Below are positions 1 to 64,000 of a stretch of 64,000 bases of DNA, piece after piece; positions within the stretch are counted from its first letter, which is position 1; every line of letters begins with the position of its first letter. The notes beneath the pieces were generated by a model that saw only the letters and a program-made list of their open reading frames with translations, did no database searches and was not told the origin of the DNA. The position numbers and the translations under genes are program-made. Source of the DNA: Eubacteriales bacterium (lineage in GTDB: Bacteria > Bacillota > Clostridia > Oscillospirales > CAG-272); the NCBI GenBank assembly GCA_045580325.1, contig JAZNNR010000017.1:5682-69681 (forward strand), in the 5' to 3' direction.

Positions 1-1033
1 AACCGCCGCCCTCAGTATTAGACCAGCTTCTCATAAGTATACCGTAGAGGTTGCCTGTGAGAGGTCCCTGATTGGTTTCAATAGCGAGAGCTCCGTTTGC
101 AAATACCTTAATATTACCATCTGCATTCCATTCAACTGCAAGTGTAACACCACTAAAAACGTCAATACCAAGGTCTGCAGGGTTAGCAGTTAGATAAGGA
201 TTCCACTCGCCCATTTTTATAAGCTGTATTTCACCGTAACCACTGATACATGCGAACCAGTAGCTTACGTCAGCGGAGTCCATACCAAACTCGTGGTCGC
301 CGTCAATATCAGAAAGAGCAAATACGATACCGTTTCTGGTGTTGCCGTCGTAGTTATGTGGAAGGTCTTTGAAGGTAGCTTCTACTCTGTTTACTGTGAG
401 AGCATTATCAAAGAGAAGGAAGTTTTCCATCGCACCTACTGCCGGCTTAATTGCGCCGTCTGTTTCGGTCCAGATGTTGCCGTTCACAAAATACGGATTG
501 AGAGGATTGCCGTTTGCGTCTACGCAGTTGCTGTAAGAATCGCCCTTAACGGTGATTGTACCAGGTACTGTGGCAACCTCAACATCTTCTTCAGCAAGGT
601 TGTTAACGCACAATACTACAATCTCAATCTTATAGTCGCCGGGTGCTGCATTTTCTGCAACAGTGAAAGCAAATGATCCCAAAGGACCGCCTTCTGTAAT
701 ATCTTCTTCCTCACCCAGCCACAGGGGGGAGATGCCGTTTGTAAAGTCAGTGAAGAGCTCAGAGAGGTTTTTCTGACCTACAGGATCTTTGGAAGTTGCC
801 TTTCTTGTGGCAAGCGTCAAAGCGGTCTTGTCATACTTGATGTTGACATTTATAGCGTATATGCCGATTTCATCAGGGTTCTCTAATGACAACTCCAAGT
901 ATACCGTTTCGCCTTTTTCTGCCTCTACGCTATCAAATTTAAGAGTCGGTTCGCCGGCAGCAAAAATCGGTACTGTCACGAAAATCGATGCTATCATTGA
1001 TAACACGAGCAGAAATGAAAGTAGTTTTTTCAT
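1..1033 (-). CDS. secreted cohesin-domain-like surface protein (N-terminal part; 3' end lies beyond the window start)
   Basis: Absent from the ORF track because it runs off the edge. Hand translation from ATG (rc of 1031-1033) gives MKKLLSFLLVLSMIASIFVTVPIFAAGEPTLKFDSVEAEKGETVY..., a signal peptide followed by a cohesin-like beta module. GGAGG (rc of 1041-1045) lies upstream. Confidence 0.6.
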   Translation of the reverse strand, partial: MKKLLSFLLVLSMIASIFVTVPIFAAGEPTLKFDSVEAEKGETVYLELSLENPDEIGIYAINVNIKYDKTALTLATRKATSKDPVGQKNLSELFTDFTNGISPLWLGEEEDITEGGPLGSFAFTVAENAAPGDYKIEIVVLCVNNLAEEDVEVATVPGTITVKGDSYSNCVDANGNPLNPYFVNGNIWTETDGAIKPAVGAMENFLLFDNALTVNRVEATFKDLPHNYDGNTRNGIVFALSDIDGDHEFGMDSADVSYWFACISGYGEIQLIKMGEWNPYLTANPADLGIDVFSGVTLAVEWNADGNIKVFANGALAIETNQGPLTGNLYGILMRSWSNTEGGG

Positions 1034-1289
1034 TATTTTTCCTCCATCTAATGAATTTAATGAATTTTACGTGCAGATACGTGTCGGCACGTTATAAGTG
1101 TACAGTATATTTTAATACATAAACGCTTTTTTTTCAATAAGATTTCGTGAATTTCTTTCAATTATAAATTATTTTGGCGATTTGCTTAAATTGTGAGTAT
1201 TACTTTTGTACATACTGCCTATCAAAAAAACAATAAAAATTAACCCACATTCCGCATTTTTCCAAAAGACAGAATATGAGGTATAAAAA

Positions 1290-2198
1290 TCATTTTACGA
1301 GTGTTAAAATAAACTCAAAATTACCGTCAAGGGCTACTCTATCGCTCCATATCGGTAAAAGGACGCTGCTGCCCGCGTGCACGTTGAGTGCACCCACTTT
1401 ACCCTTACCCGAAATAACAAGCAAGTGGCGGAATTTATCACATTTTCCTTCAATTTCCTTACAAATTGCACTGCTTTTCTTTTCAACTCTGAAAATATCA
1501 CAGTCAGCAAGAAGCTCATCGCTGATTTTATCCGCACACGAATATCTTATCTTGTCAATTTCGCTCTGTGTACGAAGCTCTATAACGTCAAGCGCCTTTT
1601 TTATATGGAGCTCTCTGCCTCTGTCATAGTCATACACGCGGTAGGTAACGTTAGAAGACTGTTGTATCTCGGCAATAAGTATTCCTGCGCCTATTGCGTG
1701 AACACAGCCTGCGGGGATAAAGAAAACGTCGCCGCTGTGAACGTCAACGTAGTTCAGGCACTCATCTATTTTGTTTTCTTTGACTGCTTTTCTAAAATCA
1801 TCTTTGCTCACGCCCTCGCGCAGTCCGTAAACGAGCTGTGCGCCCGGTCTTGCATCTACGACGTACCACATTTCAGTTTTGCCGAGGTCGCCCTCGTTTT
1901 CGCGTGCATACTCATCGGCGGGGTGAACCTGCACCGAAAGATCCTTTTCGGCGTCAATAAACTTTATAAGTACGGGAAAATCCTCCGTACCGTAAAGCTC
2001 GGAGAGAGGCGCTCCCGAAAGCTCGCCGCTGGCGATCATATTCGTAGCGTCAGCTCTGACGGTAAGCTCCCACGTTTCAGCAATTCGCTCGTCCGCGCCG
2101 TTTCCTTTTCCGAATTCGCGTGCGAGTCTGTTTCCGCCCCAAATTATGTCTTTACAAATCGGGGAAAGAAGGATCGGCTCGTTAACATTCTTTTTCAT
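1290..2198 (-). CDS. manA: mannose-6-phosphate isomerase, class I
   Basis: 302-aa ORF with PMI-type-I signatures (IWGG, ETWE, VQVHP, GKTEMWYV, FIPAG..HA). Confidence 0.85.
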   Translation of the reverse strand: MKKNVNEPILLSPICKDIIWGGNRLAREFGKGNGADERIAETWELTVRADATNMIASGELSGAPLSELYGTEDFPVLIKFIDAEKDLSVQVHPADEYARENEGDLGKTEMWYVVDARPGAQLVYGLREGVSKDDFRKAVKENKIDECLNYVDVHSGDVFFIPAGCVHAIGAGILIAEIQQSSNVTYRVYDYDRGRELHIKKALDVIELRTQSEIDKIRYSCADKISDELLADCDIFRVEKKSSAICKEIEGKCDKFRHLLVISGKGKVGALNVHAGSSVLLPIWSDRVALDGNFEFILTLVK

Positions 2199-2236
2199 AT
2201 CTTATTTTCCTTTCGGTAATACAGATTAACGCTCGT

Positions 2237-2267
2237 AAAAAATAAAGTCGGGAAGAAATATCCCGAC
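2237..2267 (-). terminator. rho-independent terminator after the LRR lipoprotein gene
   Basis: Hairpin GTCGGGA (2247-2253) / TCCCGAC (2261-2267), followed on the minus strand by TTTATTTTTT. Confidence 0.6.
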
Positions 2268-2284
2268 CTTATATTTTGAATGTT

Positions 2285-3097
2285 TTATTTTGCAAGCGAC
2301 GTGCAGTTATCAAATGCACCCTCGCCAACCGTCGTTACACTCGCGGGAATATCAGCCTTTGTAAGAGATACACACCACTTGAACGCGCCTGCGCCGATTG
2401 TTGTAAGCGAGGTGCCAAATTCAACCTCGGTAAGTGCTGTGCAGTATGCAAATGCGTTTTCGCCGATAGATGCAACCTTTGCGCCAAGCGTGAGGTCTGC
2501 AAGAGCGCTGCACTCTGTGCAAAGCCCTGCGGGAATTTCTGTAACGCTTACAGGGATCTCAAGTGCTGTAAGAGCGGAGCAGTATGCGAATGCTCTTTCG
2601 CCGAGTGTTGAGAGCGTAGAAGGAAGCTGAACACTTTCAAGAGAGTAGCTGTACCAGAATGCCTCTGCCGCAATCTCTGTAACTCCCTCGGGAACTACGA
2701 CCGAAGCAAGAAGTGTGTTTCTTTCAAAAGCGCCTCTTGCGATCTTCTTGACCTGTACTCCGTCTATTTTGTCGGGAATTACGAGGTCTATCGTCTTTAC
2801 CTCTTCTTCATCCTCAGAAGCTTCAGCAGCATCGTCCTCTGCCTCGTTTACAGTGAAATCATACTTAGTTATTTCGATATAGTTATCGTCTACGTAAAGA
2901 TTGTATGTATAGTTCTCATATACACAGCCGTACTTTATATTGTCCTTTGGTTTGTTTTCGTCGTCTTTTCCGTCATCCTCTTTTCCGAGAAGGTCCTCAA
3001 GCTTGATATCGTCCTCGTCGGTAGTCTTATCGGAGCCACACGATACAAGCGTCATAATAGCAAGCGCAAAAACAAGTATCAAAGCGATTTTTTTCAT
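2285..3097 (-). CDS. BspA-type leucine-rich-repeat lipoprotein
   Basis: Start moved to MKKIALILVFALAIMTLVSCG (lipobox) at 3097, with an AAAGGAAAA RBS. The C-terminal half is repeated ...IP.SVT.IG..AF..C..L... LRR_5-like units. Confidence 0.75.
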   Translation of the reverse strand: MKKIALILVFALAIMTLVSCGSDKTTDEDDIKLEDLLGKEDDGKDDENKPKDNIKYGCVYENYTYNLYVDDNYIEITKYDFTVNEAEDDAAEASEDEEEVKTIDLVIPDKIDGVQVKKIARGAFERNTLLASVVVPEGVTEIAAEAFWYSYSLESVQLPSTLSTLGERAFAYCSALTALEIPVSVTEIPAGLCTECSALADLTLGAKVASIGENAFAYCTALTEVEFGTSLTTIGAGAFKWCVSLTKADIPASVTTVGEGAFDNCTSLAK

Positions 3098-3331
3098 ATT
3101 TATTTTTCCTTTCTTTAGCAAACAAAGCTTTCGCATATGTATTTTGATTATAACATCTATTATTATTTTTGTCAACAAGATTTTAATTATTTTTGAGGTA
3201 TTTATTTTTATTTCAAAGTTATTTACCGTAAATTAACGCAAAAACGTACACAAATTTACAAAAAATTTATCTACAAGCCAATTTATATATGGTATAATGG
3301 ATTATTATGATACTTAAGGAGAGCTACGCTT

Positions 3332-4216
3332 ATGTTCGGATATGTAAAAGCACTTACGCCTGAGCTGAGAGTAAAAGAATTTGAGCTGTATAGAAGCGTT
3401 TACTGCGGGCTCTGCCACCATATAAAAAAGAGAAGTCCTTTTATGACCTTCTCTCTCAGCTACGATTTCGTTTTACCCGCGCTTTTTTCGCTCGCTTTTA
3501 CCGACATTGAAAATATATCCTTTAAGAAAAAGCGCTGTCTTGCCCACCCGCTGAGAAAGCGCAGAGTCATCGACGGCGGCGAAAATATGCAGGCTGTCGC
3601 AGATGCCGCAATTTTGCTCGTATATTACAAGCTTCTTGACGACAAGACCGACAAGGACGAAAAATTTAGCAAAAAAATATCGTCTGCGTTCGCCCTTCCC
3701 TTTGCCGCACGCGCGCGAAAAAGGGTACTGCGCGCAGGATATTCGGCGATAGACGATATAATAAAAGAAAAAATTGCATCTCTTTCACTTTGCGAAAAGG
3801 AAAGACGCGAAAGCGTTTACGAGTGTGCGAGTATCTTTGGTGAGCTTCTTGCCGAGGTCTTCTCCGCATCGGTGAAAAAAGAGTCCGATCGACGCTGTAT
3901 GTATGAGCTTGGCTACCGAGTCGGACGCTGGATATATATTGCCGACGCGCTTGATGACATCGAAAAGGACAGAAAAAACGGCAGCTACAATCCTTTTATT
4001 CTTTCAGGGGAGGACACCTCCTCGCAGTCCTTTAAAGAAAACATCGAAATGGCACTTAAGCTCGAGCTTTCCGAAAGCGAAAAAGCATTTGACCTGCTTG
4101 AGATAGGCGACGTCGGGATATTTAATATAATACAAAACATATTATATATCGGTATGCCCGATGTCATACACCGCATTTTATACAAAAAGGACTGCAAAGA
4201 CTGCACAAAAGCGTAA
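3332..4216 (+). CDS. DUF5685 family protein
   Basis: The N-terminus MFGYVKALTPELRVKEFELYRSVYCGLCHHIKK matches my recollection of the DUF5685 signature. An extended -10 (TGgTATAAT, 3290-3298) lies upstream. Confidence 0.6.
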   Translation: MFGYVKALTPELRVKEFELYRSVYCGLCHHIKKRSPFMTFSLSYDFVLPALFSLAFTDIENISFKKKRCLAHPLRKRRVIDGGENMQAVADAAILLVYYKLLDDKTDKDEKFSKKISSAFALPFAARARKRVLRAGYSAIDDIIKEKIASLSLCEKERRESVYECASIFGELLAEVFSASVKKESDRRCMYELGYRVGRWIYIADALDDIEKDRKNGSYNPFILSGEDTSSQSFKENIEMALKLELSESEKAFDLLEIGDVGIFNIIQNILYIGMPDVIHRILYKKDCKDCTKA

Positions 4217-4266
4217 TTTACCGTAATATTATTATATAACTCAAAATCAGAAAGGTTATCTCTAAA

Positions 4267-4899
4267 ATGAACGATCCTTACAAGGTTCTCGGTGTGTCGC
4301 GCGACGCAAGCGACGAGGAAATCAAAAAAGCATACCGTGAGCTTGCGCGAAAATATCACCCCGACAATTACGTAAACAATCCTCTTGCCGACCTTGTGCA
4401 AGAAAAAATGAAGGAAATAAACGAAGCCTACGAGGAAATAAGACGCTCGCGCGCAAATTCACGCTCCTCGGGAAGCTCTTCCTCGGGATATTACGGCAGC
4501 ACAGACTATTCGGACGCTTCGTACGACGGTGCGCTCAAAGACATACGAATACTTATAAATTCGGGACAGTATAACGAGGCGACTATACGGCTCGACGCCC
4601 TGCCGAAATCGGCGCGAAATGCAGAATGGCACTTCCTCAAGGGCTGTCTGCTTATGCAGAGAGGATATTTTTACGATGCTACCCGTCTTTTTGAAACGGC
4701 TTGCTACCTTGACCCAAACAACGAGGAATACCGTAGCGCACTTAACGAGCTGAAAAGCAGAAGCAGCTCCTACGGACAGCAGTACCGCAGGGCAAACACA
4801 TCATCGTCTGACGATGCGCTGTGTAGTATGTGCACAGGTCTTATCTGCGCCGACTGTATGTGCGAAATGTGCGGCGGCGATCTTATCGGCTGTATGTAG
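4267..4899 (+). CDS. J-domain (DnaJ-like) protein with TPR-like middle region and Cys-rich C-terminal tail
   Basis: YKVLGV...[15 protein letters not shown]-domain motif. The C-terminus is [25 protein letters not shown]. Confidence 0.85.
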
Positions 4900-4940
4900 G
4901 CCTGAACGCAGTTTTTCCAAACAATCACAGGAAGGTTTTT

Positions 4941-5471
4941 ATGAAAAAAACGAAAGTTATCGTACTTAACGCTCTTCTCTCGGCTATGGGAAGCGCACTT
5001 CTCTGCCTTGGATCTATCCTCGGCGACCTTGATCTTACCTTCGCGGCGGCGGCATCTATCACAGTTTTTTGGGCGGCTCTCGAGCTTGGTCTTAAGTCGG
5101 CAAGTGCCGTATGGCTCGTAACCTCACTTCTTTCTATGATGATAGCTCCTGCGAAATTCGCCCCCCTGATATTTGCGGTATTCGTGGGAATATATCCGAT
5201 ACTCAAGCTCGTATGCGAGAGATTTCGACCTCTTATCTCGTGGACTATAAAAATAGCAGCGACAAACGTGGCAGTCGTGATCCTTACTCTTATCTGGAAG
5301 TTTATACTCTTCCCTTCTATGAACCCCGAGTGGTGGGTGTACGTCGCAGTCATAGTGCTTTCGAATATCACGATCGTCGTATTTGACTATCTTCTTTCTC
5401 AGCTTGCTCTGCTTTATTTCGGAAAGCTGAAGAAAAAGTATAAAATATTTAATATTATCGATAAAAAATAA
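4941..5471 (+). CDS. multi-pass membrane protein, function unknown
   Basis: ATG at 4941 is preceded by AGGAAGG. The product has about 5 hydrophobic helices. The ORF-track start at 4830 overlaps the upstream gene and lacks an RBS. Confidence 0.55.
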   Translation: MKKTKVIVLNALLSAMGSALLCLGSILGDLDLTFAAAASITVFWAALELGLKSASAVWLVTSLLSMMIAPAKFAPLIFAVFVGIYPILKLVCERFRPLISWTIKIAATNVAVVILTLIWKFILFPSMNPEWWVYVAVIVLSNITIVVFDYLLSQLALLYFGKLKKKYKIFNIIDKK

Positions 5472-5537
5472 ATAAAAAATCTCACCTCGCGGATAATTTG
5501 CAAATTTTGGTGCAATAATATCCTCGAGGTGATTTTT

Positions 5538-5993
5538 ATGCAACTTACGCAAAAAGAAAAAGACTTACTGAAGGATATGAAGGACGAGGAGCAGCTTTGT
5601 ATTGACAAATACACACGTCATTCGCAGACTGCACACGATGCACAGCTCAAAAATCTTTTCTCCTGTATCGCACAGGTAGAAAGAGAGCATCTTAACACTC
5701 TGAGCTCTATCGAGTCGGGCAGCAGCTCGCAGGGTTCGGGCGGCGGCACAAGCTGTCCGACGACCTTCACGGCGACCTACAACAGTACTGAAACTCCCGA
5801 GAAAAAGGACGACTGCTTCCTTTGCAGCGACCTTCTGGCAGGAGAAAAGCACGCTTCTCATCTTTATGACACCTGTGTCTTTGAATTCAGCGACACGAAC
5901 GTGAGAAATACCATCAACCACATTCAGAAGGAAGAACAAAATCACGGAAAAATGATTTACGATTATATGAAGACAAATTCAATGTATTCGTAA
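5538..5993 (+). CDS. spore coat protein F (CotF)-like protein
   Basis: ATG at 5538 lies 6 nt after GAGGTG. The LTQKEKDLLKDMKDEEQLCIDKY...EREHL and ...GEKHASHLYD...EEQNHG repeats are typical of the Coat_F fold. Confidence 0.6.
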   Translation: MQLTQKEKDLLKDMKDEEQLCIDKYTRHSQTAHDAQLKNLFSCIAQVEREHLNTLSSIESGSSSQGSGGGTSCPTTFTATYNSTETPEKKDDCFLCSDLLAGEKHASHLYDTCVFEFSDTNVRNTINHIQKEEQNHGKMIYDYMKTNSMYS

Positions 5994-6040
5994 AAACCGA
6001 AAGCATATTTCTCAATATGTATACTTCAAAAAAGGGATAG

Positions 6041-6076
6041 AGAAACGCTGTGTTCTCTGTCCTTTTTTTGTGAATC
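6041..6076 (+). terminator. rho-independent terminator after the cotF-like gene
   Basis: GGGATAGAGAA-acgctgtg-TTCTCTGTCC hairpin followed by TTTTTTT. Confidence 0.65.
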
Positions 6077-6125
6077 ACTGACTTATTTAAAATAACAAAC
6101 TACGATCGCCCTTTATTATATCGCC

Positions 6126-6200
6126 GTAGGGGAGGGGCTTGCTCCTCCCGCTTGCACAATGGTTTATACAAAGCGGGGCGTCGAAGGCGCCGCCCCCTAC
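6126..6200. repeat. inverted pair of GTAG-headed GC-rich hairpins (REP/REPIN-like)
   Basis: GTAGGGGAGGGGCTTGCTCCTCCCGC (6126-6151, +) and GTAGGGGGCGGCGCCTTCGACGCCCCGC (rc of 6173-6200). Same type as the pair at 22838-22917. Confidence 0.6.
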
Positions 6201-6211
6201 AAGTGCGTTGC

Positions 6212-6490
6212 TCAGTTTTCTAATTTCCCTAAGCTCCCTGCCTCGAGCAAAAACGAAAGGGCAAACTCACACCCCTTGAAAAACGCCTTTTTTATAAAGA
6301 GAGCTTCCATATCATATATCGCATCAATATATTTACCCAGAGCTTCACTCTGTTCTTTACCGAGTAAAGCGTTTAGCTGCTCGTGCAGCTCTCCCGTTTT
6401 TCTCGTAAGCTCTCTTTCCTTGTCTGTATCCATCTCGGCACATTTGTCCGAAAGATATTCGTCCCATAACTTATCAAGTGTTTGTTTCAT
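6212..6490 (-). CDS. small helical hypothetical protein, divergent from the XRE regulator gene
   Basis: 92-aa ORF with no recognisable domain. Its divergent arrangement with an HTH gene suggests a regulated partner. Confidence 0.45.
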   Translation of the reverse strand: MKQTLDKLWDEYLSDKCAEMDTDKERELTRKTGELHEQLNALLGKEQSEALGKYIDAIYDMEALFIKKAFFKGCEFALSFLLEAGSLGKLEN

Positions 6491-6518
6491 TTTACTTGCC
6501 TTTCTTTGCAGTTTAGAA

Positions 6519-6577
6519 GTGAACTAAGTACATTATAGTTCACATACGAACTAAAGTCAACCCCTTTTAGTTCATTT
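6519..6577. promoter_or_regulatory. two operator-like palindromes sharing the half-site TAGTTC
   Basis: GTGAACTA-N9-TAGTTCAC (6519-6543) and GAACTAAAG-N..-CTTTTAGTTC (6548-6577), in the 120-bp divergent intergenic region next to the XRE gene. Confidence 0.45.
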
Positions 6578-6610
6578 GTGTTATAATTTCTAAAAAAACA
6601 GGGTGAGAAA

Positions 6611-6829
6611 ATGAACGTATATCAAAGATTAAGAGATCTTAGGGAAGATGCTGACAAAAGTCAGGAAGAAATTGCAAAAATTATAGGTACAAGCCAATCG
6701 TATTACGCACAATATGAAAACGGCAAAAGATCTATTCCGTTTGATCGTATGGTTATTTTGGCAAAATACTACAACGTTTCGCTTGACTATCTCGCAGGGA
6801 TTATTGACACCCCGAGAAAGTTGAAATAA
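6611..6829 (+). CDS. XRE-family helix-turn-helix transcriptional regulator
   Basis: 72 aa. LRDLREDADKSQEEIAKIIGTSQSYYAQYENGKRSIP...LAKYYNVSLDYL is a classic HTH_3 sequence. Confidence 0.85.
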   Translation: MNVYQRLRDLREDADKSQEEIAKIIGTSQSYYAQYENGKRSIPFDRMVILAKYYNVSLDYLAGIIDTPRKLK

Positions 6830-6844
6830 AATACATTTATAAAA

Positions 6845-6888
6845 CACAAAATCGGCAGAAGAGCAATTCTTCTGCCGATTTTTTGTGT
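6845..6888. terminator. bidirectional terminator between the XRE gene and trkH
   Basis: ATCGGCAGAAG-agcaatt-CTTCTGCCGAT hairpin flanked by A- and T-runs. Confidence 0.7.
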
Positions 6889-6897
6889 GAATTTTTA

Positions 6898-8340
6898 TCA
6901 TCTAACGTTCTTCTTCCACGAGCCCGGGGAGAAAAATACTATTATCGGGAATATTTCAAGACGTCCGAGAAGCATATTGAAGGTCAGAACCATCTTGGAA
7001 AGAGGCGAATACGCCGAGAAATTACCCACCGGTCCGACCATTCCGAGTCCGGGGCCGATATTATTGAAGCAGGCAATCTCTGCGGTAATATTGGTAGTAA
7101 AATCAAACCCGTCAAGCGATATTATCAGAGTTGATATTATCGTTATAAAAACATACAAAGAGAAATAAACCAAAGTATTTCTGACAATAGAATTATCGAC
7201 AGCTGAATTTTCAAGACGTACTGTGGTTACCGCTCTCGGATGCAATAAATGCTTCATTTCCTGTGCAAAAGTCTTAAACAGCAAGATAACTCTGCTAATC
7301 TTGAGTCCGCCACCTGTAGAACCGGCGCACGCACCGATTATCATAAGCATAACAAGAATACTTTGTGAAAATGCAGGCCAAAGTGCAAAATCGGCAGTTC
7401 CGTATCCTGTTGTTGTTATTATCGAGGAAACTTGGAAGAAAGCATACCTTAATGCTACTGATATATTTTCATATTGATCCAAAATATTTACCGCTATGGC
7501 GAGAGTAGCTAAGGCAACAATTATGATATACCATCTTAATTCTTCGCTTTTAAAAGCCTCTTTTGCCTTTTTTATGAGTATAAAGTAAAAAAGATTGAAG
7601 TTGATTCCAAACAACAGCATAAATATCGAAAGTACTACATCTATGTACGCGCTGTTATAATAAGAAATACCCTCTGTTTTTATAGAAAATCCGCCCGTTC
7701 CTGCTGCTCCGAAAGCGTGGCATATGGAATCGTAGAGCGGCATATCTCCTACGCAAAGCAGTACTATAAGTATAAGGGTCATTACAGCATATACTGCATA
7801 AAGAATTATCGCTGTCTTGCGTATTTTCGGCACGAGCTTACCGACAACAGGGCCGGGCACCTCGGCTCTCATTATATGCATAGAGTCTGACATCGGCATT
7901 ATCGCAAGGACGAATACAAGAACTCCCATTCCGCCTACCCAGTGCGAAAAGCTCCTCCAAAAGAGAATACATTTCGGCAGAGCTCCGGGGTCCTTAAGCA
8001 CGGTCGCACCCGTTGTTGTAAAGCCGGATACCATCTCGAAAATACAGTCCCATACAGACTCAAAATGTCCGCACAGATAAAAGGGGACAGCTCCTGCAAG
8101 AGCCATAAATATCCACGCAGCTGCAACGATAAAAAATCCGTCGCGGACGTATATTACCGTGTTTTGCGGCTTTTTCATACCGAATATCAGCCCCGCCGCA
8201 AGAAGTATAACCATCGGTAAAGCAAAGGACCACGCCTCGCTTTCTTTATATATAAGACCGACGATCACAGGCGGTATCATAAGAAAAAATTCGGCAAGAA
8301 AAACGCGTCCCAAAACATATGAAATCATTTTTCTATTCAT
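6898..8340 (-). CDS. trkH: TrkH/KtrB-family potassium uptake permease
   Basis: 480-aa polytopic protein with TrkH signatures (GFTTTGA, TTTGYG, GGSTGGGLK). Confidence 0.9.
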   Translation of the reverse strand: MNRKMISYVLGRVFLAEFFLMIPPVIVGLIYKESEAWSFALPMVILLAAGLIFGMKKPQNTVIYVRDGFFIVAAAWIFMALAGAVPFYLCGHFESVWDCIFEMVSGFTTTGATVLKDPGALPKCILFWRSFSHWVGGMGVLVFVLAIMPMSDSMHIMRAEVPGPVVGKLVPKIRKTAIILYAVYAVMTLILIVLLCVGDMPLYDSICHAFGAAGTGGFSIKTEGISYYNSAYIDVVLSIFMLLFGINFNLFYFILIKKAKEAFKSEELRWYIIIVALATLAIAVNILDQYENISVALRYAFFQVSSIITTTGYGTADFALWPAFSQSILVMLMIIGACAGSTGGGLKISRVILLFKTFAQEMKHLLHPRAVTTVRLENSAVDNSIVRNTLVYFSLYVFITIISTLIISLDGFDFTTNITAEIACFNNIGPGLGMVGPVGNFSAYSPLSKMVLTFNMLLGRLEIFPIIVFFSPGSWKKNVR

Positions 8341-8391
8341 ATTACATCTCTTCTTTTTGAAAATTTACAGTCTTTAAAAATCTGTCCGAAA

Positions 8392-9756
8392 TCACTCTGC
8401 AAGTATATCCTCAAGGCTCACGATCCGCTGATTTGCCGTTACAACAAGAACGCTATCGCCCGGCATTATAGAGTCCGAGCCTTTGGGAACAAGTGCCTTT
8501 CCGTTTCGCACTATACACGCTACAAGAACGTTCTTCTTGAGCTTCAAAACGCTCAGGGGAGTGTTCACAAGCTCTGTCATATCCTCGCCGGCCTCGAATT
8601 CGAGTACTTCAACCTTTCCGCCGACTATTTTATACAGCGAAAGTACGTTTTTGTCCGAATCGCTTGCCGCAAGCGCGCGCACGTATCTGAGAATTTCATT
8701 TATCGTAACGAGCTTCGGAGAAACGATAGTTTCAAGCTCTTTGCCCTTGAACATAGAGAAAAGATTGTCGCTCGTTACCTTTACTATTACCTTATGTACG
8801 TCCTTTCTCTTTGCGTAAAGCGCAGAAAGGATATTACCCTCGTCAAGTCCTGTAAGAGCCACGAAAGCGTCTGTCTTTTCTATTCCTTCCTCGGAAAGAA
8901 GCTCGTGGTCCGAGGCATCTCCGTGAAGAACGACCGCTTTAGGAAGTGTTTTTGCCATAGCTTCCGCGCGGTTTTTGTCTTTTTCTATGATCTTTATGTC
9001 AATATTGTATCCGCTGAGCTCGTCCGCAAGGTAGTGGGTGATAGTACCCGCGCCTGTTATCATCACGCTTTTTACGGTCTTAGAGTAGAGTCCCGCCTTT
9101 TTGAACGCCTTTGCAATATCTCTCGGAGCGCCCGTAATATAGAGGTTATCTCCCTCGTTTATTACGAAATTACCGCCCGGAATGAAGACCTCCCCGCCAC
9201 GCTCTGCCGCGCATATAAGGACTGTGATGCCAAGCTTTGCAAAAAGCTCACTGAGGCGCATTCCGACGAGAACGTTGCCCGACGGCACGCGGCAGGAAAC
9301 AAGCTCCGCTCTTCCTCTGGCAAAGATTTCAACGCTTGTAGCCGAAGGAAATCTGAGCACGCGCGCGATCTCCGCTGCTGCCGCACGCTCGGGATTTATC
9401 GTCATTGAAAGTCCGAAATCGTCTTTCAGCTCGTAAAGCTGTCCCGCATATTCGGGATTTCTTACTCTCGCTATCGTGTGCTTTGCACCAAGCTTATGAG
9501 AGGCAAGACAGCAAAGGAGATTGAGCTCGTCCGAGTCTGCTGTAGCTATCAGAAGGTCGCAGCTCTCTACTCCGACCGAGCGAAGCACATCAAGGGTCGC
9601 TCCGTTTCCTACGTATCCGATAACGTCATAAGTATTGCTTATCTGCTCTATGACTCGCGAGCTACTGTCTATTACCGTAATATCGTGTCCTTCGTTTTGC
9701 AGCTGTCCTACAAGCGAGATTCCTACCGAACCTCCGCCCACAATAATTATTTTCAT
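8392..9756 (-). CDS. trkA: Trk system potassium uptake protein TrkA (tandem RCK domains)
   Basis: Start moved to MKIIIVGGGSVG (9756) behind AAAAGGAGAA. There is a second Rossmann motif, ITGAGTITH. Confidence 0.9.
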   Translation of the reverse strand: MKIIIVGGGSVGISLVGQLQNEGHDITVIDSSSRVIEQISNTYDVIGYVGNGATLDVLRSVGVESCDLLIATADSDELNLLCCLASHKLGAKHTIARVRNPEYAGQLYELKDDFGLSMTINPERAAAAEIARVLRFPSATSVEIFARGRAELVSCRVPSGNVLVGMRLSELFAKLGITVLICAAERGGEVFIPGGNFVINEGDNLYITGAPRDIAKAFKKAGLYSKTVKSVMITGAGTITHYLADELSGYNIDIKIIEKDKNRAEAMAKTLPKAVVLHGDASDHELLSEEGIEKTDAFVALTGLDEGNILSALYAKRKDVHKVIVKVTSDNLFSMFKGKELETIVSPKLVTINEILRYVRALAASDSDKNVLSLYKIVGGKVEVLEFEAGEDMTELVNTPLSVLKLKKNVLVACIVRNGKALVPKGSDSIMPGDSVLVVTANQRIVSLEDILAE

Positions 9757-9795
9757 GTTTTTCTCCTTTTCTTGGGGTTTCACCCCAATCCCCAT

Positions 9796-9906
9796 TCAAG
9801 GAACTTTTGAAAAAGTTCCTTGAAAATCCTCAAAACTTTGCTAAAAAATATAATTCTTTTTCAGAAAAGTTTTTGGGATTCTTAAACCCTTTTTTTCAAA
9901 AAGGGT
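9796..9906. repeat. composite multi-hairpin intergenic repeat, copy I
   Basis: Modules CAAGGAACTTTTGAAAAAGTTCCTTG, TCAAAACTTTGCTAAAAA, TTCAGAAAAGTTTTTGGG and CTTAAACCCTTTTTTTCAAAAAGGGTTTAAG. Same module order as 25100-25228. Confidence 0.7.
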
Positions 9907-11349
9907 TTAAGCCTTAATAAGCTTCAGAACAAGTTTCCAGAAGCGTTCAAGACTTGCAAGGTCGAGGCGCTCATCGGGTGAATGAATATCATACACGTTA
10001 GGTCCGATTGCGATAGTATCGCAAGTGCCAAGACGTGAAATTATAGTTCCGCATTCAAGTCCTGCGTGGATAGCCGCCGTTTTCGGCTCGATTCCCGAAT
10101 CGGGGAAAAGGTCCTTAAAGGCTTCAACAAACTGCCCTGCAATTTCCGAATCTTTGCAGAAATCCCAAGACTCGTACATTCCGCTTATCTCACAAGGAGC
10201 GTCAAGCGCTTTTCCAAGGCGTGTGAGAACTCTAAGAAGAGCGTCGTGCTCCGAGCTGCAGGACGATCTTGTCTTTACCCAAACCTTGATCTCATTTTCG
10301 TCGCCCTCGACGACTCCGCAGTTGCACGAGGTGCGCACAAGTCCTTCGAAATCGCTCGACATAGCATACACTCCGTTTGGCGCAAGAGTCAGAAGATTTA
10401 TCACCTTGGACGTGTCCTTATACGTGAGCATTTTATCGCAAATTTTACCTTTGTCAAGGTAAATTTTAAGTCCGCTATCCTCAGCACAGACCTCATCTGC
10501 AAGCTCCTTGCGGATCATTTCAAGCTCGTTTTCGACCTCGTTTTTATCGAGCACAACGATTTCCGAGACGCACTCGCGCGCGATCGCGTTCTTCATGTTT
10601 CCGCCCTTTATCGAGGTAAGATTGAAGGGCGTTTTTTCATAAAGTTTTGCAAGAATTCTGCCCATTACGCGATTAGCGTTCATTCTACAGGTCGAAATAT
10701 CAGTTCCCGAATGTCCGCCCGCAAGTCCTGTAACGGTTATCTTTATCGGGCGCTCTGTGCATTTTACTCGGTCTGTCGAAACGGTAAAAGAGGCATCTGC
10801 ACCGCCCGCAGAGGAAACAACTGCGATTCCCTCGCCCTCCGAGTCCATATTTATCATTTTTCTTGCGCTAACGACAGAATAATCAAAGGCCTCCGCGCCG
10901 AGAAGAGAAGTTTCCTCGCTGACTGTGAAAAGACATTCGAGCATAGGCATATCCTCGTCAAGCTCAAGGAGCGCGAGCATCATCGCGACGGCAACTCCGT
11001 CATCTGCACCGAGTGTAGTGCCGTCCGCCGAGAGAAATCCGTCTTTTACACGGAGCTTCAAGGGGTCTTTGGTAAAATCGTGAACGGTCGATGCGTTTTT
11101 CTCGCAGACCATATCGGTATGTCCCTGCAGAAGCACCGCAGGAGAGTTTTCGTAGCCTTTTCCTGCGTTTCTGCGCACAAAAACGTTGTTTACTTCATCG
11201 CGAATACAGAAAAGGCCGAGCTTTTCAGCGTATGCGCAGATATAATCGGCTATTCCCTTTTCATTTCCCGAGCCGCGCGGAATCGCGCTTATCTCTTCAA
11301 AGATCTCAAAAAGTCTTTTAGGCTCATAGCCGTGTATAATATATTCCAT
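9907..11349 (-). CDS. pepD: aminoacyl-histidine dipeptidase (Xaa-His dipeptidase, M20 family)
   Basis: Start moved to MEYIIHGYEPKRLFEIFEEISAIPRGSGNE (11349). Contains LLQGHTDMVCEKN and GADDG motifs. Confidence 0.85.
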   Translation of the reverse strand: MEYIIHGYEPKRLFEIFEEISAIPRGSGNEKGIADYICAYAEKLGLFCIRDEVNNVFVRRNAGKGYENSPAVLLQGHTDMVCEKNASTVHDFTKDPLKLRVKDGFLSADGTTLGADDGVAVAMMLALLELDEDMPMLECLFTVSEETSLLGAEAFDYSVVSARKMINMDSEGEGIAVVSSAGGADASFTVSTDRVKCTERPIKITVTGLAGGHSGTDISTCRMNANRVMGRILAKLYEKTPFNLTSIKGGNMKNAIARECVSEIVVLDKNEVENELEMIRKELADEVCAEDSGLKIYLDKGKICDKMLTYKDTSKVINLLTLAPNGVYAMSSDFEGLVRTSCNCGVVEGDENEIKVWVKTRSSCSSEHDALLRVLTRLGKALDAPCEISGMYESWDFCKDSEIAGQFVEAFKDLFPDSGIEPKTAAIHAGLECGTIISRLGTCDTIAIGPNVYDIHSPDERLDLASLERFWKLVLKLIKA

Positions 11350-11419
11350 AAAGCTTACCAACCTTTCAAAAAGCAATACTTGTATATAATTATCCCGAGA
11401 TTTCGGGGAATTTTCAAAT

Positions 11420-12322
11420 TTAAAGTGAGGATATTCCGCAGCCCATAGCAATAAGCACTATTGACAGAACACCTGAGAGAAATCCTATTATTTTTCCGTT
11501 ATTTTTAAGCTTTCCGAAGACAGCACAGGCTCCTGCCACAGCAGGTATAGCGATACCGAGGAAGATCACTGAGAGTCCCGTAACCTGAACAGCTCCCATA
11601 GAATTTCCCAAAAGCTCGGACGCTGTCGCCGAAACGTTTGTCATAGCCATTACGAATGACACCTCGAAAAGTCTTATGACAAGCGCAAGAGAAAGACTGT
11701 CGCTCGCTTTTCGTACCGCAAAAGAGGCAACAGACATAACAAACACAGTCGCAAGCGCGTAAATATCAAGGCGAAGAAGCGATGCCATAATCGACATCAG
11801 GAGTGCTCTGACAAGCACATTTTTTATACCCTTGAAGCGCGAGTATATATACCCGTCAAAAAGAAGATTTTCAAACACCGCAAGGAGTACCACAAGTAAA
11901 ATAACAACGAACGTGCCGCCTTTTTCACCTACCACCGAATATATATTGAACGAAGTTACCGCAAGGTTCGGTGCTATCAGATGGGAAAAAAGTATGAGCG
12001 GCATCGAGATCATAAAAGCTGCCGCAAGAGTAAGCGCACAGCCTACTATCTCGCTTTTTTTCGGAGAGGTAAATTTACAAACCGACGAAAACTTAAGTCC
12101 CGTTATCTTTGTAAGCACTACCACAGCGCCTATCGACAGAGCCGCCGCAATATATAGCGCCCAAATACCGATGTAGTCTGTTCCCCATACGTATGCAAGT
12201 GCAAAAAGAACGAGAGATATTATATACGCGGTCATACCGTCAAGTATTTTAAGCTTACTCAGCTCTTTTTTCTCTAATTCACTTTTTTGTGTATCAGCTA
12301 TCTCTTTTTTCTTTTTCGCCAT
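11420..12322 (-). CDS. polytopic membrane protein, distant CPBP (CAAX-protease)-like with non-canonical motifs
   Basis: FENLLFDGYIYSRF resembles the EExxFR motif 1, but with E->N and R->D. I could not see the His motifs. The start is uncertain (ATG 12322 or TTG 12346). Confidence 0.45.
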   Translation of the reverse strand: MAKKKKEIADTQKSELEKKELSKLKILDGMTAYIISLVLFALAYVWGTDYIGIWALYIAAALSIGAVVVLTKITGLKFSSVCKFTSPKKSEIVGCALTLAAAFMISMPLILFSHLIAPNLAVTSFNIYSVVGEKGGTFVVILLVVLLAVFENLLFDGYIYSRFKGIKNVLVRALLMSIMASLLRLDIYALATVFVMSVASFAVRKASDSLSLALVIRLFEVSFVMAMTNVSATASELLGNSMGAVQVTGLSVIFLGIAIPAVAGACAVFGKLKNNGKIIGFLSGVLSIVLIAMGCGISSL

Positions 12323-12420
12323 TGTAAAACTGCGACCTTTCAGCAAAATTGTGAGGTATTACCTAATAATAAGTATAGGGGGTTACAGAAAAATGTAACC
12401 CCCTTTCAAACTTAATTAAA

Positions 12421-13116
12421 TTAACCGAGCTTGGAATAGTTAACCTTTACTCCGGGGCCCATTGTAGATGCAAGAACGCAACTCTTGATGTACTGACCCT
12501 TAGCTGCTGCGGGCTTAGCCTTGATGATCGCTCCGAGAAGAGTGTCGAAGTTTTCATTAAGCTTTTCAGCTCCGAAGGAAGCCTTACCGATAGGACAGTG
12601 GATAATGTTGGTCTTGTCAAGACGGTATTCGATCTTACCTGCCTTAGCTTCGCTTACTGCACGTGCAATATCCATTGTAACTGTACCGGACTTAGGGTTA
12701 GGCATAAGTCCCTTAGGACCGAGCACACGACCGAGACGACCGATAGCACCCATCATATTGGGAGTTGTAACGATAACGTCAAACTCGAACCAGTTTTCTT
12801 TCTGGATCTTTTCAATGTATTCGTCTGAACCTGCATAGTCAGCGCCTGCTGCCTTTGCCGTTTCTTCCATTTCAGGCTTAACGAGTGCGAGAACGCGAAC
12901 TGTCTTACCTGTTCCGTGAGGAAGAACAACAGCGCCTCTAACCTGCTGGTCTGCGTGACGGGAGTCAACGCCGAGACGAACGTGAACTTCTATTGTTTCA
13001 TCAAACTTAGCCTTAGCTGTCTGGCATACGAGATCAATAGCGTCTGCCTTGTCGTAAAGCTTAGCTCTTTCATACAGCTTTGCGCTGTCCTGATACTTTT
13101 TACCTTTTATAGCCAT
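12421..13116 (-). CDS. rplA: 50S ribosomal protein L1
   Basis: 231 aa with a typical L1 sequence ([14 protein letters not shown]..., [11 protein letters not shown]). Confidence 0.97.
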
Positions 13117-13133
13117 CGTATATTTCCTCCTTC

Positions 13134-13559
13134 TCAGTCAACAACTACAACGCCCATGCTGCGCGCTGTTCCTGCTATCATGCTCATAGCAGCTTCTACC
13201 GATGCCGCGTTAAGGTCGGGCATCTTGAGCTCTGCGATCTCTCTGAGCTGTGCCTTGGTTATGTTGCCAACCTTTGTCTTGTTGGGAACGCCTGATCCCG
13301 ATTCAAGACCTACAGCCTTCTTGATAAGAACTGCTGCGGGCGGAGTCTTTGTGATGAATGTGAAAGTACGGTCTGCATATACTGTAATAACTACAGGAAT
13401 AATGAGACCTGCCTGTGCCTTTGTGCGCTCGTTGAATTCCTTTGTGAAGTTAGGAATAGAAACACTGTACTGACCGAGTGCGGGTCCAACGGGCGGACCG
13501 GGCATTGCCTTGCCGGCGGGAAGCTGAAGTTTAATGTAACCTGCTATTTTCTTTGCCAT
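13134..13559 (-). CDS. rplK: 50S ribosomal protein L11
   Basis: Start moved to [18 protein letters not shown] (13559) behind GGAGGTG. Contains PPVGPALGQ. Confidence 0.97.
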
Positions 13560-13690
13560 AGTAATAACACCTCCGATGTGGTTATACGACGGAAGAATGA
13601 GAAAAAATTTTCTTCCTCCCACATTTTGCGCCACGAACTTTTTGTCCGACTCTGCGCTGCAAATTATTATTTTGTTTTTTAGCTTTTAAT

Positions 13691-14260
13691 TTAGAATGTT
13701 AAAAGCTCAAGAGAATCGGCATCTATTTCTGCTGCCGTTTCACGTCCGAACATATTAAGCATAACCATAATACGTGTTCTGTCGTCAGATATCGAGCTTA
13801 CAGTTCCGATAAAGCCGCTGAATGAGCCGCCTGTTACCTTTACGCTGTCGCCTACGTTGTAAGGAAGCTCCTTAACGAAGTGAGCGCTTACGGTTTCAGA
13901 CACTTCAATACCCATTGAAGCAACCTCTTCGTTTGAAAGGGGAACCGGTTTCGATCCGGGACCGACGAATCCTGTAACACCGTTTATGTTGCGTACGACG
14001 TGCCAAGTAAGATCTGTCATTATCATTTTAACGAGAACGTAGCAAGGATATATCTTTACTTCGACTTCTTTTGTCGTTTCACCGTCGTTTTCAATTACCT
14101 TTTCAACAGGAATGCAAATATCTGTTATCATTTCCTGAAGTCCACGGTTTTCGACTATTTTTTCGAGATTGCTTTTTACCTTATTTTCATATCCCGAATA
14201 CGTGTGGATGACATACCATCTCATCTCACTGAGTTCATCAATATATCCGCTTTCTGCCAT
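13691..14260 (-). CDS. nusG: transcription termination/antitermination protein NusG
   Basis: Start at MAESG... (14260). Contains WYVIHTYSGYENKV and a C-terminal KOW region (GDSVKVTGGSFSGFIGTV). Confidence 0.95.
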   Translation of the reverse strand: MAESGYIDELSEMRWYVIHTYSGYENKVKSNLEKIVENRGLQEMITDICIPVEKVIENDGETTKEVEVKIYPCYVLVKMIMTDLTWHVVRNINGVTGFVGPGSKPVPLSNEEVASMGIEVSETVSAHFVKELPYNVGDSVKVTGGSFSGFIGTVSSISDDRTRIMVMLNMFGRETAAEIDADSLELLTF

Positions 14261-14388
14261 AATGTATGATTCACTTACCCTTTTCTCCGACGTATTTTGT
14301 TTCCGAGCATACAATCACTGCGCTCGCGGCACGTCTTGCGCAGCGTCGGTCTGCACAGACGATCCTTATAGATTATCGGCTCTGCTTA

Positions 14389-14712
14389 TCAGAGAAGCTC
14401 GGGAATCTTAGACACAAGGTCTACTCCCTGACCGAGAAGCCAGTCTACTCCACCGATAATAGCGGCAATAACGACCATAGTTACGAGAACTGCAAGTGTT
14501 GACTGAACACTTACCTTTCCGCCGTACCATGTGATCTTTTTTCTCTCAGCTATTACGCTGCGGAAAAATCCTGCCGAATTTGCTTTCCTTGCCTTCTTTT
14601 CAGCCTTAACCTTAGCCTTTTCCGCTTTTTTGAGTTCTTTTTCTCTCTTGGCAGCGGCTGCCTTTTTTGACTTTTCGGCGGTTGCGGCGTCTTTTTTGTT
14701 CATGTCTGCCAT
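14389..14712 (-). CDS. secE: preprotein translocase subunit SecE (Lys/Ala-rich N-terminal extension)
   Basis: Single C-terminal TM helix, ITWYGGKVSVQSTLAVLVTMVVIAAIIGGVD. Canonical position between rpmG and nusG, with a GGAGG RBS. Confidence 0.85.
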   Translation of the reverse strand: MADMNKKDAATAEKSKKAAAAKREKELKKAEKAKVKAEKKARKANSAGFFRSVIAERKKITWYGGKVSVQSTLAVLVTMVVIAAIIGGVDWLLGQGVDLVSKIPELL

Positions 14713-14721
14713 AATAACCTC

Positions 14722-14871
14722 CTACTTAGATTCCTTATGCAAAGTGTGCTTTCTGCAGAAGCGGCAATACTTATTCATTTCGAGTCTGTCCGGGTCATTC
14801 TTCTTGTTCTTCATAGTATTGTAGTTTCTCTGCTTGCATTCACTGCATACTAATGTGATTTTTACTCTCAA
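14722..14871 (-). CDS. rpmG: 50S ribosomal protein L33
   Basis: TTG start at 14871, 5 nt after GGAGGTG, gives (M)[48 protein letters not shown] (49 aa). The ORF-track start at 14904 has no RBS. Confidence 0.9.
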
Positions 14872-15041
14872 GTCGGCACCTCCTAATTGATTTTGAGCCC
14901 GCAAGCGCCGATCCGCTTATCGACGTAAGAGCTCATAGATTTTACCTCCCTCAAACGGAGCTTAATAGACCTCGCGTGTGCATCCCGGAAAAGCACAATT
15001 TTATGCGCAAAAAACCAAGCCCTCTCCGCAGAGGTACATCG

Positions 15042-15070
15042 AGTTTACCACATTTCGATCGATTTGTCAA
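15042..15070 (-). promoter_or_regulatory. sigma-A-type promoter for the rpmG-secE-nusG-rplKA cluster
   Basis: On the minus strand: TTGACA (rc of 15065-15070), 17 nt, TAAACT (rc of 15042-15047). Confidence 0.5.
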
Positions 15071-15224
15071 GAGATTTTTTCGATTTTTTTATCTTTTTTG
15101 CAAATTTTGAGTGTTTTTCACTTTATTTTCCTGTTTAACGCTCGGCAGTCGCGTTTATATACACCCACAGCTCAAAGTATCTTCAATTTTATTTAATATT
15201 TAATCAATATTTTTCAAAATTCTG

Positions 15225-15253
15225 TTGACACGGCGGTTATAATATTATATAAT
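15225..15253 (+). promoter_or_regulatory. consensus sigma-A promoter for the 15298/cdaA operon
   Basis: TTGACA (15225-15230), 17 nt, TATAAT (15248-15253). Confidence 0.65.
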
Positions 15254-15297
15254 GTTATTTATAGAAGTATTGCAAATACGAGAGGAGATGATTTTTT

Positions 15298-15819
15298 ATG
15301 CCTTGGACGCTGATAATCCCGTCCGCTGTGCTTATGGTAGGCTGTCTGACCGTAGTCATTTTTTCAAAGCGCGAAAGCTACCGACTTTTACTGAAAAATA
15401 CTGCCGAATCTGCAGAAACTATAGCCGCCCTGACACGCAAGCACATAGATATATACGAGCGTCTTTACGGACTCATCTTCTTTTTTGCAAACGATCTCTC
15501 TGTTGAAAAGCAAAAATTTGCCGTTGAAGAGACCTGTAATATGCAGGAGCTTTTCGATCTTAATATCATTATCGACCTTGAAATATCCGTTCTTATGGAG
15601 AAGGCAAATTCAAGCGAAAAGCTATTCGCAGAGCGCTCGGTATCACTTAAAAATCTCACAGAGGAGCTTGAAGAATACGAAAAGAATTATGCTCCCGCGA
15701 TAATGCTCTTTAACGAACGTGTAAGCGAGGTGCAGAAGAAAACGCGAAGCACTCTGTCAAAAAAGATTTTAAGCGGCGTAGGAATATGCTCGCACTCGCC
15801 TATCGTATTCCCTAACTAA
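15298..15819 (+). CDS. N-terminally membrane-anchored coiled-coil protein, function unknown (weak LemA-like feel)
   Basis: 173 aa with one N-terminal TM helix, first gene downstream of the consensus promoter. No firm family assignment. Confidence 0.5.
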   Translation: MPWTLIIPSAVLMVGCLTVVIFSKRESYRLLLKNTAESAETIAALTRKHIDIYERLYGLIFFFANDLSVEKQKFAVEETCNMQELFDLNIIIDLEISVLMEKANSSEKLFAERSVSLKNLTEELEEYEKNYAPAIMLFNERVSEVQKKTRSTLSKKILSGVGICSHSPIVFPN

Positions 15820-15849
15820 ACCACAAACCACGATAATCGGAGAACCAAT

Positions 15850-16695
15850 ATGAAAGAGTTTTTTAGTTCATATTTACAGATAATAAAAGCAATGGAAATA
15901 AAAGATTTCTTTGACATTGCCATAGTAACCGTGATTCTCTACGTCGCAATCGACTTTCTCAGGGAACGAAGAGCGGGAAAGCTTGCTGTCGGTGTAGGAA
16001 TACTCGTCGTATTCCAGTTCATTTGCAATCTCTTTAACCTCACCGCAGTTACATTTCTTCTTGAAAATCTCTTCCAATTCGGATTTATCGCTCTTTTCAT
16101 TGTCTTCCAGCCCGAGCTGAGAAGTGCTCTTGAAAAGGTGGGCGGAGAGCCTATGAAAGGTATCCGAAACATTACCGATGCGAGAAATCAGACTATGCTG
16201 ACCGAAGCGATCAAAGAGATATGCGACGCCGCTCTCAAGATGTCCGAGGATAAGACGGGTGCGCTTGTAGTCATAGAGCGTTCGACCAAGCTCGGTGAGC
16301 ATATAAAGAGCGGAACGGTGATTGACGCAGAGCTTTCCGACTATGCTATCAGAAACATATTTTTCAAGGGAGCTCCCCTTCACGACGGCGCAGTTATTAT
16401 AAGAGACGGACGTCTTTACGCTGCAGGCTGCTTCCTTCCCCTTTCGCAGCGCGATGACATAGTAAAGGATCTCGGTTCAAGACACCGCGCGGCACTCGGC
16501 ATCAGCGAAAACAGCGATGCACTTGTAATTATAGTAAGCGAGGAAACAGGCACTATCTCTACTGCACTCGAAGGAAATCTTAAGCGCGGATATGATTACG
16601 CTTCGCTTAAAAACGAGCTCAACCGCATACTTATTCATTCTTCTTCGGACGAAGGCACAAAAACCAAAACAAGAAAATCTTTACGTAACAGATAA
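15850..16695 (+). CDS. cdaA: diadenylate cyclase CdaA (c-di-AMP synthase)
   Basis: Three N-terminal TM helices plus a DAC domain: DGAVIIRDGRLYAAGCFLPLS, GSRHRAALGISENSDALVIIVSEETGTIS. Confidence 0.92.
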   Translation: MKEFFSSYLQIIKAMEIKDFFDIAIVTVILYVAIDFLRERRAGKLAVGVGILVVFQFICNLFNLTAVTFLLENLFQFGFIALFIVFQPELRSALEKVGGEPMKGIRNITDARNQTMLTEAIKEICDAALKMSEDKTGALVVIERSTKLGEHIKSGTVIDAELSDYAIRNIFFKGAPLHDGAVIIRDGRLYAAGCFLPLSQRDDIVKDLGSRHRAALGISENSDALVIIVSEETGTISTALEGNLKRGYDYASLKNELNRILIHSSSDEGTKTKTRKSLRNR

Positions 16696-16727
16696 AACTC
16701 GAATATCGTAAAAATCGACGTTCGGAG

Positions 16728-18038
16728 GTGGCACATTTGAAATTCTCAGTTAAATCTCATAAAAAAAGCAGGCGCTTGATACTCTGGTGCATTTCTTTCG
16801 TTCTTGCATTTGTCCTCTGGCTTTACGCCGCAGGCGCAAACGAAAAGGCGGTAGAGCAGTCATACGATCTTATTCCTATAACATATGACAGTACGTCCAT
16901 AAAGCCATACAATCTCGTGGTTCAGTCTATAAGCATAGACAAGGTGAACGTTACCATTATGGGAAGCTCGAGAGATCTCAAAAACGTAAGCGTTTCGGAT
17001 ATTTCGGCAAAGGTTTCCCTTAGCTCTATAACAAAGCCGGGCGAATATAAACTCTCGGTTATGATAACGACTCCCGACAACACCACACTTACCTCACAGA
17101 CTATCGAAACGGTAGTAGTAAAGGTCGACAGTCCGAGCGAAGAAAGTTTTCCTATAAGCTCGGATTCGATAGAGCTCGTCGGCTGGTCGCTCGACTCGGG
17201 CTGCTATTTCGGCACTCCCGGTGTAAACGCCACAAAGGTTACGGTGTACGGCCCTACACTTGAAATAGACACAATAGACAAAGTTAAGATAAGAACGGCA
17301 AATATCGGAAAAGCATCTGACAAAATGATGGTCGCTGCCGAGGTAGTGCTTCTTGACAAATACGGAGACAAAATAAACAGTCCAAACCTGAACGTTACCA
17401 TAAACGCAGACGTACTTACGGTAAGGCTTTCAGTGTATATGAAGAAAACAGTGCCCTTAACGGTAAACTGTAAGCACGGATATTTCGGGGCTGAAAATAT
17501 TTCTGTTTCTCCTTCCGAAGTGATAATAATAGGTTCTCCCGACGCGGTAAAGGCTGTATCTTCGATAAATCTTGCCGAGATCGATGAAACAAAAGAGCTT
17601 ACCGACCGCACGTTCACGGCAGATATTTTAAAGCCTTCAGGAATTGACAAGATAACCACCGCAGAGGGCGAGGATATAACAAGTGCCGAGGTGAGCATAA
17701 AGGTTTCGGAGATCAAGGAGCTTACAGTTTCTCTTCTTCCCGAAAACATAATCGTATATTCTTCCGATTCCAAGGTCGCTTTGACGGGAGCAGAAATCAC
17801 AGTACGCCTTTCAAGCAAGGCAGATGGGGATGTTTTCAGATACATCACCCCGTCGGATATAATAGCTTCGGTAAACGCATCTTCGTCAAATGAAGGAGAT
17901 ACCCTTCCCCTTGTACTCACCGTTTCCGAAAAGTTCAGGGACTCTGTTTACATACTTGCGCTTGACTATACGGTAACGGTCGGAAAAGAGAAACAGTCAA
18001 GCACTCCGCTCGATAATCTCACAAACGAGCCTATATAA
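16728..18038 (+). CDS. cdaR: CdaR (YbbR-domain) regulator of CdaA
   Basis: Signal-anchor plus repeated YbbR-like beta modules, immediately after cdaA. The start may instead be TTG at 16737, 7 nt after GGAGG. Confidence 0.8.
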   Translation: MAHLKFSVKSHKKSRRLILWCISFVLAFVLWLYAAGANEKAVEQSYDLIPITYDSTSIKPYNLVVQSISIDKVNVTIMGSSRDLKNVSVSDISAKVSLSSITKPGEYKLSVMITTPDNTTLTSQTIETVVVKVDSPSEESFPISSDSIELVGWSLDSGCYFGTPGVNATKVTVYGPTLEIDTIDKVKIRTANIGKASDKMMVAAEVVLLDKYGDKINSPNLNVTINADVLTVRLSVYMKKTVPLTVNCKHGYFGAENISVSPSEVIIIGSPDAVKAVSSINLAEIDETKELTDRTFTADILKPSGIDKITTAEGEDITSAEVSIKVSEIKELTVSLLPENIIVYSSDSKVALTGAEITVRLSSKADGDVFRYITPSDIIASVNASSSNEGDTLPLVLTVSEKFRDSVYILALDYTVTVGKEKQSSTPLDNLTNEPI

Positions 18039-18056
18039 ATCAAATTCAGTTTCTTC

Positions 18057-18091
18057 AAAAGACGCCCGTAAATTCGGTATGGGCGTCTTTT
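18057..18091 (+). terminator. rho-independent terminator after cdaR
   Basis: AAAAGACGCCC-N13-GGGCGTCTTTT. Confidence 0.7.
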
Positions 18092-18133
18092 ACAAATAGC
18101 AAACCTACCACCTATGTACTACACGGAGGATAA

Positions 18134-20272
18134 ATGTCAAATACAAACGAAAATATAAAATCTACCGAAAAAAAGTGGGAGCTCCGCTCCGAAAAAACAG
18201 TTGAGGACCCCGATATAAAGAATATTGCCGAAGCGCTCGGTGTATCTGTGCTGACCGCGCTTCTTATATATAACAGAGGTCAGAACACCCCCGAAAAAGC
18301 AAAGGCTTTTATCTCTGCAAATTCGGGCACGTACTACGACCCCTTCTGTATGCCCGATATGGAAAAAGCGGTGGACAGAATACTCAGAGCGGTAGAAAAC
18401 AAAGAAAAGACGGTAATATACGGCGACTACGACGTTGACGGCGTAACCTCTGTGAGCATACTTCATATGTATCTTACCGAGCTTGGTCTTTCGCCCGAAT
18501 ATTATATTCCGAGCAGACGTACCGAGGGCTACGGTGTAAACAACGAGGCTATAAAGCAGTTCGCCGAGAGAAACATCACCCTTATGATAACGGTCGATAC
18601 GGGTGTTACCGCTCTTGATGAGGTGAAATTCGCTTCCTCGCTCGGTATAGACTGTGTGATCACAGACCACCACGAATGTCTTGCAGAGCTTCCCGAGGCT
18701 CTCGCTATTGTAAACCCAAGACGTACCGACAGCAGATACCCCTTCTGCGAGCTTGCGGGAGTCGGCGTAGTTTACAAGCTTCTGTGCGCGATAGAAGAAA
18801 GACTTGTCGGAAACTCGGACAAGGTAAAGAAATATATCGACCTTGTGGCGATCGGCACGATAGCCGACGTAATGCCCCTTGTTGACGAAAACAGACTTCT
18901 CGTTACCGAGGGACTTGATATGCTAAATAAAACGCCCCGTATGGGAATTTCCTCTCTTATCAGAGCGGCAAGTCAAAACGACAAAAAGAACAAGCCTTCG
19001 CAAAATATAACCTCGTCTATGATAAGCTTTACCATAGCGCCGAGAATAAACGCTGCAGGACGTATTGAAAGCGCAGAAAAAGCGGTAAAGCTCTTCCTTG
19101 GACGCTCGGAGCGCGACGCCGATGTTATGGCAGAGGAGCTTTGCGAAATAAACCGCCGCCGTCAAGCCGAGGAAAACCGTATAATCGAGGAAGCCTCTAA
19201 AAAAATAAAGGAAAGCTTCGATTTCGAAAACGACCGTGTTATCGTCCTTGCCGAAGAAAATTGGCATCACGGCGTTATCGGAATAGTTGCTTCGAGAATA
19301 ACCGAACGCTTTGCGATCCCGTCGATACTTATATCCTTTGATGAAAACAACGTCGGAAAAGGCTCGGGCCGAAGCGTTAAGGGAGTAAACCTCGTCGACG
19401 CTCTTACATATTGCAGCGACCTTCTCATAAAATACGGTGGGCACGAGCTTGCCGCAGGTCTTACCGTTGACAGAGAGCATTTTGACGCGTTTAAAGAGAG
19501 AATAAATCAGTTTGTACGCGAAAACGTGAGCGAAAAATCTCAGTCGATAGTTATCGAGGCGGACGCCTATATCAGACCTGAGGACGTAAATCTTGAACAG
19601 GCAAAGGAGCTTTTCCTGCTCGAGCCATACGGGGTTGCAAATCCGAGTCCGACGTTCTTTATGAACTCTCTTAAAGTGCACGACATAGTTTCTCTTGCCG
19701 AAAAGCACACGAAATTCATTCTCGAAAAGGACGGTTTGCAGCTTACCGCGCTCTATTTCGGTCATTCGCGCGCCTGCCTTCCCATATACAAAGGGGACAC
19801 GCTTGACGTTGCTTTCACTATGGGAATAAACGAGTTCAGAGGTGTAACCGACGTACAGATAATTTTGAAAGACCTTAAAAGACAGGCACTCGGATACGAG
19901 ATCACTGAGGAAAGCAGACAGAAGTACCAAAGCGTTATGGCAGGCATCCCCTATCACCGCGCAGACAATGATATTCTTCCGTCAAGAGAGGATTTCGCAC
20001 AGGTGTATCTCTATTTAAAACGCCGTCCCGGTCAGTACCGCGACGACTGCACGGGTATGCGCGAGATAATAAACGCATCGGGCGGAAAGATAAATTACTG
20101 TAAGCTGAGAATAATCCTCGACGTGCTTGAAGAAACAGGGCTTATAAACATAACATATCTGCCCGAATGCGACGAAAACTTCCACTATGGAGTAAACTTC
20201 GTTAAAAACAAGATAGATATAGAAAAATCCTCGCTTTACGTGAAAATACGCTCACTTGCAGAAAAGCAGTAA
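18134..20272 (+). CDS. recJ: single-stranded-DNA-specific exonuclease RecJ
   Basis: 712 aa with DHH/DHHA1 motifs (YGDYDVDGVTS, DTGV, ITDHH, GGHELAAG). Confidence 0.93.
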   Translation: MSNTNENIKSTEKKWELRSEKTVEDPDIKNIAEALGVSVLTALLIYNRGQNTPEKAKAFISANSGTYYDPFCMPDMEKAVDRILRAVENKEKTVIYGDYDVDGVTSVSILHMYLTELGLSPEYYIPSRRTEGYGVNNEAIKQFAERNITLMITVDTGVTALDEVKFASSLGIDCVITDHHECLAELPEALAIVNPRRTDSRYPFCELAGVGVVYKLLCAIEERLVGNSDKVKKYIDLVAIGTIADVMPLVDENRLLVTEGLDMLNKTPRMGISSLIRAASQNDKKNKPSQNITSSMISFTIAPRINAAGRIESAEKAVKLFLGRSERDADVMAEELCEINRRRQAEENRIIEEASKKIKESFDFENDRVIVLAEENWHHGVIGIVASRITERFAIPSILISFDENNVGKGSGRSVKGVNLVDALTYCSDLLIKYGGHELAAGLTVDREHFDAFKERINQFVRENVSEKSQSIVIEADAYIRPEDVNLEQAKELFLLEPYGVANPSPTFFMNSLKVHDIVSLAEKHTKFILEKDGLQLTALYFGHSRACLPIYKGDTLDVAFTMGINEFRGVTDVQIILKDLKRQALGYEITEESRQKYQSVMAGIPYHRADNDILPSREDFAQVYLYLKRRPGQYRDDCTGMREIINASGGKINYCKLRIILDVLEETGLINITYLPECDENFHYGVNFVKNKIDIEKSSLYVKIRSLAEKQ

Positions 20273-20326
20273 TATTTTCTCGAAAAGCATCATAAAGAAT
20301 CCCCTTTCGAAAGGAAAATCTGTATT

Positions 20327-22561
20327 ATGGATAATAATTTCAATACAATGGAGCAGTCGGGCGATAATTTCAGCAGTCTGAAAGCTCTTCTAAATGAAAA
20401 TCCAACCAAATATGATATTCCAAAAATTGAAAAAGCATATATTTTTGCGGAAAAGCTCCACTCGGGGCAGTACCGTGTAAGCGGCGAGCCTTTTATTATC
20501 CATCCCGTCGCTGTTGCCGAGATAGTTTATTCGCTCGGTCTTGATACCGACTCTATCTGCGCAGCACTTCTGCACGACACGGTCGAGGACTGCTCCGTTT
20601 CTCTCGAAACTATCAGAAAAGAGTTCGGCCCGACTATCGAAATGCTCGTTGACGGTCTTACAAAGCTCGTAAAGATCCCCTTTGATGACAAAGAAGAGGA
20701 GCATATGGAAAACCTCCGTAAAATGTTCCTTGCAATGTCAAAGGACATACGAGTAATATTCATTAAGCTCTGCGACCGTCTTCACAATATGCGTACCCTT
20801 GGTGTCAGACGCGACCAGAAGCGCCGTAACGTTGCTCACGAAACGATGCAGGTATATGCACCGCTGGCGCACCGACTCGGTATGCAGAGGATAAAGCAGG
20901 AGCTTGAAAATCTTTCGCTTTCCTTCCTCGACCCCATCGGATACGCCGAGGTCAAGGCTGATATCGACGAAAAATACGGTCAGAACAGAGATTTTATCGT
21001 TCGTACTAAGGAAATGCTCTCCGAAAAGCTTGACCAGTATCATATTGAATATTCACTTGAAGGACGTGTAAAGAGTGTTTACAGTATCTATCGCAAAATG
21101 TTCAATCAGAACAAGAGTTTTGATGAGATATACGACTTTTACGCTGTACGAATAATCACCGAAACCGAGCTTGACTGCTACACGGCACTCGGTCTTATTC
21201 ACGATGCCTATAAGTCTGTTCCCGGCAGATTCAAGGACTACATTTCGACGCCAAAGCCGAATATGTATCAGTCGCTTCATACCACGGTTATCGGTCGCGA
21301 CGGTATTCCCTTCGAGGTTCAGATAAGGACTCGTAAGATGCATCAGGTCGCTGAATACGGTGTCGCAGCGCACTGGAAATACAAATCGGGCGACAAGCGA
21401 AGCTCCGAAGAAATCGATGCAAAGCTCGAGTGGATCTCAAAGCTTATCGACACAGAAAACAATATCAATGACCCCGACGAATTTTTACAGGCACTCAAGG
21501 TCGATATATTCCACGACGAAGTTTTCGTCTTTACCCCGAAGGGCGACGTTGTCGCTCTCCCGCAGGGCGCAACCCTTATCGACTTTGCCTACGCTATACA
21601 CTCGGGTGTCGGAAACAGTATGATAGGCGCAAAGGTCAACGGTATCATCACACAGATAGACAAGAGTCCCTCGAACGGTGATATTGTTGAAATTCTCACC
21701 TCGTCATCGTCGAAGGGTCCTAAGAGAAACTGGCTGAACACAGTAAAAACAGGCGAAGCACGAAACAAGATACGCCAGTGGTTCAAGAAGGAAAAGCGTC
21801 CCGAAAATATAGTGGTCGGTCGTACCGAGGTCGACCGCGAGCTCAAAAAGCTCGGTCGTCCGTATAACGCATCGCAGCGCGATGAGATACTTATGAGGAT
21901 CGCCTCGCGTATGGGCATACAGACGGTTGACGATCTTCTCAACACCATCGGATACGGCGGACTTAACGTCAGCAAAATACTTACCAAGCTGAAAGATGAA
22001 TTTGACAAGGTCGTAAAGCCCGTCGAAAGCACGGCTGCACCTGCGGTAGTCGTTCCCGAGATCAAGGCAACTCCCGTTAAGCGTAAAGCGAGCAACAGCG
22101 GAGTTATCGTTGACGGTCTTGAGGGATGTGAGGTCAAATTTGCAAAGTGTTGCAATCCTCTGCCAGGCGACAAGATCATCGGATTTATCACGCGCGGATC
22201 GGGCGTTTCGGTACACAAGCGCGACTGTCCGAACGTCATATCAGGATTTAAAAGGCCCGATAAGATCGACCGCTTCATCAGCGTTTTCTGGGAAGAAGCT
22301 CCCGAGGAAAAGAAGGCGGGCGGCCTTTACGAGTCCTTTATTCAGGTTTTTGCCGAAAACGACATTCAGCTTCTTGCGAACATCACCTCTGTTATCGCAG
22401 AAATGCGCGTAATGCTCTATCAGATCAACACACACAGCCGTGATAACGATATTACGGTAAATCTCGTTGTCGGCTGCAAGAATATCGACCACTTCCAGTC
22501 GATTATGGCTCGGCTTCGCACTATCGAGCACGTGTTTGACGTGCGTCGCGGATATATGTAA
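20327..22561 (+). CDS. relA: bifunctional (p)ppGpp synthetase/hydrolase (RelA/SpoT, Rel)
   Basis: 744 aa. HD domain (HPVAVA, LHDTVED), synthetase domain (YRSLHTTV..., EVQIRT), and TGS and ACT regions. Confidence 0.95.
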   Translation: MDNNFNTMEQSGDNFSSLKALLNENPTKYDIPKIEKAYIFAEKLHSGQYRVSGEPFIIHPVAVAEIVYSLGLDTDSICAALLHDTVEDCSVSLETIRKEFGPTIEMLVDGLTKLVKIPFDDKEEEHMENLRKMFLAMSKDIRVIFIKLCDRLHNMRTLGVRRDQKRRNVAHETMQVYAPLAHRLGMQRIKQELENLSLSFLDPIGYAEVKADIDEKYGQNRDFIVRTKEMLSEKLDQYHIEYSLEGRVKSVYSIYRKMFNQNKSFDEIYDFYAVRIITETELDCYTALGLIHDAYKSVPGRFKDYISTPKPNMYQSLHTTVIGRDGIPFEVQIRTRKMHQVAEYGVAAHWKYKSGDKRSSEEIDAKLEWISKLIDTENNINDPDEFLQALKVDIFHDEVFVFTPKGDVVALPQGATLIDFAYAIHSGVGNSMIGAKVNGIITQIDKSPSNGDIVEILTSSSSKGPKRNWLNTVKTGEARNKIRQWFKKEKRPENIVVGRTEVDRELKKLGRPYNASQRDEILMRIASRMGIQTVDDLLNTIGYGGLNVSKILTKLKDEFDKVVKPVESTAAPAVVVPEIKATPVKRKASNSGVIVDGLEGCEVKFAKCCNPLPGDKIIGFITRGSGVSVHKRDCPNVISGFKRPDKIDRFISVFWEEAPEEKKAGGLYESFIQVFAENDIQLLANITSVIAEMRVMLYQINTHSRDNDITVNLVVGCKNIDHFQSIMARLRTIEHVFDVRRGYM

Positions 22562-22810
22562 AAATCGACGCTGAAGGCGTCGATTAACAGTTTTATGTTT
22601 TAGCCAAGTGGCTAAAACATAAAACTTCGTCCTTCGATTGAAGATAAATCGATGGCGGTGCCGTCGATTAACATTTTACGATTTCGCAAAGCGAAATCGT
22701 AAACTTCGACCTTCGAATGAAGTTAAATCGACGCTGAAGGCGTCGATTAGCAGTTTCGCTATCGGACAGCCGTCCGCTTTTTCGCTAACGCGAAAACCGC
22801 AAACTGCACC
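22562..22810. repeat. three tandem ~80-bp units, each built from three hairpins
   Basis: Units start at 22562, 22647 and 22726. Each is AAATCGA[..]TCGATTA, then a long AT-rich hairpin (e.g. TTTTATGTTTTAGCC-aagt-GGCTAAAACATAAAA), then CTTCGNCCTTCGANTGAAG. Confidence 0.75.
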
Positions 22811-22837
22811 CTTCGATTGGAAATACAGATTTATTTT

Positions 22838-22917
22838 GTAGGGACTGGCGTCCTCGACAGTCCGTTATCTCCCACACACAAAAATTTACCCGTAGGGGTC
22901 GGCGCCTTCGACGACCC
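22838..22917 (+). repeat. direct pair of GTAG-headed hairpins (REP-like)
   Basis: GTAGGGACTG-GCGTCCTCGA-CAGTCC (22838-22863) and GTAGGGGTCG-GCGCCTTCGA-CGACCC (22892-22917). The loop is conserved and the stems differ but stay complementary. Confidence 0.65.
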
Positions 22918-22945
22918 GCACACGACAACCAAAACACAACGAAAA

Positions 22946-22976
22946 AACGGAGAAGCTCAGAGCTTCTCCGTTTTTA
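22946..22976. terminator. bidirectional terminator downstream of hsp20
   Basis: AACGGAGAAGCT-cag-AGCTTCTCCGTT flanked by A6 and T5. Confidence 0.75.
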
Positions 22977-22989
22977 TTATATTTTTCAG

Positions 22990-23421
22990 TTATCTCACTT
23001 CAAGTCTTCTTGATTTAGGTGCTTCGGGGAGCTTTTTGGGCAGAGTGAGCACCAAAACTCCGTTTTTGAACTCGGCATCGATGTTTTCTGCGTCAATATC
23101 CGAAATGTTGAAGCTTCTCTCAAACGAGCCGTAAGCCCTTTCTCTGCGGAGATACTTTCCTCCGTCTTCGTCCGAGCTTTCGTATTTACGCTCTGCCTTT
23201 ACCGTGAGAATTCCGTCGCCGATATTTATATCAATATCTTCCTTGTTTATACCGGGCAGGTCAGACTCTACGATATACGCATCGCCGCTGTCGCGAATGT
23301 CCGTTTTGAAGACAGCCGGCTGTGTACTGTCGCCGAAGAACGCCTTTTCAAGTCTTTCCATCTCGTAAAAAGGATTATATGCGTTTATATTTCTCGAATA
23401 AAAGGGTGTGAGTTTGATCAT
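22990..23421 (-). CDS. Hsp20/alpha-crystallin family small heat-shock protein
   Basis: 143 aa. Contains FKTDIRDSGDAYIVESDLPGINKEDIDI...LTVKAER...ERAYGSFERSF and GVLVLTLPK. Confidence 0.9.
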   Translation of the reverse strand: MIKLTPFYSRNINAYNPFYEMERLEKAFFGDSTQPAVFKTDIRDSGDAYIVESDLPGINKEDIDINIGDGILTVKAERKYESSDEDGGKYLRRERAYGSFERSFNISDIDAENIDAEFKNGVLVLTLPKKLPEAPKSRRLEVR

Positions 23422-23610
23422 AGTTAATTTCCTCCGTTAAAATTCAGTATTTTTATTTTGTCCCGACCTTTTTATTATATACAGAAGATATACCGCTCAC
23501 CGACACCGTGGATCCTTTTGGTATCAGCTTCGTTTTCCTCTGTGGACATCTTTATTTTAACTCGAATTTGTTAACTATTAAAGTCTATTCTGTTGCTAAA
23601 ATGTAAATAG

Positions 23611-23637
23611 TTAGCACTCTTATGTATTGAGTGCTAA
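23611..23637. promoter_or_regulatory. CIRCE element (HrcA operator)
   Basis: Perfect TTAGCACTC-N9-GAGTGCTAA, 190 nt upstream of the hsp20 start. Confidence 0.85.
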
Positions 23638-23729
23638 CTATTTTTTGTTTCGTTATTTATTTTCACTTACAATCCTTTGTTTTATAGGCGATTTTTAATC
23701 ACATTATCACTTGCTGTGCAAGAGTGATA

Positions 23730-24113
23730 TTAAATATCCTCTTCTTCGAAAATTTCTTCTTCCTCTTCGGAAATCTCCTCGCTGTCATCTTCAATAGGAT
23801 TTCCGTCCGAGTCAAGACCGCGGCGGGTAAGATGTATCTCGTATGCAATAGATTCGATAAGATCTTTGTCGGTTACAAAATCAATAGAATGCTCCCCGTC
23901 GTTATCCTCAAGAAGAATAACTGCGGCAAAATCGGTGGTGCGCTCGCCGTTTTCGTCTATCTCGTGCAAATATGCATAGTTTTTTCCTTCATATTCCACC
24001 GTAGCCACCTGACTAAACATAAGCTTTTCGCCTCTGTGGTTTTCAAAAATGACAGGCTCCCAGTCTTCACTGTCAGAAAGTCTTTCGTATATTTCATCAA
24101 TATTTACTATCAT
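23730..24113 (-). CDS. DUF1292-like acidic protein
   Basis: Start moved to MIVNIDE (24113) behind GGAAGGAAAG. Central F..V..VEYEGKNYAYL...AVILLED.DGE pattern with an acidic tail. Confidence 0.55.
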   Translation of the reverse strand: MIVNIDEIYERLSDSEDWEPVIFENHRGEKLMFSQVATVEYEGKNYAYLHEIDENGERTTDFAAVILLEDNDGEHSIDFVTDKDLIESIAYEIHLTRRGLDSDGNPIEDDSEEISEEEEEIFEEEDI

Positions 24114-24333
24114 ATTTTTCTTTCCTTCCTTTTTATTTATTATAGTGTTATTGTTAATTATAGCACTAAAATAATGTATTTGCAAGATTTAAACTTAGTA
24201 AAATGCGTTTTTTACAAAATTTTTTAAAGAAATCGGTGAAAAATCGGCAAAAAATTTTGTGTTATCGGTTGTAATTGAGAAAATAATGTGATAAAATATC
24301 TTTTATAGTAAGATAGTGGGGGAGAGTTTGTTT

Positions 24334-25071
24334 ATGCCCGAAAAGAAGGTTCTTATAACAGGAGCTTCGCGCGGAATAGGCGCGGCTTGCGCAAAAAAAT
24401 TCGCATTACACGGATTTTCCGAGGTTATAAATTACCGCTCGTCTGACGAGAGTGCCAAGTGCGTAAAAAACGAGTGCATTTCGCTTGGCTCTCCAAAGGT
24501 AGTTACGTTCAAAGCTGACGTTTCGAAATCGGGCGACGTTGACAGCTTATATTCGGAAGCCACAAATCAACTCGGATTTATCGACACGCTTATTCTTAAC
24601 GCGGGCGTCGCGTCCTACGGACTTTTTCAGAACGTAAGCGAGGAAGAATTCGACCGCGTAATGAACACAAACGTCAAGGGCGTATTCCTCACCGCTAAAA
24701 AATTCATACCGCAGATGATCTCAAATCGCCGCGGAAATATTATTATTATTTCTTCGGTCTGGGGACAGGTCGGCGGCTCCTGCGAGGTGGTTTACTCTGC
24801 CTCGAAGGCGGCTCTCATCGGAATGACAAAGGCTCTCGCCAAAGAGCTTGGACCGTCGGGAATAAGAGTGAACTGCGTTGCTCCGGGAGTAGTTGAAACC
24901 GATATGGTGGCTTCTCTTGGCAGCGAAACGCTTGCATCTCTCGCCGAGGATACTCCGCTTTGCCGCAACGCTTCTCCCGAGGAGATCGCAAACGCCGTCT
25001 ATTTTCTCGCGTCCCCCGAGGCTTCCTTCATTACAGGACAAGTCCTCGCCGTAAACGGCGGTACTTGTTGA
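24334..25071 (+). CDS. SDR-family oxidoreductase (FabG-like 3-oxoacyl-ACP reductase type)
   Basis: Start at MPEKKVLITGASRGIG (24334). Contains NAG, S..YSASKAA and PG.V.T motifs. Confidence 0.8.
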   Translation: MPEKKVLITGASRGIGAACAKKFALHGFSEVINYRSSDESAKCVKNECISLGSPKVVTFKADVSKSGDVDSLYSEATNQLGFIDTLILNAGVASYGLFQNVSEEEFDRVMNTNVKGVFLTAKKFIPQMISNRRGNIIIISSVWGQVGGSCEVVYSASKAALIGMTKALAKELGPSGIRVNCVAPGVVETDMVASLGSETLASLAEDTPLCRNASPEEIANAVYFLASPEASFITGQVLAVNGGTC

Positions 25072-25232
25072 GGAACACCTTAGGGCTTTGCCCTAAGAAC
25101 CCACCAAGAAACTTTTTGAAAAAAGTTTCTTGTAACTTCAAAAACTTTACTAAAAAGAGCTTTTACACATTTCAGCAAAGTTTTTAGGGAGGTTTGGAAC
25201 ACCTTTTTTCAAAAAGGGATTCCAAGAAAACT
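25072..25232. repeat. composite multi-hairpin intergenic repeat, copy II
   Basis: CTTAGGGCTTTGCCCTAAG, CAAGAAACTTTTTGAAAAAAGTTTCTTG, AACTTCAAAAACTTTACTAAAAAG, TTCAGCAAAGTTTTTAGGG, CCTTTTTTCAAAAAGGG. Confidence 0.75.
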
Positions 25233-26096
25233 ATGAAAATCATTGATTTTGGTAACTACATAAAAATCGAAGACGAGAGCTTCTTCGACATATTCCAGAC
25301 CTTCGACTGCGGTCAGACCTTCCGCTTCGAAAGTGCAGACGAAAGAACGGTCGAGGGCGTAGCTCTCGGCAGACTGCTCCGGCTCACGCAGACAGAGGAC
25401 GGCAGTATCGAAATAAACTGCACGCTCGAGGAATTTGAAGGTGTTTGGAAGCACTATCTCGCGCTCGACCGCGACTACGGTAAGATAAACCGATATTTTT
25501 CCGAGGGCAACGACGAGGTGCTGAAAAAGGCTTCTCTCTACGGCAAGGGCATACATATTTTGCGTCAAGACCCTTGGGAAGCGCTTTGCTCTTTTATAAT
25601 ATCGCAAAACAACAACATTCCAAGAATAAAAAAGATAATAAACGCTCTGTCCGAAAAGTTCGGAGAGCCTTTTGAGTGTGATGGAAAGACCTACTACTCT
25701 TTCCCAACAGCAGAGGCTCTCGCAAACGCAGGCGAAGCCGAAATTTTCGCCCTGAAAACAGGATTTCGAGCAAAATATATATGCGATGCCGCAGAAAAAG
25801 TGGCATCGGGAGAGATAGATCTCAAAAACATTTTAAAACTTCCCACCCTCAAGGCTCAAACAGAGCTTCTTCGCATAAAGGGTGTCGGTCCGAAGGTCGC
25901 CTCGTGTGCGCTGCTTTTCGGATTTGACAAAACTGACGCATTCCCCATAGACGTTTGGGTAAAGCGAGTTTTCTCAAAATATTATCCCAACGGATTTGAT
26001 ATCTGCTCCTTCGGAGAAAACGCAGGCATCGCGCAGCAGTATCTTTTCTACTACGAACGCTGGCAAAATACAAATCTCGGCAAAGGAAAACAGTAA
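25233..26096 (+). CDS. ogg: 8-oxoguanine DNA glycosylase/AP lyase (OGG1-type, HhH-GPD)
   Basis: Start at MKIIDF (25233). Contains FDCGQTFRF, NNNIPRI, GVGPKVASCALLFG and DVW. Confidence 0.78.
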   Translation: MKIIDFGNYIKIEDESFFDIFQTFDCGQTFRFESADERTVEGVALGRLLRLTQTEDGSIEINCTLEEFEGVWKHYLALDRDYGKINRYFSEGNDEVLKKASLYGKGIHILRQDPWEALCSFIISQNNNIPRIKKIINALSEKFGEPFECDGKTYYSFPTAEALANAGEAEIFALKTGFRAKYICDAAEKVASGEIDLKNILKLPTLKAQTELLRIKGVGPKVASCALLFGFDKTDAFPIDVWVKRVFSKYYPNGFDICSFGENAGIAQQYLFYYERWQNTNLGKGKQ

Positions 26097-27691
26097 TGGA
26101 TCATAACAGTCAAAAAGAGTATACGCGCATAGTCGAGATATACGACTCTACCCTGCGCGACGGCGCACAAAGCGAAGGAATTTCCTTCTCGGTAAGCGAC
26201 AAAAAGAAAATAATCTCCCTGCTCGACGAGTTCGGCGTAAAATACATAGAAGCGGGAAATCCCTTCTCAAACCCCAAGGACCTCCGTCTTTTTGAGGAAA
26301 TGAAGGGAGTAAAGCTGAAAAACGCTCGTCTTTGTGCCTTCGGCAGCACGGCAAAAAGCGCCTGTCCCGAAAAGGACGCAGGTATCGCCGCTCTCCTTTC
26401 AGCAGGCACGGACACTCTTGCCATAGTCGCAAAGTGCCGTGAGAAGCATCTTGCCGAAATTCTCGCCATATCACCCGCTGATAATCTTATTTTTATAGAA
26501 AAAAGCGTATCCTACCTCAAGAGCTGCGGCAAAGAGGTCATTCTCGATGCAGAGCATTTCTTCGACGGATATATTGAAAATCCCAAATATTCGCTTGAAG
26601 CTCTGCGCGCTGCTCTTCGCGGCGGAGCAGATACTCTGACTCTCTGCGACACAAACGGCGGAACACTTCCGCACGACATCGAGCGCATCGTTTCCGAGGT
26701 AGCAAAGGCTCTGCCCGAGGCAAAGCTCTCTATACACTGCCACGACGACTGCGGCTGTGCGGTCGCAAATTCGATTGCGGCGGTACGTGCAGGCGCTATG
26801 CAGGTGCAGGGTACCTTCATCGGCTATGGAGAAAGATGCGGAAACGCTGACCTTTCGACCGTTATGCCCGGTCTTATGCTCAAATGCGGCGTGAACTGCG
26901 ACGTTAATTTGAAAAATCTTCGCCTCACAGCAAAGCAGATCGCAGAAATATCAAACATCCGTCTGCGCCACAATCACCCATACATCGGCAAATGCGCCTT
27001 TGCTCACAAGGGCGGTATGCATATAGATGCGGTACAGAAATGTCCGTCATCATTTGAACACGTTACGCCCGAAACGGTCGGAAACGAACGCAAATATCTC
27101 GTAAGCGAGGTGTCGGGCAGAAGTACGATACTCTCACAGCTTGAGAGATTTATCCCCGGACTTTCAAAGACCTCTCCCGAGGTCGAGCGTATCACCGCAA
27201 AGCTCAAGGAGCGCGAATTTGACGGCTATCAGTACGAGAGCGCAAACGCAAGCTTCGAGCTTCTCGTCAAAAAAGAGCTCGGTCTTTGGAAAGCACCCTT
27301 CAAGGTAATAATGTATAAGTCAAACGATGACTTCCCTGCTCCCGACGGCGAACAGCAGGCAAGCGCTATGATAAAGATCGAGGTTGAGGGAAAAACCGAG
27401 CTGTCCTGTGCGGACGGAAACGGTCCTGTCAACGCACTTGACGGAGCGCTTCGTAAGGCACTGCTCGCCTTTTATCCGCAGGTTGACAGTATGCGCCTGA
27501 ACGACTATAAGGTTAGAGTCGTTGACCTCGGCAAGAACACCGACTCCAAGGTACGAGTTCTTATCGATTCGTCTGACAAAAACACGTCTTTTTCAACCAT
27601 TGGCGTTTCGTGCGACATAATCGAAGCCAGCTTTATTGCCCTTGTCGACTCGTACGAATATTTCCTTGCAAAAGAAACGCCACTCGCTTAA
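26096..27691 (+). CDS. cimA: citramalate synthase (LeuA-family)
   Basis: 531 aa. YDSTLRDGAQSEGISFS, HCHDDCGCAVANS and a C-terminal LeuA_dimer-like region. Its ATG overlaps the ogg stop. Confidence 0.85.
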   Translation: MDHNSQKEYTRIVEIYDSTLRDGAQSEGISFSVSDKKKIISLLDEFGVKYIEAGNPFSNPKDLRLFEEMKGVKLKNARLCAFGSTAKSACPEKDAGIAALLSAGTDTLAIVAKCREKHLAEILAISPADNLIFIEKSVSYLKSCGKEVILDAEHFFDGYIENPKYSLEALRAALRGGADTLTLCDTNGGTLPHDIERIVSEVAKALPEAKLSIHCHDDCGCAVANSIAAVRAGAMQVQGTFIGYGERCGNADLSTVMPGLMLKCGVNCDVNLKNLRLTAKQIAEISNIRLRHNHPYIGKCAFAHKGGMHIDAVQKCPSSFEHVTPETVGNERKYLVSEVSGRSTILSQLERFIPGLSKTSPEVERITAKLKEREFDGYQYESANASFELLVKKELGLWKAPFKVIMYKSNDDFPAPDGEQQASAMIKIEVEGKTELSCADGNGPVNALDGALRKALLAFYPQVDSMRLNDYKVRVVDLGKNTDSKVRVLIDSSDKNTSFSTIGVSCDIIEASFIALVDSYEYFLAKETPLA

Positions 27692-28437
27692 GTGAGAGGG
27701 ATTTTCCCGACTATCAGCGATTCGGCAAGAACGACACGGCTTTCGCGTCTGAAAGCGACCGAGCCTGACATACATATGACCTGAACGTCCGAAACGACTG
27801 TCATGCTTATACGGTGAAGCGTCTGGTTTATTCCCGCCTCCTGCATATCCGAGGATATTTCGGCAGATACCGAAATGTACGGAACGGCACGAACGTTTAT
27901 GCAAAAGCCCTTTCCCGAAAGATATTTCGGAGCGATTATACTTCCGATAGGTACGGGAATATTTATATATTTTTTGTGTCTTATCTCGCTGTTTATGCGA
28001 GATACCACGTCGGCACACATTACACTCATACTTGCGGTATTGGCGTTAAGAGAAGCGATACTACCGTCGGGCATGATTATCTTCGTGCAAAAATCGTCCC
28101 ACGTGTACTTCTTTTCTTCAAGCTCACACTTCACCGCACAGATCACAGTTTGCTCGATAAATGAGCTTACAGTATTTTCAAGTGCACCGAGCGCGATCGG
28201 TTCGGCTTTTCTGTGTATTTTCATAGCGAAGGCACAAAGCAGACAGATACACAGGGCAAGAGAGAAAATACGAAGTAAAATTTTCGGACGTCTGCGTCTT
28301 TGGGAAATAGTTTTTTCAAGACGTTTGCGAAATTTGAGCAGTCCCTCGCGCAGTCCCACAGATATATTTTTTATAAAAATCACCCTTTTCCTTTTATTTA
28401 TATATTTATATTCGGAAAAGCTTGACTTCTTTATCAT
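27688..28437 (-). CDS. yunB: sporulation protein YunB
   Basis: N-terminal anchor plus ...IPVPIGSIIAPKYLSGKGFCINVRAVPYISVSAEISSDMQEAGINQTLHRISMTV...LAESLIVGKIP. Confidence 0.7.
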   Translation of the reverse strand: MIKKSSFSEYKYINKRKRVIFIKNISVGLREGLLKFRKRLEKTISQRRRRPKILLRIFSLALCICLLCAFAMKIHRKAEPIALGALENTVSSFIEQTVICAVKCELEEKKYTWDDFCTKIIMPDGSIASLNANTASMSVMCADVVSRINSEIRHKKYINIPVPIGSIIAPKYLSGKGFCINVRAVPYISVSAEISSDMQEAGINQTLHRISMTVVSDVQVICMSGSVAFRRESRVVLAESLIVGKIPLT

Positions 28438-28552
28438 TTTTACAACTTTTTAAAAATCCGAGACACTACGCAAGATTTTTGCGTACACTCCCGATTTTAA
28501 ATAAAATCTATTTTTAAAATCCGATACATTCGGAAAGAAAGGAATTAATAAT

Positions 28553-29842
28553 ATGCAACAGGATATGATTCTTATCATTGACCTCGGAAGCGAAGAAAAT
28601 GCTATGCTCGCACGTGAGATCCGTGCCCTCGGAGTTTACAGCGAGATCCACCCCCACGACATTACAAAGAAAGAGCTCGAGGCTCTTCCCAACGTAAAGG
28701 GTATCATCTTAAACGGCGGAGTAAACCGCGTTGTTGACGGCGTTGAGATCGACGCATCCGAAGCAGTATATTCTTCGGGAATTCCCACGGTCGCTTTCGA
28801 CCACAAGGGTGCTCCCGCCTTCCCCGCAAGCGAAGAAGAAAGAAAGGCTCTTCTTTCCGATTTCGTATTTAACACCTGCAAGGCAGAGGCTAACTGGAAT
28901 ATGGAGAACTTCATAAACGACCAGGTTGAGCTTATACGCAGACAGGTTGGCGACGGTAAGGTCCTTCTCGCGCTTTCGGGCGGTGTTGACTCGTCGGTCG
29001 TTGCCGCGCTTCTCATCAAGGCTATCGGCGACAAGCTTACCTGCGTACACGTAAATCACGGTCTTCTCCGTCAGGGAGAGCCCGAGCAGGTAGTTCAGGT
29101 ATTCGGTAAGGAGCTCGGCGCAAACCTCGTTTACGTTGACGCTACCGACCGTTTCCTCGATAAGCTCGCAGGAGTGGCTGATTCCGAAAAGAAGAGAAAG
29201 ATAATCGGCGCAGAATTTATCCGCGTATTTGAAGAAGAAGCAAGAAAGCTCGACGGAATTTCCTTCCTCGCACAAGGAACTATCTATCCCGACATTATCG
29301 AAAGCGGAACAAAGACCGCAAAGGCTGTCAAGGCTCACCACAACGTCGGCGGACTTCCCGACGATCTTCAGTTCGAGCTCGTTGAGCCCCTCAAGATGCT
29401 CTTCAAGGACGAAGTACGTGCGTGCGGCGCGGCTCTCGGTCTTCCCGACAATATGGTTTACCGTCAGCCCTTCCCCGGCCCCGGACTCGGAGTACGCTGC
29501 CTTGGTGCGATCACACGCGACCGTCTTGAAGCAGTACGCCTTTCGGACGCTATACTGCGCGACGAATTTGCTAAAAACGGACTTGCAGGCAAGGTATGGC
29601 AGTATTTCACGGCTATTCCCGACTTCCGTTCTGTCGGCGTAAGAGATAACGCAAGATGCTACGACTGGCCTGTAATTATCCGCGCGGTAAACACTATCGA
29701 CGCGATGACAGCTTCGATCGAAGAGATCGACTACGCTATCCTTCACAAGATCACAAACAGAATACTTAACGAAGTTCCCGGTGTAAACCGCGTGCTTTAT
29801 GACCTGTCGCCCAAACCTGTGGCTACGATCGAATGGGAATAA
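28553..29842 (+). CDS. guaA: GMP synthase with an intact ATP-pyrophosphatase domain and a truncated, apparently inactive glutaminase domain
   Basis: SGGVDSSV P-loop, KRKIIG, HHNVGGLP and a C-terminal ...PVATIEWE. Only 429 aa, and the N-domain lacks the G-C-Y-G-MQ nucleophile region. Confidence 0.85.
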   Translation: MQQDMILIIDLGSEENAMLAREIRALGVYSEIHPHDITKKELEALPNVKGIILNGGVNRVVDGVEIDASEAVYSSGIPTVAFDHKGAPAFPASEEERKALLSDFVFNTCKAEANWNMENFINDQVELIRRQVGDGKVLLALSGGVDSSVVAALLIKAIGDKLTCVHVNHGLLRQGEPEQVVQVFGKELGANLVYVDATDRFLDKLAGVADSEKKRKIIGAEFIRVFEEEARKLDGISFLAQGTIYPDIIESGTKTAKAVKAHHNVGGLPDDLQFELVEPLKMLFKDEVRACGAALGLPDNMVYRQPFPGPGLGVRCLGAITRDRLEAVRLSDAILRDEFAKNGLAGKVWQYFTAIPDFRSVGVRDNARCYDWPVIIRAVNTIDAMTASIEEIDYAILHKITNRILNEVPGVNRVLYDLSPKPVATIEWE

Positions 29843-29896
29843 AATCCAATCGGCTTGTGGTCGCTTTATAACGATAATGATGTGAAAGGAAACACT

Positions 29897-30361
29897 ATGA
29901 AGTTTACATTTCAATCTTTGCAAGATGACAATCTGATCGGCGGAAGCTCGTATTTTATGGATTTCGGAGAGATGAACTCGCAAGAAGATGCCGCAATAGC
30001 AGAAGGAAAACTGCTTTCGGCCTTTGGCGAACCCGAGTTCACAAGCGAGAATTATGAAAACTCCTTCAACTATATCATTCGTGCCACTGCCGAAGAAGGC
30101 GATAGTGTGATATTGACTGTTTATGGCATGGGAGTTGTTCATATAGGCGCTGACAGACAGGATGATTTTGCCCAAAAGGCCGCATCTGCTCTGATAGAAT
30201 ACGTAAATTCTTTTTTGCCCGCAGATTACAGCCGCACAGTTTATTACTTGGATTATGATTTGCAAATTGATATTCAGGTAAAGAATGGTAAGGTTACAAT
30301 TGAAGAGTCCCAAATATCAGAAGAAAAATCATCTGAATTATTTGATAAATTCTATACGTGA
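29897..30361 (+). CDS. hypothetical protein
   Basis: ATG at 29897 after AAAGGA. 154 aa, acidic, no recognisable domain. Confidence 0.45.
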   Translation: MKFTFQSLQDDNLIGGSSYFMDFGEMNSQEDAAIAEGKLLSAFGEPEFTSENYENSFNYIIRATAEEGDSVILTVYGMGVVHIGADRQDDFAQKAASALIEYVNSFLPADYSRTVYYLDYDLQIDIQVKNGKVTIEESQISEEKSSELFDKFYT

Positions 30362-30658
30362 TTTTGTGATACCATTTTGATACCGTTTTTTCGTAGACAC
30401 CATATACGAAGCGTAAAAAGGCGGTCAAATCCCAGAAAAAATGCGTAAAAAGACCTAAATTCACTCAATATACTGCTAATTTAAGCGAGTGGGAGTGAGA
30501 AAATAACATTCAAGCGGCTTGGAATCGTTTGGTTTCAAGCCGCTTTTGGTAAAACAACCATCTCGTTTGAAAACATCTTTTAAAGCAGTTTGACGGCATA
30601 GTGTGAATAAAGGCGAGAAATCCAAATAAAATGATAATAAATAAAAGGAGAAAATGCT

Positions 30659-31948
30659 GTGAAAAACAATTCCGGAAAGAAAGCTGTTGCTTTATACGTT
30701 ATTTTATCAATTGCCTTTGCGATACCGGCACTCGTGCCGCTTTGGGTTATTCGCAGACCTATTTGGATACTAGTGTATTGCCTGTTTTTCTACATATACA
30801 TACACATAGCCGTATCATTTGCTACTAGAATAGCGATTTGGCCTTCGTTAGTTAAAGAACTCGACGCTGAAAAATATGCCGCTATCGTTAACACCAGGCT
30901 GTTTCGTGCTCGTCATTCGAACAAACTAGGTTTGTATTTGGCAACCGGTGACCATCAAGGTGCATATAATATAATTTCTTCCCTTTCACTCAAGCACAAA
31001 AGCTATAAACAAAGAGTTTACGGACATTTTTGGCTCTGCCGTATTTGCTTTGAGCGCGGGGATTATGAGGGATTAAAGGAAAATGTTGATCAAATTGAAA
31101 ACTACCGCAAATACAATCCATCCATAAAGCTTAGCAAATATGATCAAGCGGTATATGACTTTTACCGCGCATTTTCTAATGCCGACTACCTATCTGCTTG
31201 TGAAATTTTAGAAAAAAGCATTGAAAAATATTCACAAAAGAAAATGTACAATTATACCACCTTGTTTCGAAGGTATCAATTGGCCGTTACAAAGAAAATG
31301 AGTGGCGATACTAATGAAGCTATTACACTTTTTGAGGAAATCAGGGACAGAGCTCCCAAGCTGTTCCTTTCAACACTTGCCCAAAGGCAGCTTGAATATA
31401 TTTCAGGAACGCTTGAAGAAACAGTCCCCGAGCCCTTAGAGGTTACAGAAAATATTTCCGGTAAGCCTTCTAAAAAATCACGAATTTCCCGAGGCTTTGT
31501 TTACCTTTGGTGTCTTGTTTGTGTGATTTTTCTGATCATATCGGAAATTCTACTGCACCTGGACAAACCGAATCAAGAAAACAAGAATCCGGAGTATATT
31601 GCCAAAATTGAAAGCACGCTCTATGACGACTATAAGCAATATCAGATTTTAGGATATTTCAGTATTTACCCGGAATATGGTGATACAGAGTCGGTCGATT
31701 CTGTCTTTTTGGTTGAATCTGACGGAAAGATAGATCTGCATACACTTTACAAAGTAGGCGAAGAACGCGGAAACAACCTGAACGTAAAGGATATTCAAGT
31801 TGACAAAACATACGTCTATGAAAATGTCTTTTCAAAGAAGATAGAATTCGTTTTAACTAAGAAGAAATACAATATTCCCAATAATGCAAAATATTATTGT
31901 GAAATAGACGGATATTATTTCTGTCTGATAGGCGTGTCAGATTCTTGA
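30659..31948 (+). CDS. membrane protein with TPR-like cytoplasmic region and extracellular C-terminal domain, function unknown
   Basis: GTG start 8 nt after AAGGAG. Two N-terminal TM helices and one central TM helix. AT-rich relative to its neighbours by eye. Confidence 0.5.
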   Translation: MKNNSGKKAVALYVILSIAFAIPALVPLWVIRRPIWILVYCLFFYIYIHIAVSFATRIAIWPSLVKELDAEKYAAIVNTRLFRARHSNKLGLYLATGDHQGAYNIISSLSLKHKSYKQRVYGHFWLCRICFERGDYEGLKENVDQIENYRKYNPSIKLSKYDQAVYDFYRAFSNADYLSACEILEKSIEKYSQKKMYNYTTLFRRYQLAVTKKMSGDTNEAITLFEEIRDRAPKLFLSTLAQRQLEYISGTLEETVPEPLEVTENISGKPSKKSRISRGFVYLWCLVCVIFLIISEILLHLDKPNQENKNPEYIAKIESTLYDDYKQYQILGYFSIYPEYGDTESVDSVFLVESDGKIDLHTLYKVGEERGNNLNVKDIQVDKTYVYENVFSKKIEFVLTKKKYNIPNNAKYYCEIDGYYFCLIGVSDS

Positions 31949-31966
31949 TCATTCGTTTATAACATT

Positions 31967-32041
31967 AAAAACGGCTTGGAAGCAAACTTCCAAGCCGTTT
32001 TTTATTATTTTATCAGCGCAAGTTCTTTTTCCTCGTCTGCC
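31967..32041. repeat. 75-bp direct repeat, copy A (duplicate of the 33467 gene 3' end plus terminator)
   Basis: AAAAACGGCTTGGAAgcaaacTTCCAAGCCGTTTtttATTATTTTATCAGCGCAAGTTCTTTTTCCTCGTCTGCC. Identical to 33430-33503 except for the hairpin loop and one T/C. Confidence 0.9.
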
Positions 32042-32195
32042 CGTGCAACCTTTTTGTATTTTTATACTGGTTCACACATTTTTCGAAAAATATGTTATAA
32101 TTATAAAAAGTTTTCTTCTTTTTTGCCACCAATGCCTAAAAAAACGTACTTATTGAGTGAAAGCGCTTTTAAGTAAAACAAAGGAGGTGAACAAC

Positions 32196-32750
32196 ATGGA
32201 TGATCTGAGTATCATTGAACTGTATTTTGCAAGAGATGAACAAGCGATCAAAGAGACGGATGTCAAATATGGAAAGCTCTGTCGCAGTATTGCTTACAAC
32301 ATCTTGAACAACAAAGAGGATTCCGAGGAGTGTGTAAACGACACATATATCGGAGTTTGGAACGCTATCCCGCCGACAAGACCGAAAAACTTTATGGGAT
32401 TTATCTGTAAGATCACGCGCAATCTGTCCTTGAAGCGCGTCGAAACCATGGCTCGTCAAAAAAGATCACAAGCGACGGTAATATCTCTCGACGAGCTTGC
32501 CGAGATATTGCCGGACGAGAGCATTGGAAAAGATGTGAGTAACGAAAACATTACCGAGTTGATAAGCGAATTTCTGCGGAAAGAAAAAGCTGATGTTCGA
32601 AACGTGTTTATTCGCAAATACTATTTCTTTGATTCTGTGGGTGAAATTGCCGAGAGATATGGTTTTACCGAAGACAAGATCAAGAGTATGTTGTATCACA
32701 CCCGAAAAAAACTAAAAGATTACTTAATCAAGGAGGGCGTTGTAATATGA
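32196..32750 (+). CDS. ECF-type sigma-70 family RNA polymerase sigma factor
   Basis: ATG at 32196 after AAGGAGGTG. Region 2 is ELYFARDEQAI...EECVNDTYIGVW; region 4 is near the C-terminus. Confidence 0.85.
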   Translation: MDDLSIIELYFARDEQAIKETDVKYGKLCRSIAYNILNNKEDSEECVNDTYIGVWNAIPPTRPKNFMGFICKITRNLSLKRVETMARQKRSQATVISLDELAEILPDESIGKDVSNENITELISEFLRKEKADVRNVFIRKYYFFDSVGEIAERYGFTEDKIKSMLYHTRKKLKDYLIKEGVVI

Positions 32751-33427
32751 AAACACCGAGAATTTCAGAAGCATTCGGGAACATCCCCGAAGATCTGATA
32801 AGTGAAGCTGTAACATATAAAGGAGCAAGTAAGAAGAAATCTTTCATCAAGTGGGGAGCTATTGCGGCTTGCCTATGTTTGATCGTAACGGGCGGCTTTT
32901 TCGGATATCTGTTTAGTTCTCCCGACAGTTCTCCCGACACACCAAACAACGAAAACAACATCATGTCGTTTTTTATGATAACTGCTCACGCAGCTAATGG
33001 GGAATCAACCGATTTGAGTTTTGCCGATAGTTGTTTGAATTCAAGCGTGGGAGGGAGCAATATTTTTGGAGTTGATATGCCATTGTTTAATTTTTCTGTT
33101 AGACCAACGGATTTTGAAGGCAATGAAGCTTTATACGAACGATTTGACATCTCCGTTTCCTATAATGGAATTCCTGTTACGGACAAAATCGAACACATTC
33201 TGATTGGTTATGACATTTCTATTCCGCCTTCCAACGAACCGTGGTCTTGGTCTATCAGTGGTTGGTTTACTGAACCAACGGATATTATAGTAAATATTCT
33301 TGACAAAGAAAGCCATGAGATTGTTGAAACGATTACGGTAAATGTAAATTATTTAGCGGACAAACAGGAGTACGAACTTAAAGTCACTAACTTAACCACC
33401 AAGTTTCCCGAACAACAAGGAGCTTAA
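32747..33427 (+). CDS. putative anti-sigma factor (single-pass membrane protein)
   Basis: ATGA overlap with the sigma gene. Short cytoplasmic N-terminus, one TM helix (WGAIAACLCLIVTGGFFGYLF) and an extracytoplasmic domain. Confidence 0.55.
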   Translation: MKTPRISEAFGNIPEDLISEAVTYKGASKKKSFIKWGAIAACLCLIVTGGFFGYLFSSPDSSPDTPNNENNIMSFFMITAHAANGESTDLSFADSCLNSSVGGSNIFGVDMPLFNFSVRPTDFEGNEALYERFDISVSYNGIPVTDKIEHILIGYDISIPPSNEPWSWSISGWFTEPTDIIVNILDKESHEIVETITVNVNYLADKQEYELKVTNLTTKFPEQQGA

Positions 33428-33429
33428 CC

Positions 33430-33503
33430 AAAAACGGCTTGGAATTCACTTCCAAGCCGTTTCTTATTATTTTATCAGCGCAAGTTCTTTTTCCTCGTCT
33501 GCC
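33430..33503. repeat. 75-bp direct repeat, copy B (the genuine gene 3' end plus terminator)
   Basis: See 31967-32041. It overlaps the last 12 codons and stop of the 33467..34300 gene. Confidence 0.9.
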
Positions 33504-34300
33504 ACTTGTGCTTTTTTGTTTTTCTTGCAAATCGCGTAATAAACGCCGTAAAAAGCAACTATGTAAACTACAAACAGTCCAACGACCATAAGCGGATACG
33601 CCACCTTGTTTCCGCCGACCAGATCATAGACGATCTTGTAGGGCGTGCCGTCGTGGTTCATCAGGAACATATAATTGTAATCAATAAGTATATTTACGAC
33701 GTATGCGAGCACACAGAAGACCGAAAGAACTGTGCAGGTTCCCGCGATATTCTTCTTTTTCATGCTGTGCATACCGCTTATCATTATGTAGAGCGACGCA
33801 AATCCCGAAATCGAATGGGTAATGCCCGACGAAACGTTGTCAAGCGAGAAAATGGGATAAGCACTGTAGTTTTGTGCCGCACCGTACGTACCGACGATAG
33901 CCCCCAAAATACCGAAGATCATAACGAAGTCAAGCGCGATCTCTTTGAGTCTTCCCCTACTGAACGCCGCGAGCGGAAGTGCAAAGAGCTGAATACTGCA
34001 CAAAAACAAGGGTAAGAGAGTTTGCCAGCGAGTCGGATCGTCAGGACTTCTGAGGCAGAGAATTACTATTTTGAAGATCTCAAAAGCGTCGATAAGAATT
34101 GCCGACCAAATTAAGACCCTGTTCTTTTCCCTGTCGGTCTTGTTTCTGAAAGCGCGTCCCAAAAGAACTGCCGAAACTGCCATTATAACAAGAAGACTTG
34201 TAACGAAGGTAAGGTGTTGCCAAGAATATGCGCCTGCGGGCTCACGGTAGTATGAAAGACCGTCTTCGCCCGAAAATCCCAAAAATTCTTTTATAAACAT
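33467..34300 (-). CDS. YwaF/TIGR02206-like integral membrane protein
   Basis: Start at MFIKEF (34300) after GAGGGAG. Polytopic, with an LLPLFLCS motif reminiscent of the LPLHLC signature. Confidence 0.5.
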   Translation of the reverse strand: MFIKEFLGFSGEDGLSYYREPAGAYSWQHLTFVTSLLVIMAVSAVLLGRAFRNKTDREKNRVLIWSAILIDAFEIFKIVILCLRSPDDPTRWQTLLPLFLCSIQLFALPLAAFSRGRLKEIALDFVMIFGILGAIVGTYGAAQNYSAYPIFSLDNVSSGITHSISGFASLYIMISGMHSMKKKNIAGTCTVLSVFCVLAYVVNILIDYNYMFLMNHDGTPYKIVYDLVGGNKVAYPLMVVGLFVVYIVAFYGVYYAICKKNKKAQVADEEKELALIK

Positions 34301-34488
34301 TTTTGTTCTCCCTCGACAGATAAATTTGAAAGGGTCTGCTACTTCGCATTGTATCATTTTTTGTCGAAAAAGTCAAGATGCGCGCTATACTCCGTTTTTT
34401 ATATTAATAAATTCTTTAACTTTTACCGTCTTTTAAATTAATAAAATTGCAGTTATAATATAAACAGAAAATTCAAAGGAGAAAACAA

Positions 34489-35184
34489 ATGTATAACATT
34501 CTGATCTGTGATGACGACCAAGATATTATAAATGCGCTGAAAATATATCTGTCAGACCCAAACTACAACATATTTGAAGCAAATAATGGTTTCGAGGCGC
34601 TTGAGATAATCTCAGGCACAGAGATACACCTCATACTTATGGACATAATGATGCCAAGTATGGACGGAATTTCAGCGATGATAAAAATACGCGAGCATAG
34701 TAACGTTCCTGTTATATTGATAACCGCCAAAAGTGAGGACAGCGACAAAATCCTCGGACTTAATGCAGGCGCAGACGATTATATAACGAAACCGTTTAAT
34801 CCGATCGAAGTAAGTGCGCGTGTGCATTCACAGCTGAGAAGATACCTTCAGCTCGGTTCGGGTAAACTGACTCCGCAAATACTTGTCATAGGCGGTATAG
34901 AGCTTAATGACGACGCCAAAACGGTAACGCGCGACGGTCAGACGGTTTTATTAACACCAACCGAATACGAAATACTTAAGCTTCTTATGTCAAATCCCGG
35001 TAAAGTATATTCTCCAAAAGACATTTACAGAAATATATGGCGAGAAAATCCTCTTAACACCGATAATACTATCGCCGTGCATATTAGGCACATACGCGAA
35101 AAAATAGAGATAAATCCCGCCGAGCCAAGATACCTTAAAGCAGTTTGGGGACACGGATACGTTATGGAAGGAGAAAAGAAATGA
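34489..35184 (+). CDS. OmpR-family response regulator
   Basis: REC domain (ILICDDD, LILMDIMMP, ITAK) plus a winged-helix domain (TPTEYEILKLL..., VWGHGY). Confidence 0.92.
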   Translation: MYNILICDDDQDIINALKIYLSDPNYNIFEANNGFEALEIISGTEIHLILMDIMMPSMDGISAMIKIREHSNVPVILITAKSEDSDKILGLNAGADDYITKPFNPIEVSARVHSQLRRYLQLGSGKLTPQILVIGGIELNDDAKTVTRDGQTVLLTPTEYEILKLLMSNPGKVYSPKDIYRNIWRENPLNTDNTIAVHIRHIREKIEINPAEPRYLKAVWGHGYVMEGEKK

Positions 35185-37136
35185 AACATTTATACAGAAC
35201 ACTTCCTATAAAGATAATTTGCTTTATACTGTGCATAATAATGCTTGCTCTTACTATCGCAAGTGCGTTCGGAATATTCGGTCTTTTTGCGCTTGAAGTT
35301 TATACAAAATCCGAGGAAGATGTCTTTGAAAGCCTATCATACAGCATGCTTCGCGGCGACGCTTACAATATAGTGTTTTATAATTTAGTTCCCGAGGCGT
35401 ACAGCTTAAATTACCGTTTTCCTTTTGAAAATGACAGCTCCAACGTTCGTTTTCGGCTTGTTTCTCCTTCCGATGAGGTAATAGCTACAAATATCGGTTC
35501 TGTCGAATCAGAGCACTCGAGCCGACAATATAAATTTCCTTTTGAGGTGGTTTACAGTTATGACGAAAGCTCTCAAACAAATGTGATCTCAGCTATAAAC
35601 GCCATAGACCGCATTACAAATCAAGAAAACATATACACGCTTGAGCTATATCTCGAAGAAAATCTTCCTGTAAACGATCGCTATACTCTTGTTAATACCG
35701 CTATTCATGCAGCATATTCCCTGCGATACTGGATATATGTTATAGGTGTATTTGCGCTCGCGCTCTTGACCATTTGCTTTATAACGCTTATGTGCGGCTC
35801 TGCAAGAAGACCGGGCTCCGATCGACTGCATCCCGGCCCGCTTAATAAAATTCCGTTTGACCTGCTGCTCGCAATAGTTTCGACTCTTTTTATCGCGTCA
35901 ATATACCTTATTGACTTGTTTTATACGGGAGAAGCTCTGATGATGACGGCAGTAATCATACTGTGTGTACTTGCAGTCATAGTAGGCTTAGGACTTTGCA
36001 TGAGTGTTGCTGCACGAATAAAGCAGCACAGTCTTTTAAAAAACACGGCTTGCTATATGCTTATTAAATTTTTATGGAAAGCAATCGTGTGGACTGCAAA
36101 AATGATAAAAAGGGGCGCGCTCTCACTGTTTGAGCTTGTTATGAGCATTCCTCTCATTTGGCGAACGCTGTTCGTAGTGGCTTTTTCGGTAGCTCTTGAC
36201 TTTTTGATAATCATTCTTGCTTTTTCGGGCAAAGATATTACAGTGTTTATATGGGCGGTTAAAAACATTATATTCGCGCTGACTGTTCTTTACGGAGCGA
36301 TGTTTATGAGAAAGCTTCAAAAAGGCGGTAACGCCCTCGCTACCGGCGATCTTTCATACAAAACGGACACGTCAAATATGTTTTGGGATTTTAAAAAGCA
36401 CGGCGAAAATCTCAACAGCATAGCAACCGGAATGTCAAAGGCTATCGAAGAGCGTCTTTCAAGCGAGCGTATGAAAGCCGAGCTTATTACAAACGTATCA
36501 CACGATATAAAAACACCCTTGACCTCTATCATAAACTATGCAAATCTTATTTCAGAAGAAAAGTGCGGCTGTGAAAAACACAAGGAATATGCAGAAGTAC
36601 TAACAAGAAAATCCGAGCACCTAAAGCGCCTTCTTGACGACCTTGTCGAAATTTCAAAGGCTACGACGGGTAATCTTGAGGTGTCCCTATCCCCCTGTGA
36701 TGCAGGTGTTCTGTTAACGCAGGCATCGGGAGAGTTTGAACAAAAATGCGAGAGCGCAGGTCTTGAGCTTATAACGATCCAAAGTGAAAACAAGATAATG
36801 ATAATGGCAGATAGCAGAAGAATATGGCGTGTTTTTGAAAATCTTATGAATAATGCCTGCAAATATTCCCTGCCCGGCTCGCGCGTGTATCTCACTCTCG
36901 CCGAAGAAAAGGGAGAAGCTCTGTTTATTTTCCGAAACACCTCGCGAAATATTCTGAATATATCTCCGAGCGAGCTTACAGAAAGATTCGTTCGCGGAGA
37001 TTCTTCACGAACTACCGAAGGAAACGGGCTCGGACTCTCTATCGCGCAAAGCCTTACCGAGCTTCAAAACGGCAAAATGGATATTACTATCGACGGTGAT
37101 CTTTTCAAGGTAACCTTGAGATTTCCCATAATATAA
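35181..37136 (+). CDS. sensor histidine kinase
   Basis: ATGA overlap with the RR gene. Multi-TM sensor region, H-box ITNVSHDIKTPLTSI, then N and G boxes (NNACKYS, GNGLGLSI). Confidence 0.9.
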   Translation: MKHLYRTLPIKIICFILCIIMLALTIASAFGIFGLFALEVYTKSEEDVFESLSYSMLRGDAYNIVFYNLVPEAYSLNYRFPFENDSSNVRFRLVSPSDEVIATNIGSVESEHSSRQYKFPFEVVYSYDESSQTNVISAINAIDRITNQENIYTLELYLEENLPVNDRYTLVNTAIHAAYSLRYWIYVIGVFALALLTICFITLMCGSARRPGSDRLHPGPLNKIPFDLLLAIVSTLFIASIYLIDLFYTGEALMMTAVIILCVLAVIVGLGLCMSVAARIKQHSLLKNTACYMLIKFLWKAIVWTAKMIKRGALSLFELVMSIPLIWRTLFVVAFSVALDFLIIILAFSGKDITVFIWAVKNIIFALTVLYGAMFMRKLQKGGNALATGDLSYKTDTSNMFWDFKKHGENLNSIATGMSKAIEERLSSERMKAELITNVSHDIKTPLTSIINYANLISEEKCGCEKHKEYAEVLTRKSEHLKRLLDDLVEISKATTGNLEVSLSPCDAGVLLTQASGEFEQKCESAGLELITIQSENKIMIMADSRRIWRVFENLMNNACKYSLPGSRVYLTLAEEKGEALFIFRNTSRNILNISPSELTERFVRGDSSRTTEGNGLGLSIAQSLTELQNGKMDITIDGDLFKVTLRFPII

Positions 37137-37147
37137 TTTTATACAAA

Positions 37148-37180
37148 CAAACTCCCGAGCTCGCTTAAGCTCGGGAGTTG
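37148..37180. terminator. bidirectional terminator between the HK gene and patB
   Basis: AACTCCCGAGC-tcgcttaa-GCTCGGGAGTT. Confidence 0.7.
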
Positions 37181-37184
37181 ATTA

Positions 37185-38393
37185 TCACGCGTTAAAGACA
37201 TATTTGTCAAGTCTGTCAAAGGCTTCCTTGACACGCGAGAGGGGCAATGCGAGGTTGACTCTCAGGTGGCAGGGCCCGTGGAACATACGACCGTCCTGAA
37301 GCGCAACTCCGACGTCCCACGCCGCCTTTTCAACGTCTTCGATAGTTTTAGAATGCTTTTCACACCATTTTGTGCAGTCAAGGAATATCATATAAGTTCC
37401 CTGCGGACGCGACACCTCTACGCCGTCAAAGTGCTTTTCCACATACTCACAAGCGTAGTCAACGTTGCCCTTAATGACCTTGCAAAGCTCGTCCACCCAC
37501 TCATAGCCTTCTTCCTTATATGCGCCGATGAGCGCGTGCATCGAAAGAACGTTCATAGAGTTGTAGTGCGAGAGCGACGACTCTTTACTTACTCTGTCGC
37601 GCAGCCATTTGTTATAGATTATGTGATAGCTTCCGACAAGTCCTGCGATATTAAAGGTCTTTGACGGAGCGTACGCCGCGACTGTACGCATCTTTGCATC
37701 CTCGTTTACGCTCTGAGTCGGGATATGACGGTGCGTGCCGAGGATAATATCCGACCATATTTCATCGGAAAAGACGAAAACATCGTGTTTCTTAAATATT
37801 TCCATCGCTTTTTCGATTTCCCAGCGCTCCCAGACACGTCCGCTCGGGTTATGCGGCGAGCAGAAAACCGTTGCGTGAATACTATATTTTACGATCTTTT
37901 CTTCCATATCGGCGTAGTCCATACGGAAAATTCCCTTTTCGTCCTTTACGAGCGGAGAATGAACGATATTATATCCGTTGTTTTCTATTGAGGACGTAAA
38001 ACCGATATATGTAGGCGAGTGAAGAAGAATATTATCCCCCTTCGAGCAAACGACGCCGAGTGTAGAGATAAGACAGCCAAGGACTCCGTTTTCGTAGCCT
38101 ATATGCTCACGGGAAAGACCCTCGATGCCGTTTCTTCTCCTTTGCCACTCGATAATAGAGTCAAAATACTCGTCGCGCGCCGAGAAATATCCATATGCGG
38201 GGTGGCTTATACGCTCGGTAAGTGCCTCTGTTATAGTGGGAACTACGGGGAAATTCATATCCGCGATCCACATCGGTATCACATCAAAGCCTTCCCTTGG
38301 GCTGCACGGAGCTATGCTTCCATTTCCGATAGCGTCGAGCGCGATCGCATCCTTGCCTGCGCGGTCCATAACACTGGTAAAATCGTACTTCAT
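37185..38393 (-). CDS. patB: MalY/PatB-family PLP-dependent C-S lyase (cystathionine beta-lyase type)
   Basis: 402 aa with aminotransferase class I/II features (CSPHNPSGRVW, SPSKTFN). Confidence 0.82.
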   Translation of the reverse strand: MKYDFTSVMDRAGKDAIALDAIGNGSIAPCSPREGFDVIPMWIADMNFPVVPTITEALTERISHPAYGYFSARDEYFDSIIEWQRRRNGIEGLSREHIGYENGVLGCLISTLGVVCSKGDNILLHSPTYIGFTSSIENNGYNIVHSPLVKDEKGIFRMDYADMEEKIVKYSIHATVFCSPHNPSGRVWERWEIEKAMEIFKKHDVFVFSDEIWSDIILGTHRHIPTQSVNEDAKMRTVAAYAPSKTFNIAGLVGSYHIIYNKWLRDRVSKESSLSHYNSMNVLSMHALIGAYKEEGYEWVDELCKVIKGNVDYACEYVEKHFDGVEVSRPQGTYMIFLDCTKWCEKHSKTIEDVEKAAWDVGVALQDGRMFHGPCHLRVNLALPLSRVKEAFDRLDKYVFNA

Positions 38394-38544
38394 TTACTTT
38401 ATACCTTCCAAATTAAAATTCCTTTTATTTTTTCGCATTTTTAGACATTTTAAGGATAACATTTTTAAGATTAAATGTCAAGGGATTTGTAAAACAAAAA
38501 AACGGGCGCACCCTTTTTGAGTACGCCCGCAGTTTAATTTAAGC

Positions 38545-40293
38545 TTATTCCTCGATAGCAGCCTTCTTCGAGAAGATCTCATAATATCTCTTGGGATCGA
38601 ACTTGAACTTACGCTGATAGGTAAGAAGTCCGTTCTGCTCCTGCTCTACGTCTGTGAGCTGTGTATAGCAGTATGCAAATATGTCGGGGTTATCGAGAAG
38701 CGCATCTGTAAGACCTTTGAGGCGGTAGAAGAACTCGTCCTCGTCCTTAACTGCCTTACCGTAAGCCCAAGCAGAGCCGTCGTTATCAGCGATCCAGCCT
38801 ACTCCGCCGTATTCACTTACGAAAACGGGAAGCGCAGGATTAAAGCGCTGTCTGTGAGGATTCATTCTCATAAGCTGGTCGTTTATGAAGCCTTCTTTGA
38901 TCTTAGAGTAATTTTCCTTGAAGATCACAGGATCCTGCTCGTAGTCGTGAACGTCGTGAACGTCTGTGCGCTTTGTCGGATAAGATCCGCTGGTCGTGAT
39001 AACAGGACGTGTCTTATCTATTACCTTCGTAACGTCGTAAACTGTGTCGAGGAAGATCTCGCTCTGCTGTCTGCCGTTCTTATCCCACGTTTCGTTTGTA
39101 GGACACCAGCCGATAAGAGAGGGGTGAGAGAAATCGCGTTCGATCTCTTCAAGCCATTCGGGAAGGAAGTTGTAGATATTACAGTCGAGAGTATGGTCGA
39201 GTCCCCAGTTTCCTGTTTCTGCCCATACCATATATCCGAGGCGGTCTGCGTGATAAAGGAATCTCGGCTCAAACACCTTCTGGTGAAGTCTTGCGCCGTT
39301 GAATCCGCAGGACATAGAAGCCTCTATATCAAATATGAGAGCATCGTCCGAGGGAGCTGTGATAATTCCGTCGGGATAGAAGCCCTGATCGAGAACGAAA
39401 CGTCCGAATACAGTTTTGCCGTTGAGCTGGAAGCCGTGTTCCTTTGTAAGCGAAACCTCGCGAAGTCCGAAGTATCCGTCCATCACGTCGGTCTTGCTCT
39501 CCTTTGTGAGTCTGAACTTGAGATCGTAAAGGCGTCCCTTGCCGCACTCCCAAAGGTGCTTTTCAGCAAGTGATATATCGAGTGTTGTCGAAAGAGAGTT
39601 TACCGTTGCGCTTGCCTTGCCCATAAGCTTTCCTTCGTAGAATGCCTCAACCTCGAGAAGTCCGCCGATAGCCGCATCGCTTGTAGCAACGTCGAGTGCT
39701 ACCGAGGGAGCGGAAATATTAGCATATACCTTATAAGACTTAACGTGAGCAGCCTCTACCGCTTCGAGCCAGACCGTCTGCCAGATACCTGTTGTTCTTG
39801 TATAGTAGCATTCGTGTGAAGCGAGCTTCGGCGACTGCTTACCTGCAACCTGCTTACCCGAGCGAATATCGTCAAGCGCGTAAACTGTAACGTAGTTGTT
39901 TTCATCTCTAAGCTTATCGGTAATATCGAACTGGAAGGAGGTATATCCGCCTCTGTGGTCGCCTACAAACTGACCGTTTACGTAAACTGTCGTAGCGTAG
40001 TCGCAAGCATCGATATGGAGAATAACGCGCTTGCCTGCCCACTCGGACGGAATATCAAGGTCTCGTCTGTACCACACGGCGTTGATAAAATCGGTGATTC
40101 CTATTCCCGAGAGTACGCTTTCGGGAGAAAAAGGAACGGTGATCTTGGTGTCAAGGCTTTCTCTTGTAAAGAACTTCTTTTCAACGCCGACCTTGGCGTT
40201 GTCGATTTCAAAATCCCACTGACCGTTGAGGTTTATCCAGTCATTTCTCTTTCGGTCGGGACGCGGATGTTCGTTTCTTGGAATGTTATTCAT
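38545..40293 (-). CDS. glycoside hydrolase family 2 protein
   Basis: Start at MNNIPRNEHPRPD (40293). Sugar-binding, Ig-like and TIM-barrel layout (GGYTSFQFDIT, NGARLHQK, WCPTNE, FVSEYGG). Confidence 0.8.
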   Translation of the reverse strand: MNNIPRNEHPRPDRKRNDWINLNGQWDFEIDNAKVGVEKKFFTRESLDTKITVPFSPESVLSGIGITDFINAVWYRRDLDIPSEWAGKRVILHIDACDYATTVYVNGQFVGDHRGGYTSFQFDITDKLRDENNYVTVYALDDIRSGKQVAGKQSPKLASHECYYTRTTGIWQTVWLEAVEAAHVKSYKVYANISAPSVALDVATSDAAIGGLLEVEAFYEGKLMGKASATVNSLSTTLDISLAEKHLWECGKGRLYDLKFRLTKESKTDVMDGYFGLREVSLTKEHGFQLNGKTVFGRFVLDQGFYPDGIITAPSDDALIFDIEASMSCGFNGARLHQKVFEPRFLYHADRLGYMVWAETGNWGLDHTLDCNIYNFLPEWLEEIERDFSHPSLIGWCPTNETWDKNGRQQSEIFLDTVYDVTKVIDKTRPVITTSGSYPTKRTDVHDVHDYEQDPVIFKENYSKIKEGFINDQLMRMNPHRQRFNPALPVFVSEYGGVGWIADNDGSAWAYGKAVKDEDEFFYRLKGLTDALLDNPDIFAYCYTQLTDVEQEQNGLLTYQRKFKFDPKRYYEIFSKKAAIEE

Positions 40294-40321
40294 AATAATT
40301 TTCCTTTCTCTTCTGAAAACA

Positions 40322-42895
40322 TTATTTATTTGCATATTTCAAATATATATCGCCGAGAAGTCCTGACGGAGCAAGCTGTAAGAAGTAGGAAAGTCCGTCG
40401 CGCTCTCTTTGTGCAAGTGTATTCGACACGATAACGACAGCCTCGTTTTCTCCGCTACTTACGGCATCTGTAATATCAAACAGATAAGGAGCGCTTATTC
40501 TGATTCCGCAGTCCTTGCCGTTTACAGAGAGCTGAGCGTTTTGTCCCACGCGTCCGAGGTCGATAAACACCTTGCCGCTACTCTTTTTACACTCAAAATT
40601 AAAGGTGTATTTCATCTTGCCCGAGAAATCAGGTCTGAAATCGGGCGAGTTGATATTGAAGAGCTTATCGAATCTTCCGCACGGCTTGTAGTCTTTAAGG
40701 TCGTCGCACTCTGCAAGGGAGAGCTCATAGCTCGGCGAAAGCTTCTCTGCGCTGTTAAAGCTTATTTCATCGTCAAAGCCCGCTCTGTCGCCGAAAATTA
40801 CTATCTGCGACTGATTGGGCGAAAGCTTCAGCGCAAGCTTTCCGTCTACTGCCACTCCCGAGGTATATATATCGGTAAGAATATCAAGACGCGCGTACTC
40901 ACCGCCGCACGGGAGTGTAAGCACGGTATCGACAGTCTTGTTATAATCCTCGTTAGCGAACATAAATATATCTTTTCCGTCGCGCGTGCAGTGATATATT
41001 CTGAGCTTGGGATATCCGTCCTCGACGATAACGTCGGTCATTCCCATTTCCTTCATCTTGGGAACGAGCTCGCTCTCGTCAAGCACATCTCCGCTGAATG
41101 CCGCGTTTTCGGGCATAGAGCGCATAAAGTAAACGTGAAGTCCCGCGTCCTGCAGGTTTTTGAGAATAGTGAGAAGTACCTCAGGCATATGGTCTGCATA
41201 GGGTACGATAAGGCAGTCAAAGCTTTCCTTGTTGATGCAAAGCTTATTATCCTTAACACTCGCGCCTTCCCTTAAAACGTCCATATCGACGATGTCAAAG
41301 TCTATATGGTTATCGTAAAGTCTTGTTGCAACAGGCTCCATATTCGATGCCTCGTTGTAGCGGCTTGCCCATTCGCCGTGAACGTGGTAAAGTATTGCCG
41401 CGTTTGCCTTGTGTGTAGTATCTGAAAGGATATGCGCCGCCTTGTTTGCATAGTTGAGAAGAGCGGTCTCTGCCTCAAGGCTCGGGTCGTATCCCTGTGC
41501 GCCTATATGCGGAGGGCAGTCATAGTCGGGGAATTTCGGGCTGAACGAGTGTGGAATAAAGAAGTTTATTCCACGCACGAGCAGATGGTCGATAAGGAAC
41601 TTCATCATAGAAGAGTCCTCACCCCAGCCGTACGCACCGAAGACCTCGCACATTGCTCTTCCCTTCATTGCGGGATTAAGATGAGCGAGCGATGCGCCGA
41701 GCTTTGCCAAAATATATTCGTAGAACGAGCCTGCGCCTACTCCTGTCGCACAGGTAACGGTGTGCAGATAGTCTGCCATACCGGGCAAGATCTGGTGAAG
41801 AACGATATCTATTCCGCTCATATCCTGCCAGCGAACAGCTCTGAAATAATGACCGACACCGCCTCTGAGATGGCAGTTCATATCCTCGATAACGTGTCCG
41901 ATATATTCTACGCCGTGCGCGTGGCACCAATCTGCTATCTGCTTATTGAAGCACTTGCTGTAAAGCTCGGTTACAGAATCCATATATGCGTGGCGGATTT
42001 CAGCCTGAACGTCGCCGTTTTCGCCGTCCTCGTACCAAAGAAGGTTGAGATGCTTTATCGGGCTGTAGCCAAGCTTTTCGGTCATTTTTCCGAGAAGCTT
42101 CTCGTTCCAAGGAAGCGAAAGAGAATGCTTGCCCACTCTCGCCTCGTAAAATCCGAAGTCAAATCTTTCTTTTCCGAAGACCTGATTTCCAAACTCGGGC
42201 TCGTCTGTGAAAAATCCCGCAAAGGTATTTCCAAAGTACTTTGAATAGCGTGCAAAATGGCCCTCATAAACCGAATCTATAAGCACCTTGACCGACTCGG
42301 GATTTATCATATCTATGTAGTCGTACTTTGCGCCTTGGCGTGATTTATAATAGAAGAATATACGCCATACGCCCTCGGGAATATCCCAGGTGAGAAAGTT
42401 TCCGTGTATCTTATCTGTAAGCTCTACGGCAGTGTCTTCGATACAGCTTTCAAATTCATCGGCGCGTCTTTTGTAAGCGTAAGCCGCGATAAGTATGTTT
42501 TCGGCGTTATCGTCGCCTACAAGAATAGAGGTATCGGGAGCGCTTCCGACGACGTCGATATGTCGCTCTATAAGCTCCCACGCGCGAAGCTCGGGATATT
42601 TTGTTCCTATAAGTCCTGCCGCGTGTCCTGTCGGAAAATGGTCATCGTCAAAGAGCCATACCTTCATATCTCGCTTTGCGGCTTCCTCGAGGATAATATC
42701 CATATCGCGCCACCAGGTCTCCCCTAAAAAGTCGGGGTGCGGACGAGATTCAACGCAGAACGCTCTGCACCCGCTGTCGTATATTCTTTGAATTTCGCTC
42801 GGGAGAAGGTGTGTCTGCTCGCCGTACTGCCACCAAAGCGGCGCAAGATAATTGTCTTCCTTGCCGTTCAAGACATCGTAAAGCCTTTTGTCCAT
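40322..42895 (-). CDS. large glycosidase-like protein of uncertain family, with a C-terminal galactose-binding-like domain
   Basis: 857 aa. FDDDHFPTGHA and FFTDEPEF motifs. The C-terminus, NAQLSVNGKDCGIRISAPYLFDITD, resembles a GH2-type sugar-binding module. I could not place the family. Confidence 0.5.
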   Translation of the reverse strand: MDKRLYDVLNGKEDNYLAPLWWQYGEQTHLLPSEIQRIYDSGCRAFCVESRPHPDFLGETWWRDMDIILEEAAKRDMKVWLFDDDHFPTGHAAGLIGTKYPELRAWELIERHIDVVGSAPDTSILVGDDNAENILIAAYAYKRRADEFESCIEDTAVELTDKIHGNFLTWDIPEGVWRIFFYYKSRQGAKYDYIDMINPESVKVLIDSVYEGHFARYSKYFGNTFAGFFTDEPEFGNQVFGKERFDFGFYEARVGKHSLSLPWNEKLLGKMTEKLGYSPIKHLNLLWYEDGENGDVQAEIRHAYMDSVTELYSKCFNKQIADWCHAHGVEYIGHVIEDMNCHLRGGVGHYFRAVRWQDMSGIDIVLHQILPGMADYLHTVTCATGVGAGSFYEYILAKLGASLAHLNPAMKGRAMCEVFGAYGWGEDSSMMKFLIDHLLVRGINFFIPHSFSPKFPDYDCPPHIGAQGYDPSLEAETALLNYANKAAHILSDTTHKANAAILYHVHGEWASRYNEASNMEPVATRLYDNHIDFDIVDMDVLREGASVKDNKLCINKESFDCLIVPYADHMPEVLLTILKNLQDAGLHVYFMRSMPENAAFSGDVLDESELVPKMKEMGMTDVIVEDGYPKLRIYHCTRDGKDIFMFANEDYNKTVDTVLTLPCGGEYARLDILTDIYTSGVAVDGKLALKLSPNQSQIVIFGDRAGFDDEISFNSAEKLSPSYELSLAECDDLKDYKPCGRFDKLFNINSPDFRPDFSGKMKYTFNFECKKSSGKVFIDLGRVGQNAQLSVNGKDCGIRISAPYLFDITDAVSSGENEAVVIVSNTLAQRERDGLSYFLQLAPSGLLGDIYLKYANK

Positions 42896-43073
42896 ATCGG
42901 TACCTCATAAATTATAAAAATATTGTAGTCAGCGCGCGGAAAAATCCCCGAACACTACAAACTCATTATATCAACGATAAAAAATATGTCAAGGGGTTTG
43001 GAAAAATTTACACCTTCGTTTTGGCATTTTTATTATTTGATAAGAAAATCCTGTTAAATATTTTATTTTTATG

Positions 43074-43102
43074 TTGTAAAGAGTATTTTTATGTGCTATA
43101 AT
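43074..43102 (+). promoter_or_regulatory. sigma-A promoter for murT-gatD
   Basis: TTGTAA (43074-43079), 17 nt, TATAAT (43097-43102). Confidence 0.6.
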
Positions 43103-43157
43103 TACTTATGTCATAACTCGGCAGCTTTGTTGCCGGACACAATATGAGGTATATGCT

Positions 43158-44489
43158 ATGAAAATTTTAATGATATTACTATGTAAGCTTCTCGTTTTTA
43201 TCGGCAAGCTTGTAAACAGAGGCTCGAGCTTGCCCGGAAAGATAGTCCTGAAGCTCTGCCCTGATATTTTAGAGAGGATAACGCTCCCCAACTACGTTAT
43301 CGCAGTTACAGGCTCAAACGGCAAAACGTCAACTGTTGAGATGATAGCAAACGTTATGACCGAGAACGGTCTTAAGGTCGTCTGGAATAAGGAAGGCAGC
43401 AATCAGACCGAGGGCGTTACCACCCTGCTTCTCAAAAACTGCGACCTTCACGGCAAGGTAATAGGCGACGTAGTCGTTCTTGAAAGCGACGAGCGCTATG
43501 CAAGACACACCTTTAGGCATATAAAGCCGACACACTTTGCGGTTACAAATCTGTATAGAGATCAGCTCACAAGAAACGTTCATCCCTTCTGGATATACGA
43601 TATTATAAAGGACGCCGCAGACCTTATCCCCGACGCTGAATTTATACTTAACGCTGACGATCCTATCGTTTCACTTCTCGGAAGGGGCAGAGGCAAGGTG
43701 CGCTACTTCGCTATGGCAAAAAACGACTACTCTACGGATAAAACGGACGCACTCTACAACGACTGCCACTACTGCCCCGTGTGCGGTGCACCCCTTGGCT
43801 ATGAATATTTCCACTTTGCGCATCTCGGAAAATTCTACTGCGACGCCTGCAAATATTCCTGCGCCGAGCCCGAGTACGTAGTTGACAGTGTCGATCTTGA
43901 AAACCGCCGCATATCTATCTGCGGACAACCTATCGACCTCGCTTTTGCAAGCAGATACAACGTATATAACCTCTGCGCCGCGTTTGCCGTCTGCAGTATC
44001 GTCGGCATAGCGCACGAAAAGATCGCATCCTCGCTCAGCTCGTTTATTATGAAAAACGGCAGAGTTGTACGCTTCAAGGCGGGCGAAAACGAGGGTATGC
44101 TCATAACCTCGAAGCACGAAAACTCCACCTCCTACAATCAAAGCCTTGAGTACGTCTGCGCTTCGGGTGAGAAATTCACTCTTGTAATAATCGTTGACGC
44201 GATAAGCAGAAAATATTACACCACCGAAACGAGTTGGCTTTGGGATATCAGCTTTGAAAAGCTTGAAAATTCAAGTGCCGAAAGGATACTCCTTTGCGGA
44301 AATTACGCATATGACCTCGCAACACGCTTTGAGCTGACAAATATTGACCCTTCAAAGATAGCGGTCATTCCCGATCTCGATGAAATGGCAAAGGAAATAT
44401 CAGCCCCGAGCGACTCAGCCCTCTACGCTATAACCTGCTTCTCTGACAAGGACAAGTTTTTTGGCAGAGTCGAGGTCTTAAACAACTAA
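43158..44489 (+). CDS. murT: Mur-ligase-family protein MurT (lipid II isoglutaminyl synthase, ligase subunit)
   Basis: VTGSNGKTST P-loop, Cys4 ribbon CPVCGAPL...CDAC, and a DUF1727-like C-terminus (SWLWDISFE). Confidence 0.8.
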   Translation: MKILMILLCKLLVFIGKLVNRGSSLPGKIVLKLCPDILERITLPNYVIAVTGSNGKTSTVEMIANVMTENGLKVVWNKEGSNQTEGVTTLLLKNCDLHGKVIGDVVVLESDERYARHTFRHIKPTHFAVTNLYRDQLTRNVHPFWIYDIIKDAADLIPDAEFILNADDPIVSLLGRGRGKVRYFAMAKNDYSTDKTDALYNDCHYCPVCGAPLGYEYFHFAHLGKFYCDACKYSCAEPEYVVDSVDLENRRISICGQPIDLAFASRYNVYNLCAAFAVCSIVGIAHEKIASSLSSFIMKNGRVVRFKAGENEGMLITSKHENSTSYNQSLEYVCASGEKFTLVIIVDAISRKYYTTETSWLWDISFEKLENSSAERILLCGNYAYDLATRFELTNIDPSKIAVIPDLDEMAKEISAPSDSALYAITCFSDKDKFFGRVEVLNN

Positions 44490-44521
44490 CTATATAACTA
44501 ACTATGTAAGGTATCACGAAT

Positions 44522-45253
44522 ATGAAAGAAATCAAACTGCTTCATCTGTTTCCAAGACTTCTTTCGCTCTACGGCGAATACGGAAACGTGAAAATTATAG
44601 AAAAAAACCTCGCAACCTGCGGCTATAGCGTAAGTACGACCGAGTACGAGGGGCTCGACGGCGAAAGCATCGACCTTTCGGAATTTGATTTCGTTTACGT
44701 CGGCTCGGGCACAGAAAAAAATCTTATCGAGGCTTCAAAAAGGCTTCTTCCTGTGAAGGACGCTTTTTGCAAGCTCATTTCAGAGAAAAAATGCGTTCTC
44801 GCCACAGGAAACGCTATGGCTCTTTTCGGAAAAGTGCTGAAGCTTGGTGAAAAGGAATACGAAACGCTCGAAGCTTTCCCCTATACAAGCGAAATTTTCA
44901 CGGACAAGCGTTTTCAGGGCGACGTTCTTACCGATGACAACAATATTTTCTCCTTAAAGCTCATCGGATTTATCAACACGTCGGCAATATACAGAGGTAT
45001 CGACACGCCGCTGACGAACAACATTCTCGGCGCAAAGCTCGGAAACGACAAGACCTCGGGAGAGGACGGATTTATCTCGGATAATTTTGTCGGCACACAG
45101 CTTATCGGACCGATCGCGGTCAAAAATCCCTGCGTTTTGAAGAAAATATGCGAAATGATAACGGGCGAGAGCTTTGACAGCGATACGAGATCGAGCAGCT
45201 TCCTTGCGTATATGCGCGGCGTTTCCGCTCTCGAAAAGCGAATTTTGAAGTAA
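44522..45253 (+). CDS. gatD: GatD-like (CobQ-type GATase) partner of MurT; catalytic Cys/His apparently substituted
   Basis: Aligns along its whole length with my recollection of S. aureus GatD (LYGEYGN, FVYVGSG, RFQGDV). The motif CGGYQ reads GNAMA and GTYLHGP reads GTQLIGP. Confidence 0.7.
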   Translation: MKEIKLLHLFPRLLSLYGEYGNVKIIEKNLATCGYSVSTTEYEGLDGESIDLSEFDFVYVGSGTEKNLIEASKRLLPVKDAFCKLISEKKCVLATGNAMALFGKVLKLGEKEYETLEAFPYTSEIFTDKRFQGDVLTDDNNIFSLKLIGFINTSAIYRGIDTPLTNNILGAKLGNDKTSGEDGFISDNFVGTQLIGPIAVKNPCVLKKICEMITGESFDSDTRSSSFLAYMRGVSALEKRILK

Positions 45254-45395
45254 CACTTAGGACTTTGCCCTAAGAACCCACCAAGGACTCTGTCCTTGGA
45301 TCCTGCTTAGAAACTTTTTGAAAAGAAGTTTAAAACGATTTCTACGCAAATCGTTTAAGAACTTCAAAAACTTTACTAAAAGGGATACAAATAAG
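45254..45395. repeat. composite multi-hairpin intergenic repeat, copy III
   Basis: CTTAGGACTTTGCCCTAAG, CCAAGGACTCTGTCCTTGG, CTTAGAAACTTTTTGAAAAGAAGTTT, AAACGATTTCTACGCAAATCGTTT, AACTTCAAAAACTTTACTAAAAGGG. Confidence 0.75.
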
Positions 45396-45412
45396 AAAAG
45401 GACAGAGAGTTT

Positions 45413-45613
45413 GGCGTGATACTCTTATCGGAGTATCACGCCAGTTCTATTCGCCTGTGGCGAGTGATATTGCTACGCAGTGATATTCGGCTCGCGCCGA
45501 GTGGTATTCGCTTCGCGAGTTTCAGGGCGAATAGAATACCACTGAAGCCGCAAGGCTTCAATATCACTATCGCGTCAGCGATAATATCACTCCGACGAAG
45601 TCGGAATATCACT
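45413..45613. repeat. hairpin plus convergent array of 9-mers (3 x AGTGRTATT, 4 x AATAYCACT) alternating with mini-hairpins
   Basis: Forward copies at 45463, 45479 and 45500. Reverse copies at 45535, 45560, 45583 and 45605. The leading hairpin GGCGTGATACTC-ttatcg-GAGTATCACGCC (45413-45442) carries the related GTGATAC. Confidence 0.8.
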
Positions 45614-45614
45614 C

Positions 45615-45643
45615 TTGCTTTCTCTGCAGATTTGTGATATAAT
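45615..45643 (+). promoter_or_regulatory. extended -10 sigma-A promoter overlapping an eighth GTGATAT motif
   Basis: TTGCTT (45615-45620), 17 nt, TGaTATAAT (45635-45643). About 250 nt upstream of the GNAT start codon. Confidence 0.6.
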
Positions 45644-45899
45644 GAGCCTAACGAAAAGCCTCCCTCCGAGAGGGAGGGGGACCGCGTTAGCGGTGGAAGG
45701 AGCCTGCGTGACTTTAGGGTTGTATCAACTTTCTTGTTACGCACTCTCCCTCAGTCGCCTACGGCGACAGCTCCCTCCCGGAGGGAGCCCCAGGGTACGC
45801 TCAACTTTAGGGGTATGGCATAGCCCGAAGCCTTTGTAATACAAAGGCTAAACTGGCGATAAAGCAGAATGATAAACAGGAGTTTAACAAAGATATATT

Positions 45900-46340
45900 A
45901 TGGATAATTTGACTTATGAACAAATGCATGATGAAAATGATATAATGATTCCTAAACTTAAAGAAATATATCGACTCCCGGAAGTTTCAAGATATCTGAA
46001 TATTAGTGATAATTATTTTTGCTATGTCACCAAGACCTACGGTGTATATTTTTACAAGGTGTGGAATAAGGACGAATTGATTGGCGCAATACACCTTGAA
46101 CTAAACGAGAATTTACTTTATATGGATATTCTGATATTTCCAAAGTTTCAAAGAAAAGGTTTTGCAACAAAAGTAATTGAAGATATTCAAAATGATATTT
46201 TCAAACTTAACTACAATAAAATTGAAATCTCTATTGATGAAACAAATAGTGCATCGTTAAAATTATTTGAAAGCACAGGATTCACACGAACATCAAAAGA
46301 CGATGAGTTAATAAACCTTGTTTATCAAAAAATAAATTGA
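45900..46340 (+). CDS. GNAT-family N-acetyltransferase
   Basis: 146 aa with FPKFQRKGFATKVIEDI (acetyl-CoA motif A). Visibly AT-rich compared with flanking genes. Confidence 0.8.
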   Translation: MDNLTYEQMHDENDIMIPKLKEIYRLPEVSRYLNISDNYFCYVTKTYGVYFYKVWNKDELIGAIHLELNENLLYMDILIFPKFQRKGFATKVIEDIQNDIFKLNYNKIEISIDETNSASLKLFESTGFTRTSKDDELINLVYQKIN

Positions 46341-46488
46341 CATATTCCAATGTATAGAATAGCAACCCCCGGCAGACTTATGTAAAATCTGTCGGGGGTA
46401 ATTATTTGCTTACTGCGAAGCAAATCTGTAAAATGTGATTTCTCCGATAAGGACATCACGCTTTATCTTCTCTGTCCTTTTTTACAGG

Positions 46489-47040
46489 CTATTTCATCTC
46501 ATTATACCTTCTTGCAACCTCGATCATATCGGCGAGCATTTCGTCCCTACGGCTCTCATCACGGAGCAGCAGCGACGGGTGATAAACGGCAGTCATATCG
46601 TACTGCCCTTTTTTTATCCATTTTCCGTGCTCCCTCGTTATTCTGTAATCGGGGGAGATAAGGCGCATCGCCGATATTCTGCCAAGGCAGACTATCATTT
46701 TCGGCCTTATAAGTCTTACCTGCTCGCGAAGATAGTCTATACACACGTCCTGCTCCTCGGGGAGCGGATCGCGGTTTTTCGGCGGACGGCACTTTAGAAT
46801 ATTTGCTATGTAGACCTCATCTCTGTCGATTCCGACAGCCTCGAGATATTTATCAAAAAGCTTTCCTGCCGCGCCGACAAAGGGTATTCCCGTTTTGTCC
46901 TCCTCGCCGCCCGGAGCTTCGCCGACAAACATCAGCTTTGCATCTCTGTTTCCCGTGCCGAAAACGAGCTTTGTGCGTGTATCGCCCAGCGGACAGCGTT
47001 TGCAGCTTTCACAGCTTAGCTTAAGTTCTTCCCAAGTCAT
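46489..47040 (-). CDS. uracil-DNA glycosylase, family 4
   Basis: CKRCPL, VFGTGNRDAKLMFVGEAPGGEEDKTGIPFVGAAGKLFD, HPS. Confidence 0.9.
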   Translation of the reverse strand: MTWEELKLSCESCKRCPLGDTRTKLVFGTGNRDAKLMFVGEAPGGEEDKTGIPFVGAAGKLFDKYLEAVGIDRDEVYIANILKCRPPKNRDPLPEEQDVCIDYLREQVRLIRPKMIVCLGRISAMRLISPDYRITREHGKWIKKGQYDMTAVYHPSLLLRDESRRDEMLADMIEVARRYNEMK

Positions 47041-47053
47041 ATTTTCCCCTTCT

Positions 47054-47314
47054 CTATGTAGGACTGTCGGCGGGCATCTCGCAAAAGGTGCAAAATATAT
47101 TCACCTCGGTGTCCGCTCGTCCAAACATTTCGAGCCTTACCCTCGGACTCATTTCCCTGCCCGCTTTTTTGGCGGCAAGCGATAGCATACTTCGAATTGC
47201 CATTCGGCTCGACTTGCTCGAAATGTCAAAATCTCCGCACGGCAGATATTCTGACAGCTCACTGCGTTCAAAGACTATAAGCAGGGCTCTTTCACTGATT
47301 TCAATGGTTTTCAA
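47054..47314 (-). CDS. small hypothetical protein (possibly MecA-N-terminal-like adaptor)
   Basis: 86-aa ORF tightly spaced upstream of the UDG gene. The family assignment is a weak impression only. Confidence 0.35.
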   Translation of the reverse strand: MKTIEISERALLIVFERSELSEYLPCGDFDISSKSSRMAIRSMLSLAAKKAGREMSPRVRLEMFGRADTEVNIFCTFCEMPADSPT

Positions 47315-47441
47315 GGTTGTTTTCGTCCTTTCCTTTTGTTTTTTACATAAGGAAAGTATAACTCATTTAGGTGCGGATGTGAATACCAAAATTTCTGTAA
47401 AAAGAGTGATTTTATCCCTTTTTTGACAGTAAAAGACTGTA

Positions 47442-48854
47442 TTACAGGTCTTTTTCGTCGGCTTTTATATAAATGTATTTTTCCTTTACCGATTCCTTTA
47501 TCTTATCGCACACAGCCGCGAAAACAGCCACCCAGCATATGCGAAGCGCAAGGTCGAAGACCCACAGATTTGCCTCTGACGTAACGAAAACTATCTGGCA
47601 AACTCCGAGAATAGCCGAAGCTATTCCCAAAAGTATGGCAAAGGCTGTCCACGCCCTCTCGCGCGCTGTTGAGCGAAGTATCATCCTCATATCGTGGCAC
47701 TGACCAAGCTCATATATCGGCTTTCCGCCGTGTCTTATAAGCACTTCCCTAAGCGTTTTACCCGCGAAGATCAGCACCGCAATAAATGCAAGTATTTCCA
47801 CAGCGTAAAGCACACACATCACGGTAAAATTTGTCGTTATCTCCTCGTTTGAGCCGAGATACGCCGCGATCTGCTCTCCGTAGCCGAGGGCAAGTCCGAC
47901 GTCCTTTGAAGATGAAATGATGTATTTTTTTGTAAAAAAGAAGGAAAATCCCCAGCTCACCGACGATAAAACGAGGTATGCGTAGGAAAGTATCATTCCT
48001 GCGCGCGCGCTTTTGCCAAATATTTTTTTAACTCTCGCAAAGGCGAGTATGAAGAAAAACGCGCCTATCATATGCGGAATATAGTTTATTCCGTCAAGCT
48101 TTATCTCAAGCGAGCAGACTGCCGCCGCAAGAAAAAGCATCAGAGTCGAAAGCATAGTCCTTCTTTCAACGAGCTGTGGACTGTCTTCTTTGTATCTGTA
48201 ATATTTTTCACAAAGCGAGGTCATATACATTTCGTCCGCAAACACCCTTTTCAGATATTTACGCATAAATATATACCAAACTATTCCGACAGCAAGTGCC
48301 GCCACAAAAAAGAGTACCATCAAGGGAAGCCTTAGTCTTGCATAGCTGACAACACCCGTTTCGGTTACGGTGCCGTAGTCCTCGCTTGAAAGACTCACCA
48401 CTTCGGGAAGAAATGCCGCAAGCGGCTTGAAGCAGATAAAGAGAAGCGTAAAGACCTTCATCTTGTCGTATCCGCCAAATACCGACTCGCCTGCGCCTCG
48501 CTGTGCGCTGTAATAAAAGCCTTCAAACAGGGACGAAAATGACATAAATCCGTAAAATATCTCAAGACAGCCGAAAACAAAGGAAAGGAGTAGCAGCCAG
48601 GTTATCTCTGTCGCCGAAATTATAAAAAGAACGGGAAGCGATACCGTTTTAAACACGGATATTATCGCAAATTTGCGGAAATATCCGAGTGAATCGTCAA
48701 ACTGCGGATATATCTGCGAAACACTATACAGCCCCTTCATTATAAAGAGGCAACCGATAAAATCGGGTAAAATATCAACTATATTTACGTTTGGATTCAT
48801 TATGAAAATAATACCCCAAAGCAAATATTTCAGTCCGAGCTGGGCAGGTGTCAT
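47442..48854 (-). CDS. polytopic membrane protein, function unknown (paralogous N-terminal motif with 48891..49571)
   Basis: 470 aa, more than 10 TM helices. N-terminal DILPDFIGCLFIMKGL motif. Confidence 0.55.
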   Translation of the reverse strand: MTPAQLGLKYLLWGIIFIMNPNVNIVDILPDFIGCLFIMKGLYSVSQIYPQFDDSLGYFRKFAIISVFKTVSLPVLFIISATEITWLLLLSFVFGCLEIFYGFMSFSSLFEGFYYSAQRGAGESVFGGYDKMKVFTLLFICFKPLAAFLPEVVSLSSEDYGTVTETGVVSYARLRLPLMVLFFVAALAVGIVWYIFMRKYLKRVFADEMYMTSLCEKYYRYKEDSPQLVERRTMLSTLMLFLAAAVCSLEIKLDGINYIPHMIGAFFFILAFARVKKIFGKSARAGMILSYAYLVLSSVSWGFSFFFTKKYIISSSKDVGLALGYGEQIAAYLGSNEEITTNFTVMCVLYAVEILAFIAVLIFAGKTLREVLIRHGGKPIYELGQCHDMRMILRSTARERAWTAFAILLGIASAILGVCQIVFVTSEANLWVFDLALRICWVAVFAAVCDKIKESVKEKYIYIKADEKDL

Positions 48855-48890
48855 TTAAGCTTCTCCCTCTCCTTTACAGAGTCTTGTGTG

Positions 48891-49571
48891 TCAGTCCTCG
48901 TCGTCTTCTTTTGCCGCGTTTTTCAGCTTTTTTCTAAGCTTTTCAAGCGGATGCTCCTTTACGGACGTATCCTCTCCCTCGTATCCTATCTGACGGTAAT
49001 AGGAGAAGATAAGCGAAAGTATCAAAAAGAGCTGTACGTAGAAAAGCAGTGCTGCCGCGAAGAATATTACCGACGGAACAGGTATATTTGCGACAGACGT
49101 AATGGTAAATACACTCTGAACAAGATAATAGAGCGCCGACACCACGGATGCTACGGTCGTTTTCTTTGCAAGCGGGTAAAGACCCACCGAATTTGCAACA
49201 TCCTTGAGTCCGCCCGTAAGATAAAGTACCGCCGCAAGCATGATCGGATTTTTGATATATCCGCAGATCATAATAAAGAGTCCTGCGCCTTCAAGCCCCG
49301 CGGGATAGACAAATCTCATTACCGCCGCAGTTATCTGTCCTATCAGCAGCGCTCCGCCAAGGACAGAGAGCCCGAGCGTTATCCACGCAAAAACATTAAG
49401 ATCTTTTGAGCTTTTGCGCAGATGCTTCATTGATATATACATACAGATATATCCGAGAATATCGGGGAAAATATCAAGTCCTATATATGGAGTTTCGCTT
49501 ATCGTCCAGCCACTATCAAGCATCATCATAAATCCGAAAAACAGAAGTCCGAATCCCATATCCTTCTCCAC
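48891..49571 (-). CDS. polytopic membrane protein, function unknown
   Basis: 226 aa, about 6 TM helices, with DIFPDILGYICMYISMKHL near the N-terminus and an acidic C-terminal tail. Confidence 0.55.
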   Translation of the reverse strand: MEKDMGFGLLFFGFMMMLDSGWTISETPYIGLDIFPDILGYICMYISMKHLRKSSKDLNVFAWITLGLSVLGGALLIGQITAAVMRFVYPAGLEGAGLFIMICGYIKNPIMLAAVLYLTGGLKDVANSVGLYPLAKKTTVASVVSALYYLVQSVFTITSVANIPVPSVIFFAAALLFYVQLFLILSLIFSYYRQIGYEGEDTSVKEHPLEKLRKKLKNAAKEDDED

Positions 49572-49613
49572 GCCGAGATTATCGGCAAAACAAAATCGTT
49601 AAAAAAATCAAAA

Positions 49614-52370
49614 TCAGTCGTCTTTCATACCGCAGCATTTTTTATATTTCTTTCCGCTTCCGCAGGGGCAGGGATCGTTAGGATTTACCTTGACCTTGCG
49701 CACAGGTGTGTTCTTCGGCTTTGCCTTCTTTTCACCCGCGCCGCCCGCGAATCCTTCTCCTGTAACAACGGCAACCTTCTTGCGCTCTACGTTCTGATTG
49801 GGTCTGAGCGAGAGCACCGCTTTAACAGTATCCTCGCGGATAGTTCCTATCATTTCCTCGAACATTTCGCTTCCTGCTATGCGGTATTCTATAACAGGGT
49901 TACGCTGTGCGGCAGACTGAAGTCCGATACTGTCGCGCAGGTCTGCCATAGCGTCGATATGCTCCATCCACTGACGGTCAACGCTGCGAAGGAGTATTCT
50001 TCTTTCAAATTCACGCATAATGTCGTGTCCGATAATATCGTCCTTCTTTGCGTAAATATCAAGTGCTTTATTTGTAATAAGCTCTTCGAGCTCGCTTCTC
50101 TTAAGAGCAGAGAGTGCCTCTGCAGAGAGCTCCTCGTCCTCATCGTTTATAACAAAGCCCTTAAGGTCCTCACGCAGACCGTCGATATTCCATTTTGAGC
50201 TGTCATCGTCCGCGCAGTAGAAGTCGATCGAAGAGCCCACAAACTGAACTATCATATCCTTAATAGTTTCGGATATATCAGCTCCGTCAAGAACCTCGCG
50301 GCGCTGCTTATATATAATAGTTCTCTGCTGATTCATTATATCGTCGTAAACGAGGACGTTCTTTCTTCTTTCAAAGTTAGCGCTCTCGTGGCGTTTCTGC
50401 GCGTTTTCGAGCGTATTTGAAAGGAGCTTCGCATCTATCGGAGTGTTTTCGTCAAGACCGAGAGTGTCCATCATACGATAGATCCTGTCGCCGCCGAAGA
50501 GTCGCATAAGGTCGTCCTCAAGCGATACGAAAAATCTCGATTCACCCGGGTCGCCTTGACGTCCGGCACGGCCGCGGAGCTGATTATCTATACGTCTGCT
50601 CTCGTGGCGCTCTGTACCGATTATGAAAAGTCCGCCCGCGTCGCAGACCTGCTTTGCCTCGGGTGCGATCTCTTCTCTGTATTTTTCAATAAGTGTGTGG
50701 AACACCTTTCTGGCCTCAAATACCTCGGGCTCAACGTTTATCGAGGAGCCTGCCGCAAGACCGATAATATTTTCCTCGTATCCCATACGCTGCATTTCCT
50801 GCTTTGCAAGGAATTCGGGGTTTCCGCCGAGCATAATGTCTGTTCCACGGCCTGCCATGTTGGTCGAAATAGTTACCTTGCCGAGCTTACCCGCCATAGC
50901 GACGATCTCAGCTTCCTTTTCGTGATGGCGCGCGTTAAGAACGGTATGCTTTATGCCCTCTCTCTTGAGAAGCTCTGAAAGTATCTCCGATTTTTCGACA
51001 GAAACGGTACCGACAAGAACAGGCTGTCCTTTCGCGTTACACTCTTTTATCTGCTCTATGACCGCCCTGAATTTGCCCTTTACCGACTTATAAACAATGT
51101 CGTTATGGTCTTTTCTTATCATAGGCTTGTTCGTCGGTATTTCTACAACGTCAAGTCCGTATATTTCTCTGAATTCCTCGTCCTCGGTAAGAGCCGTACC
51201 CGTCATGCCTGAGAGCTTTCTATACATACGGAAATAGTTCTGGAATGTGATAGACGCAAGAGTTCTGTTCTCTTTTTCTATCTTAACGTGCTCTTTTGCC
51301 TCTATTGCCTGATGGAGTCCGTCGGAATAACGGCGTCCGGGCATAATTCTACCCGTAAAGGAGTCAACGATAAGTACCTTATTGTCTTTTACGATATAGT
51401 TATCTCCGTTTTTCATAACGCCGTGCGCTTTGAGTGCCTTGTTTATATGGTTAGCAAGGTTTACGTTTTCGGCGTCTGAATAGTTTTCAAGTCCGAAATG
51501 AGCCTCGACTCTCTTTATACCCTTCGCAGTCAGCATTACCGAGCCCGCTTTTTCGTCAACGATATAGTCAGCCTGAGGGTCAACGTCAAGCTCGTCGGTC
51601 GATTTCTTGGAGTCTACCTCTCTCATCTTATACATACGGAGCTTTGATACAAATGCCTCGACTATTTCGTATATTTCGCTCGATTTTTCGCTCATACCCG
51701 AAATAATAAGGGGAGTTCTCGCCTCGTCTATAAGTATAGAGTCAACCTCGTCAACAATAGCAAACGCACGTTCTCTCTGCACGAGGTCCTCTTTATAAAC
51801 GACCATATTATCACGCAGATAGTCAAATCCGAATTCGTTGTTCGTGCCGTAGGTTATGTCGCAGTTATAAGCCTCCTGCTTCTCCTTTTTCGACTGTCCG
51901 TGACGGATAAGTCCTGTGGTCAGACCGAGGAAAGCATACACTCTGCCCATCTCCTCCGCGCCCGTATTTGCAAGATATTCGTTTACAGTTACGATATGAA
52001 CACCCTTGCCTGTAAGCGCATTAAGATATGCAGGGAGAGTCGCAACGAGAGTTTTACCTTCACCCGTTTTCATTTCGGCAATTCTTCCCTGATGAAGAAT
52101 TATACCGCCTATAAGCTGTACTCTGAAAGGACGCTTGCCGAGTACTCTGTCAGCCGCCTCTCTTACCGCCGCAAAAGCATCGGGCAAAATATCGTCAAGA
52201 GTTTCTCCGTTTGCAAGTCTTTCCTTCAGCACCTGCGTTGTAGCGCAAAGCTCTTCCTCGGGCATTTCTTTATACTTGTCCGCAAGAGCCTCTATCTTAT
52301 CAACGTCTGATATTATCTTTTTAATTTCTCTTTCGCTGTACGTACCGAACAGCTTGGTTATAAGTCCCAT
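49614..52370 (-). CDS. secA: preprotein translocase ATPase SecA
   Basis: 918 aa. MKTGEGKTL, DEVDSILIDEARTPLIISG and a C-terminal zinc finger CPCGSGKKYKKCCG. Confidence 0.97.
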   Translation of the reverse strand: MGLITKLFGTYSEREIKKIISDVDKIEALADKYKEMPEEELCATTQVLKERLANGETLDDILPDAFAAVREAADRVLGKRPFRVQLIGGIILHQGRIAEMKTGEGKTLVATLPAYLNALTGKGVHIVTVNEYLANTGAEEMGRVYAFLGLTTGLIRHGQSKKEKQEAYNCDITYGTNNEFGFDYLRDNMVVYKEDLVQRERAFAIVDEVDSILIDEARTPLIISGMSEKSSEIYEIVEAFVSKLRMYKMREVDSKKSTDELDVDPQADYIVDEKAGSVMLTAKGIKRVEAHFGLENYSDAENVNLANHINKALKAHGVMKNGDNYIVKDNKVLIVDSFTGRIMPGRRYSDGLHQAIEAKEHVKIEKENRTLASITFQNYFRMYRKLSGMTGTALTEDEEFREIYGLDVVEIPTNKPMIRKDHNDIVYKSVKGKFRAVIEQIKECNAKGQPVLVGTVSVEKSEILSELLKREGIKHTVLNARHHEKEAEIVAMAGKLGKVTISTNMAGRGTDIMLGGNPEFLAKQEMQRMGYEENIIGLAAGSSINVEPEVFEARKVFHTLIEKYREEIAPEAKQVCDAGGLFIIGTERHESRRIDNQLRGRAGRQGDPGESRFFVSLEDDLMRLFGGDRIYRMMDTLGLDENTPIDAKLLSNTLENAQKRHESANFERRKNVLVYDDIMNQQRTIIYKQRREVLDGADISETIKDMIVQFVGSSIDFYCADDDSSKWNIDGLREDLKGFVINDEDEELSAEALSALKRSELEELITNKALDIYAKKDDIIGHDIMREFERRILLRSVDRQWMEHIDAMADLRDSIGLQSAAQRNPVIEYRIAGSEMFEEMIGTIREDTVKAVLSLRPNQNVERKKVAVVTGEGFAGGAGEKKAKPKNTPVRKVKVNPNDPCPCGSGKKYKKCCGMKDD

Positions 52371-52528
52371 ATTATTTTCTCCGTTTAAAAGTTTGCATAA
52401 TTACAGATATTATAATTATACACTATAATAATATTAAAGATATACATAAATTGTAAAGATTTCGCTTATTTTAACTATTTTTTTCAAAAAAATCAACCCC
52501 TTGCGGCGATGCAAGGGGCTGTCCTTTG

Positions 52529-53290
52529 TCAAATCAGATATTTAATTGCATTCTGTATCTCTCTGTCCCAGTAGAACCAGGAGTGGTCGCCATCCGTTTC
52601 GCTGTACGAAAGCTCGTAGCCGTACTCCTCGAAAAGAGCCTTTGCGCGCCTTGTATCTTCAAGAAGAGCATCCTGAAGTCCGCACCAGAGATATACCTTT
52701 GGGAGCTGCTTTCCGCTTTCGGCGGCCTGCTTTATGAGTGTATAAACGTCATTTTTAGACCCCGCGATAGTGTTTATATCTCCAAAAATATCGTTCCAAT
52801 ATTCTCTTGTGGTATATCTGTTATTCGACACGTCTATCGCACCCGAGAAGCTCGCAACGCCTGCAAATTCATCAGGGGAGGAAAGAGCCATTTTGAGCGC
52901 TCCGTATCCGCCCATTGAAAGACCTGCCACGAAATTGTCCTCTCTTTTATCACTCATACAGCGAAATACCGATCTGCAGTATGCGGGTACTTCCTTTGTG
53001 ATATAGGTCTGATATGCGTCGCCGTGAACCATATCGGTGTACCAGCTTTTTGCCGCACAGGGCATTACGACTGCGAGATTTTTCTCTGCCGCATAGCGCT
53101 CAATAGAGGTCCTTCTCTGCCATATAGTCTGGTCGTCCGAGAGTCCGTGAAGGAGATAGAGCGTCTTGCATTTTTCCTCGGCGGCAGTTTCCATTCCTAT
53201 AAGAGTATTTGATTTCTGCGGAATAATTACGTCAAGGGACGCCGCCATTCTGAGTGCTTCCGAATGAAACTGTATATGAAAAAGTGCCAT
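52529..53290 (-). CDS. alpha/beta-hydrolase esterase (putative esterase / EstA-like family)
   Basis: LYLLHGLSDD and the nucleophile elbow GLSMGGYGA, with a C-terminal GDHSW. Confidence 0.8.
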   Translation of the reverse strand: MALFHIQFHSEALRMAASLDVIIPQKSNTLIGMETAAEEKCKTLYLLHGLSDDQTIWQRRTSIERYAAEKNLAVVMPCAAKSWYTDMVHGDAYQTYITKEVPAYCRSVFRCMSDKREDNFVAGLSMGGYGALKMALSSPDEFAGVASFSGAIDVSNNRYTTREYWNDIFGDINTIAGSKNDVYTLIKQAAESGKQLPKVYLWCGLQDALLEDTRRAKALFEEYGYELSYSETDGDHSWFYWDREIQNAIKYLI

Positions 53291-53367
53291 AGTACTTGCC
53301 TTTCCTTTGCTTTGTTCAAATAGCAGTAAACAGAACCGAAAAATCAGTTCTGTTTACAGAGTAAATA

Positions 53368-54615
53368 TCAGTTATAAAGGGGATATTTTGCGCAGATCGC
53401 AGCAACCTTTGCGCGAAGCTCTTCCTTCTTTTCCTCGAAGTCGTCGCCGATAGCCGCTGTGATGATGTCAGCAACAACGATGAAGTCCTCTTCTACGAGT
53501 CCTCTCGTTGTAGCCGCAGGAGTACCTACTCTGATACCGCTTGTAAGCGAGGGCTTACGGGGGTCGTTCGGAACTGCGTTCTTGTTTACAGTAATTCCTA
53601 TGCTGTCAAGACGGTTTTCGAGATCCTTGCCTGTTGTTTCTCTGCCGCGAAGGTCAACGAGCATAAGATGGTTGTCCGTACCGCCCGAAACGAGATTTAC
53701 ACCGTTTGCGAGAAGTCTTTCGGAAAGTGCCTTTGCGTTACGCGCGATCTGCTGCTGATAAGCCTTAAATTCATCGGAAAGCGCTTCGCCGAAGCATACA
53801 GCCTTTGCCGCGATAGTGTGCATAAGAGGTCCGCCCTGTGTTCCGGGGAATATCGCCTTATTGATCTTCGGTCCGAGCTCCTCTTTGCAGAGTATCATAC
53901 CGCCTCTGGGTCCGCGAAGAGTTTTATGTGTAGTTGTTGTAACAACGTCAGCGTAAGGCACGGGCGAGGGGTGTACACCTGCCGCAACAAGACCTGCGAT
54001 GTGAGCCATATCTACCATAAAATATGCGCCGACCTTTTTTGCGATCTCGGCAAAACGGGCAAAGTCAATAACTCTCGGATAAGCAGACGCGCCCGCAACG
54101 ATAAGCTTCGGCTTGCACTCGAGCGCGAGAGCCTCTACCTTGTCGTAATCTATAAGACCTGTTTCGGGATCAACACCGTAGGAAACGAAATTGTAGTTGA
54201 TGCCCGAGAAGTTGACGGGGCTTCCGTGTGTAAGGTGTCCGCCGTCAGCAAGGCTCATTCCCATAACTGTGTCGCCGTGACTAAGAAGTGCAACGTAAAC
54301 AGCAGTATTTGCCTGTGCGCCGCTGTGAGGCTGAACGTTTGCAAATTCTGCACCAAAAAGCTTCTTTGCGCGCTCGATAGCGATATTTTCAACTACGTCA
54401 ACACATTCGCAGCCGCCGTAGTAACGCTTTGCGGGATATCCCTCTGCATATTTGTTTGTAAGTACGCTTGCGTTTGCCGCCATAACAGCCTCTGAAACGA
54501 AGTTTTCGGATGCAATAAGCTCGATAGAGTTCTGCTGACGTTCAAGTTCCTTTTTTACCGCAGCAGCAACGTCAGCGTCGCGCTCGGCGAGAAGTGAAAG
54601 ATTTTCGTAAACCAT
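53368..54615 (-). CDS. glyA: serine hydroxymethyltransferase
   Basis: Start at MVYENL (54615). Contains [23 protein letters not shown]. Confidence 0.95.
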
Positions 54616-54707
54616 ATTTTCCCCCATATTTGTTTTATTTAAAAATTTATCTATCTTATTATACAACATTTACTTCGTTTTGTAAATAGATTTTTGTAAA
54701 TTCCTTA

Positions 54708-54736
54708 TTGACATAGCAAATTTCGCTTGTTATAAT
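54708..54736 (+). promoter_or_regulatory. consensus sigma-A promoter for mnmE
   Basis: TTGACA (54708-54713), 17 nt, TATAAT (54731-54736). Confidence 0.65.
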
Positions 54737-54766
54737 AAATTATACTACATTTTTACGGAGAGTTTT

Positions 54767-56140
54767 ATGGATTTTTCATCTGTTGCGGCTATTTCAACGC
54801 CATATGGACGCGGAGCTATCGCGGTGATACGAATTTCGGGCGAAAATGCTCTTGAAATACTTGAAAAGGTATTCGTTCCCGCAAGTAAAAAGAGCGTGGA
54901 TTCTTACCGCGTAGGTCAGCTTATCCGCGGAGATATAGTATCGTCAGACGGACGTATGATAGACGACGGTATGGCTGTATTTTTCAAAGCACCGAGCTCA
55001 TATACGGGTGAAAACAGCGCCGAAATATACTGCCACGGCGGTATTCTCGTCAGCGAGGAAGTGCTAAAAGCGGTGTTTGCCGCAGGAGCTCTCCCCGCAG
55101 GACCGGGTGAATTTACAAAGCGCGCCTTTATTAACGGCAAGCTCGGTCTTACCGAAGCCGAGGCGGTTATAAACACGATAGATGCACAGACAAGGGACAA
55201 GCTCGACCTTGCCCGCTCGCACAGAAAAGGCGTACTCTCGGCAAAAATCAAGGAAATATATAACGCCCTGCTCACACTCGTTTCGTCGGCTTATGTTTTT
55301 GCCGACTATCCCGACGAGGACCTTTCTGATATTTCTCCCGAAGAAATGGCGCAGAAGCTTACTGATATTCACGGCAAAATAACAAACCTCGCCGCGACCT
55401 ACAAAATGGGGCAGGCGATAAACGAGGGAATATACACAGTCCTCGCAGGACGCCCGAACACCGGCAAATCCTCTCTTCTCAACCTTCTTCTCGGAAGCGA
55501 CCGCGCTATTGTGAGCGACACAGCGGGAACGACGCGCGACTCTATCGAGGAAAGCGTTTCGCTTGGGCGAATAATGCTCCGTCTGTGCGATACGGCGGGA
55601 ATCCGCGAGGGCAAGGACGAAATTGAAAAGCTCGGAATCGAGCGAAGCATCTCGGCGCTTGAGCGCGCTGGGCTTGTAATTGCAGTTTTCGACGGCTCAC
55701 AGGAAGCCAGCGACGAGGATAGAAAAGTCTGCGAAATAGTGTCAAAGCTCTCGTGTGCAAAAATAGCTCTGATAAACAAATCCGACCTTGAAAACAGGCT
55801 CGATCTGGACACCTCGGCATTTGACAAGACTATTTCAATGAGTGCAAAATATGCCGAAAATGCCGAGATTTTAACAAAAGAGATAGAATCGCTCTTCATC
55901 GAGGGCGAAACAGATTACGACAGCGACGCTATCGTTTCGTCTGCGCGTCAGAGAGCCTCGCTCGACCGTGCCGCAGAGTCGGTGAAAAACGCACTTTCTG
56001 CTCTTAATGCGGGGTACACGCCCGACGTCGCAGGGCTTGACATCGAGGATGCTATGTCAGCGCTCGGCGAGATCGACGGCCGCACGGTATCTGAGGACAT
56101 CGTAAAGGATATTTTCGGACGCTTCTGCGTAGGAAAATAA
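54767..56140 (+). CDS. mnmE: tRNA modification GTPase MnmE
   Basis: IAAISTPYGRGAIAVIRISG, G-domain GRPNTGKSSLLN / DTAGIR / NKSD, C-terminal FCVGK. Confidence 0.95.
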   Translation: MDFSSVAAISTPYGRGAIAVIRISGENALEILEKVFVPASKKSVDSYRVGQLIRGDIVSSDGRMIDDGMAVFFKAPSSYTGENSAEIYCHGGILVSEEVLKAVFAAGALPAGPGEFTKRAFINGKLGLTEAEAVINTIDAQTRDKLDLARSHRKGVLSAKIKEIYNALLTLVSSAYVFADYPDEDLSDISPEEMAQKLTDIHGKITNLAATYKMGQAINEGIYTVLAGRPNTGKSSLLNLLLGSDRAIVSDTAGTTRDSIEESVSLGRIMLRLCDTAGIREGKDEIEKLGIERSISALERAGLVIAVFDGSQEASDEDRKVCEIVSKLSCAKIALINKSDLENRLDLDTSAFDKTISMSAKYAENAEILTKEIESLFIEGETDYDSDAIVSSARQRASLDRAAESVKNALSALNAGYTPDVAGLDIEDAMSALGEIDGRTVSEDIVKDIFGRFCVGK

Positions 56141-56167
56141 AAATCTACTCCCGAAAGGACTAAAAAT

Positions 56168-56719
56168 ATGCTCGACCTCAAAACAACCGAAAAGAATTTT
56201 CTTATTCCTCATATAAAAGAAGGCGGAGTTGCCGTTGATTTCACAATGGGCAACGGACACGACACCCTCTGGCTCTCGAGAGCCGTCGGCGAAAACGGAA
56301 AGGTTTACGCATTTGATGTGCAAGAGGCTGCGCTTGACAGCACGAAAGCGCTCCTCGAAAGCGAAAACGCGCCTCAGAACTACACTCTTATCCTCGATTC
56401 GCACCACAACAGTGAGAAATACGTCAAAGAGCCGATCTGCGTCGGAATGTTCAATCTCGGTTGGCTTCCTGGCAGCGACAAGACTATAAGAACGCATTTT
56501 GAGACGACACTCCCCGCGATCGAGGCCGCAATAAGACTGCTCGACGATGACGGCGCGCTCCTTATAGCTGTCTATCCGGGACACGCAGAGGGCGCAGAGG
56601 AAGGTTTGATGATCGGCGATATTCTCGCAAAACTCGAGCGCAAAAGCTACTGCGCCGCCAGATTCAATCTTATGAACTCACCCACTTCCCCCTATTTTTA
56701 TCTTATTGAAAAGAAGTAG
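56168..56719 (+). CDS. mnmM: YtqB/MnmM-family SAM-dependent methyltransferase (tRNA mnm5s2U methyltransferase type)
   Basis: DFTMGNGHDTLWLS, VYAFDVQ, LILDSHHN, FNLGWLPGSDK and VYPGHAEG match the YtqB family as I recall it. Confidence 0.65.
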   Translation: MLDLKTTEKNFLIPHIKEGGVAVDFTMGNGHDTLWLSRAVGENGKVYAFDVQEAALDSTKALLESENAPQNYTLILDSHHNSEKYVKEPICVGMFNLGWLPGSDKTIRTHFETTLPAIEAAIRLLDDDGALLIAVYPGHAEGAEEGLMIGDILAKLERKSYCAARFNLMNSPTSPYFYLIEKK

Positions 56720-56915
56720 CCAAGGACTCTGTCCTTGGAACCTGCTTAGAAACTTTTTGAAAAAAGTTTCTAAGAACTTCAAAAACTTTACTGAAAAGGG
56801 AAAAATCCTTTATGTAAAGTTTTAGTCGAGCTTTTTTAGCTCGCAGGGTTTCTTAAGGGGCGGCGCCCCTTAAGCTGAAAAAAGAAAAAGCGTGATACTT
56901 TCGAGTATCACGCCA
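56720..56915. repeat. composite multi-hairpin intergenic repeat, copy IV, with extra palindromes
   Basis: CCAAGGACTCTGTCCTTGG, CTTAGAAACTTTTTGAAAAAAGTTTCTAAG, AACTTCAAAAACTTTACTGAAAAGGG, CTTAAGGGGCGGCGCCCCTTAAG, GCGTGATACTTTCGAGTATCACGC. Confidence 0.75.
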
Positions 56916-56927
56916 TTTTTATATGTA

Positions 56928-57617
56928 CTAATTCTTCTTATACGCATTATACGCGTAAAATCTGCCGACGTAGTCAAAGCCCAGCGAGCGTGCGATACGC
57001 TCTGAACCTATGTTATAGCGACTGCAGCAGTAGGCTACGCTGTATCCATTTTCGATGAGATATTTCGCAAGAGCCGCCGTGTTTGAGCGCGCAAACCCTC
57101 TTTTTCTGTAGTCGGGAGCTGTTTCGACCGTTATTTCGAGCATTTTCTGCCCCTCACCGTACTCGTTCACGCACGCCATAGAAGCTATTTTTCCGTCCTC
57201 GAGAGTCGCAAACATCGGAATATTCTTTTCAAGATTTTCTTTCACCTCAAGCGTCGTGAGATTTTCATAAATATCCTCTTCAATCCTCACGCTCGACGGC
57301 AAAATAGCCGAGATGTCGAGATTTTCTGTGCTTCGCATCGAGAAAGAATAGTACCAGCGAAGCCTCTCGTGAGTTTCGCCCTCATATCCGTGAAGATCTG
57401 CATACTTTTCAAGCTCCTCGTTCAGCTCGGAAAGGACCTCGTCCGAGAAAATATCCTTGCCATGATTTTTCACAAGCCTTTTGCAAAATCTTTTCACCCC
57501 CGAATAGACCTCTATCTCAAGGTCGTCGCCGTACTCGGTAACAAGAAAAGGGACTATCATAGGATAGCCGCTTTTGAATATATTTTTATCTTTTTCGGTA
57601 ATTACTGAAATTTTCAT
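56928..57617 (-). CDS. GNAT-family acetyltransferase with an N-terminal uncharacterised domain
   Basis: The C-terminal half has DYRKRGFARSNTAALAKYLIENG (motif A). Confidence 0.65.
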   Translation of the reverse strand: MKISVITEKDKNIFKSGYPMIVPFLVTEYGDDLEIEVYSGVKRFCKRLVKNHGKDIFSDEVLSELNEELEKYADLHGYEGETHERLRWYYSFSMRSTENLDISAILPSSVRIEEDIYENLTTLEVKENLEKNIPMFATLEDGKIASMACVNEYGEGQKMLEITVETAPDYRKRGFARSNTAALAKYLIENGYSVAYCCSRYNIGSERIARSLGFDYVGRFYAYNAYKKN

Positions 57618-57626
57618 ATTAAACGA

Positions 57627-58202
57627 TCAAAAATTTATAATTTCAAGGTGTTCGAGAAGTATTTTAAGTCCCATAAGGCAGAGAATGACACCGCCCGCAA
57701 GCTCTGCGCGCTTCTTGTATTTCGCGCCGAATTTGTTGCCGATAACAACTCCGACAAAGGAGAGTGCAAAGGTTATAACTCCGATAAGAATTACCGCTAC
57801 CGAAATTCCTGTCGAGGGCGCTATCAGAGCAAAGGTTATTCCGACCGCAAGGGCGTCAATACTCGTCGCAATAGCGAGAACGAAAAGCTCTCCGATACTG
57901 AATTTGTCGGGACAGCACTCCTCTTTTTCCTTTTCACAGGCCTCCCATATCATTTTTCCGCCGATAAATCCGAGCAAAATAAATGCTACCCAGTGGTCGA
58001 AAGAAACTATATATTCTTCAAACTGCACGCCGAGAAACCAGCCTATAAGGGGCATAAGCGCCTGAAAAGTTCCGAAAAAGAGCGCTATAAGCGCGCCTCT
58101 TTTATAGTTTATTTTGCTCATATTAAGCCCCTTGCAGACAGCCACCGCAAAAGCGTCCATTGACAGTCCGAGCGCTACGAGCAAAAGCTCAAGTATTCCC
58201 AT
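57627..58202 (-). CDS. mntP: manganese efflux pump MntP
   Basis: [10 protein letters not shown] at the N-terminus and a second SIDALAVG repeat. 191 aa, 6 TM helices. Confidence 0.88.
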
Positions 58203-58239
58203 AAATTAAGATCCTTTTCGTTTTGATATAACTATTTTA

Positions 58240-58758
58240 CTACTGTTTTACGTATTTTTTTACAAGCTCGGGGAGATATTCGTATCTTTTTTTATACGAG
58301 CCGCTTCCGAAGATTTTAAGCAGCTCTTCTGCGCTTACAAATTTAACTTCGCTGACCTCTTCCTCCTGGAGAGAAAAGTCGGACATCTCAAAATTCTTTC
58401 TGAACACCCAAACGTCGCATATCGCGCGCGCCCACGAGGGATATTCCCTTCTGTAACGCTTAAAAAGCTCGCCGTCCTCGGCACTGAGTGTAAGACCAAG
58501 CTCCTCCTTGACCTCGCGGAGCGCTGCCGTAATTGAGGTGTCGCCCGAGATGGCGCATCCACCTGTACACTCCCATTTTCCCGCGAAGGTACGCCCTTTT
58601 TGGCGGCGCGAGATGATAAATTCATTCTTATCGTTTATTATCCAAGCGAAGACGACCAGATGGTATTCGTTTGGCGCAAGGTCGTGCTTGCCGCGCTCTG
58701 TTACACGGTCGGAAATAATATTGCCGTTTGCATCGTAAATATCCCAGAATTCTCTCAT
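58240..58758 (-). CDS. NUDIX hydrolase
   Basis: Nudix box GKWECTGGCAISGDTSITAALREVKEELGL. Confidence 0.85.
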   Translation of the reverse strand: MREFWDIYDANGNIISDRVTERGKHDLAPNEYHLVVFAWIINDKNEFIISRRQKGRTFAGKWECTGGCAISGDTSITAALREVKEELGLTLSAEDGELFKRYRREYPSWARAICDVWVFRKNFEMSDFSLQEEEVSEVKFVSAEELLKIFGSGSYKKRYEYLPELVKKYVKQ

Positions 58759-58801
58759 TTTCTGTAATGCGACCGCTCCGGTCGGCTCCTTTCTTTAGTC
58801 T

Positions 58802-59764
58802 TTATATAAGCGTGCTGTAATTTTCAAGATACCAGTTTACAGTATCGTCAAGTCCCTTTTCAAGCGTAGTTTCGTGCTTCCAGCCGAGCTTTTCAAGTTT
58901 TCGGCTGTCAACAAGATACCTGTCGTCGTGTCCTGCTCTTTCGGGCACAAATTCTATCTCGCTGTCATCTTTGCCGAGTTTTTTCAGAATATTTCGCACA
59001 ATGTCGATGTTATATACTTCTCTCTCTCCCGAAATATTATATATTTCACCCGAAGTGCCCTCTTTAAGAATAAGCTCGAGTGCTTTGCAGTGATCGCTGA
59101 CGTGAAGCCAGTCGCGGCGGTTAAGACCATTTCCCATAACGGGAACCTTTTTGCCCGTGAGAACATTCGTAATCGTTTTCGGGATAAGCTTTTCGGGATT
59201 CTGGCGCGGTCCGTAGGTATTAGAGCTTCGGGAAACCGTAACAAACAAATCGTAAGTTCTCGCATACGAAAGGGCGAGCATATCGGCTGCAGCCTTTGTT
59301 GCCGCATACGGACTAGAGGGCTTCAGCGGCGAGCTTTCGTCAAAACCACCGTCCAAATTGCCCGTATATTCGCCGTAAACCTCGTCGGTCGAGATCTGAT
59401 GGAAACGACTTGTCCGATATTTCACGCAGGCATCAAGCAGCACGGACACCCCGATTACGTTCGACTGCACGAAGGGCGCGGGATCTATAATCGAGCGGTC
59501 AACGTGAGTTTCCGCCGCAAAATTTATAACGGTATCGGGGTGCTCCTGCTCGAAAATGCTGTAAACGAGCTCCCTGTCAGAAATATCTCCTTTGACAAAT
59601 CTGAAATTTTCAGACATAGACAAGGCAATCTCGGGAATATTCTTTATTGCGGCATAGGTCATTTTGTCAAGACATATCACGCGGTCATGGGGGTGTGCTT
59701 CTATATGAGAAAGAAGAAATGCACTGCCGATAAACCCGCAAGCGCCACTTATAAGTAGAACCAT
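58802..59764 (-). CDS. rfbB: dTDP-glucose 4,6-dehydratase (extended SDR)
   Basis: GACGFIGS, NFAAETHVDRS, STDEVYG, YAATKAA. No rfbA/C/D genes are adjacent. Confidence 0.82.
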   Translation of the reverse strand: MVLLISGACGFIGSAFLLSHIEAHPHDRVICLDKMTYAAIKNIPEIALSMSENFRFVKGDISDRELVYSIFEQEHPDTVINFAAETHVDRSIIDPAPFVQSNVIGVSVLLDACVKYRTSRFHQISTDEVYGEYTGNLDGGFDESSPLKPSSPYAATKAAADMLALSYARTYDLFVTVSRSSNTYGPRQNPEKLIPKTITNVLTGKKVPVMGNGLNRRDWLHVSDHCKALELILKEGTSGEIYNISGEREVYNIDIVRNILKKLGKDDSEIEFVPERAGHDDRYLVDSRKLEKLGWKHETTLEKGLDDTVNWYLENYSTLI

Positions 59765-59929
59765 TTTCAGACCGCCTTTACGTAGTAGTTTCCTTATTTT
59801 ATATTATACCACTCCCGAGATCATTTGTCAATTACCTTTTAAAGTGTCCGATCTACGCTGAAAAAGAGTCTTTTGCGGCTTTTTCGGAGTAAAAACAAAA
59901 GAAATTTGATAAAAACTCATTTAAAACCC

Positions 59930-59958
59930 TTGACAAAGTGATTTTGATGTGCTATAAT
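59930..59958 (+). promoter_or_regulatory. consensus sigma-A promoter for ylxM-ffh-rpsP
   Basis: TTGACA (59930-59935), 17 nt, TATAAT (59953-59958). Confidence 0.65.
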
Positions 59959-60019
59959 CTGTCAAGTGATTTGCTTTACAGCAAAACGTTCACTTGAAAA
60001 AATGGGAGGCGGTAAAGGT

Positions 60020-60367
60020 ATGCTTGAAAAGGGTGTGAATATTTCCCTGCTTCTCGACTGCTACGGACCACTACTGACCGACAGACAGCGCGAGGTCCTC
60101 GACCTTTACAGAAACGACGACCTCTCCCTCGGCGAGATCTCAGAGCTTACCGGAATAACCCGTCAGGGCGTGAGTGAATGTATAAGAAAAGCAGAAAGCA
60201 TTCTCATGGAATATGAGGAAAAGCTCGGACTGCAAAGGCTTTACGAGACAAGAAAGCAGATCTTGTCCGAGATAAAAGATAAGATCGCACAGCTCACAAA
60301 ACACGGACAGATCTCGCGTGAGTGTGCAGACGACATAGTAAACTCGCTTGAAAAAGTAGAAAACTGA
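60020..60367 (+). CDS. ylxM: YlxM/p13-like putative DNA-binding protein (UPF0122)
   Basis: Start at MLEKGVNISLLLDCYGPLLTDRQREVLDLYRNDDLSLGEISELTGITRQGV (60020). Canonical position before ffh. Confidence 0.85.
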   Translation: MLEKGVNISLLLDCYGPLLTDRQREVLDLYRNDDLSLGEISELTGITRQGVSECIRKAESILMEYEEKLGLQRLYETRKQILSEIKDKIAQLTKHGQISRECADDIVNSLEKVEN

Positions 60368-60393
60368 AAACGCTTACCCGGAGGTAAAAGTTT

Positions 60394-61728
60394 ATGGCAG
60401 TCTTCCAAAGCCTCGCCGAAAAGCTCGGCAACGCTTTTAAGAAGTTCAGAAGCAAGGGCAAACTTACCGAAGCGGACGTTAAAGCGGGAATGCGCGAGGT
60501 CAAGCTTGCGCTTCTTGAAGCGGACGTTAACTACAAGGTTGTCAAAGACTTCGTAAAAACAGTAACCGAAAGAGCTGTCGGCGCTCAGGTTCTTGAAAGC
60601 CTGATGGCAGAACAGCAGATAATAAAAATAGTAAATGAAGAGCTCACCGCTATTATGGGCGGAACGGTCGAAAAGCTTACCATTGCTCCCAAGCCGCCTA
60701 CGGTAATTATGATGGTCGGTCTTCAGGGTGCGGGTAAAACCACACACGCGGCAAAGATAGCGGGATATTTCAAGAAGCAGGGCAAGCGTCCTCTGCTGGT
60801 CGCCTGCGACGTTTACCGTCCCGCAGCTATCACACAGCTTCAGACTGTGGGTGCACAGCTTGACATTCCCGTTTTCACGCTCGGTGATAAGGAAAGTCCT
60901 GTAAAGATCTCTAAAGAAGCTCTTAAATTCGCCGAAAAGAACGGAAACGATATGGTATTTATCGATACCGCAGGCCGTCTTCAGATCGACGAAAAGCTTA
61001 TGGGAGAGCTTGAGGACATCAGAAACGAAGTCGATCCCACCGAAGTACTCCTAGTTGTCGATGCGATGACAGGTCAGGTGGCAGTCGAGGTCGCAGATGC
61101 CTTCAACAAGCAGGTCGGAATTACGGGCGTAGTTCTAACCAAGGTCGACGGCGACACTCGTGGCGGTGCGGCACTTTCGGTAAAATATATCACAGGCAAA
61201 CCGATCAAATTCGTCGGTACAGGCGAAAAGCTCGACACCATCGAGCCCTTCTACCCCGACAGAATGGCTTCAAGAATACTCGGTATGGGCGATATGCTCA
61301 CCCTTATCGAAAAAGCCGAGCAGGCTTTCGACGAAAAGAAGGCGGCAGAGCTTGAAAAGAAGCTTATGGAATCGTCATTTACTCTTGACGATTATCTCGA
61401 TCAGTTCGCACAGATCAAAAAAATGGGTTCGCTCGATCAGCTTGCAGGTATGATCCCCGGTGTAAAGCCGAGTCAGCTTGCCGACGCAAAGGTCGATGAA
61501 AAGGCGCTCGCACAGACAGAGGCTATAATCAAGTCTATGACTATGAAGGAACGACGCCGCCCCGAAATTCTCAACTATTCGCGCAAGGTCAGAATCGCAA
61601 AAGGAAGCGGTACGTCGGTCGAGGCGGTCAACAGACTTCTCAAGCAGTTCGATCAGGTCAACAAGATGATGAAACAGATCTCATCAGGCAAATTCGGCAA
61701 AAAAGGCAGATTTAATCTCCCTTTTTAA
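60394..61728 (+). CDS. ffh: signal recognition particle protein Ffh
   Basis: GLQGAGKTT, DTAGR, TKVDGD and a Met-rich M domain. Confidence 0.97.
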   Translation: MAVFQSLAEKLGNAFKKFRSKGKLTEADVKAGMREVKLALLEADVNYKVVKDFVKTVTERAVGAQVLESLMAEQQIIKIVNEELTAIMGGTVEKLTIAPKPPTVIMMVGLQGAGKTTHAAKIAGYFKKQGKRPLLVACDVYRPAAITQLQTVGAQLDIPVFTLGDKESPVKISKEALKFAEKNGNDMVFIDTAGRLQIDEKLMGELEDIRNEVDPTEVLLVVDAMTGQVAVEVADAFNKQVGITGVVLTKVDGDTRGGAALSVKYITGKPIKFVGTGEKLDTIEPFYPDRMASRILGMGDMLTLIEKAEQAFDEKKAAELEKKLMESSFTLDDYLDQFAQIKKMGSLDQLAGMIPGVKPSQLADAKVDEKALAQTEAIIKSMTMKERRRPEILNYSRKVRIAKGSGTSVEAVNRLLKQFDQVNKMMKQISSGKFGKKGRFNLPF

Positions 61729-61777
61729 TATAAAAAATAAAAAAATATAAATTTCATTTATTTTGGAGGAACAAAAA

Positions 61778-62023
61778 ATGGCAGTTAAAATCAGACTCAG
61801 AAGAATGGGCGCAAAGAAGGCTCCCTTTTACCGCATCGTAGTAGCAGATTCCAGATTCCCTCGTGACGGAAGATTCATCGAAGAGATCGGATACTACAAT
61901 CCTATGACAAATCCCGCAGAAGTTAAGATCGACGCTGAAAAGGCAGCAACATGGATCAAGAACGGCGCACAGCCCACCGAAACAGTAAAGGCACTTCTCA
62001 AGAAGAACGAAATCATTAAATAA
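61778..62023 (+). CDS. rpsP: 30S ribosomal protein S16
   Basis: ATG at 61778 after [32 protein letters not shown]. Confidence 0.95.
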
Positions 62024-62042
62024 TCTCACTCGGAGGTAAATA

Positions 62043-62282
62043 ATGGCCAATTTAAAGCAGACTCTCATCGATATGGCCAAGTCTCTCGTTGACAGCCCGG
62101 ATGAGGTTACAGTCGAAGTTTCCGACGAAACAGAAGACTCTGTAACTTTCGAGCTTAGTGTTGCCCCCGACGATATGGGTAAGGTTATCGGCCGACACGG
62201 TCGCATCGCCAAGGCGATCCGTACTGTTATGAAATCGGCGGCTAATCTCGAAGGAAAGCGAGTTATCGTCAATATTAAGTAA
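62043..62282 (+). CDS. ylqC: KH-domain RNA-binding protein (YlqC/UPF0109)
   Basis: 79 aa. GKVIGRHGRIAKAIRTV. Confidence 0.85.
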   Translation: MANLKQTLIDMAKSLVDSPDEVTVEVSDETEDSVTFELSVAPDDMGKVIGRHGRIAKAIRTVMKSAANLEGKRVIVNIK

Positions 62283-62286
62283 AAAA

Positions 62287-62317
62287 AATGCGAAGTCAAA
62301 AGACTTCGCATTTTTTG
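62287..62317. terminator. bidirectional terminator between the KH-protein gene and veg
   Basis: AATGCGAAGTC-aaaa-GACTTCGCATT flanked by A8 and T6. Confidence 0.75.
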
Positions 62318-62358
62318 TTTGAATGAATTATAAGTGCGCATTACCAAGGAAAACGTCT

Positions 62359-62631
62359 TCACTTCTTTTTCAAAACCGCAGGTGTATAGTTCAGTTCCCT
62401 TATCACAACATGACCGATGAGTACCTCGCCGTACTGAAAGGTATGGTGGGCAGGGCGGCTGCTTTCTGTGCATTCCTCTACCTGAAATATGTTTTTATAT
62501 ACTCCGGTAATCTTTGCGGGTGCTTCCTCTACTACGACCCTCGGGTGCGTTTGACTTACGCTTACGTGAACGATCTGACCGTTTTCATAGAGCTGTCTGA
62601 TCTCGTTTTTGATATGATCAATGTTATACAT
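62359..62631 (-). CDS. veg: Veg-family protein (DUF1021)
   Basis: 90 aa. IKNEIRQL..G..V.V......PRVVVEEAPAKITGVYKNIFQVE....S....HTFQYGEVLIG.V.I parallels B. subtilis Veg as I recall it. Confidence 0.65.
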   Translation of the reverse strand: MYNIDHIKNEIRQLYENGQIVHVSVSQTHPRVVVEEAPAKITGVYKNIFQVEECTESSRPAHHTFQYGEVLIGHVVIRELNYTPAVLKKK

Positions 62632-62794
62632 AGCTTTTTCGTAGTATGATCTCCTCTCTCGATAAGGTCAATTGGGCAGAAATGACACAATCGTAATGCC
62701 GAGAGGAGTGAGCGAAACATATAGTTTAAACGTATCCGGCTGCCGTGGATACGAATAGGCTGCATCGCTCTCGTGGTAGAATTTCTACGTATTT

Positions 62795-62823
62795 ATTATA
62801 GCAGATTTTTGCTGAAATTTCAA
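62795..62823 (-). promoter_or_regulatory. sigma-A promoter for veg (about 155-nt leader)
   Basis: Minus strand: TTGAAA (rc of 62818-62823), 17 nt, TATAAT (rc of 62795-62800). Confidence 0.6.
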
Positions 62824-62853
62824 GCGAAATCTTTGGATTTTGTTGTGATTTTT

Positions 62854-63349
62854 GATTTTCTTTGCAAAAAAGACAGATACGCTGTGCGTACTTGGGATTC
62901 TGAACCCATAGCGGACGTCGCATGCCATTACCCCTTCTCTCACTTCCCGTCCGCTACAGCAAATCTTCGATTTGCGGGGTTCAGCATCGTTTTCTTTGCG
63001 TAAAAAAATACAGACACGCTCTCGCGTGTCTTTAATTTCACATACGTGGGATTCTGAACCCATAGCGGACGCCGCAAACGCTTACCCCTTCTTCCCCCCT
63101 TCCCGTCCGCTACAGCAAATCTTCAATTTGCGGGGTTCAGCATCGTTTTCTTTGCGTAAAAAAATACAGACACGCTCCGCGTGTCTTTAATTTCACATAT
63201 GTGGGATTCTGAACCCATAGCGGACGTCGCATAGTGTTACCCCTTCTCTCACTTCCCGTCCGCTACGGCAAATCTTCGATTTGCGGGGTTCAGCATCGTT
63301 TTCTTTGCGTAAAAAAAGAAAGACACGCATAGCGTGTCTGTCTTTTTTA
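62854..63349 (-). repeat. tandem array (3 full units of 154-155 bp plus one decayed terminator remnant) of a structured tRNA-T-arm-like element, each unit ending in a terminator; candidate ncRNA genes
   Basis: Units at 62892-63045, 63046-63200 and 63201-63349. Each has a three-way junction (CUGAACCC/GGGUUCAG, GCAAAUC-GAA-GAUUUGC, UAGCGGACG/CGUCCGCUA) followed by GACACGC-N3-GCGUGUC and U7 on the minus strand. Confidence 0.85.
63311..63349 (-). terminator. rho-independent terminator immediately after tRNA-Ser (prototype of the unit terminators)
   Basis: GACACGC-tat-GCGTGTC followed by TTTCTTTTTTT on the minus strand. Confidence 0.75.
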
Positions 63350-63435
63350 CGGAAGGAGTGGGATTCGAACCCACGTGGGCGTGAACCCAAACGGTTTTCA
63401 AGACCGCCTCGTTATGACCGCTTCGATATCCTTCC
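63350..63435 (-). tRNA. tRNA-Ser (anticodon UGA), class II with long variable arm; no encoded CCA
   Basis: The rc reads GGAAGGATATCGAAGCGGTCATAACGAGGCGGTCTTGAAAACCGTTTGGGTTCACGCCCACGTGGGTTCGAATCCCACTCCTTCCG. Cloverleaf folded by hand: 7-bp acceptor, CTTGAAA loop, GTGGG-TTCGAAT-CCCAC T-arm. Confidence 0.92.
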
Positions 63436-63576
63436 ATATTAGGTTTGTGCCAAAAAAGCTTTTCGTTACTTCTATCCTCACGGCTTCGTGCCCTTCCGAA
63501 AATTACGCCGAAATGTTCGACCGAGCATAGCTCGCTCTCCATTTAGGCTATTTTCGTGAACTGGCTTTTGACCCGT

Positions 63577-63603
63577 GTTATGACCGCTTCGATATCCTTC
63601 CAT
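63577..63603 (-). repeat. 27-nt exact duplicate of the tRNA-Ser 5' end (positions -2 to 25)
   Basis: GTTATGACCGCTTCGATATCCTTCCAT occurs at 63411-63437 (in the tRNA) and at 63577-63603, a 166-bp period. Confidence 0.9.
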
Positions 63604-63653
63604 TTTTGAAGATGCGACCGTCGCATCTTGTCTTGCTTTTTAAGCACTCAAGC

Positions 63654-63682
63654 ATTATAGCATATTTTTTGCGGGTTGTCAA
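63654..63682 (-). promoter_or_regulatory. consensus sigma-A promoter driving the tRNA-Ser locus
   Basis: Minus strand: TTGACA (rc of 63677-63682), 17 nt, TATAAT (rc of 63654-63659). About 45 nt upstream of the duplicated tRNA 5' fragment. Confidence 0.7.
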
Positions 63683-63732
63683 TAGTTATTTTTAAGTATA
63701 ACGCAGAAAGCTGATAATAAAGCCGAGCAGAA

Positions 63733-63767
63733 AACAGACGGCACGAGGATTTTCGTGCCGTCTGTTT
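63733..63767. terminator. terminator after the 63783.. gene
   Basis: ACAGACGGCACGA-ggatt-TTCGTGCCGTCTGT flanked by A- and T-runs. Confidence 0.7.
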
Positions 63768-63782
63768 TAAAATTATTTCATT

Positions 63783-64000
63783 TTATTTTTCTTTTCTCTT
63801 TTTCTTAAAGAATATAACTACCGCAACTGCAACCACGATCAAGAAAGCAGCTATAATTACAAGGTAGACGTAGCCGTCCTTCTTGCCGTCCTTTTCTGTG
63901 TCGAGCGTTTGCGTAACGTTTTCGTCGGTTGTTTCGGTCTTAGAGGAATGAGATTTCAGCTCGTCCAGATCAAACACGTACGTATCGGTAACCTTTTTGC
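63783..64000 (-). CDS. C-terminal part of a membrane-anchored surface protein (5' end beyond the window)
   Basis: The frame stays open to the window edge (..KKVTDTYVFDLDELKSHS...). C-terminal TM helix YVYLVIIAAFLIVVAVAVVIFF followed by KKKRKEK. Confidence 0.5.
   Translation of the reverse strand, partial: KKVTDTYVFDLDELKSHSSKTETTDENVTQTLDTEKDGKKDGYVYLVIIAAFLIVVAVAVVIFFKKKRKEK

Follow-up and report, generated by a model that had tools for sequence, protein, structure and literature searches.

The window analysed here is a 64,000-nt stretch of DNA from an Eubacteriales bacterium (Clostridia, CAG-272). Between its gatD and UDG genes, short repeated boxes alternate with small hairpins immediately ahead of a promoter and an acetyltransferase gene. 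The initial annotation compared these repeats with iterons, with an operator array for a DNA-binding protein and with the terminal repeats of a small non-autonomous element. What is this array, how did it come to lie between two transcription units, and what might read it?

A two-armed array of the Gut-1 type

The AGTGRTATT boxes reported in the initial annotation are all present, on the forward strand at 45463, 45479 and 45500 (L2, L3 and L4) and on the reverse strand at 45535, 45560, 45583 and 45605 (R1 to R4). A degenerate eighth box, AGTTCTATT at 45443–45451 (L1), makes this a convergent 4+4 array of two arms around a centre, GGCGAATAGAA, at 45526–45536. The array spans 171 nt on the forward strand (45443–45613) and ends in inverted 9-mers (AGTTCTATT / AATATCACT). 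Its gaps hold seven mini-hairpins, all different and including the five listed previously, with stems of 2–6 bp and no T-tracts; the predicted fold of the whole has an energy of −100.8 kcal/mol (z = −11). A chance cluster is ruled out: the window contains 8 copies of the 9-mer where 0.78 are expected, a count that 0/100 shuffles reach, and dense clusters occur at four loci only. The genome-wide search that had been proposed found clusters of at least six copies of the 8-mer at those four loci only; the 8-mer alone is not rare (169 copies versus ~89 expected).

The Rfam model of the Gut-1 RNA motif (RF01706) matches the left arm on the forward strand (45442–45512) with 49.1 bits (E = 5e-8; gathering threshold 50 bits) and the right arm on the reverse strand (45556–45626) with 35 bits, and three sister arrays in this genome, identical in architecture, reach 52.6–58 bits. 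The array also contains the features that define the motif, which are at least three short hairpins with covarying stems and a conserved GUGAWAU-type linker. Rfam match and aligned copies together identify it as a complete Gut-1 hairpin-array element with both arms, of the GTGATATT form. Gut-1, reported only from gut metagenomes, consists of short covarying hairpins with a conserved GUGAAAU-type linker and is listed among candidate non-coding RNAs without known function (RF01706; Weinberg et al. 2010, Genome Biol 11:R31, PMC2864571).

All four arrays in the genome have the pattern “+++---”; each is preceded by a terminator-like hairpin and followed by a promoter, and their neighbours are small genes unrelated to one another. 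This arrangement gives no support to the comparison with iterons: the 9-mers are split between two arms of opposite orientation, the four copies are chromosomal and there is no rep gene. Plasmid-type iterons or a replication origin, which would call for direct repeats of ~17–22 bp beside a rep gene and an AT-rich unwinding region, were rejected. Two other box-like sequences were considered as extra boxes and discarded, since neither is conserved in sister copies. The hairpin described as leading the array is present, with a perfect stem, but its GTGATAC is replaced by GGGGAGATACTCC and similar sequences in other copies; the GTGATAT over the −10 element is present here but reads GTGTTATAAT in the sister copies.

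A mobile cassette with the array at its head

The array is the head module of a mobile accessory-gene cassette of ~1.06 kb (45410–46468), which consists, in order, of the leading hairpin, the array, a promoter, a structured leader RNA, a GNAT gene, a terminator and an inverted leading hairpin. The leading hairpin, GGCGTGATACTC-ttatcg-GAGTATCACGCC (45412–45443, forward strand), has a perfect 13-bp stem with arms at 45412–45424 and 45431–45443 and forms the left inverted repeat of the cassette. Together with the U-rich first box it is flagged as terminator-like, with the tail TTCTATTCGC, and it precedes the GTGATATT array subfamily, with covarying stems, in many MAGs. The promoter claimed for this locus, TTGCTT-17-TGATATAAT, can be read on the forward strand at 45615–45643, with its −35 at 45615–45620, a 17-nt spacer and an extended −10, TGATATAAT, at 45635–45643. 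A single nucleotide separates the last box, R4 (last position 45613), from the −35 (first position 45615). A simple promoter scan does not list this predicted promoter because its −35 matches TTGACA at only 3/6 positions; it is nevertheless credible because its extended −10 is perfect and the genome holds 17 near-identical copies (pattern TCTGC[CA]GATTTGTG[TA]TATAAT). The promoter is conserved across genera together with the leader.

The hairpin-rich leader proposed between promoter and GNAT gene is real and ~230 nt long (45650–45875, forward strand). It contains a core of five hairpins (45654–45789) and a 3′ module, GGGGUAUGG..GCCUUUGUAAUACAAAGGC..GGCGAUAAA, at 45810–45864. At least 12 copies occur in this genome, and matches were found in 80/151 genomes of the family. 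RNAalifold assigns 55 pairs to the leader, 11 of them with compensatory changes; 96% of alignment cells are paired, against 44–55% when the partners are slid, and 0/500 shuffles reach the observed covariation score. On the gene-sense strand G.U outnumbers A.C by 83 to 17. The leader thus behaves as RNA, unlike the array mini-hairpins, which have no G.U excess. A search of the leader against Rfam gave no match at E ≤ 1, and it is an undescribed multi-copy structured RNA family that is absent from Rfam. An IS110-type bridge RNA was rejected as its identity, with no DEDD/IS110 gene in the genome.

The cargo is a GNAT acetyltransferase gene of 146 aa (45900–46340, forward strand; Pfam Acetyltransf_1/10/3, E about 5e-9), which is as AT-rich as had been noted, with 28–29% G+C compared to 44–52% in the flanks. 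A PADLOC defence-system search with the GNAT protein and with the PF05635 protein discussed below returned no match. The gene is followed on the forward strand by an inverted repeat with a T-rich tail, CCCCCGGCAGA..TCTGTCGGGGG (46366–46408), which reads as the cassette terminator and recurs after a related GNAT gene in another genus (G071). The right end, GTGATTTCTCCGATAAGGACATCACGC (46435–46461, reverse strand), repeats the leading hairpin in inverted and diverged form; positions 45414–45433 pair with 46442–46461 over 20 nt at 85% complementarity. Outside these repeats lie the arms of a bidirectional host terminator, AAAAGGACAGAGA at 45396–45408 and TCTCTGTCCTTTT at 46469–46481, which are complementary at 13/13 positions and have no assigned strand. 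The right arm adjoins the 3′ end of the UDG gene (46489–47040, reverse strand), so that the cassette sits in the loop of a split terminator hairpin between gatD and UDG.

The comparison of the murT-gatD/UDG interval with relatives that the initial annotation had called for shows that the cassette is absent from it in sister species G003 and G007. The gatD–UDG interval measures 1236 nt here, 190 nt in G003 and 915 nt in G007, where another gene occupies it together with a similar terminator hairpin that is intact. Four other cassettes in the same genome are bracketed by split terminator arms (A-tract stem ... stem T-tract), and the ends of sister cassettes are marked by TTCTCATAAGGA / TCCTTATGAGAA pairs. 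The G071 cassette, at an unrelated locus, has a GNAT gene 98% identical to this one, the same leader and no array; it shares the closing hairpin after the GNAT gene and has a homologous right end. The gene was not found in the same-genus genomes searched, and a metagenome scan for an empty site recovered the locus flanks in 0/120 returned hairpins. Of the suggestion that the repeats belong to a non-autonomous element, the insertion therefore stands, as array and GNAT gene together, while the array is not the cassette's termini: it is an optional head module. GTAG..CTAC REPIN-type doublets occupy its slot in sister cassettes C14, C32 and C1.

The insertion shows the traits of mobile insertion cassettes, with a passenger gene between inverted repeats, no transposase gene and variable presence among relatives. 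Other classes of element were considered and set aside. Integron gene cassettes are promoterless ORFs that end in attC sites and are inserted at attI beside intI, whereas these cassettes carry their own promoter and terminator and lie alone in a terminator loop. An invertible switch was rejected, since the inverted repeats enclose both the promoter and the gene it serves. A link between the cassette hairpins and Y1/RAYT transposases was also rejected, as the weak Y1_Tnp (Y1-transposase-like) matches in the genome all lie away from the hairpin motifs.

Array architecture and a candidate PF05635 partner

Gut-1 arrays are spread across several Clostridia families and are patchy, occurring in 41/61 relatives with 0 to 51 Rfam matches per genome. 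The 58 oriented copies in other MAGs are 169–179 nt long and of fixed polarity; all are convergent and none divergent. Arrays always come directly after a terminator-like hairpin, often with a second, convergent terminator downstream, and they are hairpin-dense on both strands. Their position after terminators and their hairpin density are what would be expected of a passive insulator, a hairpin stack that would only strengthen termination between transcription units, without a partner to bind it. We consider such an insulator very unlikely: the mini-hairpins are short stems lacking T-tracts, and invariant 9-mer boxes, distinct box variants and a 4+4 count are needless for termination.

The covariation of the array was assessed in an alignment of 38 copies from other genomes that share the 169–179-nt architecture. 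Double-sided changes occur in every stem, and the score obtained was matched by 0/500 shuffles. Watson-Crick pairs make up 91% of the mini-hairpins, which have 17 G.T and 16 A.C pairs and therefore no strand bias, in contrast to the 83 to 17 of the leader. A long-range complementarity joins L1 and the 5′ arm of the first hairpin to the array centre, is 99.3% paired across copies and reads A-U in 15, C-G in 11 and U-A in 11 copies at one position. This helix and two inner rungs between the arms are 98–99% paired, and where one side alone has changed, nearly every change gives G.U on the top strand (14 G.U and 2 compensated G-C). A full “ladder” in which all four box pairs would join was rejected: the two inner rungs are the only ones that hold, and the outer rungs are systematically mismatched, in 32/38 and 18/38 copies at single positions. 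The arms are also unequal, with 16/76 variant boxes on the left and 3/76 on the right (p = 0.002), and box spacing has no helical phase, being 20–26 bp on the right and 16 or 20–21 bp on the left. Arrays follow a co-directional gene 22 times versus 6.

Much of this evidence can be turned toward RNA. The array could act as a structured non-coding RNA or UTR element whose boxes, exposed as single strands between the hairpins, are read by an RNA-binding protein, possibly the PF05635 protein itself, or whose arms pair with each other. Its match to an RNA-motif covariance model, its strong predicted fold with covarying stems, the top-strand G.U changes in the long-range helix and inner rungs, its fixed polarity and its preference for co-directional upstream genes are consistent with this, and variable box spacing matters less in a folded single strand. 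Two units, C18 in this genome and L255, also leave no space for a promoter between array and PF05635 start codon. The array, however, starts at a terminator-like hairpin with a U-rich box and ends at an outward-firing −35, and because of this it fills a spacer without a promoter of its own. Read in the orientation of the Rfam model, the right arm could be made only by transcription running leftward out of a rightward promoter region. The mini-hairpins lack the G.U excess of the leader, and the outer rungs are mismatched. We judge an RNA role for the array unlikely.

Relatives point to a protein partner. Their canonical unit consists of a terminator, an array whose last box overlaps the −35, a promoter and a gene of the PF05635 family; the overlap falls on the TTGAC of a TTGACA −35 in units with AATGATG, ATGAAGC, GTGAAAT and GTGATAT boxes. 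Among 61 relatives, 35 have both Gut-1 and PF05635, 6 have Gut-1 only, 3 have PF05635 only and 17 have neither (Fisher p = 1.4e-7). A convergent array of exact 7-mers lies within 330 nt upstream of 21/29 PF05635 genes, as against 14/5000 random windows. The box variant tracks the clade of the PF05635 protein, and in sister species G004 and G005 GTGATAT arrays are followed by GTGATAT-clade PF05635 genes. PF05635 covers Avd, a diversity-generating retroelement accessory protein, and 23S rRNA intervening-sequence proteins (PMC10053308), and the candidate protein carries the RxxxSxxxNxxE motif (PMC3936711). The closest solved relative of this genome's PF05635 protein is 2RLD, with five chains. To our knowledge, Avd binds nucleic acid with no established sequence specificity, the PF05635 four-helix bundle has no known DNA-binding activity, and we know of no role for PF05635 (23S-IVS/Avd-like) proteins outside diversity-generating retroelements.

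The canonical unit, together with box sequence that follows protein clade, suggests that the array is an operator-like docking array and that an Avd-like PF05635 protein is probably its binding partner. The overall explanation, that a Gut-1 array heading a cassette is an operator-like docking platform for PF05635 that has been orphaned at this locus, has in our judgement an even chance of being correct. The 4+4 boxes would offer multiple docking sites to an oligomeric, Avd-like four-helix-bundle protein, which, once bound, may set the output of its own promoter and so autoregulate, because the last box overlaps the −35 in the canonical unit. The leading terminator and the array would keep transcription from upstream out of the unit. 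The mini-palindromes may be kept as hairpin-forming DNA on both strands and, when extruded or single-stranded, may hold the boxes in constant geometry. A plain double-stranded operator leaves the covarying hairpins, the long-range complementarity between L1 and the centre and the unequal arms unexplained.

The operator-array reading of the initial annotation is the best supported of those it offered: boxes abut the core promoter here and overlap it in relatives. Its cognate protein is a putative one, whose gene stands beside the array in G004 and G005 but not here. The remark that nothing in the window encodes a cognate binder is borne out, as the only PF05635 gene in the genome lies on another contig (C18), behind a 4+4 GCGATAT array, and no gene of the matching GTGATAT clade was found in this genome. 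The array is for that reason read as an orphan head, in which the leader core and the GNAT cargo gene would have replaced the PF05635 ORF; it may be either unregulated or cross-read by the single GCGATAT-clade protein on C18. A pattern scan found a PF05635 gene directly after only 4/58 GTGATATT arrays. This low adjacency, the missing clade, the unphased spacing and the lack of known sequence specificity in Avd count against docking. The tracking of box variant and protein clade could also reflect co-inheritance of a linked unit without contact.

Several of the same observations would also fit a selfish, REPIN- or MITE-like hairpin repeat that has no host function, is copied or moved, in single-stranded DNA form, by an enzyme that recognises 9-mer-flanked hairpins, and persists in safe sites between terminators and promoters. 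The array is multi-copy and patchy across families, has a uniform length of ~172 nt and inverted 9-mer termini, keeps its hairpins on both strands as DNA hairpins would, and is optional in otherwise identical cassettes; REPIN-type elements fill its slot in sister cassettes, and weak Y1-transposase-like matches exist in the genome. Such a repeat is an improbable explanation. No target-site duplication was seen at the array flanks, and for the array by itself neither a filled nor an empty site was found; no transposase is linked to it, the genome has no IS110 gene, the cassette hairpins lie away from the Y1 matches, and the constant abutment on the −35 and the match between box variant and PF05635 clade are left unexplained.

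The docking platform can be extended into a more ambitious proposal, which is quite unlikely to hold in all its parts. Gut-1 arrays and PF05635 clades would be orthogonal, co-evolving recognition pairs, and a pentamer of the Avd-like four-helix-bundle protein would read the 4+4 boxes only once the mini-palindromes are extruded. The resulting structure-dependent, supercoil-sensing operator would serve as the portable head of cassettes that home to terminator loops, and a 135-nt structured RNA could take the slot of the protein gene.

Gut-1 has been an orphan motif since 2010, and what is catalogued as an “RNA” corresponds to a single arm of a larger, polar, promoter-adjoining element. Gut-1 and PF05635 are two orphan families that each gain a candidate partner, and they become jointly testable because relatives point to an Avd-like protein as the likely partner of the array. 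The locus also brings to light a family of accessory-gene cassettes that target terminators in uncultured gut Clostridia, and it reveals a multi-copy structured leader RNA that Rfam lacks. Annotation of MAGs is affected through the repeats themselves, through pseudo-ORFs across palindromes and through strain-variable cargo such as GNAT enzymes.

Comparison with known systems

The array resembles the Gut-1 RNA motif in its short covarying hairpins and conserved linker, with 49.1 bits for the left arm and up to 58 in sister copies. The Rfam model describes a single arm, whereas the unit here has two convergent arms, fixed polarity, a leading terminator hairpin and long-range complementarity. It also differs from Rfam's Gut-1 in lying in a promoter-less spacer against a −35, with box variants each linked to a PF05635 clade, and its stems lack the strand bias that an RNA label would imply.

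Omega-type operators consist of many short direct and inverted boxes at a promoter, to which a small, oligomeric protein encoded nearby binds cooperatively. The omega repressor heptads of inc18 plasmids (5′-WATCACW-3′) are contiguous, and their protein is a ribbon-helix-helix dimer. The array likewise has many short boxes in direct and inverted orientation at a promoter, and its box AATATCACT contains TATCACT. Its boxes are, however, 16–26 bp apart with a hairpin in every gap, and the candidate protein is a four-helix bundle.

Like the REP/BIME/REPIN sequences of E. coli and Pseudomonas, the array is a multi-copy, intergenic, inverted palindromic repeat that follows genes, shows compensatory hairpin changes and forms mosaics with other repeat modules in this genome. 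It differs from REP/REPIN in having no GTAG tag, seven different palindromes joined by a constant 9-mer in place of one repeated palindrome, and no linked RAYT gene; with Y1_Tnp matches both weak and distant, membership of a REP/REPIN family with RAYT was rejected.

Mobile insertion cassettes and promoter-bearing MITEs, such as the Correia elements of Neisseria, are bounded by inverted repeats, lack a transposase gene and bring a promoter, and the insertion cassettes also carry a passenger gene. The present cassette is similarly small, bounded by inverted repeats, promoter-bringing and without transposase, and its presence varies among relatives. Unlike these elements, its ends are hairpins and its target is the loop of a terminator hairpin. 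Its head is, in addition, modular in a way that insertion cassettes are not, with an optional array and with a leader core or a PF05635 ORF filling the same slot.

The candidate partner belongs to PF05635, as do Avd and the 23S intervening-sequence proteins; it carries the RxxxSxxxNxxE motif, and its nearest solved relative is the five-chain 2RLD. Unlike Avd systems, the arrays examined have no reverse transcriptase or template repeat next to them. In contrast to genes for 23S intervening-sequence proteins, the units lie outside rRNA genes, and the protein is paired with a clade-matched array.

Identity and anatomy of the array

The array between gatD and the UDG gene (45443-45613) matches Gut-1 (RF01706), an orphan family in Rfam, with both of its arms (49.1 bits on the plus strand and 35 bits on the minus strand). 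The initial annotation described convergent AGTGRTATT boxes alternating with mini-hairpins, and all seven exact boxes are in place, three on the plus and four on the minus strand, as are all of the mini-hairpins and a leading hairpin whose 13-bp stem is perfect. AGTGRTATT is matched eight times in the window against 0.78 expected, and a degenerate box, AGTTCTATT at 45443, completes a 4+4 array. A genome-wide motif search of the 1.93-Mb genome gave exactly four box clusters, each ordered +++---, three of which pass the Rfam threshold. Each is flanked by a terminator-like hairpin on one side and, on the other, by the promoter of a small gene, and these genes are unrelated.

When one genome per species was scanned for the exact pattern, 120 loci came back, with sources in Acutalibacteraceae, Oscillospiraceae, Christensenellaceae and Lachnospiraceae MAGs from human and ruminant guts. 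Orientable copies (n = 58) are convergent in every case and divergent in none, measure 169-179 nt and have a fixed polarity. Their common order, with L and R for boxes of the left and right arms and hp for mini-hairpins, is leading hairpin, a U-rich L1 (AGTTNTATT), hp1, L2, hp2, L3, hp3, L4, hp4, the centre GGCGAATAN, R1, hp5, R2, hp6, R3, hp7 and R4. Boxes are spaced by 20-26 bp in the right arm and by 16 or 20-21 bp in the left. The arms are also unequal in sequence: variant boxes number 16/76 on the left versus 3/76 on the right (p = 0.002), where boxes are nearly invariant.

In an alignment of 38 copies, every array stem has double-sided changes, and the observed covariation score was reached by none of 500 shuffles. 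L1 and the 5' arm of hp1 have an 11-bp long-range complementarity with the array centre that is 99.3% paired, with one position occurring as A-U in 15 copies, C-G in 11 and U-A in 11. The same complementarity recurs, in wholly different sequences, in the AATGATG, GTGATGT, GTGAAAT and GCGATAT forms, which are named by their box 7-mers. A full inter-arm ladder is unsupported: pairing reaches 98-99% in the inner rungs L4-R1 and L3-R2, which include 14 G.U and two compensated pairs, but the outer rungs are mismatched systematically. The array's hairpins, its long-range pairing and the inequality of its arms show that it is more than a plain duplex operator; some single-stranded or extruded form of it is under selection. 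Such covariation would suit an array that acts as RNA, and its predicted fold is very stable on either strand (z about -11). The mini-hairpin stems have no strand bias (17 G.T versus 16 A.C among 870 pairs), and we regard action as RNA as unlikely.

Leader RNA family and inserted cassette

The annotated promoter, TTGCTT-17-TGATATAAT, is present. Its -35 matches the consensus at only 3/6 positions, so that a simple promoter scan misses it; it is credible because the extended -10 is perfect and the genome has 17 near-identical copies, which precede the leader as its own promoter. The hairpin-rich leader that follows (~230 nt, 45650-45875) is likewise as annotated and has no match in Rfam. It has at least 12 copies in this genome, with other sites at C1:9586, C7:61124, C14:58890, C18:10999, C18:108725(-), C18:164236, C23:34557, C25:56139, C31:68891, C31:74229(-) and C32:126540 (C numbers are contigs), and matches in 80 of 151 genomes of the family. 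The leader comprises a core of ~135 nt and a 3' module of ~55 nt. Its fold has five or six hairpins, 11 pairs show compensation, and cells are paired at 96% versus 44-55% when partners are slid. The excess of G.U over A.C pairs (83 versus 17) marks the leader as a sense-strand RNA. Genes downstream are unrelated and small (three GNATs, an HD hydrolase, a P-loop kinase and small membrane or unknown proteins); stand-alone units ending in a terminator also occur, and the 3' module can stand alone beside arrays in either orientation. In the sources searched, the leader is an undescribed multi-copy structured RNA family. ORFs of 73-102 aa across array and leader (45416..45637 and 45615..45839 on the plus strand, 45436..45744 on the minus strand) are palindrome artefacts that risk being miscalled as genes.

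The GNAT gene (45900-46340) is AT-rich as annotated, with 28-29% G+C versus 44-52% in its flanks. A 20-nt inverted repeat (45414-45433 and 46442-46461), formed by the leading hairpin and its inverted copy, encloses array, promoter, leader, GNAT gene and terminator; beyond it lie perfectly complementary 13-nt outer arms, AAAAGGACAGAGA and TCTCTGTCCTTTT. Four further cassettes in the genome are bracketed likewise by different A-tract-stem and stem-T-tract arms, each pair of which makes up one bidirectional terminator, split in half. The gatD-UDG interval is 1236 nt here, 190 nt with no cassette in sister species G003, and 915 nt in sister species G007, with a different gene and a similar terminator hairpin intact. 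The GNAT gene is absent from the same-genus genomes searched. Another genus has a leader-GNAT cassette at an unrelated locus (L344, G071:C40, locus coordinates ~1380-2300, minus strand) with a 98% identical GNAT and the same leader and right end. This cassette has TCGGCAGAG..CTCTGCCGA as its promoter palindrome and lacks an array. These comparisons bear out the suggestion that array and GNAT gene are an insertion, in which the array is a head module that can be absent. No strain-level empty site for this locus emerged from a scan of metagenomes.

REPIN-like GTAG...CTAC doublets (C14:58810-58860, C32:126470-126520 and C1 near 9500) lie after the leading hairpin and before the promoter, where the window has its Gut-1 array, and the C14 cassette has an inverted copy at its far end. 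The stretch from the gatD stop codon to the cassette (45256-45395) has further hairpins, namely CTTAGGAC..., then CCAAGGAC-tct-GTCCTTGG at 45281-45299 and AAACTTTTTGAA / TTCAAAAACTTT at 45311-45374. The left terminator arm has a second potential partner here, CTCTGTCCTT at 45288. An earlier insertion may have left this stretch as debris.

PF05635 proteins and relation to known elements

Gut-1 and PF05635 (Avd-like four-helix-bundle) genes are statistically linked: among 61 relatives, 35 have both, six Gut-1 only, three PF05635 only and 17 neither (p = 1.4e-7, with kinship ignored). A convergent exact-7-mer array lies within 330 nt upstream of 21/29 PF05635 genes versus 14/5000 random windows, and PF05635 clade and box sequence track each other. 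The canonical unit in relatives is a terminator, an array whose last box overlaps TTGACA, a 17-nt spacer, TATAAT, a short UTR and the PF05635 gene. Sister species G004 and G005 pair GTGATAT arrays, the form in the window, with GTGATAT-clade proteins. In loci L321 (G004), L249 and L323 (G005), a PF05635 ORF occupies the slot of the window's leader core, and the 3' module GGGTATGGGCTTTGCCC..GCCTTTGTAATACAAAGGCGAAACTGGCGATAAA lies just past its stop codon, before the cargo gene; this module may be a junction of cargo exchange. At G000 C18:57693-58320, the only PF05635 gene in this genome is directly behind a 4+4 convergent GCGATAT/hairpin array, with a space between last box and start codon too short for a promoter. 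The window's array is thus an orphan in a genome without its cognate protein, and this locus by itself can be only so informative.

The boxes are candidate docking sites for the PF05635 protein, whose binding beside the -35 would set promoter output. It is reasonably likely that the array acts at the DNA level, because it occupies a spacer that follows a terminator and precedes an outward promoter, because all box variants keep the last box at a fixed position relative to the -35, and because its hairpins lack the RNA-type bias found a few bases downstream. A purely selfish array would accord with its place as an optional module of inserted cassettes; alongside the fixed last box and the clade-matched boxes, we consider this improbable.

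Sources searched gave no description of the two-armed polar unit and its promoter placement, of box variants matched to PF05635 clades, of the array as an optional head of terminator-targeting cassettes, or of the leader RNA family. The nearest solved relative of the PF05635 protein is 2RLD, with five chains; the family has been linked to Avd, and its free-standing genes have been given no function (PMC10053308, PMC3936711). The window array itself is a member, or near-threshold member, of the catalogued Gut-1 motif.

Follow-up and report, generated by a model that had tools for sequence, protein, structure and literature searches.

The closest described system to the element analysed here is RtT (RF00391; rttR, tpr), the 178-bp distal repeats of tyrT and tyrV, which have been known since 1978 and for which we still know of no function. 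Among the products of these repeats, rtT RNA has been described (PMC3318445; bioRxiv 10.1101/2024.07.17.603846). In Escherichia coli (NC_000913.3), tyrT/tyrV carries four RtT copies, each of which ends in AAUCCUUCCCCCACCACCA (that is, the 3′ end of tRNA-Tyr from position 58) and forms an outer helix around two hairpins.

Other described elements also bear comparison. MITEs and REP/BIME elements are short, non-coding and present in many copies per genome, carry terminal inverted repeats or hairpins, and lie in extragenic DNA, near terminators and in local arrays. Integron attC sites and the attP(+) site of CTX phage have conserved ends only, a variable self-pairing middle and tandem arrays, and their inverted ends pair into a duplex that resembles the target site; the consensus boxes of attC are RYYYAAC...GTTRRRY. 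Islands and prophages placed by T-loop integrases are accompanied by an intact tRNA gene and a downstream repeat of its 3′ end from the T-loop, and the inserted DNA supplies the terminator. By the island definition of the Islander report (PMC4383910), a regenerated tRNA is accompanied by a direct repeat that consists of its displaced 3′ fragment, and in mycobacteriophage Ms6, the attP core of which begins AGGGGTTCGAATCCCC, exchange takes place in the 7-bp T-loop (PMC1762012).

Here we analyse a tandem array in the 3′ trailer of a tRNA-Ser(UGA) gene within a 64,000-nt stretch of DNA (hereafter the window), together with related loci of other genomes (L001, L002 and so on). In our leading reading, to which we give about an even chance on the sequence data at hand, the array is a selected, RtT-like tRNA-trailer element that was multiplied by unequal recombination and would be expressed as RNA. 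By analogy, we regard it as the clostridial counterpart of the RtT repeats of the E. coli tyrT operon, in architecture and not by homology.

The array in the window

Tandem Repeats Finder reports a single array, at 62889–63339 (period 153, 2.9 copies, 90% matches, score 744), which lies between tRNA-Ser and veg (Table 1), as a preliminary description had proposed. The units (~154 bp, n = 3) are spaced 156 and 153 nt from copy to copy and are mutually 90–94% identical. As also described, each unit has its own terminator (the terminator scan finds four terminator-like hairpins in the array, all on the minus strand) and the promoter scan finds no promoter-like site within the array; the consensus promoter upstream of tRNA-Ser is the sole promoter-like site that might feed it. 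The stem of T0, the terminator of the tRNA itself, is identical at the orthologous locus L037. Two details needed correction. What had been taken for a decayed terminator remnant next to unit 1 is that unit's own terminator, which has a 17-nt deletion relative to the sister strain L001, and CACAUAUGUG, thought to follow every unit, is exact after one unit and inexact after the others. Homology to array-free relatives starts again at 62854 (BLAST boundaries against L019 and L038), and the veg promoter is kept in array-less relatives. Upstream of the tRNA-Ser gene there is a 141-nt insert between repeats, each 30 nt long, of the 5′ end of the tRNA.

Table 1. Positions of the array and neighbouring features in the window, in minus-strand order
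Feature	Position	Strand	Basis
Consensus sigma-70 promoter upstream of tRNA-Ser, TTGACA-17-TATAAT with TG	63654–63682	−	Promoter scan, 12/12 matches
tRNA-Ser(UGA) gene; array in its 3′ trailer	63349–63436	−	ARAGORN; Rfam tRNA match, 55.5 bits
T0, intrinsic terminator of tRNA-Ser, AGACACGC-UAU-GCGUGUCU plus U-run; leader ACGCAAAGAAAA next	63311–63339 (hairpin 63321–63339)	−	Terminator scan, sequence
Unit 3: P1/P2/P3 junction, ends GGGUUCAG then AAUCCCAC	63201–63297	−	Fold; covariance model matches, 129 and 92.5 bits
Terminator after unit 3	63158–63186 (hairpin 63168–63186)	−	Terminator scan
Unit 2: P3 loop 2 nt longer, more divergent; G-U change in P2	63046–63144	−	Fold, covariance models
Terminator after unit 2	63002–63031 (hairpin 63012–63031)	−	Terminator scan
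Unit 1: last unit, adjoins veg	62892–62988	−	Fold, covariance models
Unit 1's own terminator and leader-like GCAAAGAAAA	62854–62891 (hairpin 62877–62891)	−	Alignment with L001; terminator scan; BLAST
veg promoter TTGAAA-17-TATAAT, outside the element; distal boundary of the array	62795–62823	−	Promoter scan
veg gene	62359–62631	−	

A conserved three-way junction

Folded alone, the window units adopt one common three-way junction on the minus strand (MFE −37 to −38.7 kcal/mol; z-scores −3.8, −2.2 and −4.0), and these independent folds agree with the junction described before. P1 is GAUgCUGAACCC/GGGUUCAGaAUC, P2 has 7 bp, and P3, earlier given as a perfect 9-bp helix, has these nine Watson–Crick pairs and a closing G-U pair, making 10 bp with a loop of 30–32 nt. 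The 5-nt variable patch (CACUA, GCGUU and UGGCA) and the sole P2 substitution, which remains a G-U pair on the minus strand, are as previously reported. All harvested units likewise fold on their own into the common junction. Along the tRNA strand, the tRNA is followed by an intrinsic terminator, 9–12 nt, a left arm CGAU(K)CUGAACCC, P2, P3 with its long free loop, a right arm GGGUUCAG and finally the 3′ part of the local tRNA; the junction between spacer and unit, CGAU to CUGAACCC, is identical in all genomes with units. The terminal inverted repeats GATTCTGAACCC...GGGTTCAGAATC are perfect over 12 nt in L007, L008 and L009 and have one mismatch in the window. Junction strands measure 1–4 nt and vary (C; UG/CG/CAA/UA; U/GU/G), and no nucleotide in the loops or the junction is conserved across the family (that is, the shape is kept and the loops vary).

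Unit alignments were taken from covariance models, MAFFT having misaligned P2 and P3. In the alignment fitted to the model, 97% of helix cells are paired, compared with 25–44% for slid partners; all 17 pairs of P2 and P3 have changed on both sides in the model-fitted alignments, and none of 500 shuffles matches the observed values. P1 is conserved; P2 and P3 differ in sequence yet stay paired. Between window unit 3 and its L037 orthologue, differences occur at 2 of 72 paired and 29 of 79 unpaired sites (Fisher p = 1e-7), the neutral reference being a four-fold site divergence of 27% in ffh. Statistically, these comparisons show strong purifying selection on the helices of the units. G-U/U-G cells number 31 and A-C/C-A cells 12, counted in related, non-independent copies, a substitution pattern that favours the tRNA-sense strand. 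The lack of conserved loop and junction nucleotides would be unusual for a trans-acting RNA, and a shape recognized by a nuclease or recombinase fits equally well.

Distribution of the family

A pattern scan and two covariance models recover 27 units from 8 Clostridia genomes; the first model (R1) finds 13 sense-strand units and misses those of L030 and L002, and the second (R2) finds 27 in the 8 genomes. Because the search pattern demanded a conserved P1, the family should be wider than sampled. Every unit immediately follows a tRNA gene and its terminator and has the orientation of the tRNA, and at every locus it is an intrinsic terminator that separates the first unit from the tRNA. The host tRNAs are Ser, Ala-GGC, Ala-CGC, Met and Gln, with an Arg variant in addition. 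Six of the 12 matches of the genome scan are chance matches in GC-rich coding DNA, and its true homologues come from Clostridia MAGs only.

Covariance-model searches find no unit away from a tRNA or flanking a gene-carrying element, and 41 kb of closely related DNA without tRNA genes holds none. The JGI metagenome pattern scan gives chance matches only, again in GC-rich coding DNA; the unit pattern does not occur in 2.9 million viral contigs; and BLAST of two units against phage records returns nothing meaningful. Among the relatives examined, no empty orthologous site fixes the boundaries of an insertion: in the relatives picked out by their veg or ffh genes the surroundings are rearranged, and the Ala loci of L026 and L027 lack units but differ in downstream context.

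In line with the earlier failure to match the array to an RNA family, Rfam returns no family for the units, either over window positions 61500–64000 at E values up to 10 or at gathering thresholds over 7 related clostridial loci. The gathering score of RtT, 45 bits, is not reached by the units, with the four E. coli control copies at 133–137 bits. A literature search found no published description of the element family. The structured elements, ~95–110 nt each, thus form an uncatalogued family, and their place is the tRNA 3′ trailer in Oscillospiraceae/Ruminococcaceae-type Clostridia.

The tRNA-derived tail

After GGGUUCAG, each unit runs on as the 3′ end of the local tRNA, starting at T-loop position 58. 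The match to the local tRNA extends over 22 nt in L030-Ala, 21 nt in L008-Arg, 12 nt in L007 and L008-Gln, 9 nt in L009 and 7–8 nt at the remaining loci (8 nt in the window, where AAUCCCAC of unit 3 copies tRNA-Ser from T-loop position 58 into the 3′ strand of the T-stem); the best match to any non-cognate tRNA is at most 8 nt. In other genomes the copy reaches through CCA, pristine units carrying the full acceptor 3′ strand, and most distal copies are without the acceptor and CCA part. The proposed relationship of the units to the tRNA is upheld, as is the statement that GGGUUCAGAAUCCCA, present three times against 0.05 expected by chance, is the tRNA-Ser T arm with a single inserted A. Gene conversion was rejected as the source of the tail, because the 12–22-nt matches extend beyond the shared T-arm block.

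Of the T-arm-like hairpin only GGG/CCC is kept, its loop is always 8 nt, and it is sequestered in P1. Only the outer 3 bp of P1 touch the tRNA-derived part, P1 pairing with the T-stem-5′/T-loop look-alike, and the outermost pairing of P1 changes together with the T-loop variant of the locus, being GAU/AUC at most loci and GAC/GUC at the Met loci. The loci thus show the regenerated tRNA and displaced 3′ fragment of the Islander definition as a direct repeat bounding an insert; the bounded segment is ~130–170 nt and contains no integrase, cargo or conserved ORF.

Copy number and proposed model

Orthologous loci carry between 0 and 4 units; for tRNA-Ser the number is three in the window, one in L037 and zero in L024. 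In L024, where T-arm recombination deleted the array, the T arm of tRNA-Ser is joined to the right-hand flank of unit 1, and the 3′ half of tRNA-Ser, from the anticodon loop, abuts unrelated DNA. A hybrid terminator lies between the units of L005-Met, identical terminators lie on either side of the single unit of L026-Met, and the units of L030 are mosaics; in L030, units that are near-identical even in the loop stand behind both tRNA-Ala and tRNA-Met, which points to transfer from locus to locus. Truncated (at the 5′ end) and nested partial units occur in L007, L008 and L009. Given the 90–94% identity of the window units and the differences in copy number between close strains, the expansion from one to three was probably recent and neutral.

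A unit with its T-arm look-alike usually lies between two copies of the tRNA 3′ flank. In the RtT-like reading, which draws here on the comparison of loci, unequal recombination between these homologies would add units (three in the window), keep one (L037) or delete all (L024), the tandem array of the window being a recent and probably neutral product of this process. Purifying selection at the same time preserves the helices of each unit, with the tRNA-sense strand favoured. The selected molecule may be an RNA made as a tRNA trailer by terminator read-through from the strong tRNA promoter, which would fold into the three-way junction, hide the T-arm mimic within P1 and be trimmed by enzymes that process tRNA ends, as has been reported of RtT RNA. 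As a terminator precedes the units and no promoter-like site was found (none is visible by eye in the spacers of other loci either), any RNA would depend on read-through, the only visible route. Homology-driven recombination covers amplification and loss, but not clearly the first arrival at a new tRNA with both flanks local.

The likeness to RtT is one of layout. Both elements are tandem repeats in a tRNA trailer and on the tRNA strand, both end in the 3′ end of their own tRNA from T-loop position 58 (the junction being ...GCUGAGU to AAUCCUUCCCCCACCACCA in E. coli and ...GGGUUCAG to AAUCCC... in Clostridia), both consist of a closing helix around two hairpins, and the copy number is ~3–4 in both. 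There is, however, no sequence or model similarity between them. In the closing helix of RtT, the partner of the 5′ strand is the T-stem and acceptor strand derived from the tRNA, whereas clostridial P1 uses the T-stem-5′/T-loop look-alike. RtT follows tRNA-Tyr only (Rfam matches in E. coli), whereas the clostridial units follow Ser, Ala, Met, Gln and Arg tRNAs. The E. coli sequence shows no evident terminator-like hairpin between tRNA and RtT, whereas the clostridial units always come after an intrinsic terminator.

Alternative explanations

The main rival, which we consider possible but somewhat unlikely, is a non-autonomous mobile element with tRNA genes as its homing sites and the T-loop as its target. 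The ~150-bp module (terminator, spacer and junction) would then be a miniature integrative element, a naked attP served by a T-loop recombinase encoded elsewhere, or would alternatively move as a folded single strand in which the P1 duplex mimics the double-stranded T-arm site, in the manner of integron attC sites and CTX-phage attP; the helices would be conserved because mobility needs them, and tandem arrays would arise from repeated insertion and recombination. As at T-loop islands, and as a classic sign of such integration, an intact tRNA stands beside a direct repeat of its 3′ fragment from the T-loop (21–22 nt in L008-Arg and L030-Ala) and the insert brings its own terminator for the tRNA. 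Mobility is further suggested by the perfect 12-nt inverted repeats and the truncated and nested units of L007, L008 and L009, by related units with local tails behind different tRNAs of one genome (L005 and L030; also the L007/L009 pair), and by the conservation of shape but not of loops. The clostridial 'island', however, is ~150 bp without integrase or gene, the end next to the repeat consists of a three-way junction that is conserved and covaries, and its T-loop mimic is 8 nt, never 7, and would mismatch the 7-bp overlap of the integrases. Conservative T-loop integration would give the tRNA the 3′ end of the element, and a simple integrase model is therefore hard to reconcile with closely related units behind tRNAs whose acceptor stems differ. 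No integrase, transposase or reverse transcriptase was seen in a scan of the 20 largest ORFs of the 33.5–60.4-kb interval or in the gene tables of related loci, and the searches found no unit outside a tRNA context, none flanking a gene-carrying element and zero copies in the viral contigs and phage records. Persistence at orthologous loci across 27% four-fold divergence fits residents better than frequent movers.

The units have in common with MITEs and REP/BIME elements the features set out above, terminal inverted repeats among them, but all those found lie behind tRNA genes, in a single orientation, and their helices covary between genomes and are not merely sequence-conserved within one genome; a direct reading of the flanks of 8 loci found no MITE-type short target-site duplication beside the inverted repeats. 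Conserved ends, a self-pairing middle, a rebuilt target-like duplex and arrays are likewise common to the units and to attC and CTX attP(+) sites. An integron attC site was nevertheless rejected: the unit ends TCTGAAC...GTTCAGA depart from the consensus in the fourth position of both boxes, no cassette genes lie between the clostridial sites, and no integron integrase is present in the 20 ORFs scanned.

A related and, in our estimate, unlikely reading is that of a gene-less, self-propagating module of ~100 nt, of a kind so far undescribed, that uses T-arm mimicry to home to any tRNA 3′ flank. Each insertion would create a long target duplication, in which the tail of the target is copied from T-loop position 58 up to and including the terminator, and the helices alone would be conserved because a folded single-strand intermediate (DNA or RNA) is needed; in a variant of this reading, the hypervariable P3 loops may carry specificity.

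The preliminary description had also raised a pile-up of att-like scars (which we take as decaying, functionless tRNA fragments and island ends left by past integrations of islands or prophages). The att-like part of this idea stands, as the junction at T-loop position 58 is that of T-loop integrases and of E. coli tyrT. Recombination is visible at tRNA-Ser(UGA) as a hotspot (the tRNA half beside unrelated DNA in L024, the 30-nt repeat of the tRNA 5′ end around the upstream insert), and the acceptor and CCA part is gone from most distal tail copies. That the scars are passive is nonetheless improbable: the helices are under purifying selection (2 of 72 against 29 of 79 sites) with complete compensatory covariation, and the CGAU to CUGAACCC junction is uniform in all genomes, which independent deletions would not yield.

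We hold it very improbable that the array is a recent, strain-private neutral duplication with merely apparent structure. The 90–94% identity of the window units and the varying copy number of close strains would suit it, but the family occupies at least eight genomes, with 27 units behind five tRNA types and an Arg variant, has P2 and P3 helices that covary throughout by compensatory changes, and is present as an orthologous single copy in a species from which the window differs by 27% at four-fold sites; neutral duplication is thereby refuted for the unit itself and stays the likely account of copy number.

Equally improbable is a Y-RNA-like or other tRNA mimic acting with Ro60/Rsr, RtcB or tRNA enzymes, or a tpr-like small-protein gene: the T-arm-like motif, the acceptor 3′ strand with CCA in pristine units and the 29-aa ORF (tpr) annotated in the E. 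coli RtT repeat prompt the idea, but the Rfam models of Y RNA, YrlA and tRNA are unmatched by the units, ARAGORN calls true tRNAs only, the look-alike amounts to GGG/CCC with an 8-nt loop sequestered in P1, neither Ro60 (by its TROVE domain) nor RtcB, which had been put forward as a check, is among the 20 largest ORFs at 33.5–60.4 kb, and a conserved ORF is excluded by the 2-nt indel in the P3 loop of unit 2 and by loops that are unalignable between genomes.

Several other candidates were set aside. A riboswitch or veg leader was dropped because different genes lie downstream at each locus; a hammerhead-type or other small three-way-junction ribozyme has neither a conserved junction core nor an Rfam ribozyme match here; a tRNA or tRNA-like gene is called in the units by neither ARAGORN nor RF00005; a tpr-like small ORF is broken up by indels and unalignable loops; and a CRISPR-like or DGR-like origin of the variable loop patch was discounted, as its changes show no adenine specificity and no accompanying genes were seen.

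Implications

The units represent a structured non-coding family that is new to Rfam 15 and is backed by covariation and a direct test of selection, and its carriers are abundant, poorly studied gut Clostridia. The E. coli tyrT/RtT arrangement is accordingly not a one-off, existing in two unrelated forms in two phyla, and this recurrence points to a common cause: tRNA T arms could seed recombination in a general way, or trailer RNAs with a tRNA tail could serve some general purpose. The many independent loci make the question testable by comparison. The arrays are also hotspots of rearrangement and assembly breaks beside tRNA genes, and could pass for island boundaries in tools that rely on displaced tRNA fragments.

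The preliminary description foresaw neither the varied host tRNAs nor the known analogue RtT. It also held that the array breaks the usual rpsP-KH-rimM-trmD synteny, a view that the relatives do not bear out: in none of the six with Ffh 93–99% identical is the KH gene followed by rimM-trmD, and what lies downstream of KH is different in nearly every one of them.

A tRNA-linked family of structured units

In the window, the units form a single tandem array (period 153, 2.9 copies, 90% matches) between tRNA-Ser and veg, as the preliminary description had placed them (see table). Four terminator-like hairpins occur on the minus strand of the array region and the window scan gave no promoter-like site within the array, in agreement with the earlier view that the units contain no promoter; the terminator followed by ACGCAAAGAAAA does recur behind tRNA-Ser itself. 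A stretch previously taken for a decayed remnant (62854-62891) is instead the terminator of unit 1 (that is, the unit nearest veg), with a 17-nt deletion relative to the sister strain (L001). The remainder of the 64-kb window holds no further units.

Features of the array region and further repeats in the window
Feature	Position	Strand	Basis
Tandem array of units	62889-63339		Tandem Repeats Finder
tRNA-Ser(UGA)	63349-63436	minus	
veg	62359-62631	minus	
Consensus promoter upstream of tRNA-Ser	63654-63682		promoter-like site scan
veg promoter, consensus-type	62795-62823		promoter-like site scan
P3 loop patches	63231-63235, 63079-63083, 62922-62926		
30-nt direct repeat	63411-63440 and 63577-63606	minus	
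79-nt tandem repeat	22562-22756		Tandem Repeats Finder

No Rfam family matched the window units even at E values up to 10, consistent with the earlier failure to assign them to a known riboswitch or sRNA family. A scan of one genome per species for both P1 strands at the proper spacing returned 12 places, six being chance matches in GC-rich coding DNA and six true homologues, all of the latter in Clostridia MAGs (Eubacteriales, Oscillospiraceae, Anaerotruncus and 'Clostridia bacterium'); close Ffh relatives carry the labels Clostridia or Ruminococcaceae MAGs. A covariance model trained on the window units (R1) recovered these homologues and, with a second model (R2), the total is now 27 sense-strand units in eight genomes, including loci fetched through neighbouring proteins. 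All units lie directly downstream of a tRNA gene and on its strand, in an order fixed at every locus (tRNA, intrinsic terminator, 9-12-nt spacer, unit), and a control stretch of 41 kb, closely related but free of tRNA genes, contained none. Across the window and related clostridial loci (L numbers), units follow Ser(UGA) (window, L001 and L037), Ala(GGC) (L002, L005, L025, L030 and L007), Ala(CGC) (L009), Met(CAU) (L005, L025, L026 and L030), Gln(CUG) (L008) and, as a two-hairpin variant, Arg(CCG) (L008).

Two of these loci carry additional repeats. On the L008 plus strand (about 645-700 and 785-840), 'mini-units' of ~50 nt (TCGAACCCC-GCGCCGCGC-...-GGUUCAGAGCCCCUGUGCC) interleave with full units behind tRNA-Gln, each ending in a T-arm look-alike and a piece of the acceptor strand of tRNA-Gln; of the full units there, the second is without the P1 5' strand. 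Downstream of the L009 units (minus strand, about 2900-3330) are ~10 hairpin repeats of ~24 nt framed CATCAT...ATGATG (for example, ATGTTTGCCCTTCGGGCAAATGATG), which are unrelated to the three-way-junction units.

Fold and selection

Folded alone on the minus strand, each window unit gives the three-way junction proposed earlier (-37 to -38.7 kcal/mol, z = -2.2 to -4.0), with P1 GAUgCUGAACCC/GGGUUCAGaAUC, P2 GCAAAUC-GAA-GAUUUGC and P3 GUAGCGGACG/CGUCCGCUAU, the last capped by a purine-rich loop of 30-32 nt; the 5-nt variable patch in this loop, the lone P2 substitution compatible with G-U and the single base that separates the T-arm-like sequence from the T arm of tRNA-Ser are likewise as first described. 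Every family unit folded singly adopts this architecture, even with P2 and P3 sequences that differ between genomes. In a model-fitted alignment of 13 units, 97% of cells pair, compared with 25-44% after a shift of the 3' partners by 1-3 columns; changes have occurred on both sides of 7/7 P2 and 10/10 P3 pairs, and none of 500 shuffles reached the observed values. In the 27-unit set, 94.6% of cells hold canonical pairs. P1 is nearly invariant except at its outer pair, which covaries with the form of T-loop that the local tRNA carries: the outer end reads GAU/AUC at most loci but GAC/GUC behind tRNA-Met, where the tRNA has GAGUCC, and at L030 CUGAACCC/GGGUUCAG is replaced by UUGGACC/GGUUCAA. 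The T-loop mimic is always at least 8 nt, never 7. An excess of G-U over A-C cells (31 versus 12 in the 27-unit set, in which copies are non-independent) mildly favours the tRNA-sense strand.

A comparison independent of any fitted alignment is provided by L037, from a relative with 27% four-fold site difference in ffh; its orthologous tRNA-Ser(UGA) is followed by the same terminator and a single unit. Between this unit and window unit 3 (nearest tRNA-Ser), 2/72 helix positions differ, as against 29/79 unpaired positions (Fisher p = 1e-7; chance of at most two helix changes at the neutral rate, 5e-8). The helices, terminator included, are therefore under purifying selection, while loops and spacers change at the neutral rate or faster.

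Local tRNA tails and recombination

The tRNA relationship noticed earlier holds across the family: each unit ends in the tail of its local tRNA (7-22 nt), the sequence after GGGUUCAG being the bases that follow UUCG in the neighbouring T-loop. The window copy (AAUCCCAC, 8 nt) is weak evidence alone because six of its bases are generic; longer copies occur at L007 (AAUCCCGUAUGC, 12 nt), behind tRNA-Gln and tRNA-Arg in L008 (AAUCCCUGUGCC, 12 nt; AAUCCGUUCGGGUAGGCCAAA, 21 nt) and in two L030-Ala units, where the whole tail (AAUCCCCUAUGCUCCACCAAA, 22 nt) precedes a terminator. The longest prefix shared by a unit end and a non-cognate tRNA is at most 8 nt. At several single- and multi-unit loci, the local terminator is duplicated beyond the unit (that is, a pattern A-U-A'), and most distal tail copies have lost the acceptor/CCA stretch. 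The tRNA-Ala(GGC) T-loop reads GAGUCC in L025 (1753-1828) and GAAUCC in L005 (2919-2994), loci whose neighbouring SDR proteins are 98% identical; unlike their tRNA, the L025 units retain AAUCC, so the tail copy records the tRNA as copied and is not later kept in step with it.

Recombination products are found at several loci. The terminator between the two L005-Met units is a hybrid, its 5' half coming from the distal terminator and its 3' half from the proximal one, as expected of unequal crossing-over, and the L030 units are mosaics with common P3-to-P1 blocks. Copy number ranges from 0 to 4 across orthologous loci and, at the tRNA-Ser locus, is three in the window, at least one in L001, one in L037 and zero in L024; from this comparison, the three-copy state probably arose recently and neutrally from one old unit. 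In L024, the T arm of the tRNA, with its normal 7-nt loop, is fused directly to the sequence on the right of window unit 1 (AAUCCCAAGUACGC...), a junction that removes the units and the tRNA acceptor strand. Arrays are thus gained and lost through recombination.

L024 positions 1-405 (Veg 99% identical) hold the 3' half of tRNA-Ser from the anticodon loop, ahead of which lie 360 nt of AT-rich, non-coding DNA of unrelated sequence; together with the T-arm fusion, this suggests integration of an island at the anticodon loop in that strain and T-arm-mediated deletion of the array. Units otherwise ~94% identical differ at all five adjoining bases of the P3 loop patch; because L001 has the patch of unit 3 within a unit otherwise resembling unit 1, block exchange between units is suggested rather than point mutation.

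Possible nature of the units

The closest known case is RtT, of which Rfam finds four copies in the Escherichia coli tyrT-tyrV trailer (NC_000913.3). The 178-bp repeats there each end ...GCUGAGU|AAUCCUUCCCCCACCACCA, the tRNA-Tyr 3' end from the same T-loop start position as in the clostridial units, and the RtT consensus likewise places two hairpins inside a closing helix; rtT RNA has been reported as a product of these repeats without a settled function (PMC3318445; bioRxiv 10.1101/2024.07.17.603846). However, the RtT model gives no match to the clostridial units, in which P1 involves another part of the T-arm look-alike, and they follow many tRNAs and are preceded by a terminator; they parallel RtT in architecture, not in membership. 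We give about even credence to the reading that the units are an RtT-like tRNA-trailer element selected as an RNA. Transcription starting at the strong tRNA promoter and reading through the terminator would produce a unit RNA that folds into the three-way junction and may be trimmed by tRNA-end processing, and the T-arm mimic and duplicated flanks would make the locus prone to unequal recombination; what the data show is the family, its link to tRNA genes, the selected fold, the local tails and the recombination products, and we infer transcription, processing and any cellular role.

The main alternative, which we hold less likely, is that the units are mobile but non-autonomous and home to tRNA T arms, through an integrase acting in trans or as a folded single strand. 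This would account for conservation of shape alone, the terminator carried by the element, ends that are inverted repeats, the truncated copies, and units that are nearly identical after tRNA-Ala and tRNA-Met in one genome; however, no such enzyme is known, a conservative exchange in the T-loop would leave the tRNA with a wrong acceptor strand, and units persist across species at orthologous loci. T-loop tyrosine integrases leave the same junction as the unit ends (that of mycobacteriophage Ms6 targets the T-loop, with a 26-bp attP core that reaches from the T arm to the end of the tRNA; PMC1762012), and this junction is likewise the 'displaced fragment' by which tRNA-borne islands are defined (PMC4383910), but the segment bounded in the units is ~150 bp and gene-less. 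MITEs share the terminal inverted repeats, whereas their short target duplication is absent from the units. Readings of the units as passive scars, a private neutral duplication, or a Y RNA or small ORF are largely excluded.

Among other candidates, the units lack the integron attC consensus and a ribozyme core, and match neither the tRNA nor the Y-RNA model of Rfam.

Surroundings of the array

Between 33.5 and 60.4 kb, the 20 largest ORFs encode housekeeping functions (secA, glyA, mnmE, ylxM-ffh and others), and include no integrase, transposase or reverse transcriptase, nor the rsr/Ro60 or RtcB genes that the preliminary description had raised. It had also held that the array breaks an rpsP-KH-rimM-trmD order, which it does not: rimM-trmD follows KH in 0/6 relatives (Ffh 93-99% identical), and gene content 3' of KH varies in nearly all six.

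The 30-nt direct repeat comprises 5 nt of leader and tRNA-Ser nucleotides 1-25, and its copies flank a 141-nt insert located between the consensus promoter and tRNA-Ser; this looks like the equivalent, on the 5' side, of the tail duplications, or else like an integration leftover. The 214-nt tRNA-Ser leader has an unusually stable fold (-67 kcal/mol, z = -4.85) and no Rfam match. Elsewhere in the window, the 79-nt tandem repeat (2.4 copies, 75% matches, score 225) contains a hairpin-like sequence (AAATCGACGC...GCGTCGATT). Compared with L037 and L038, the neighbourhood at 56.7-64 kb is heavily rearranged among strains with Ffh identities of 98-99%: the GNAT-to-KH block is inverted relative to L037, with one breakpoint directly after the tRNA-tail copy of the unit, and in L038 a heparinase II/III-like gene separates KH from veg, which adjoins PAP2 rather than tRNA-Ser.
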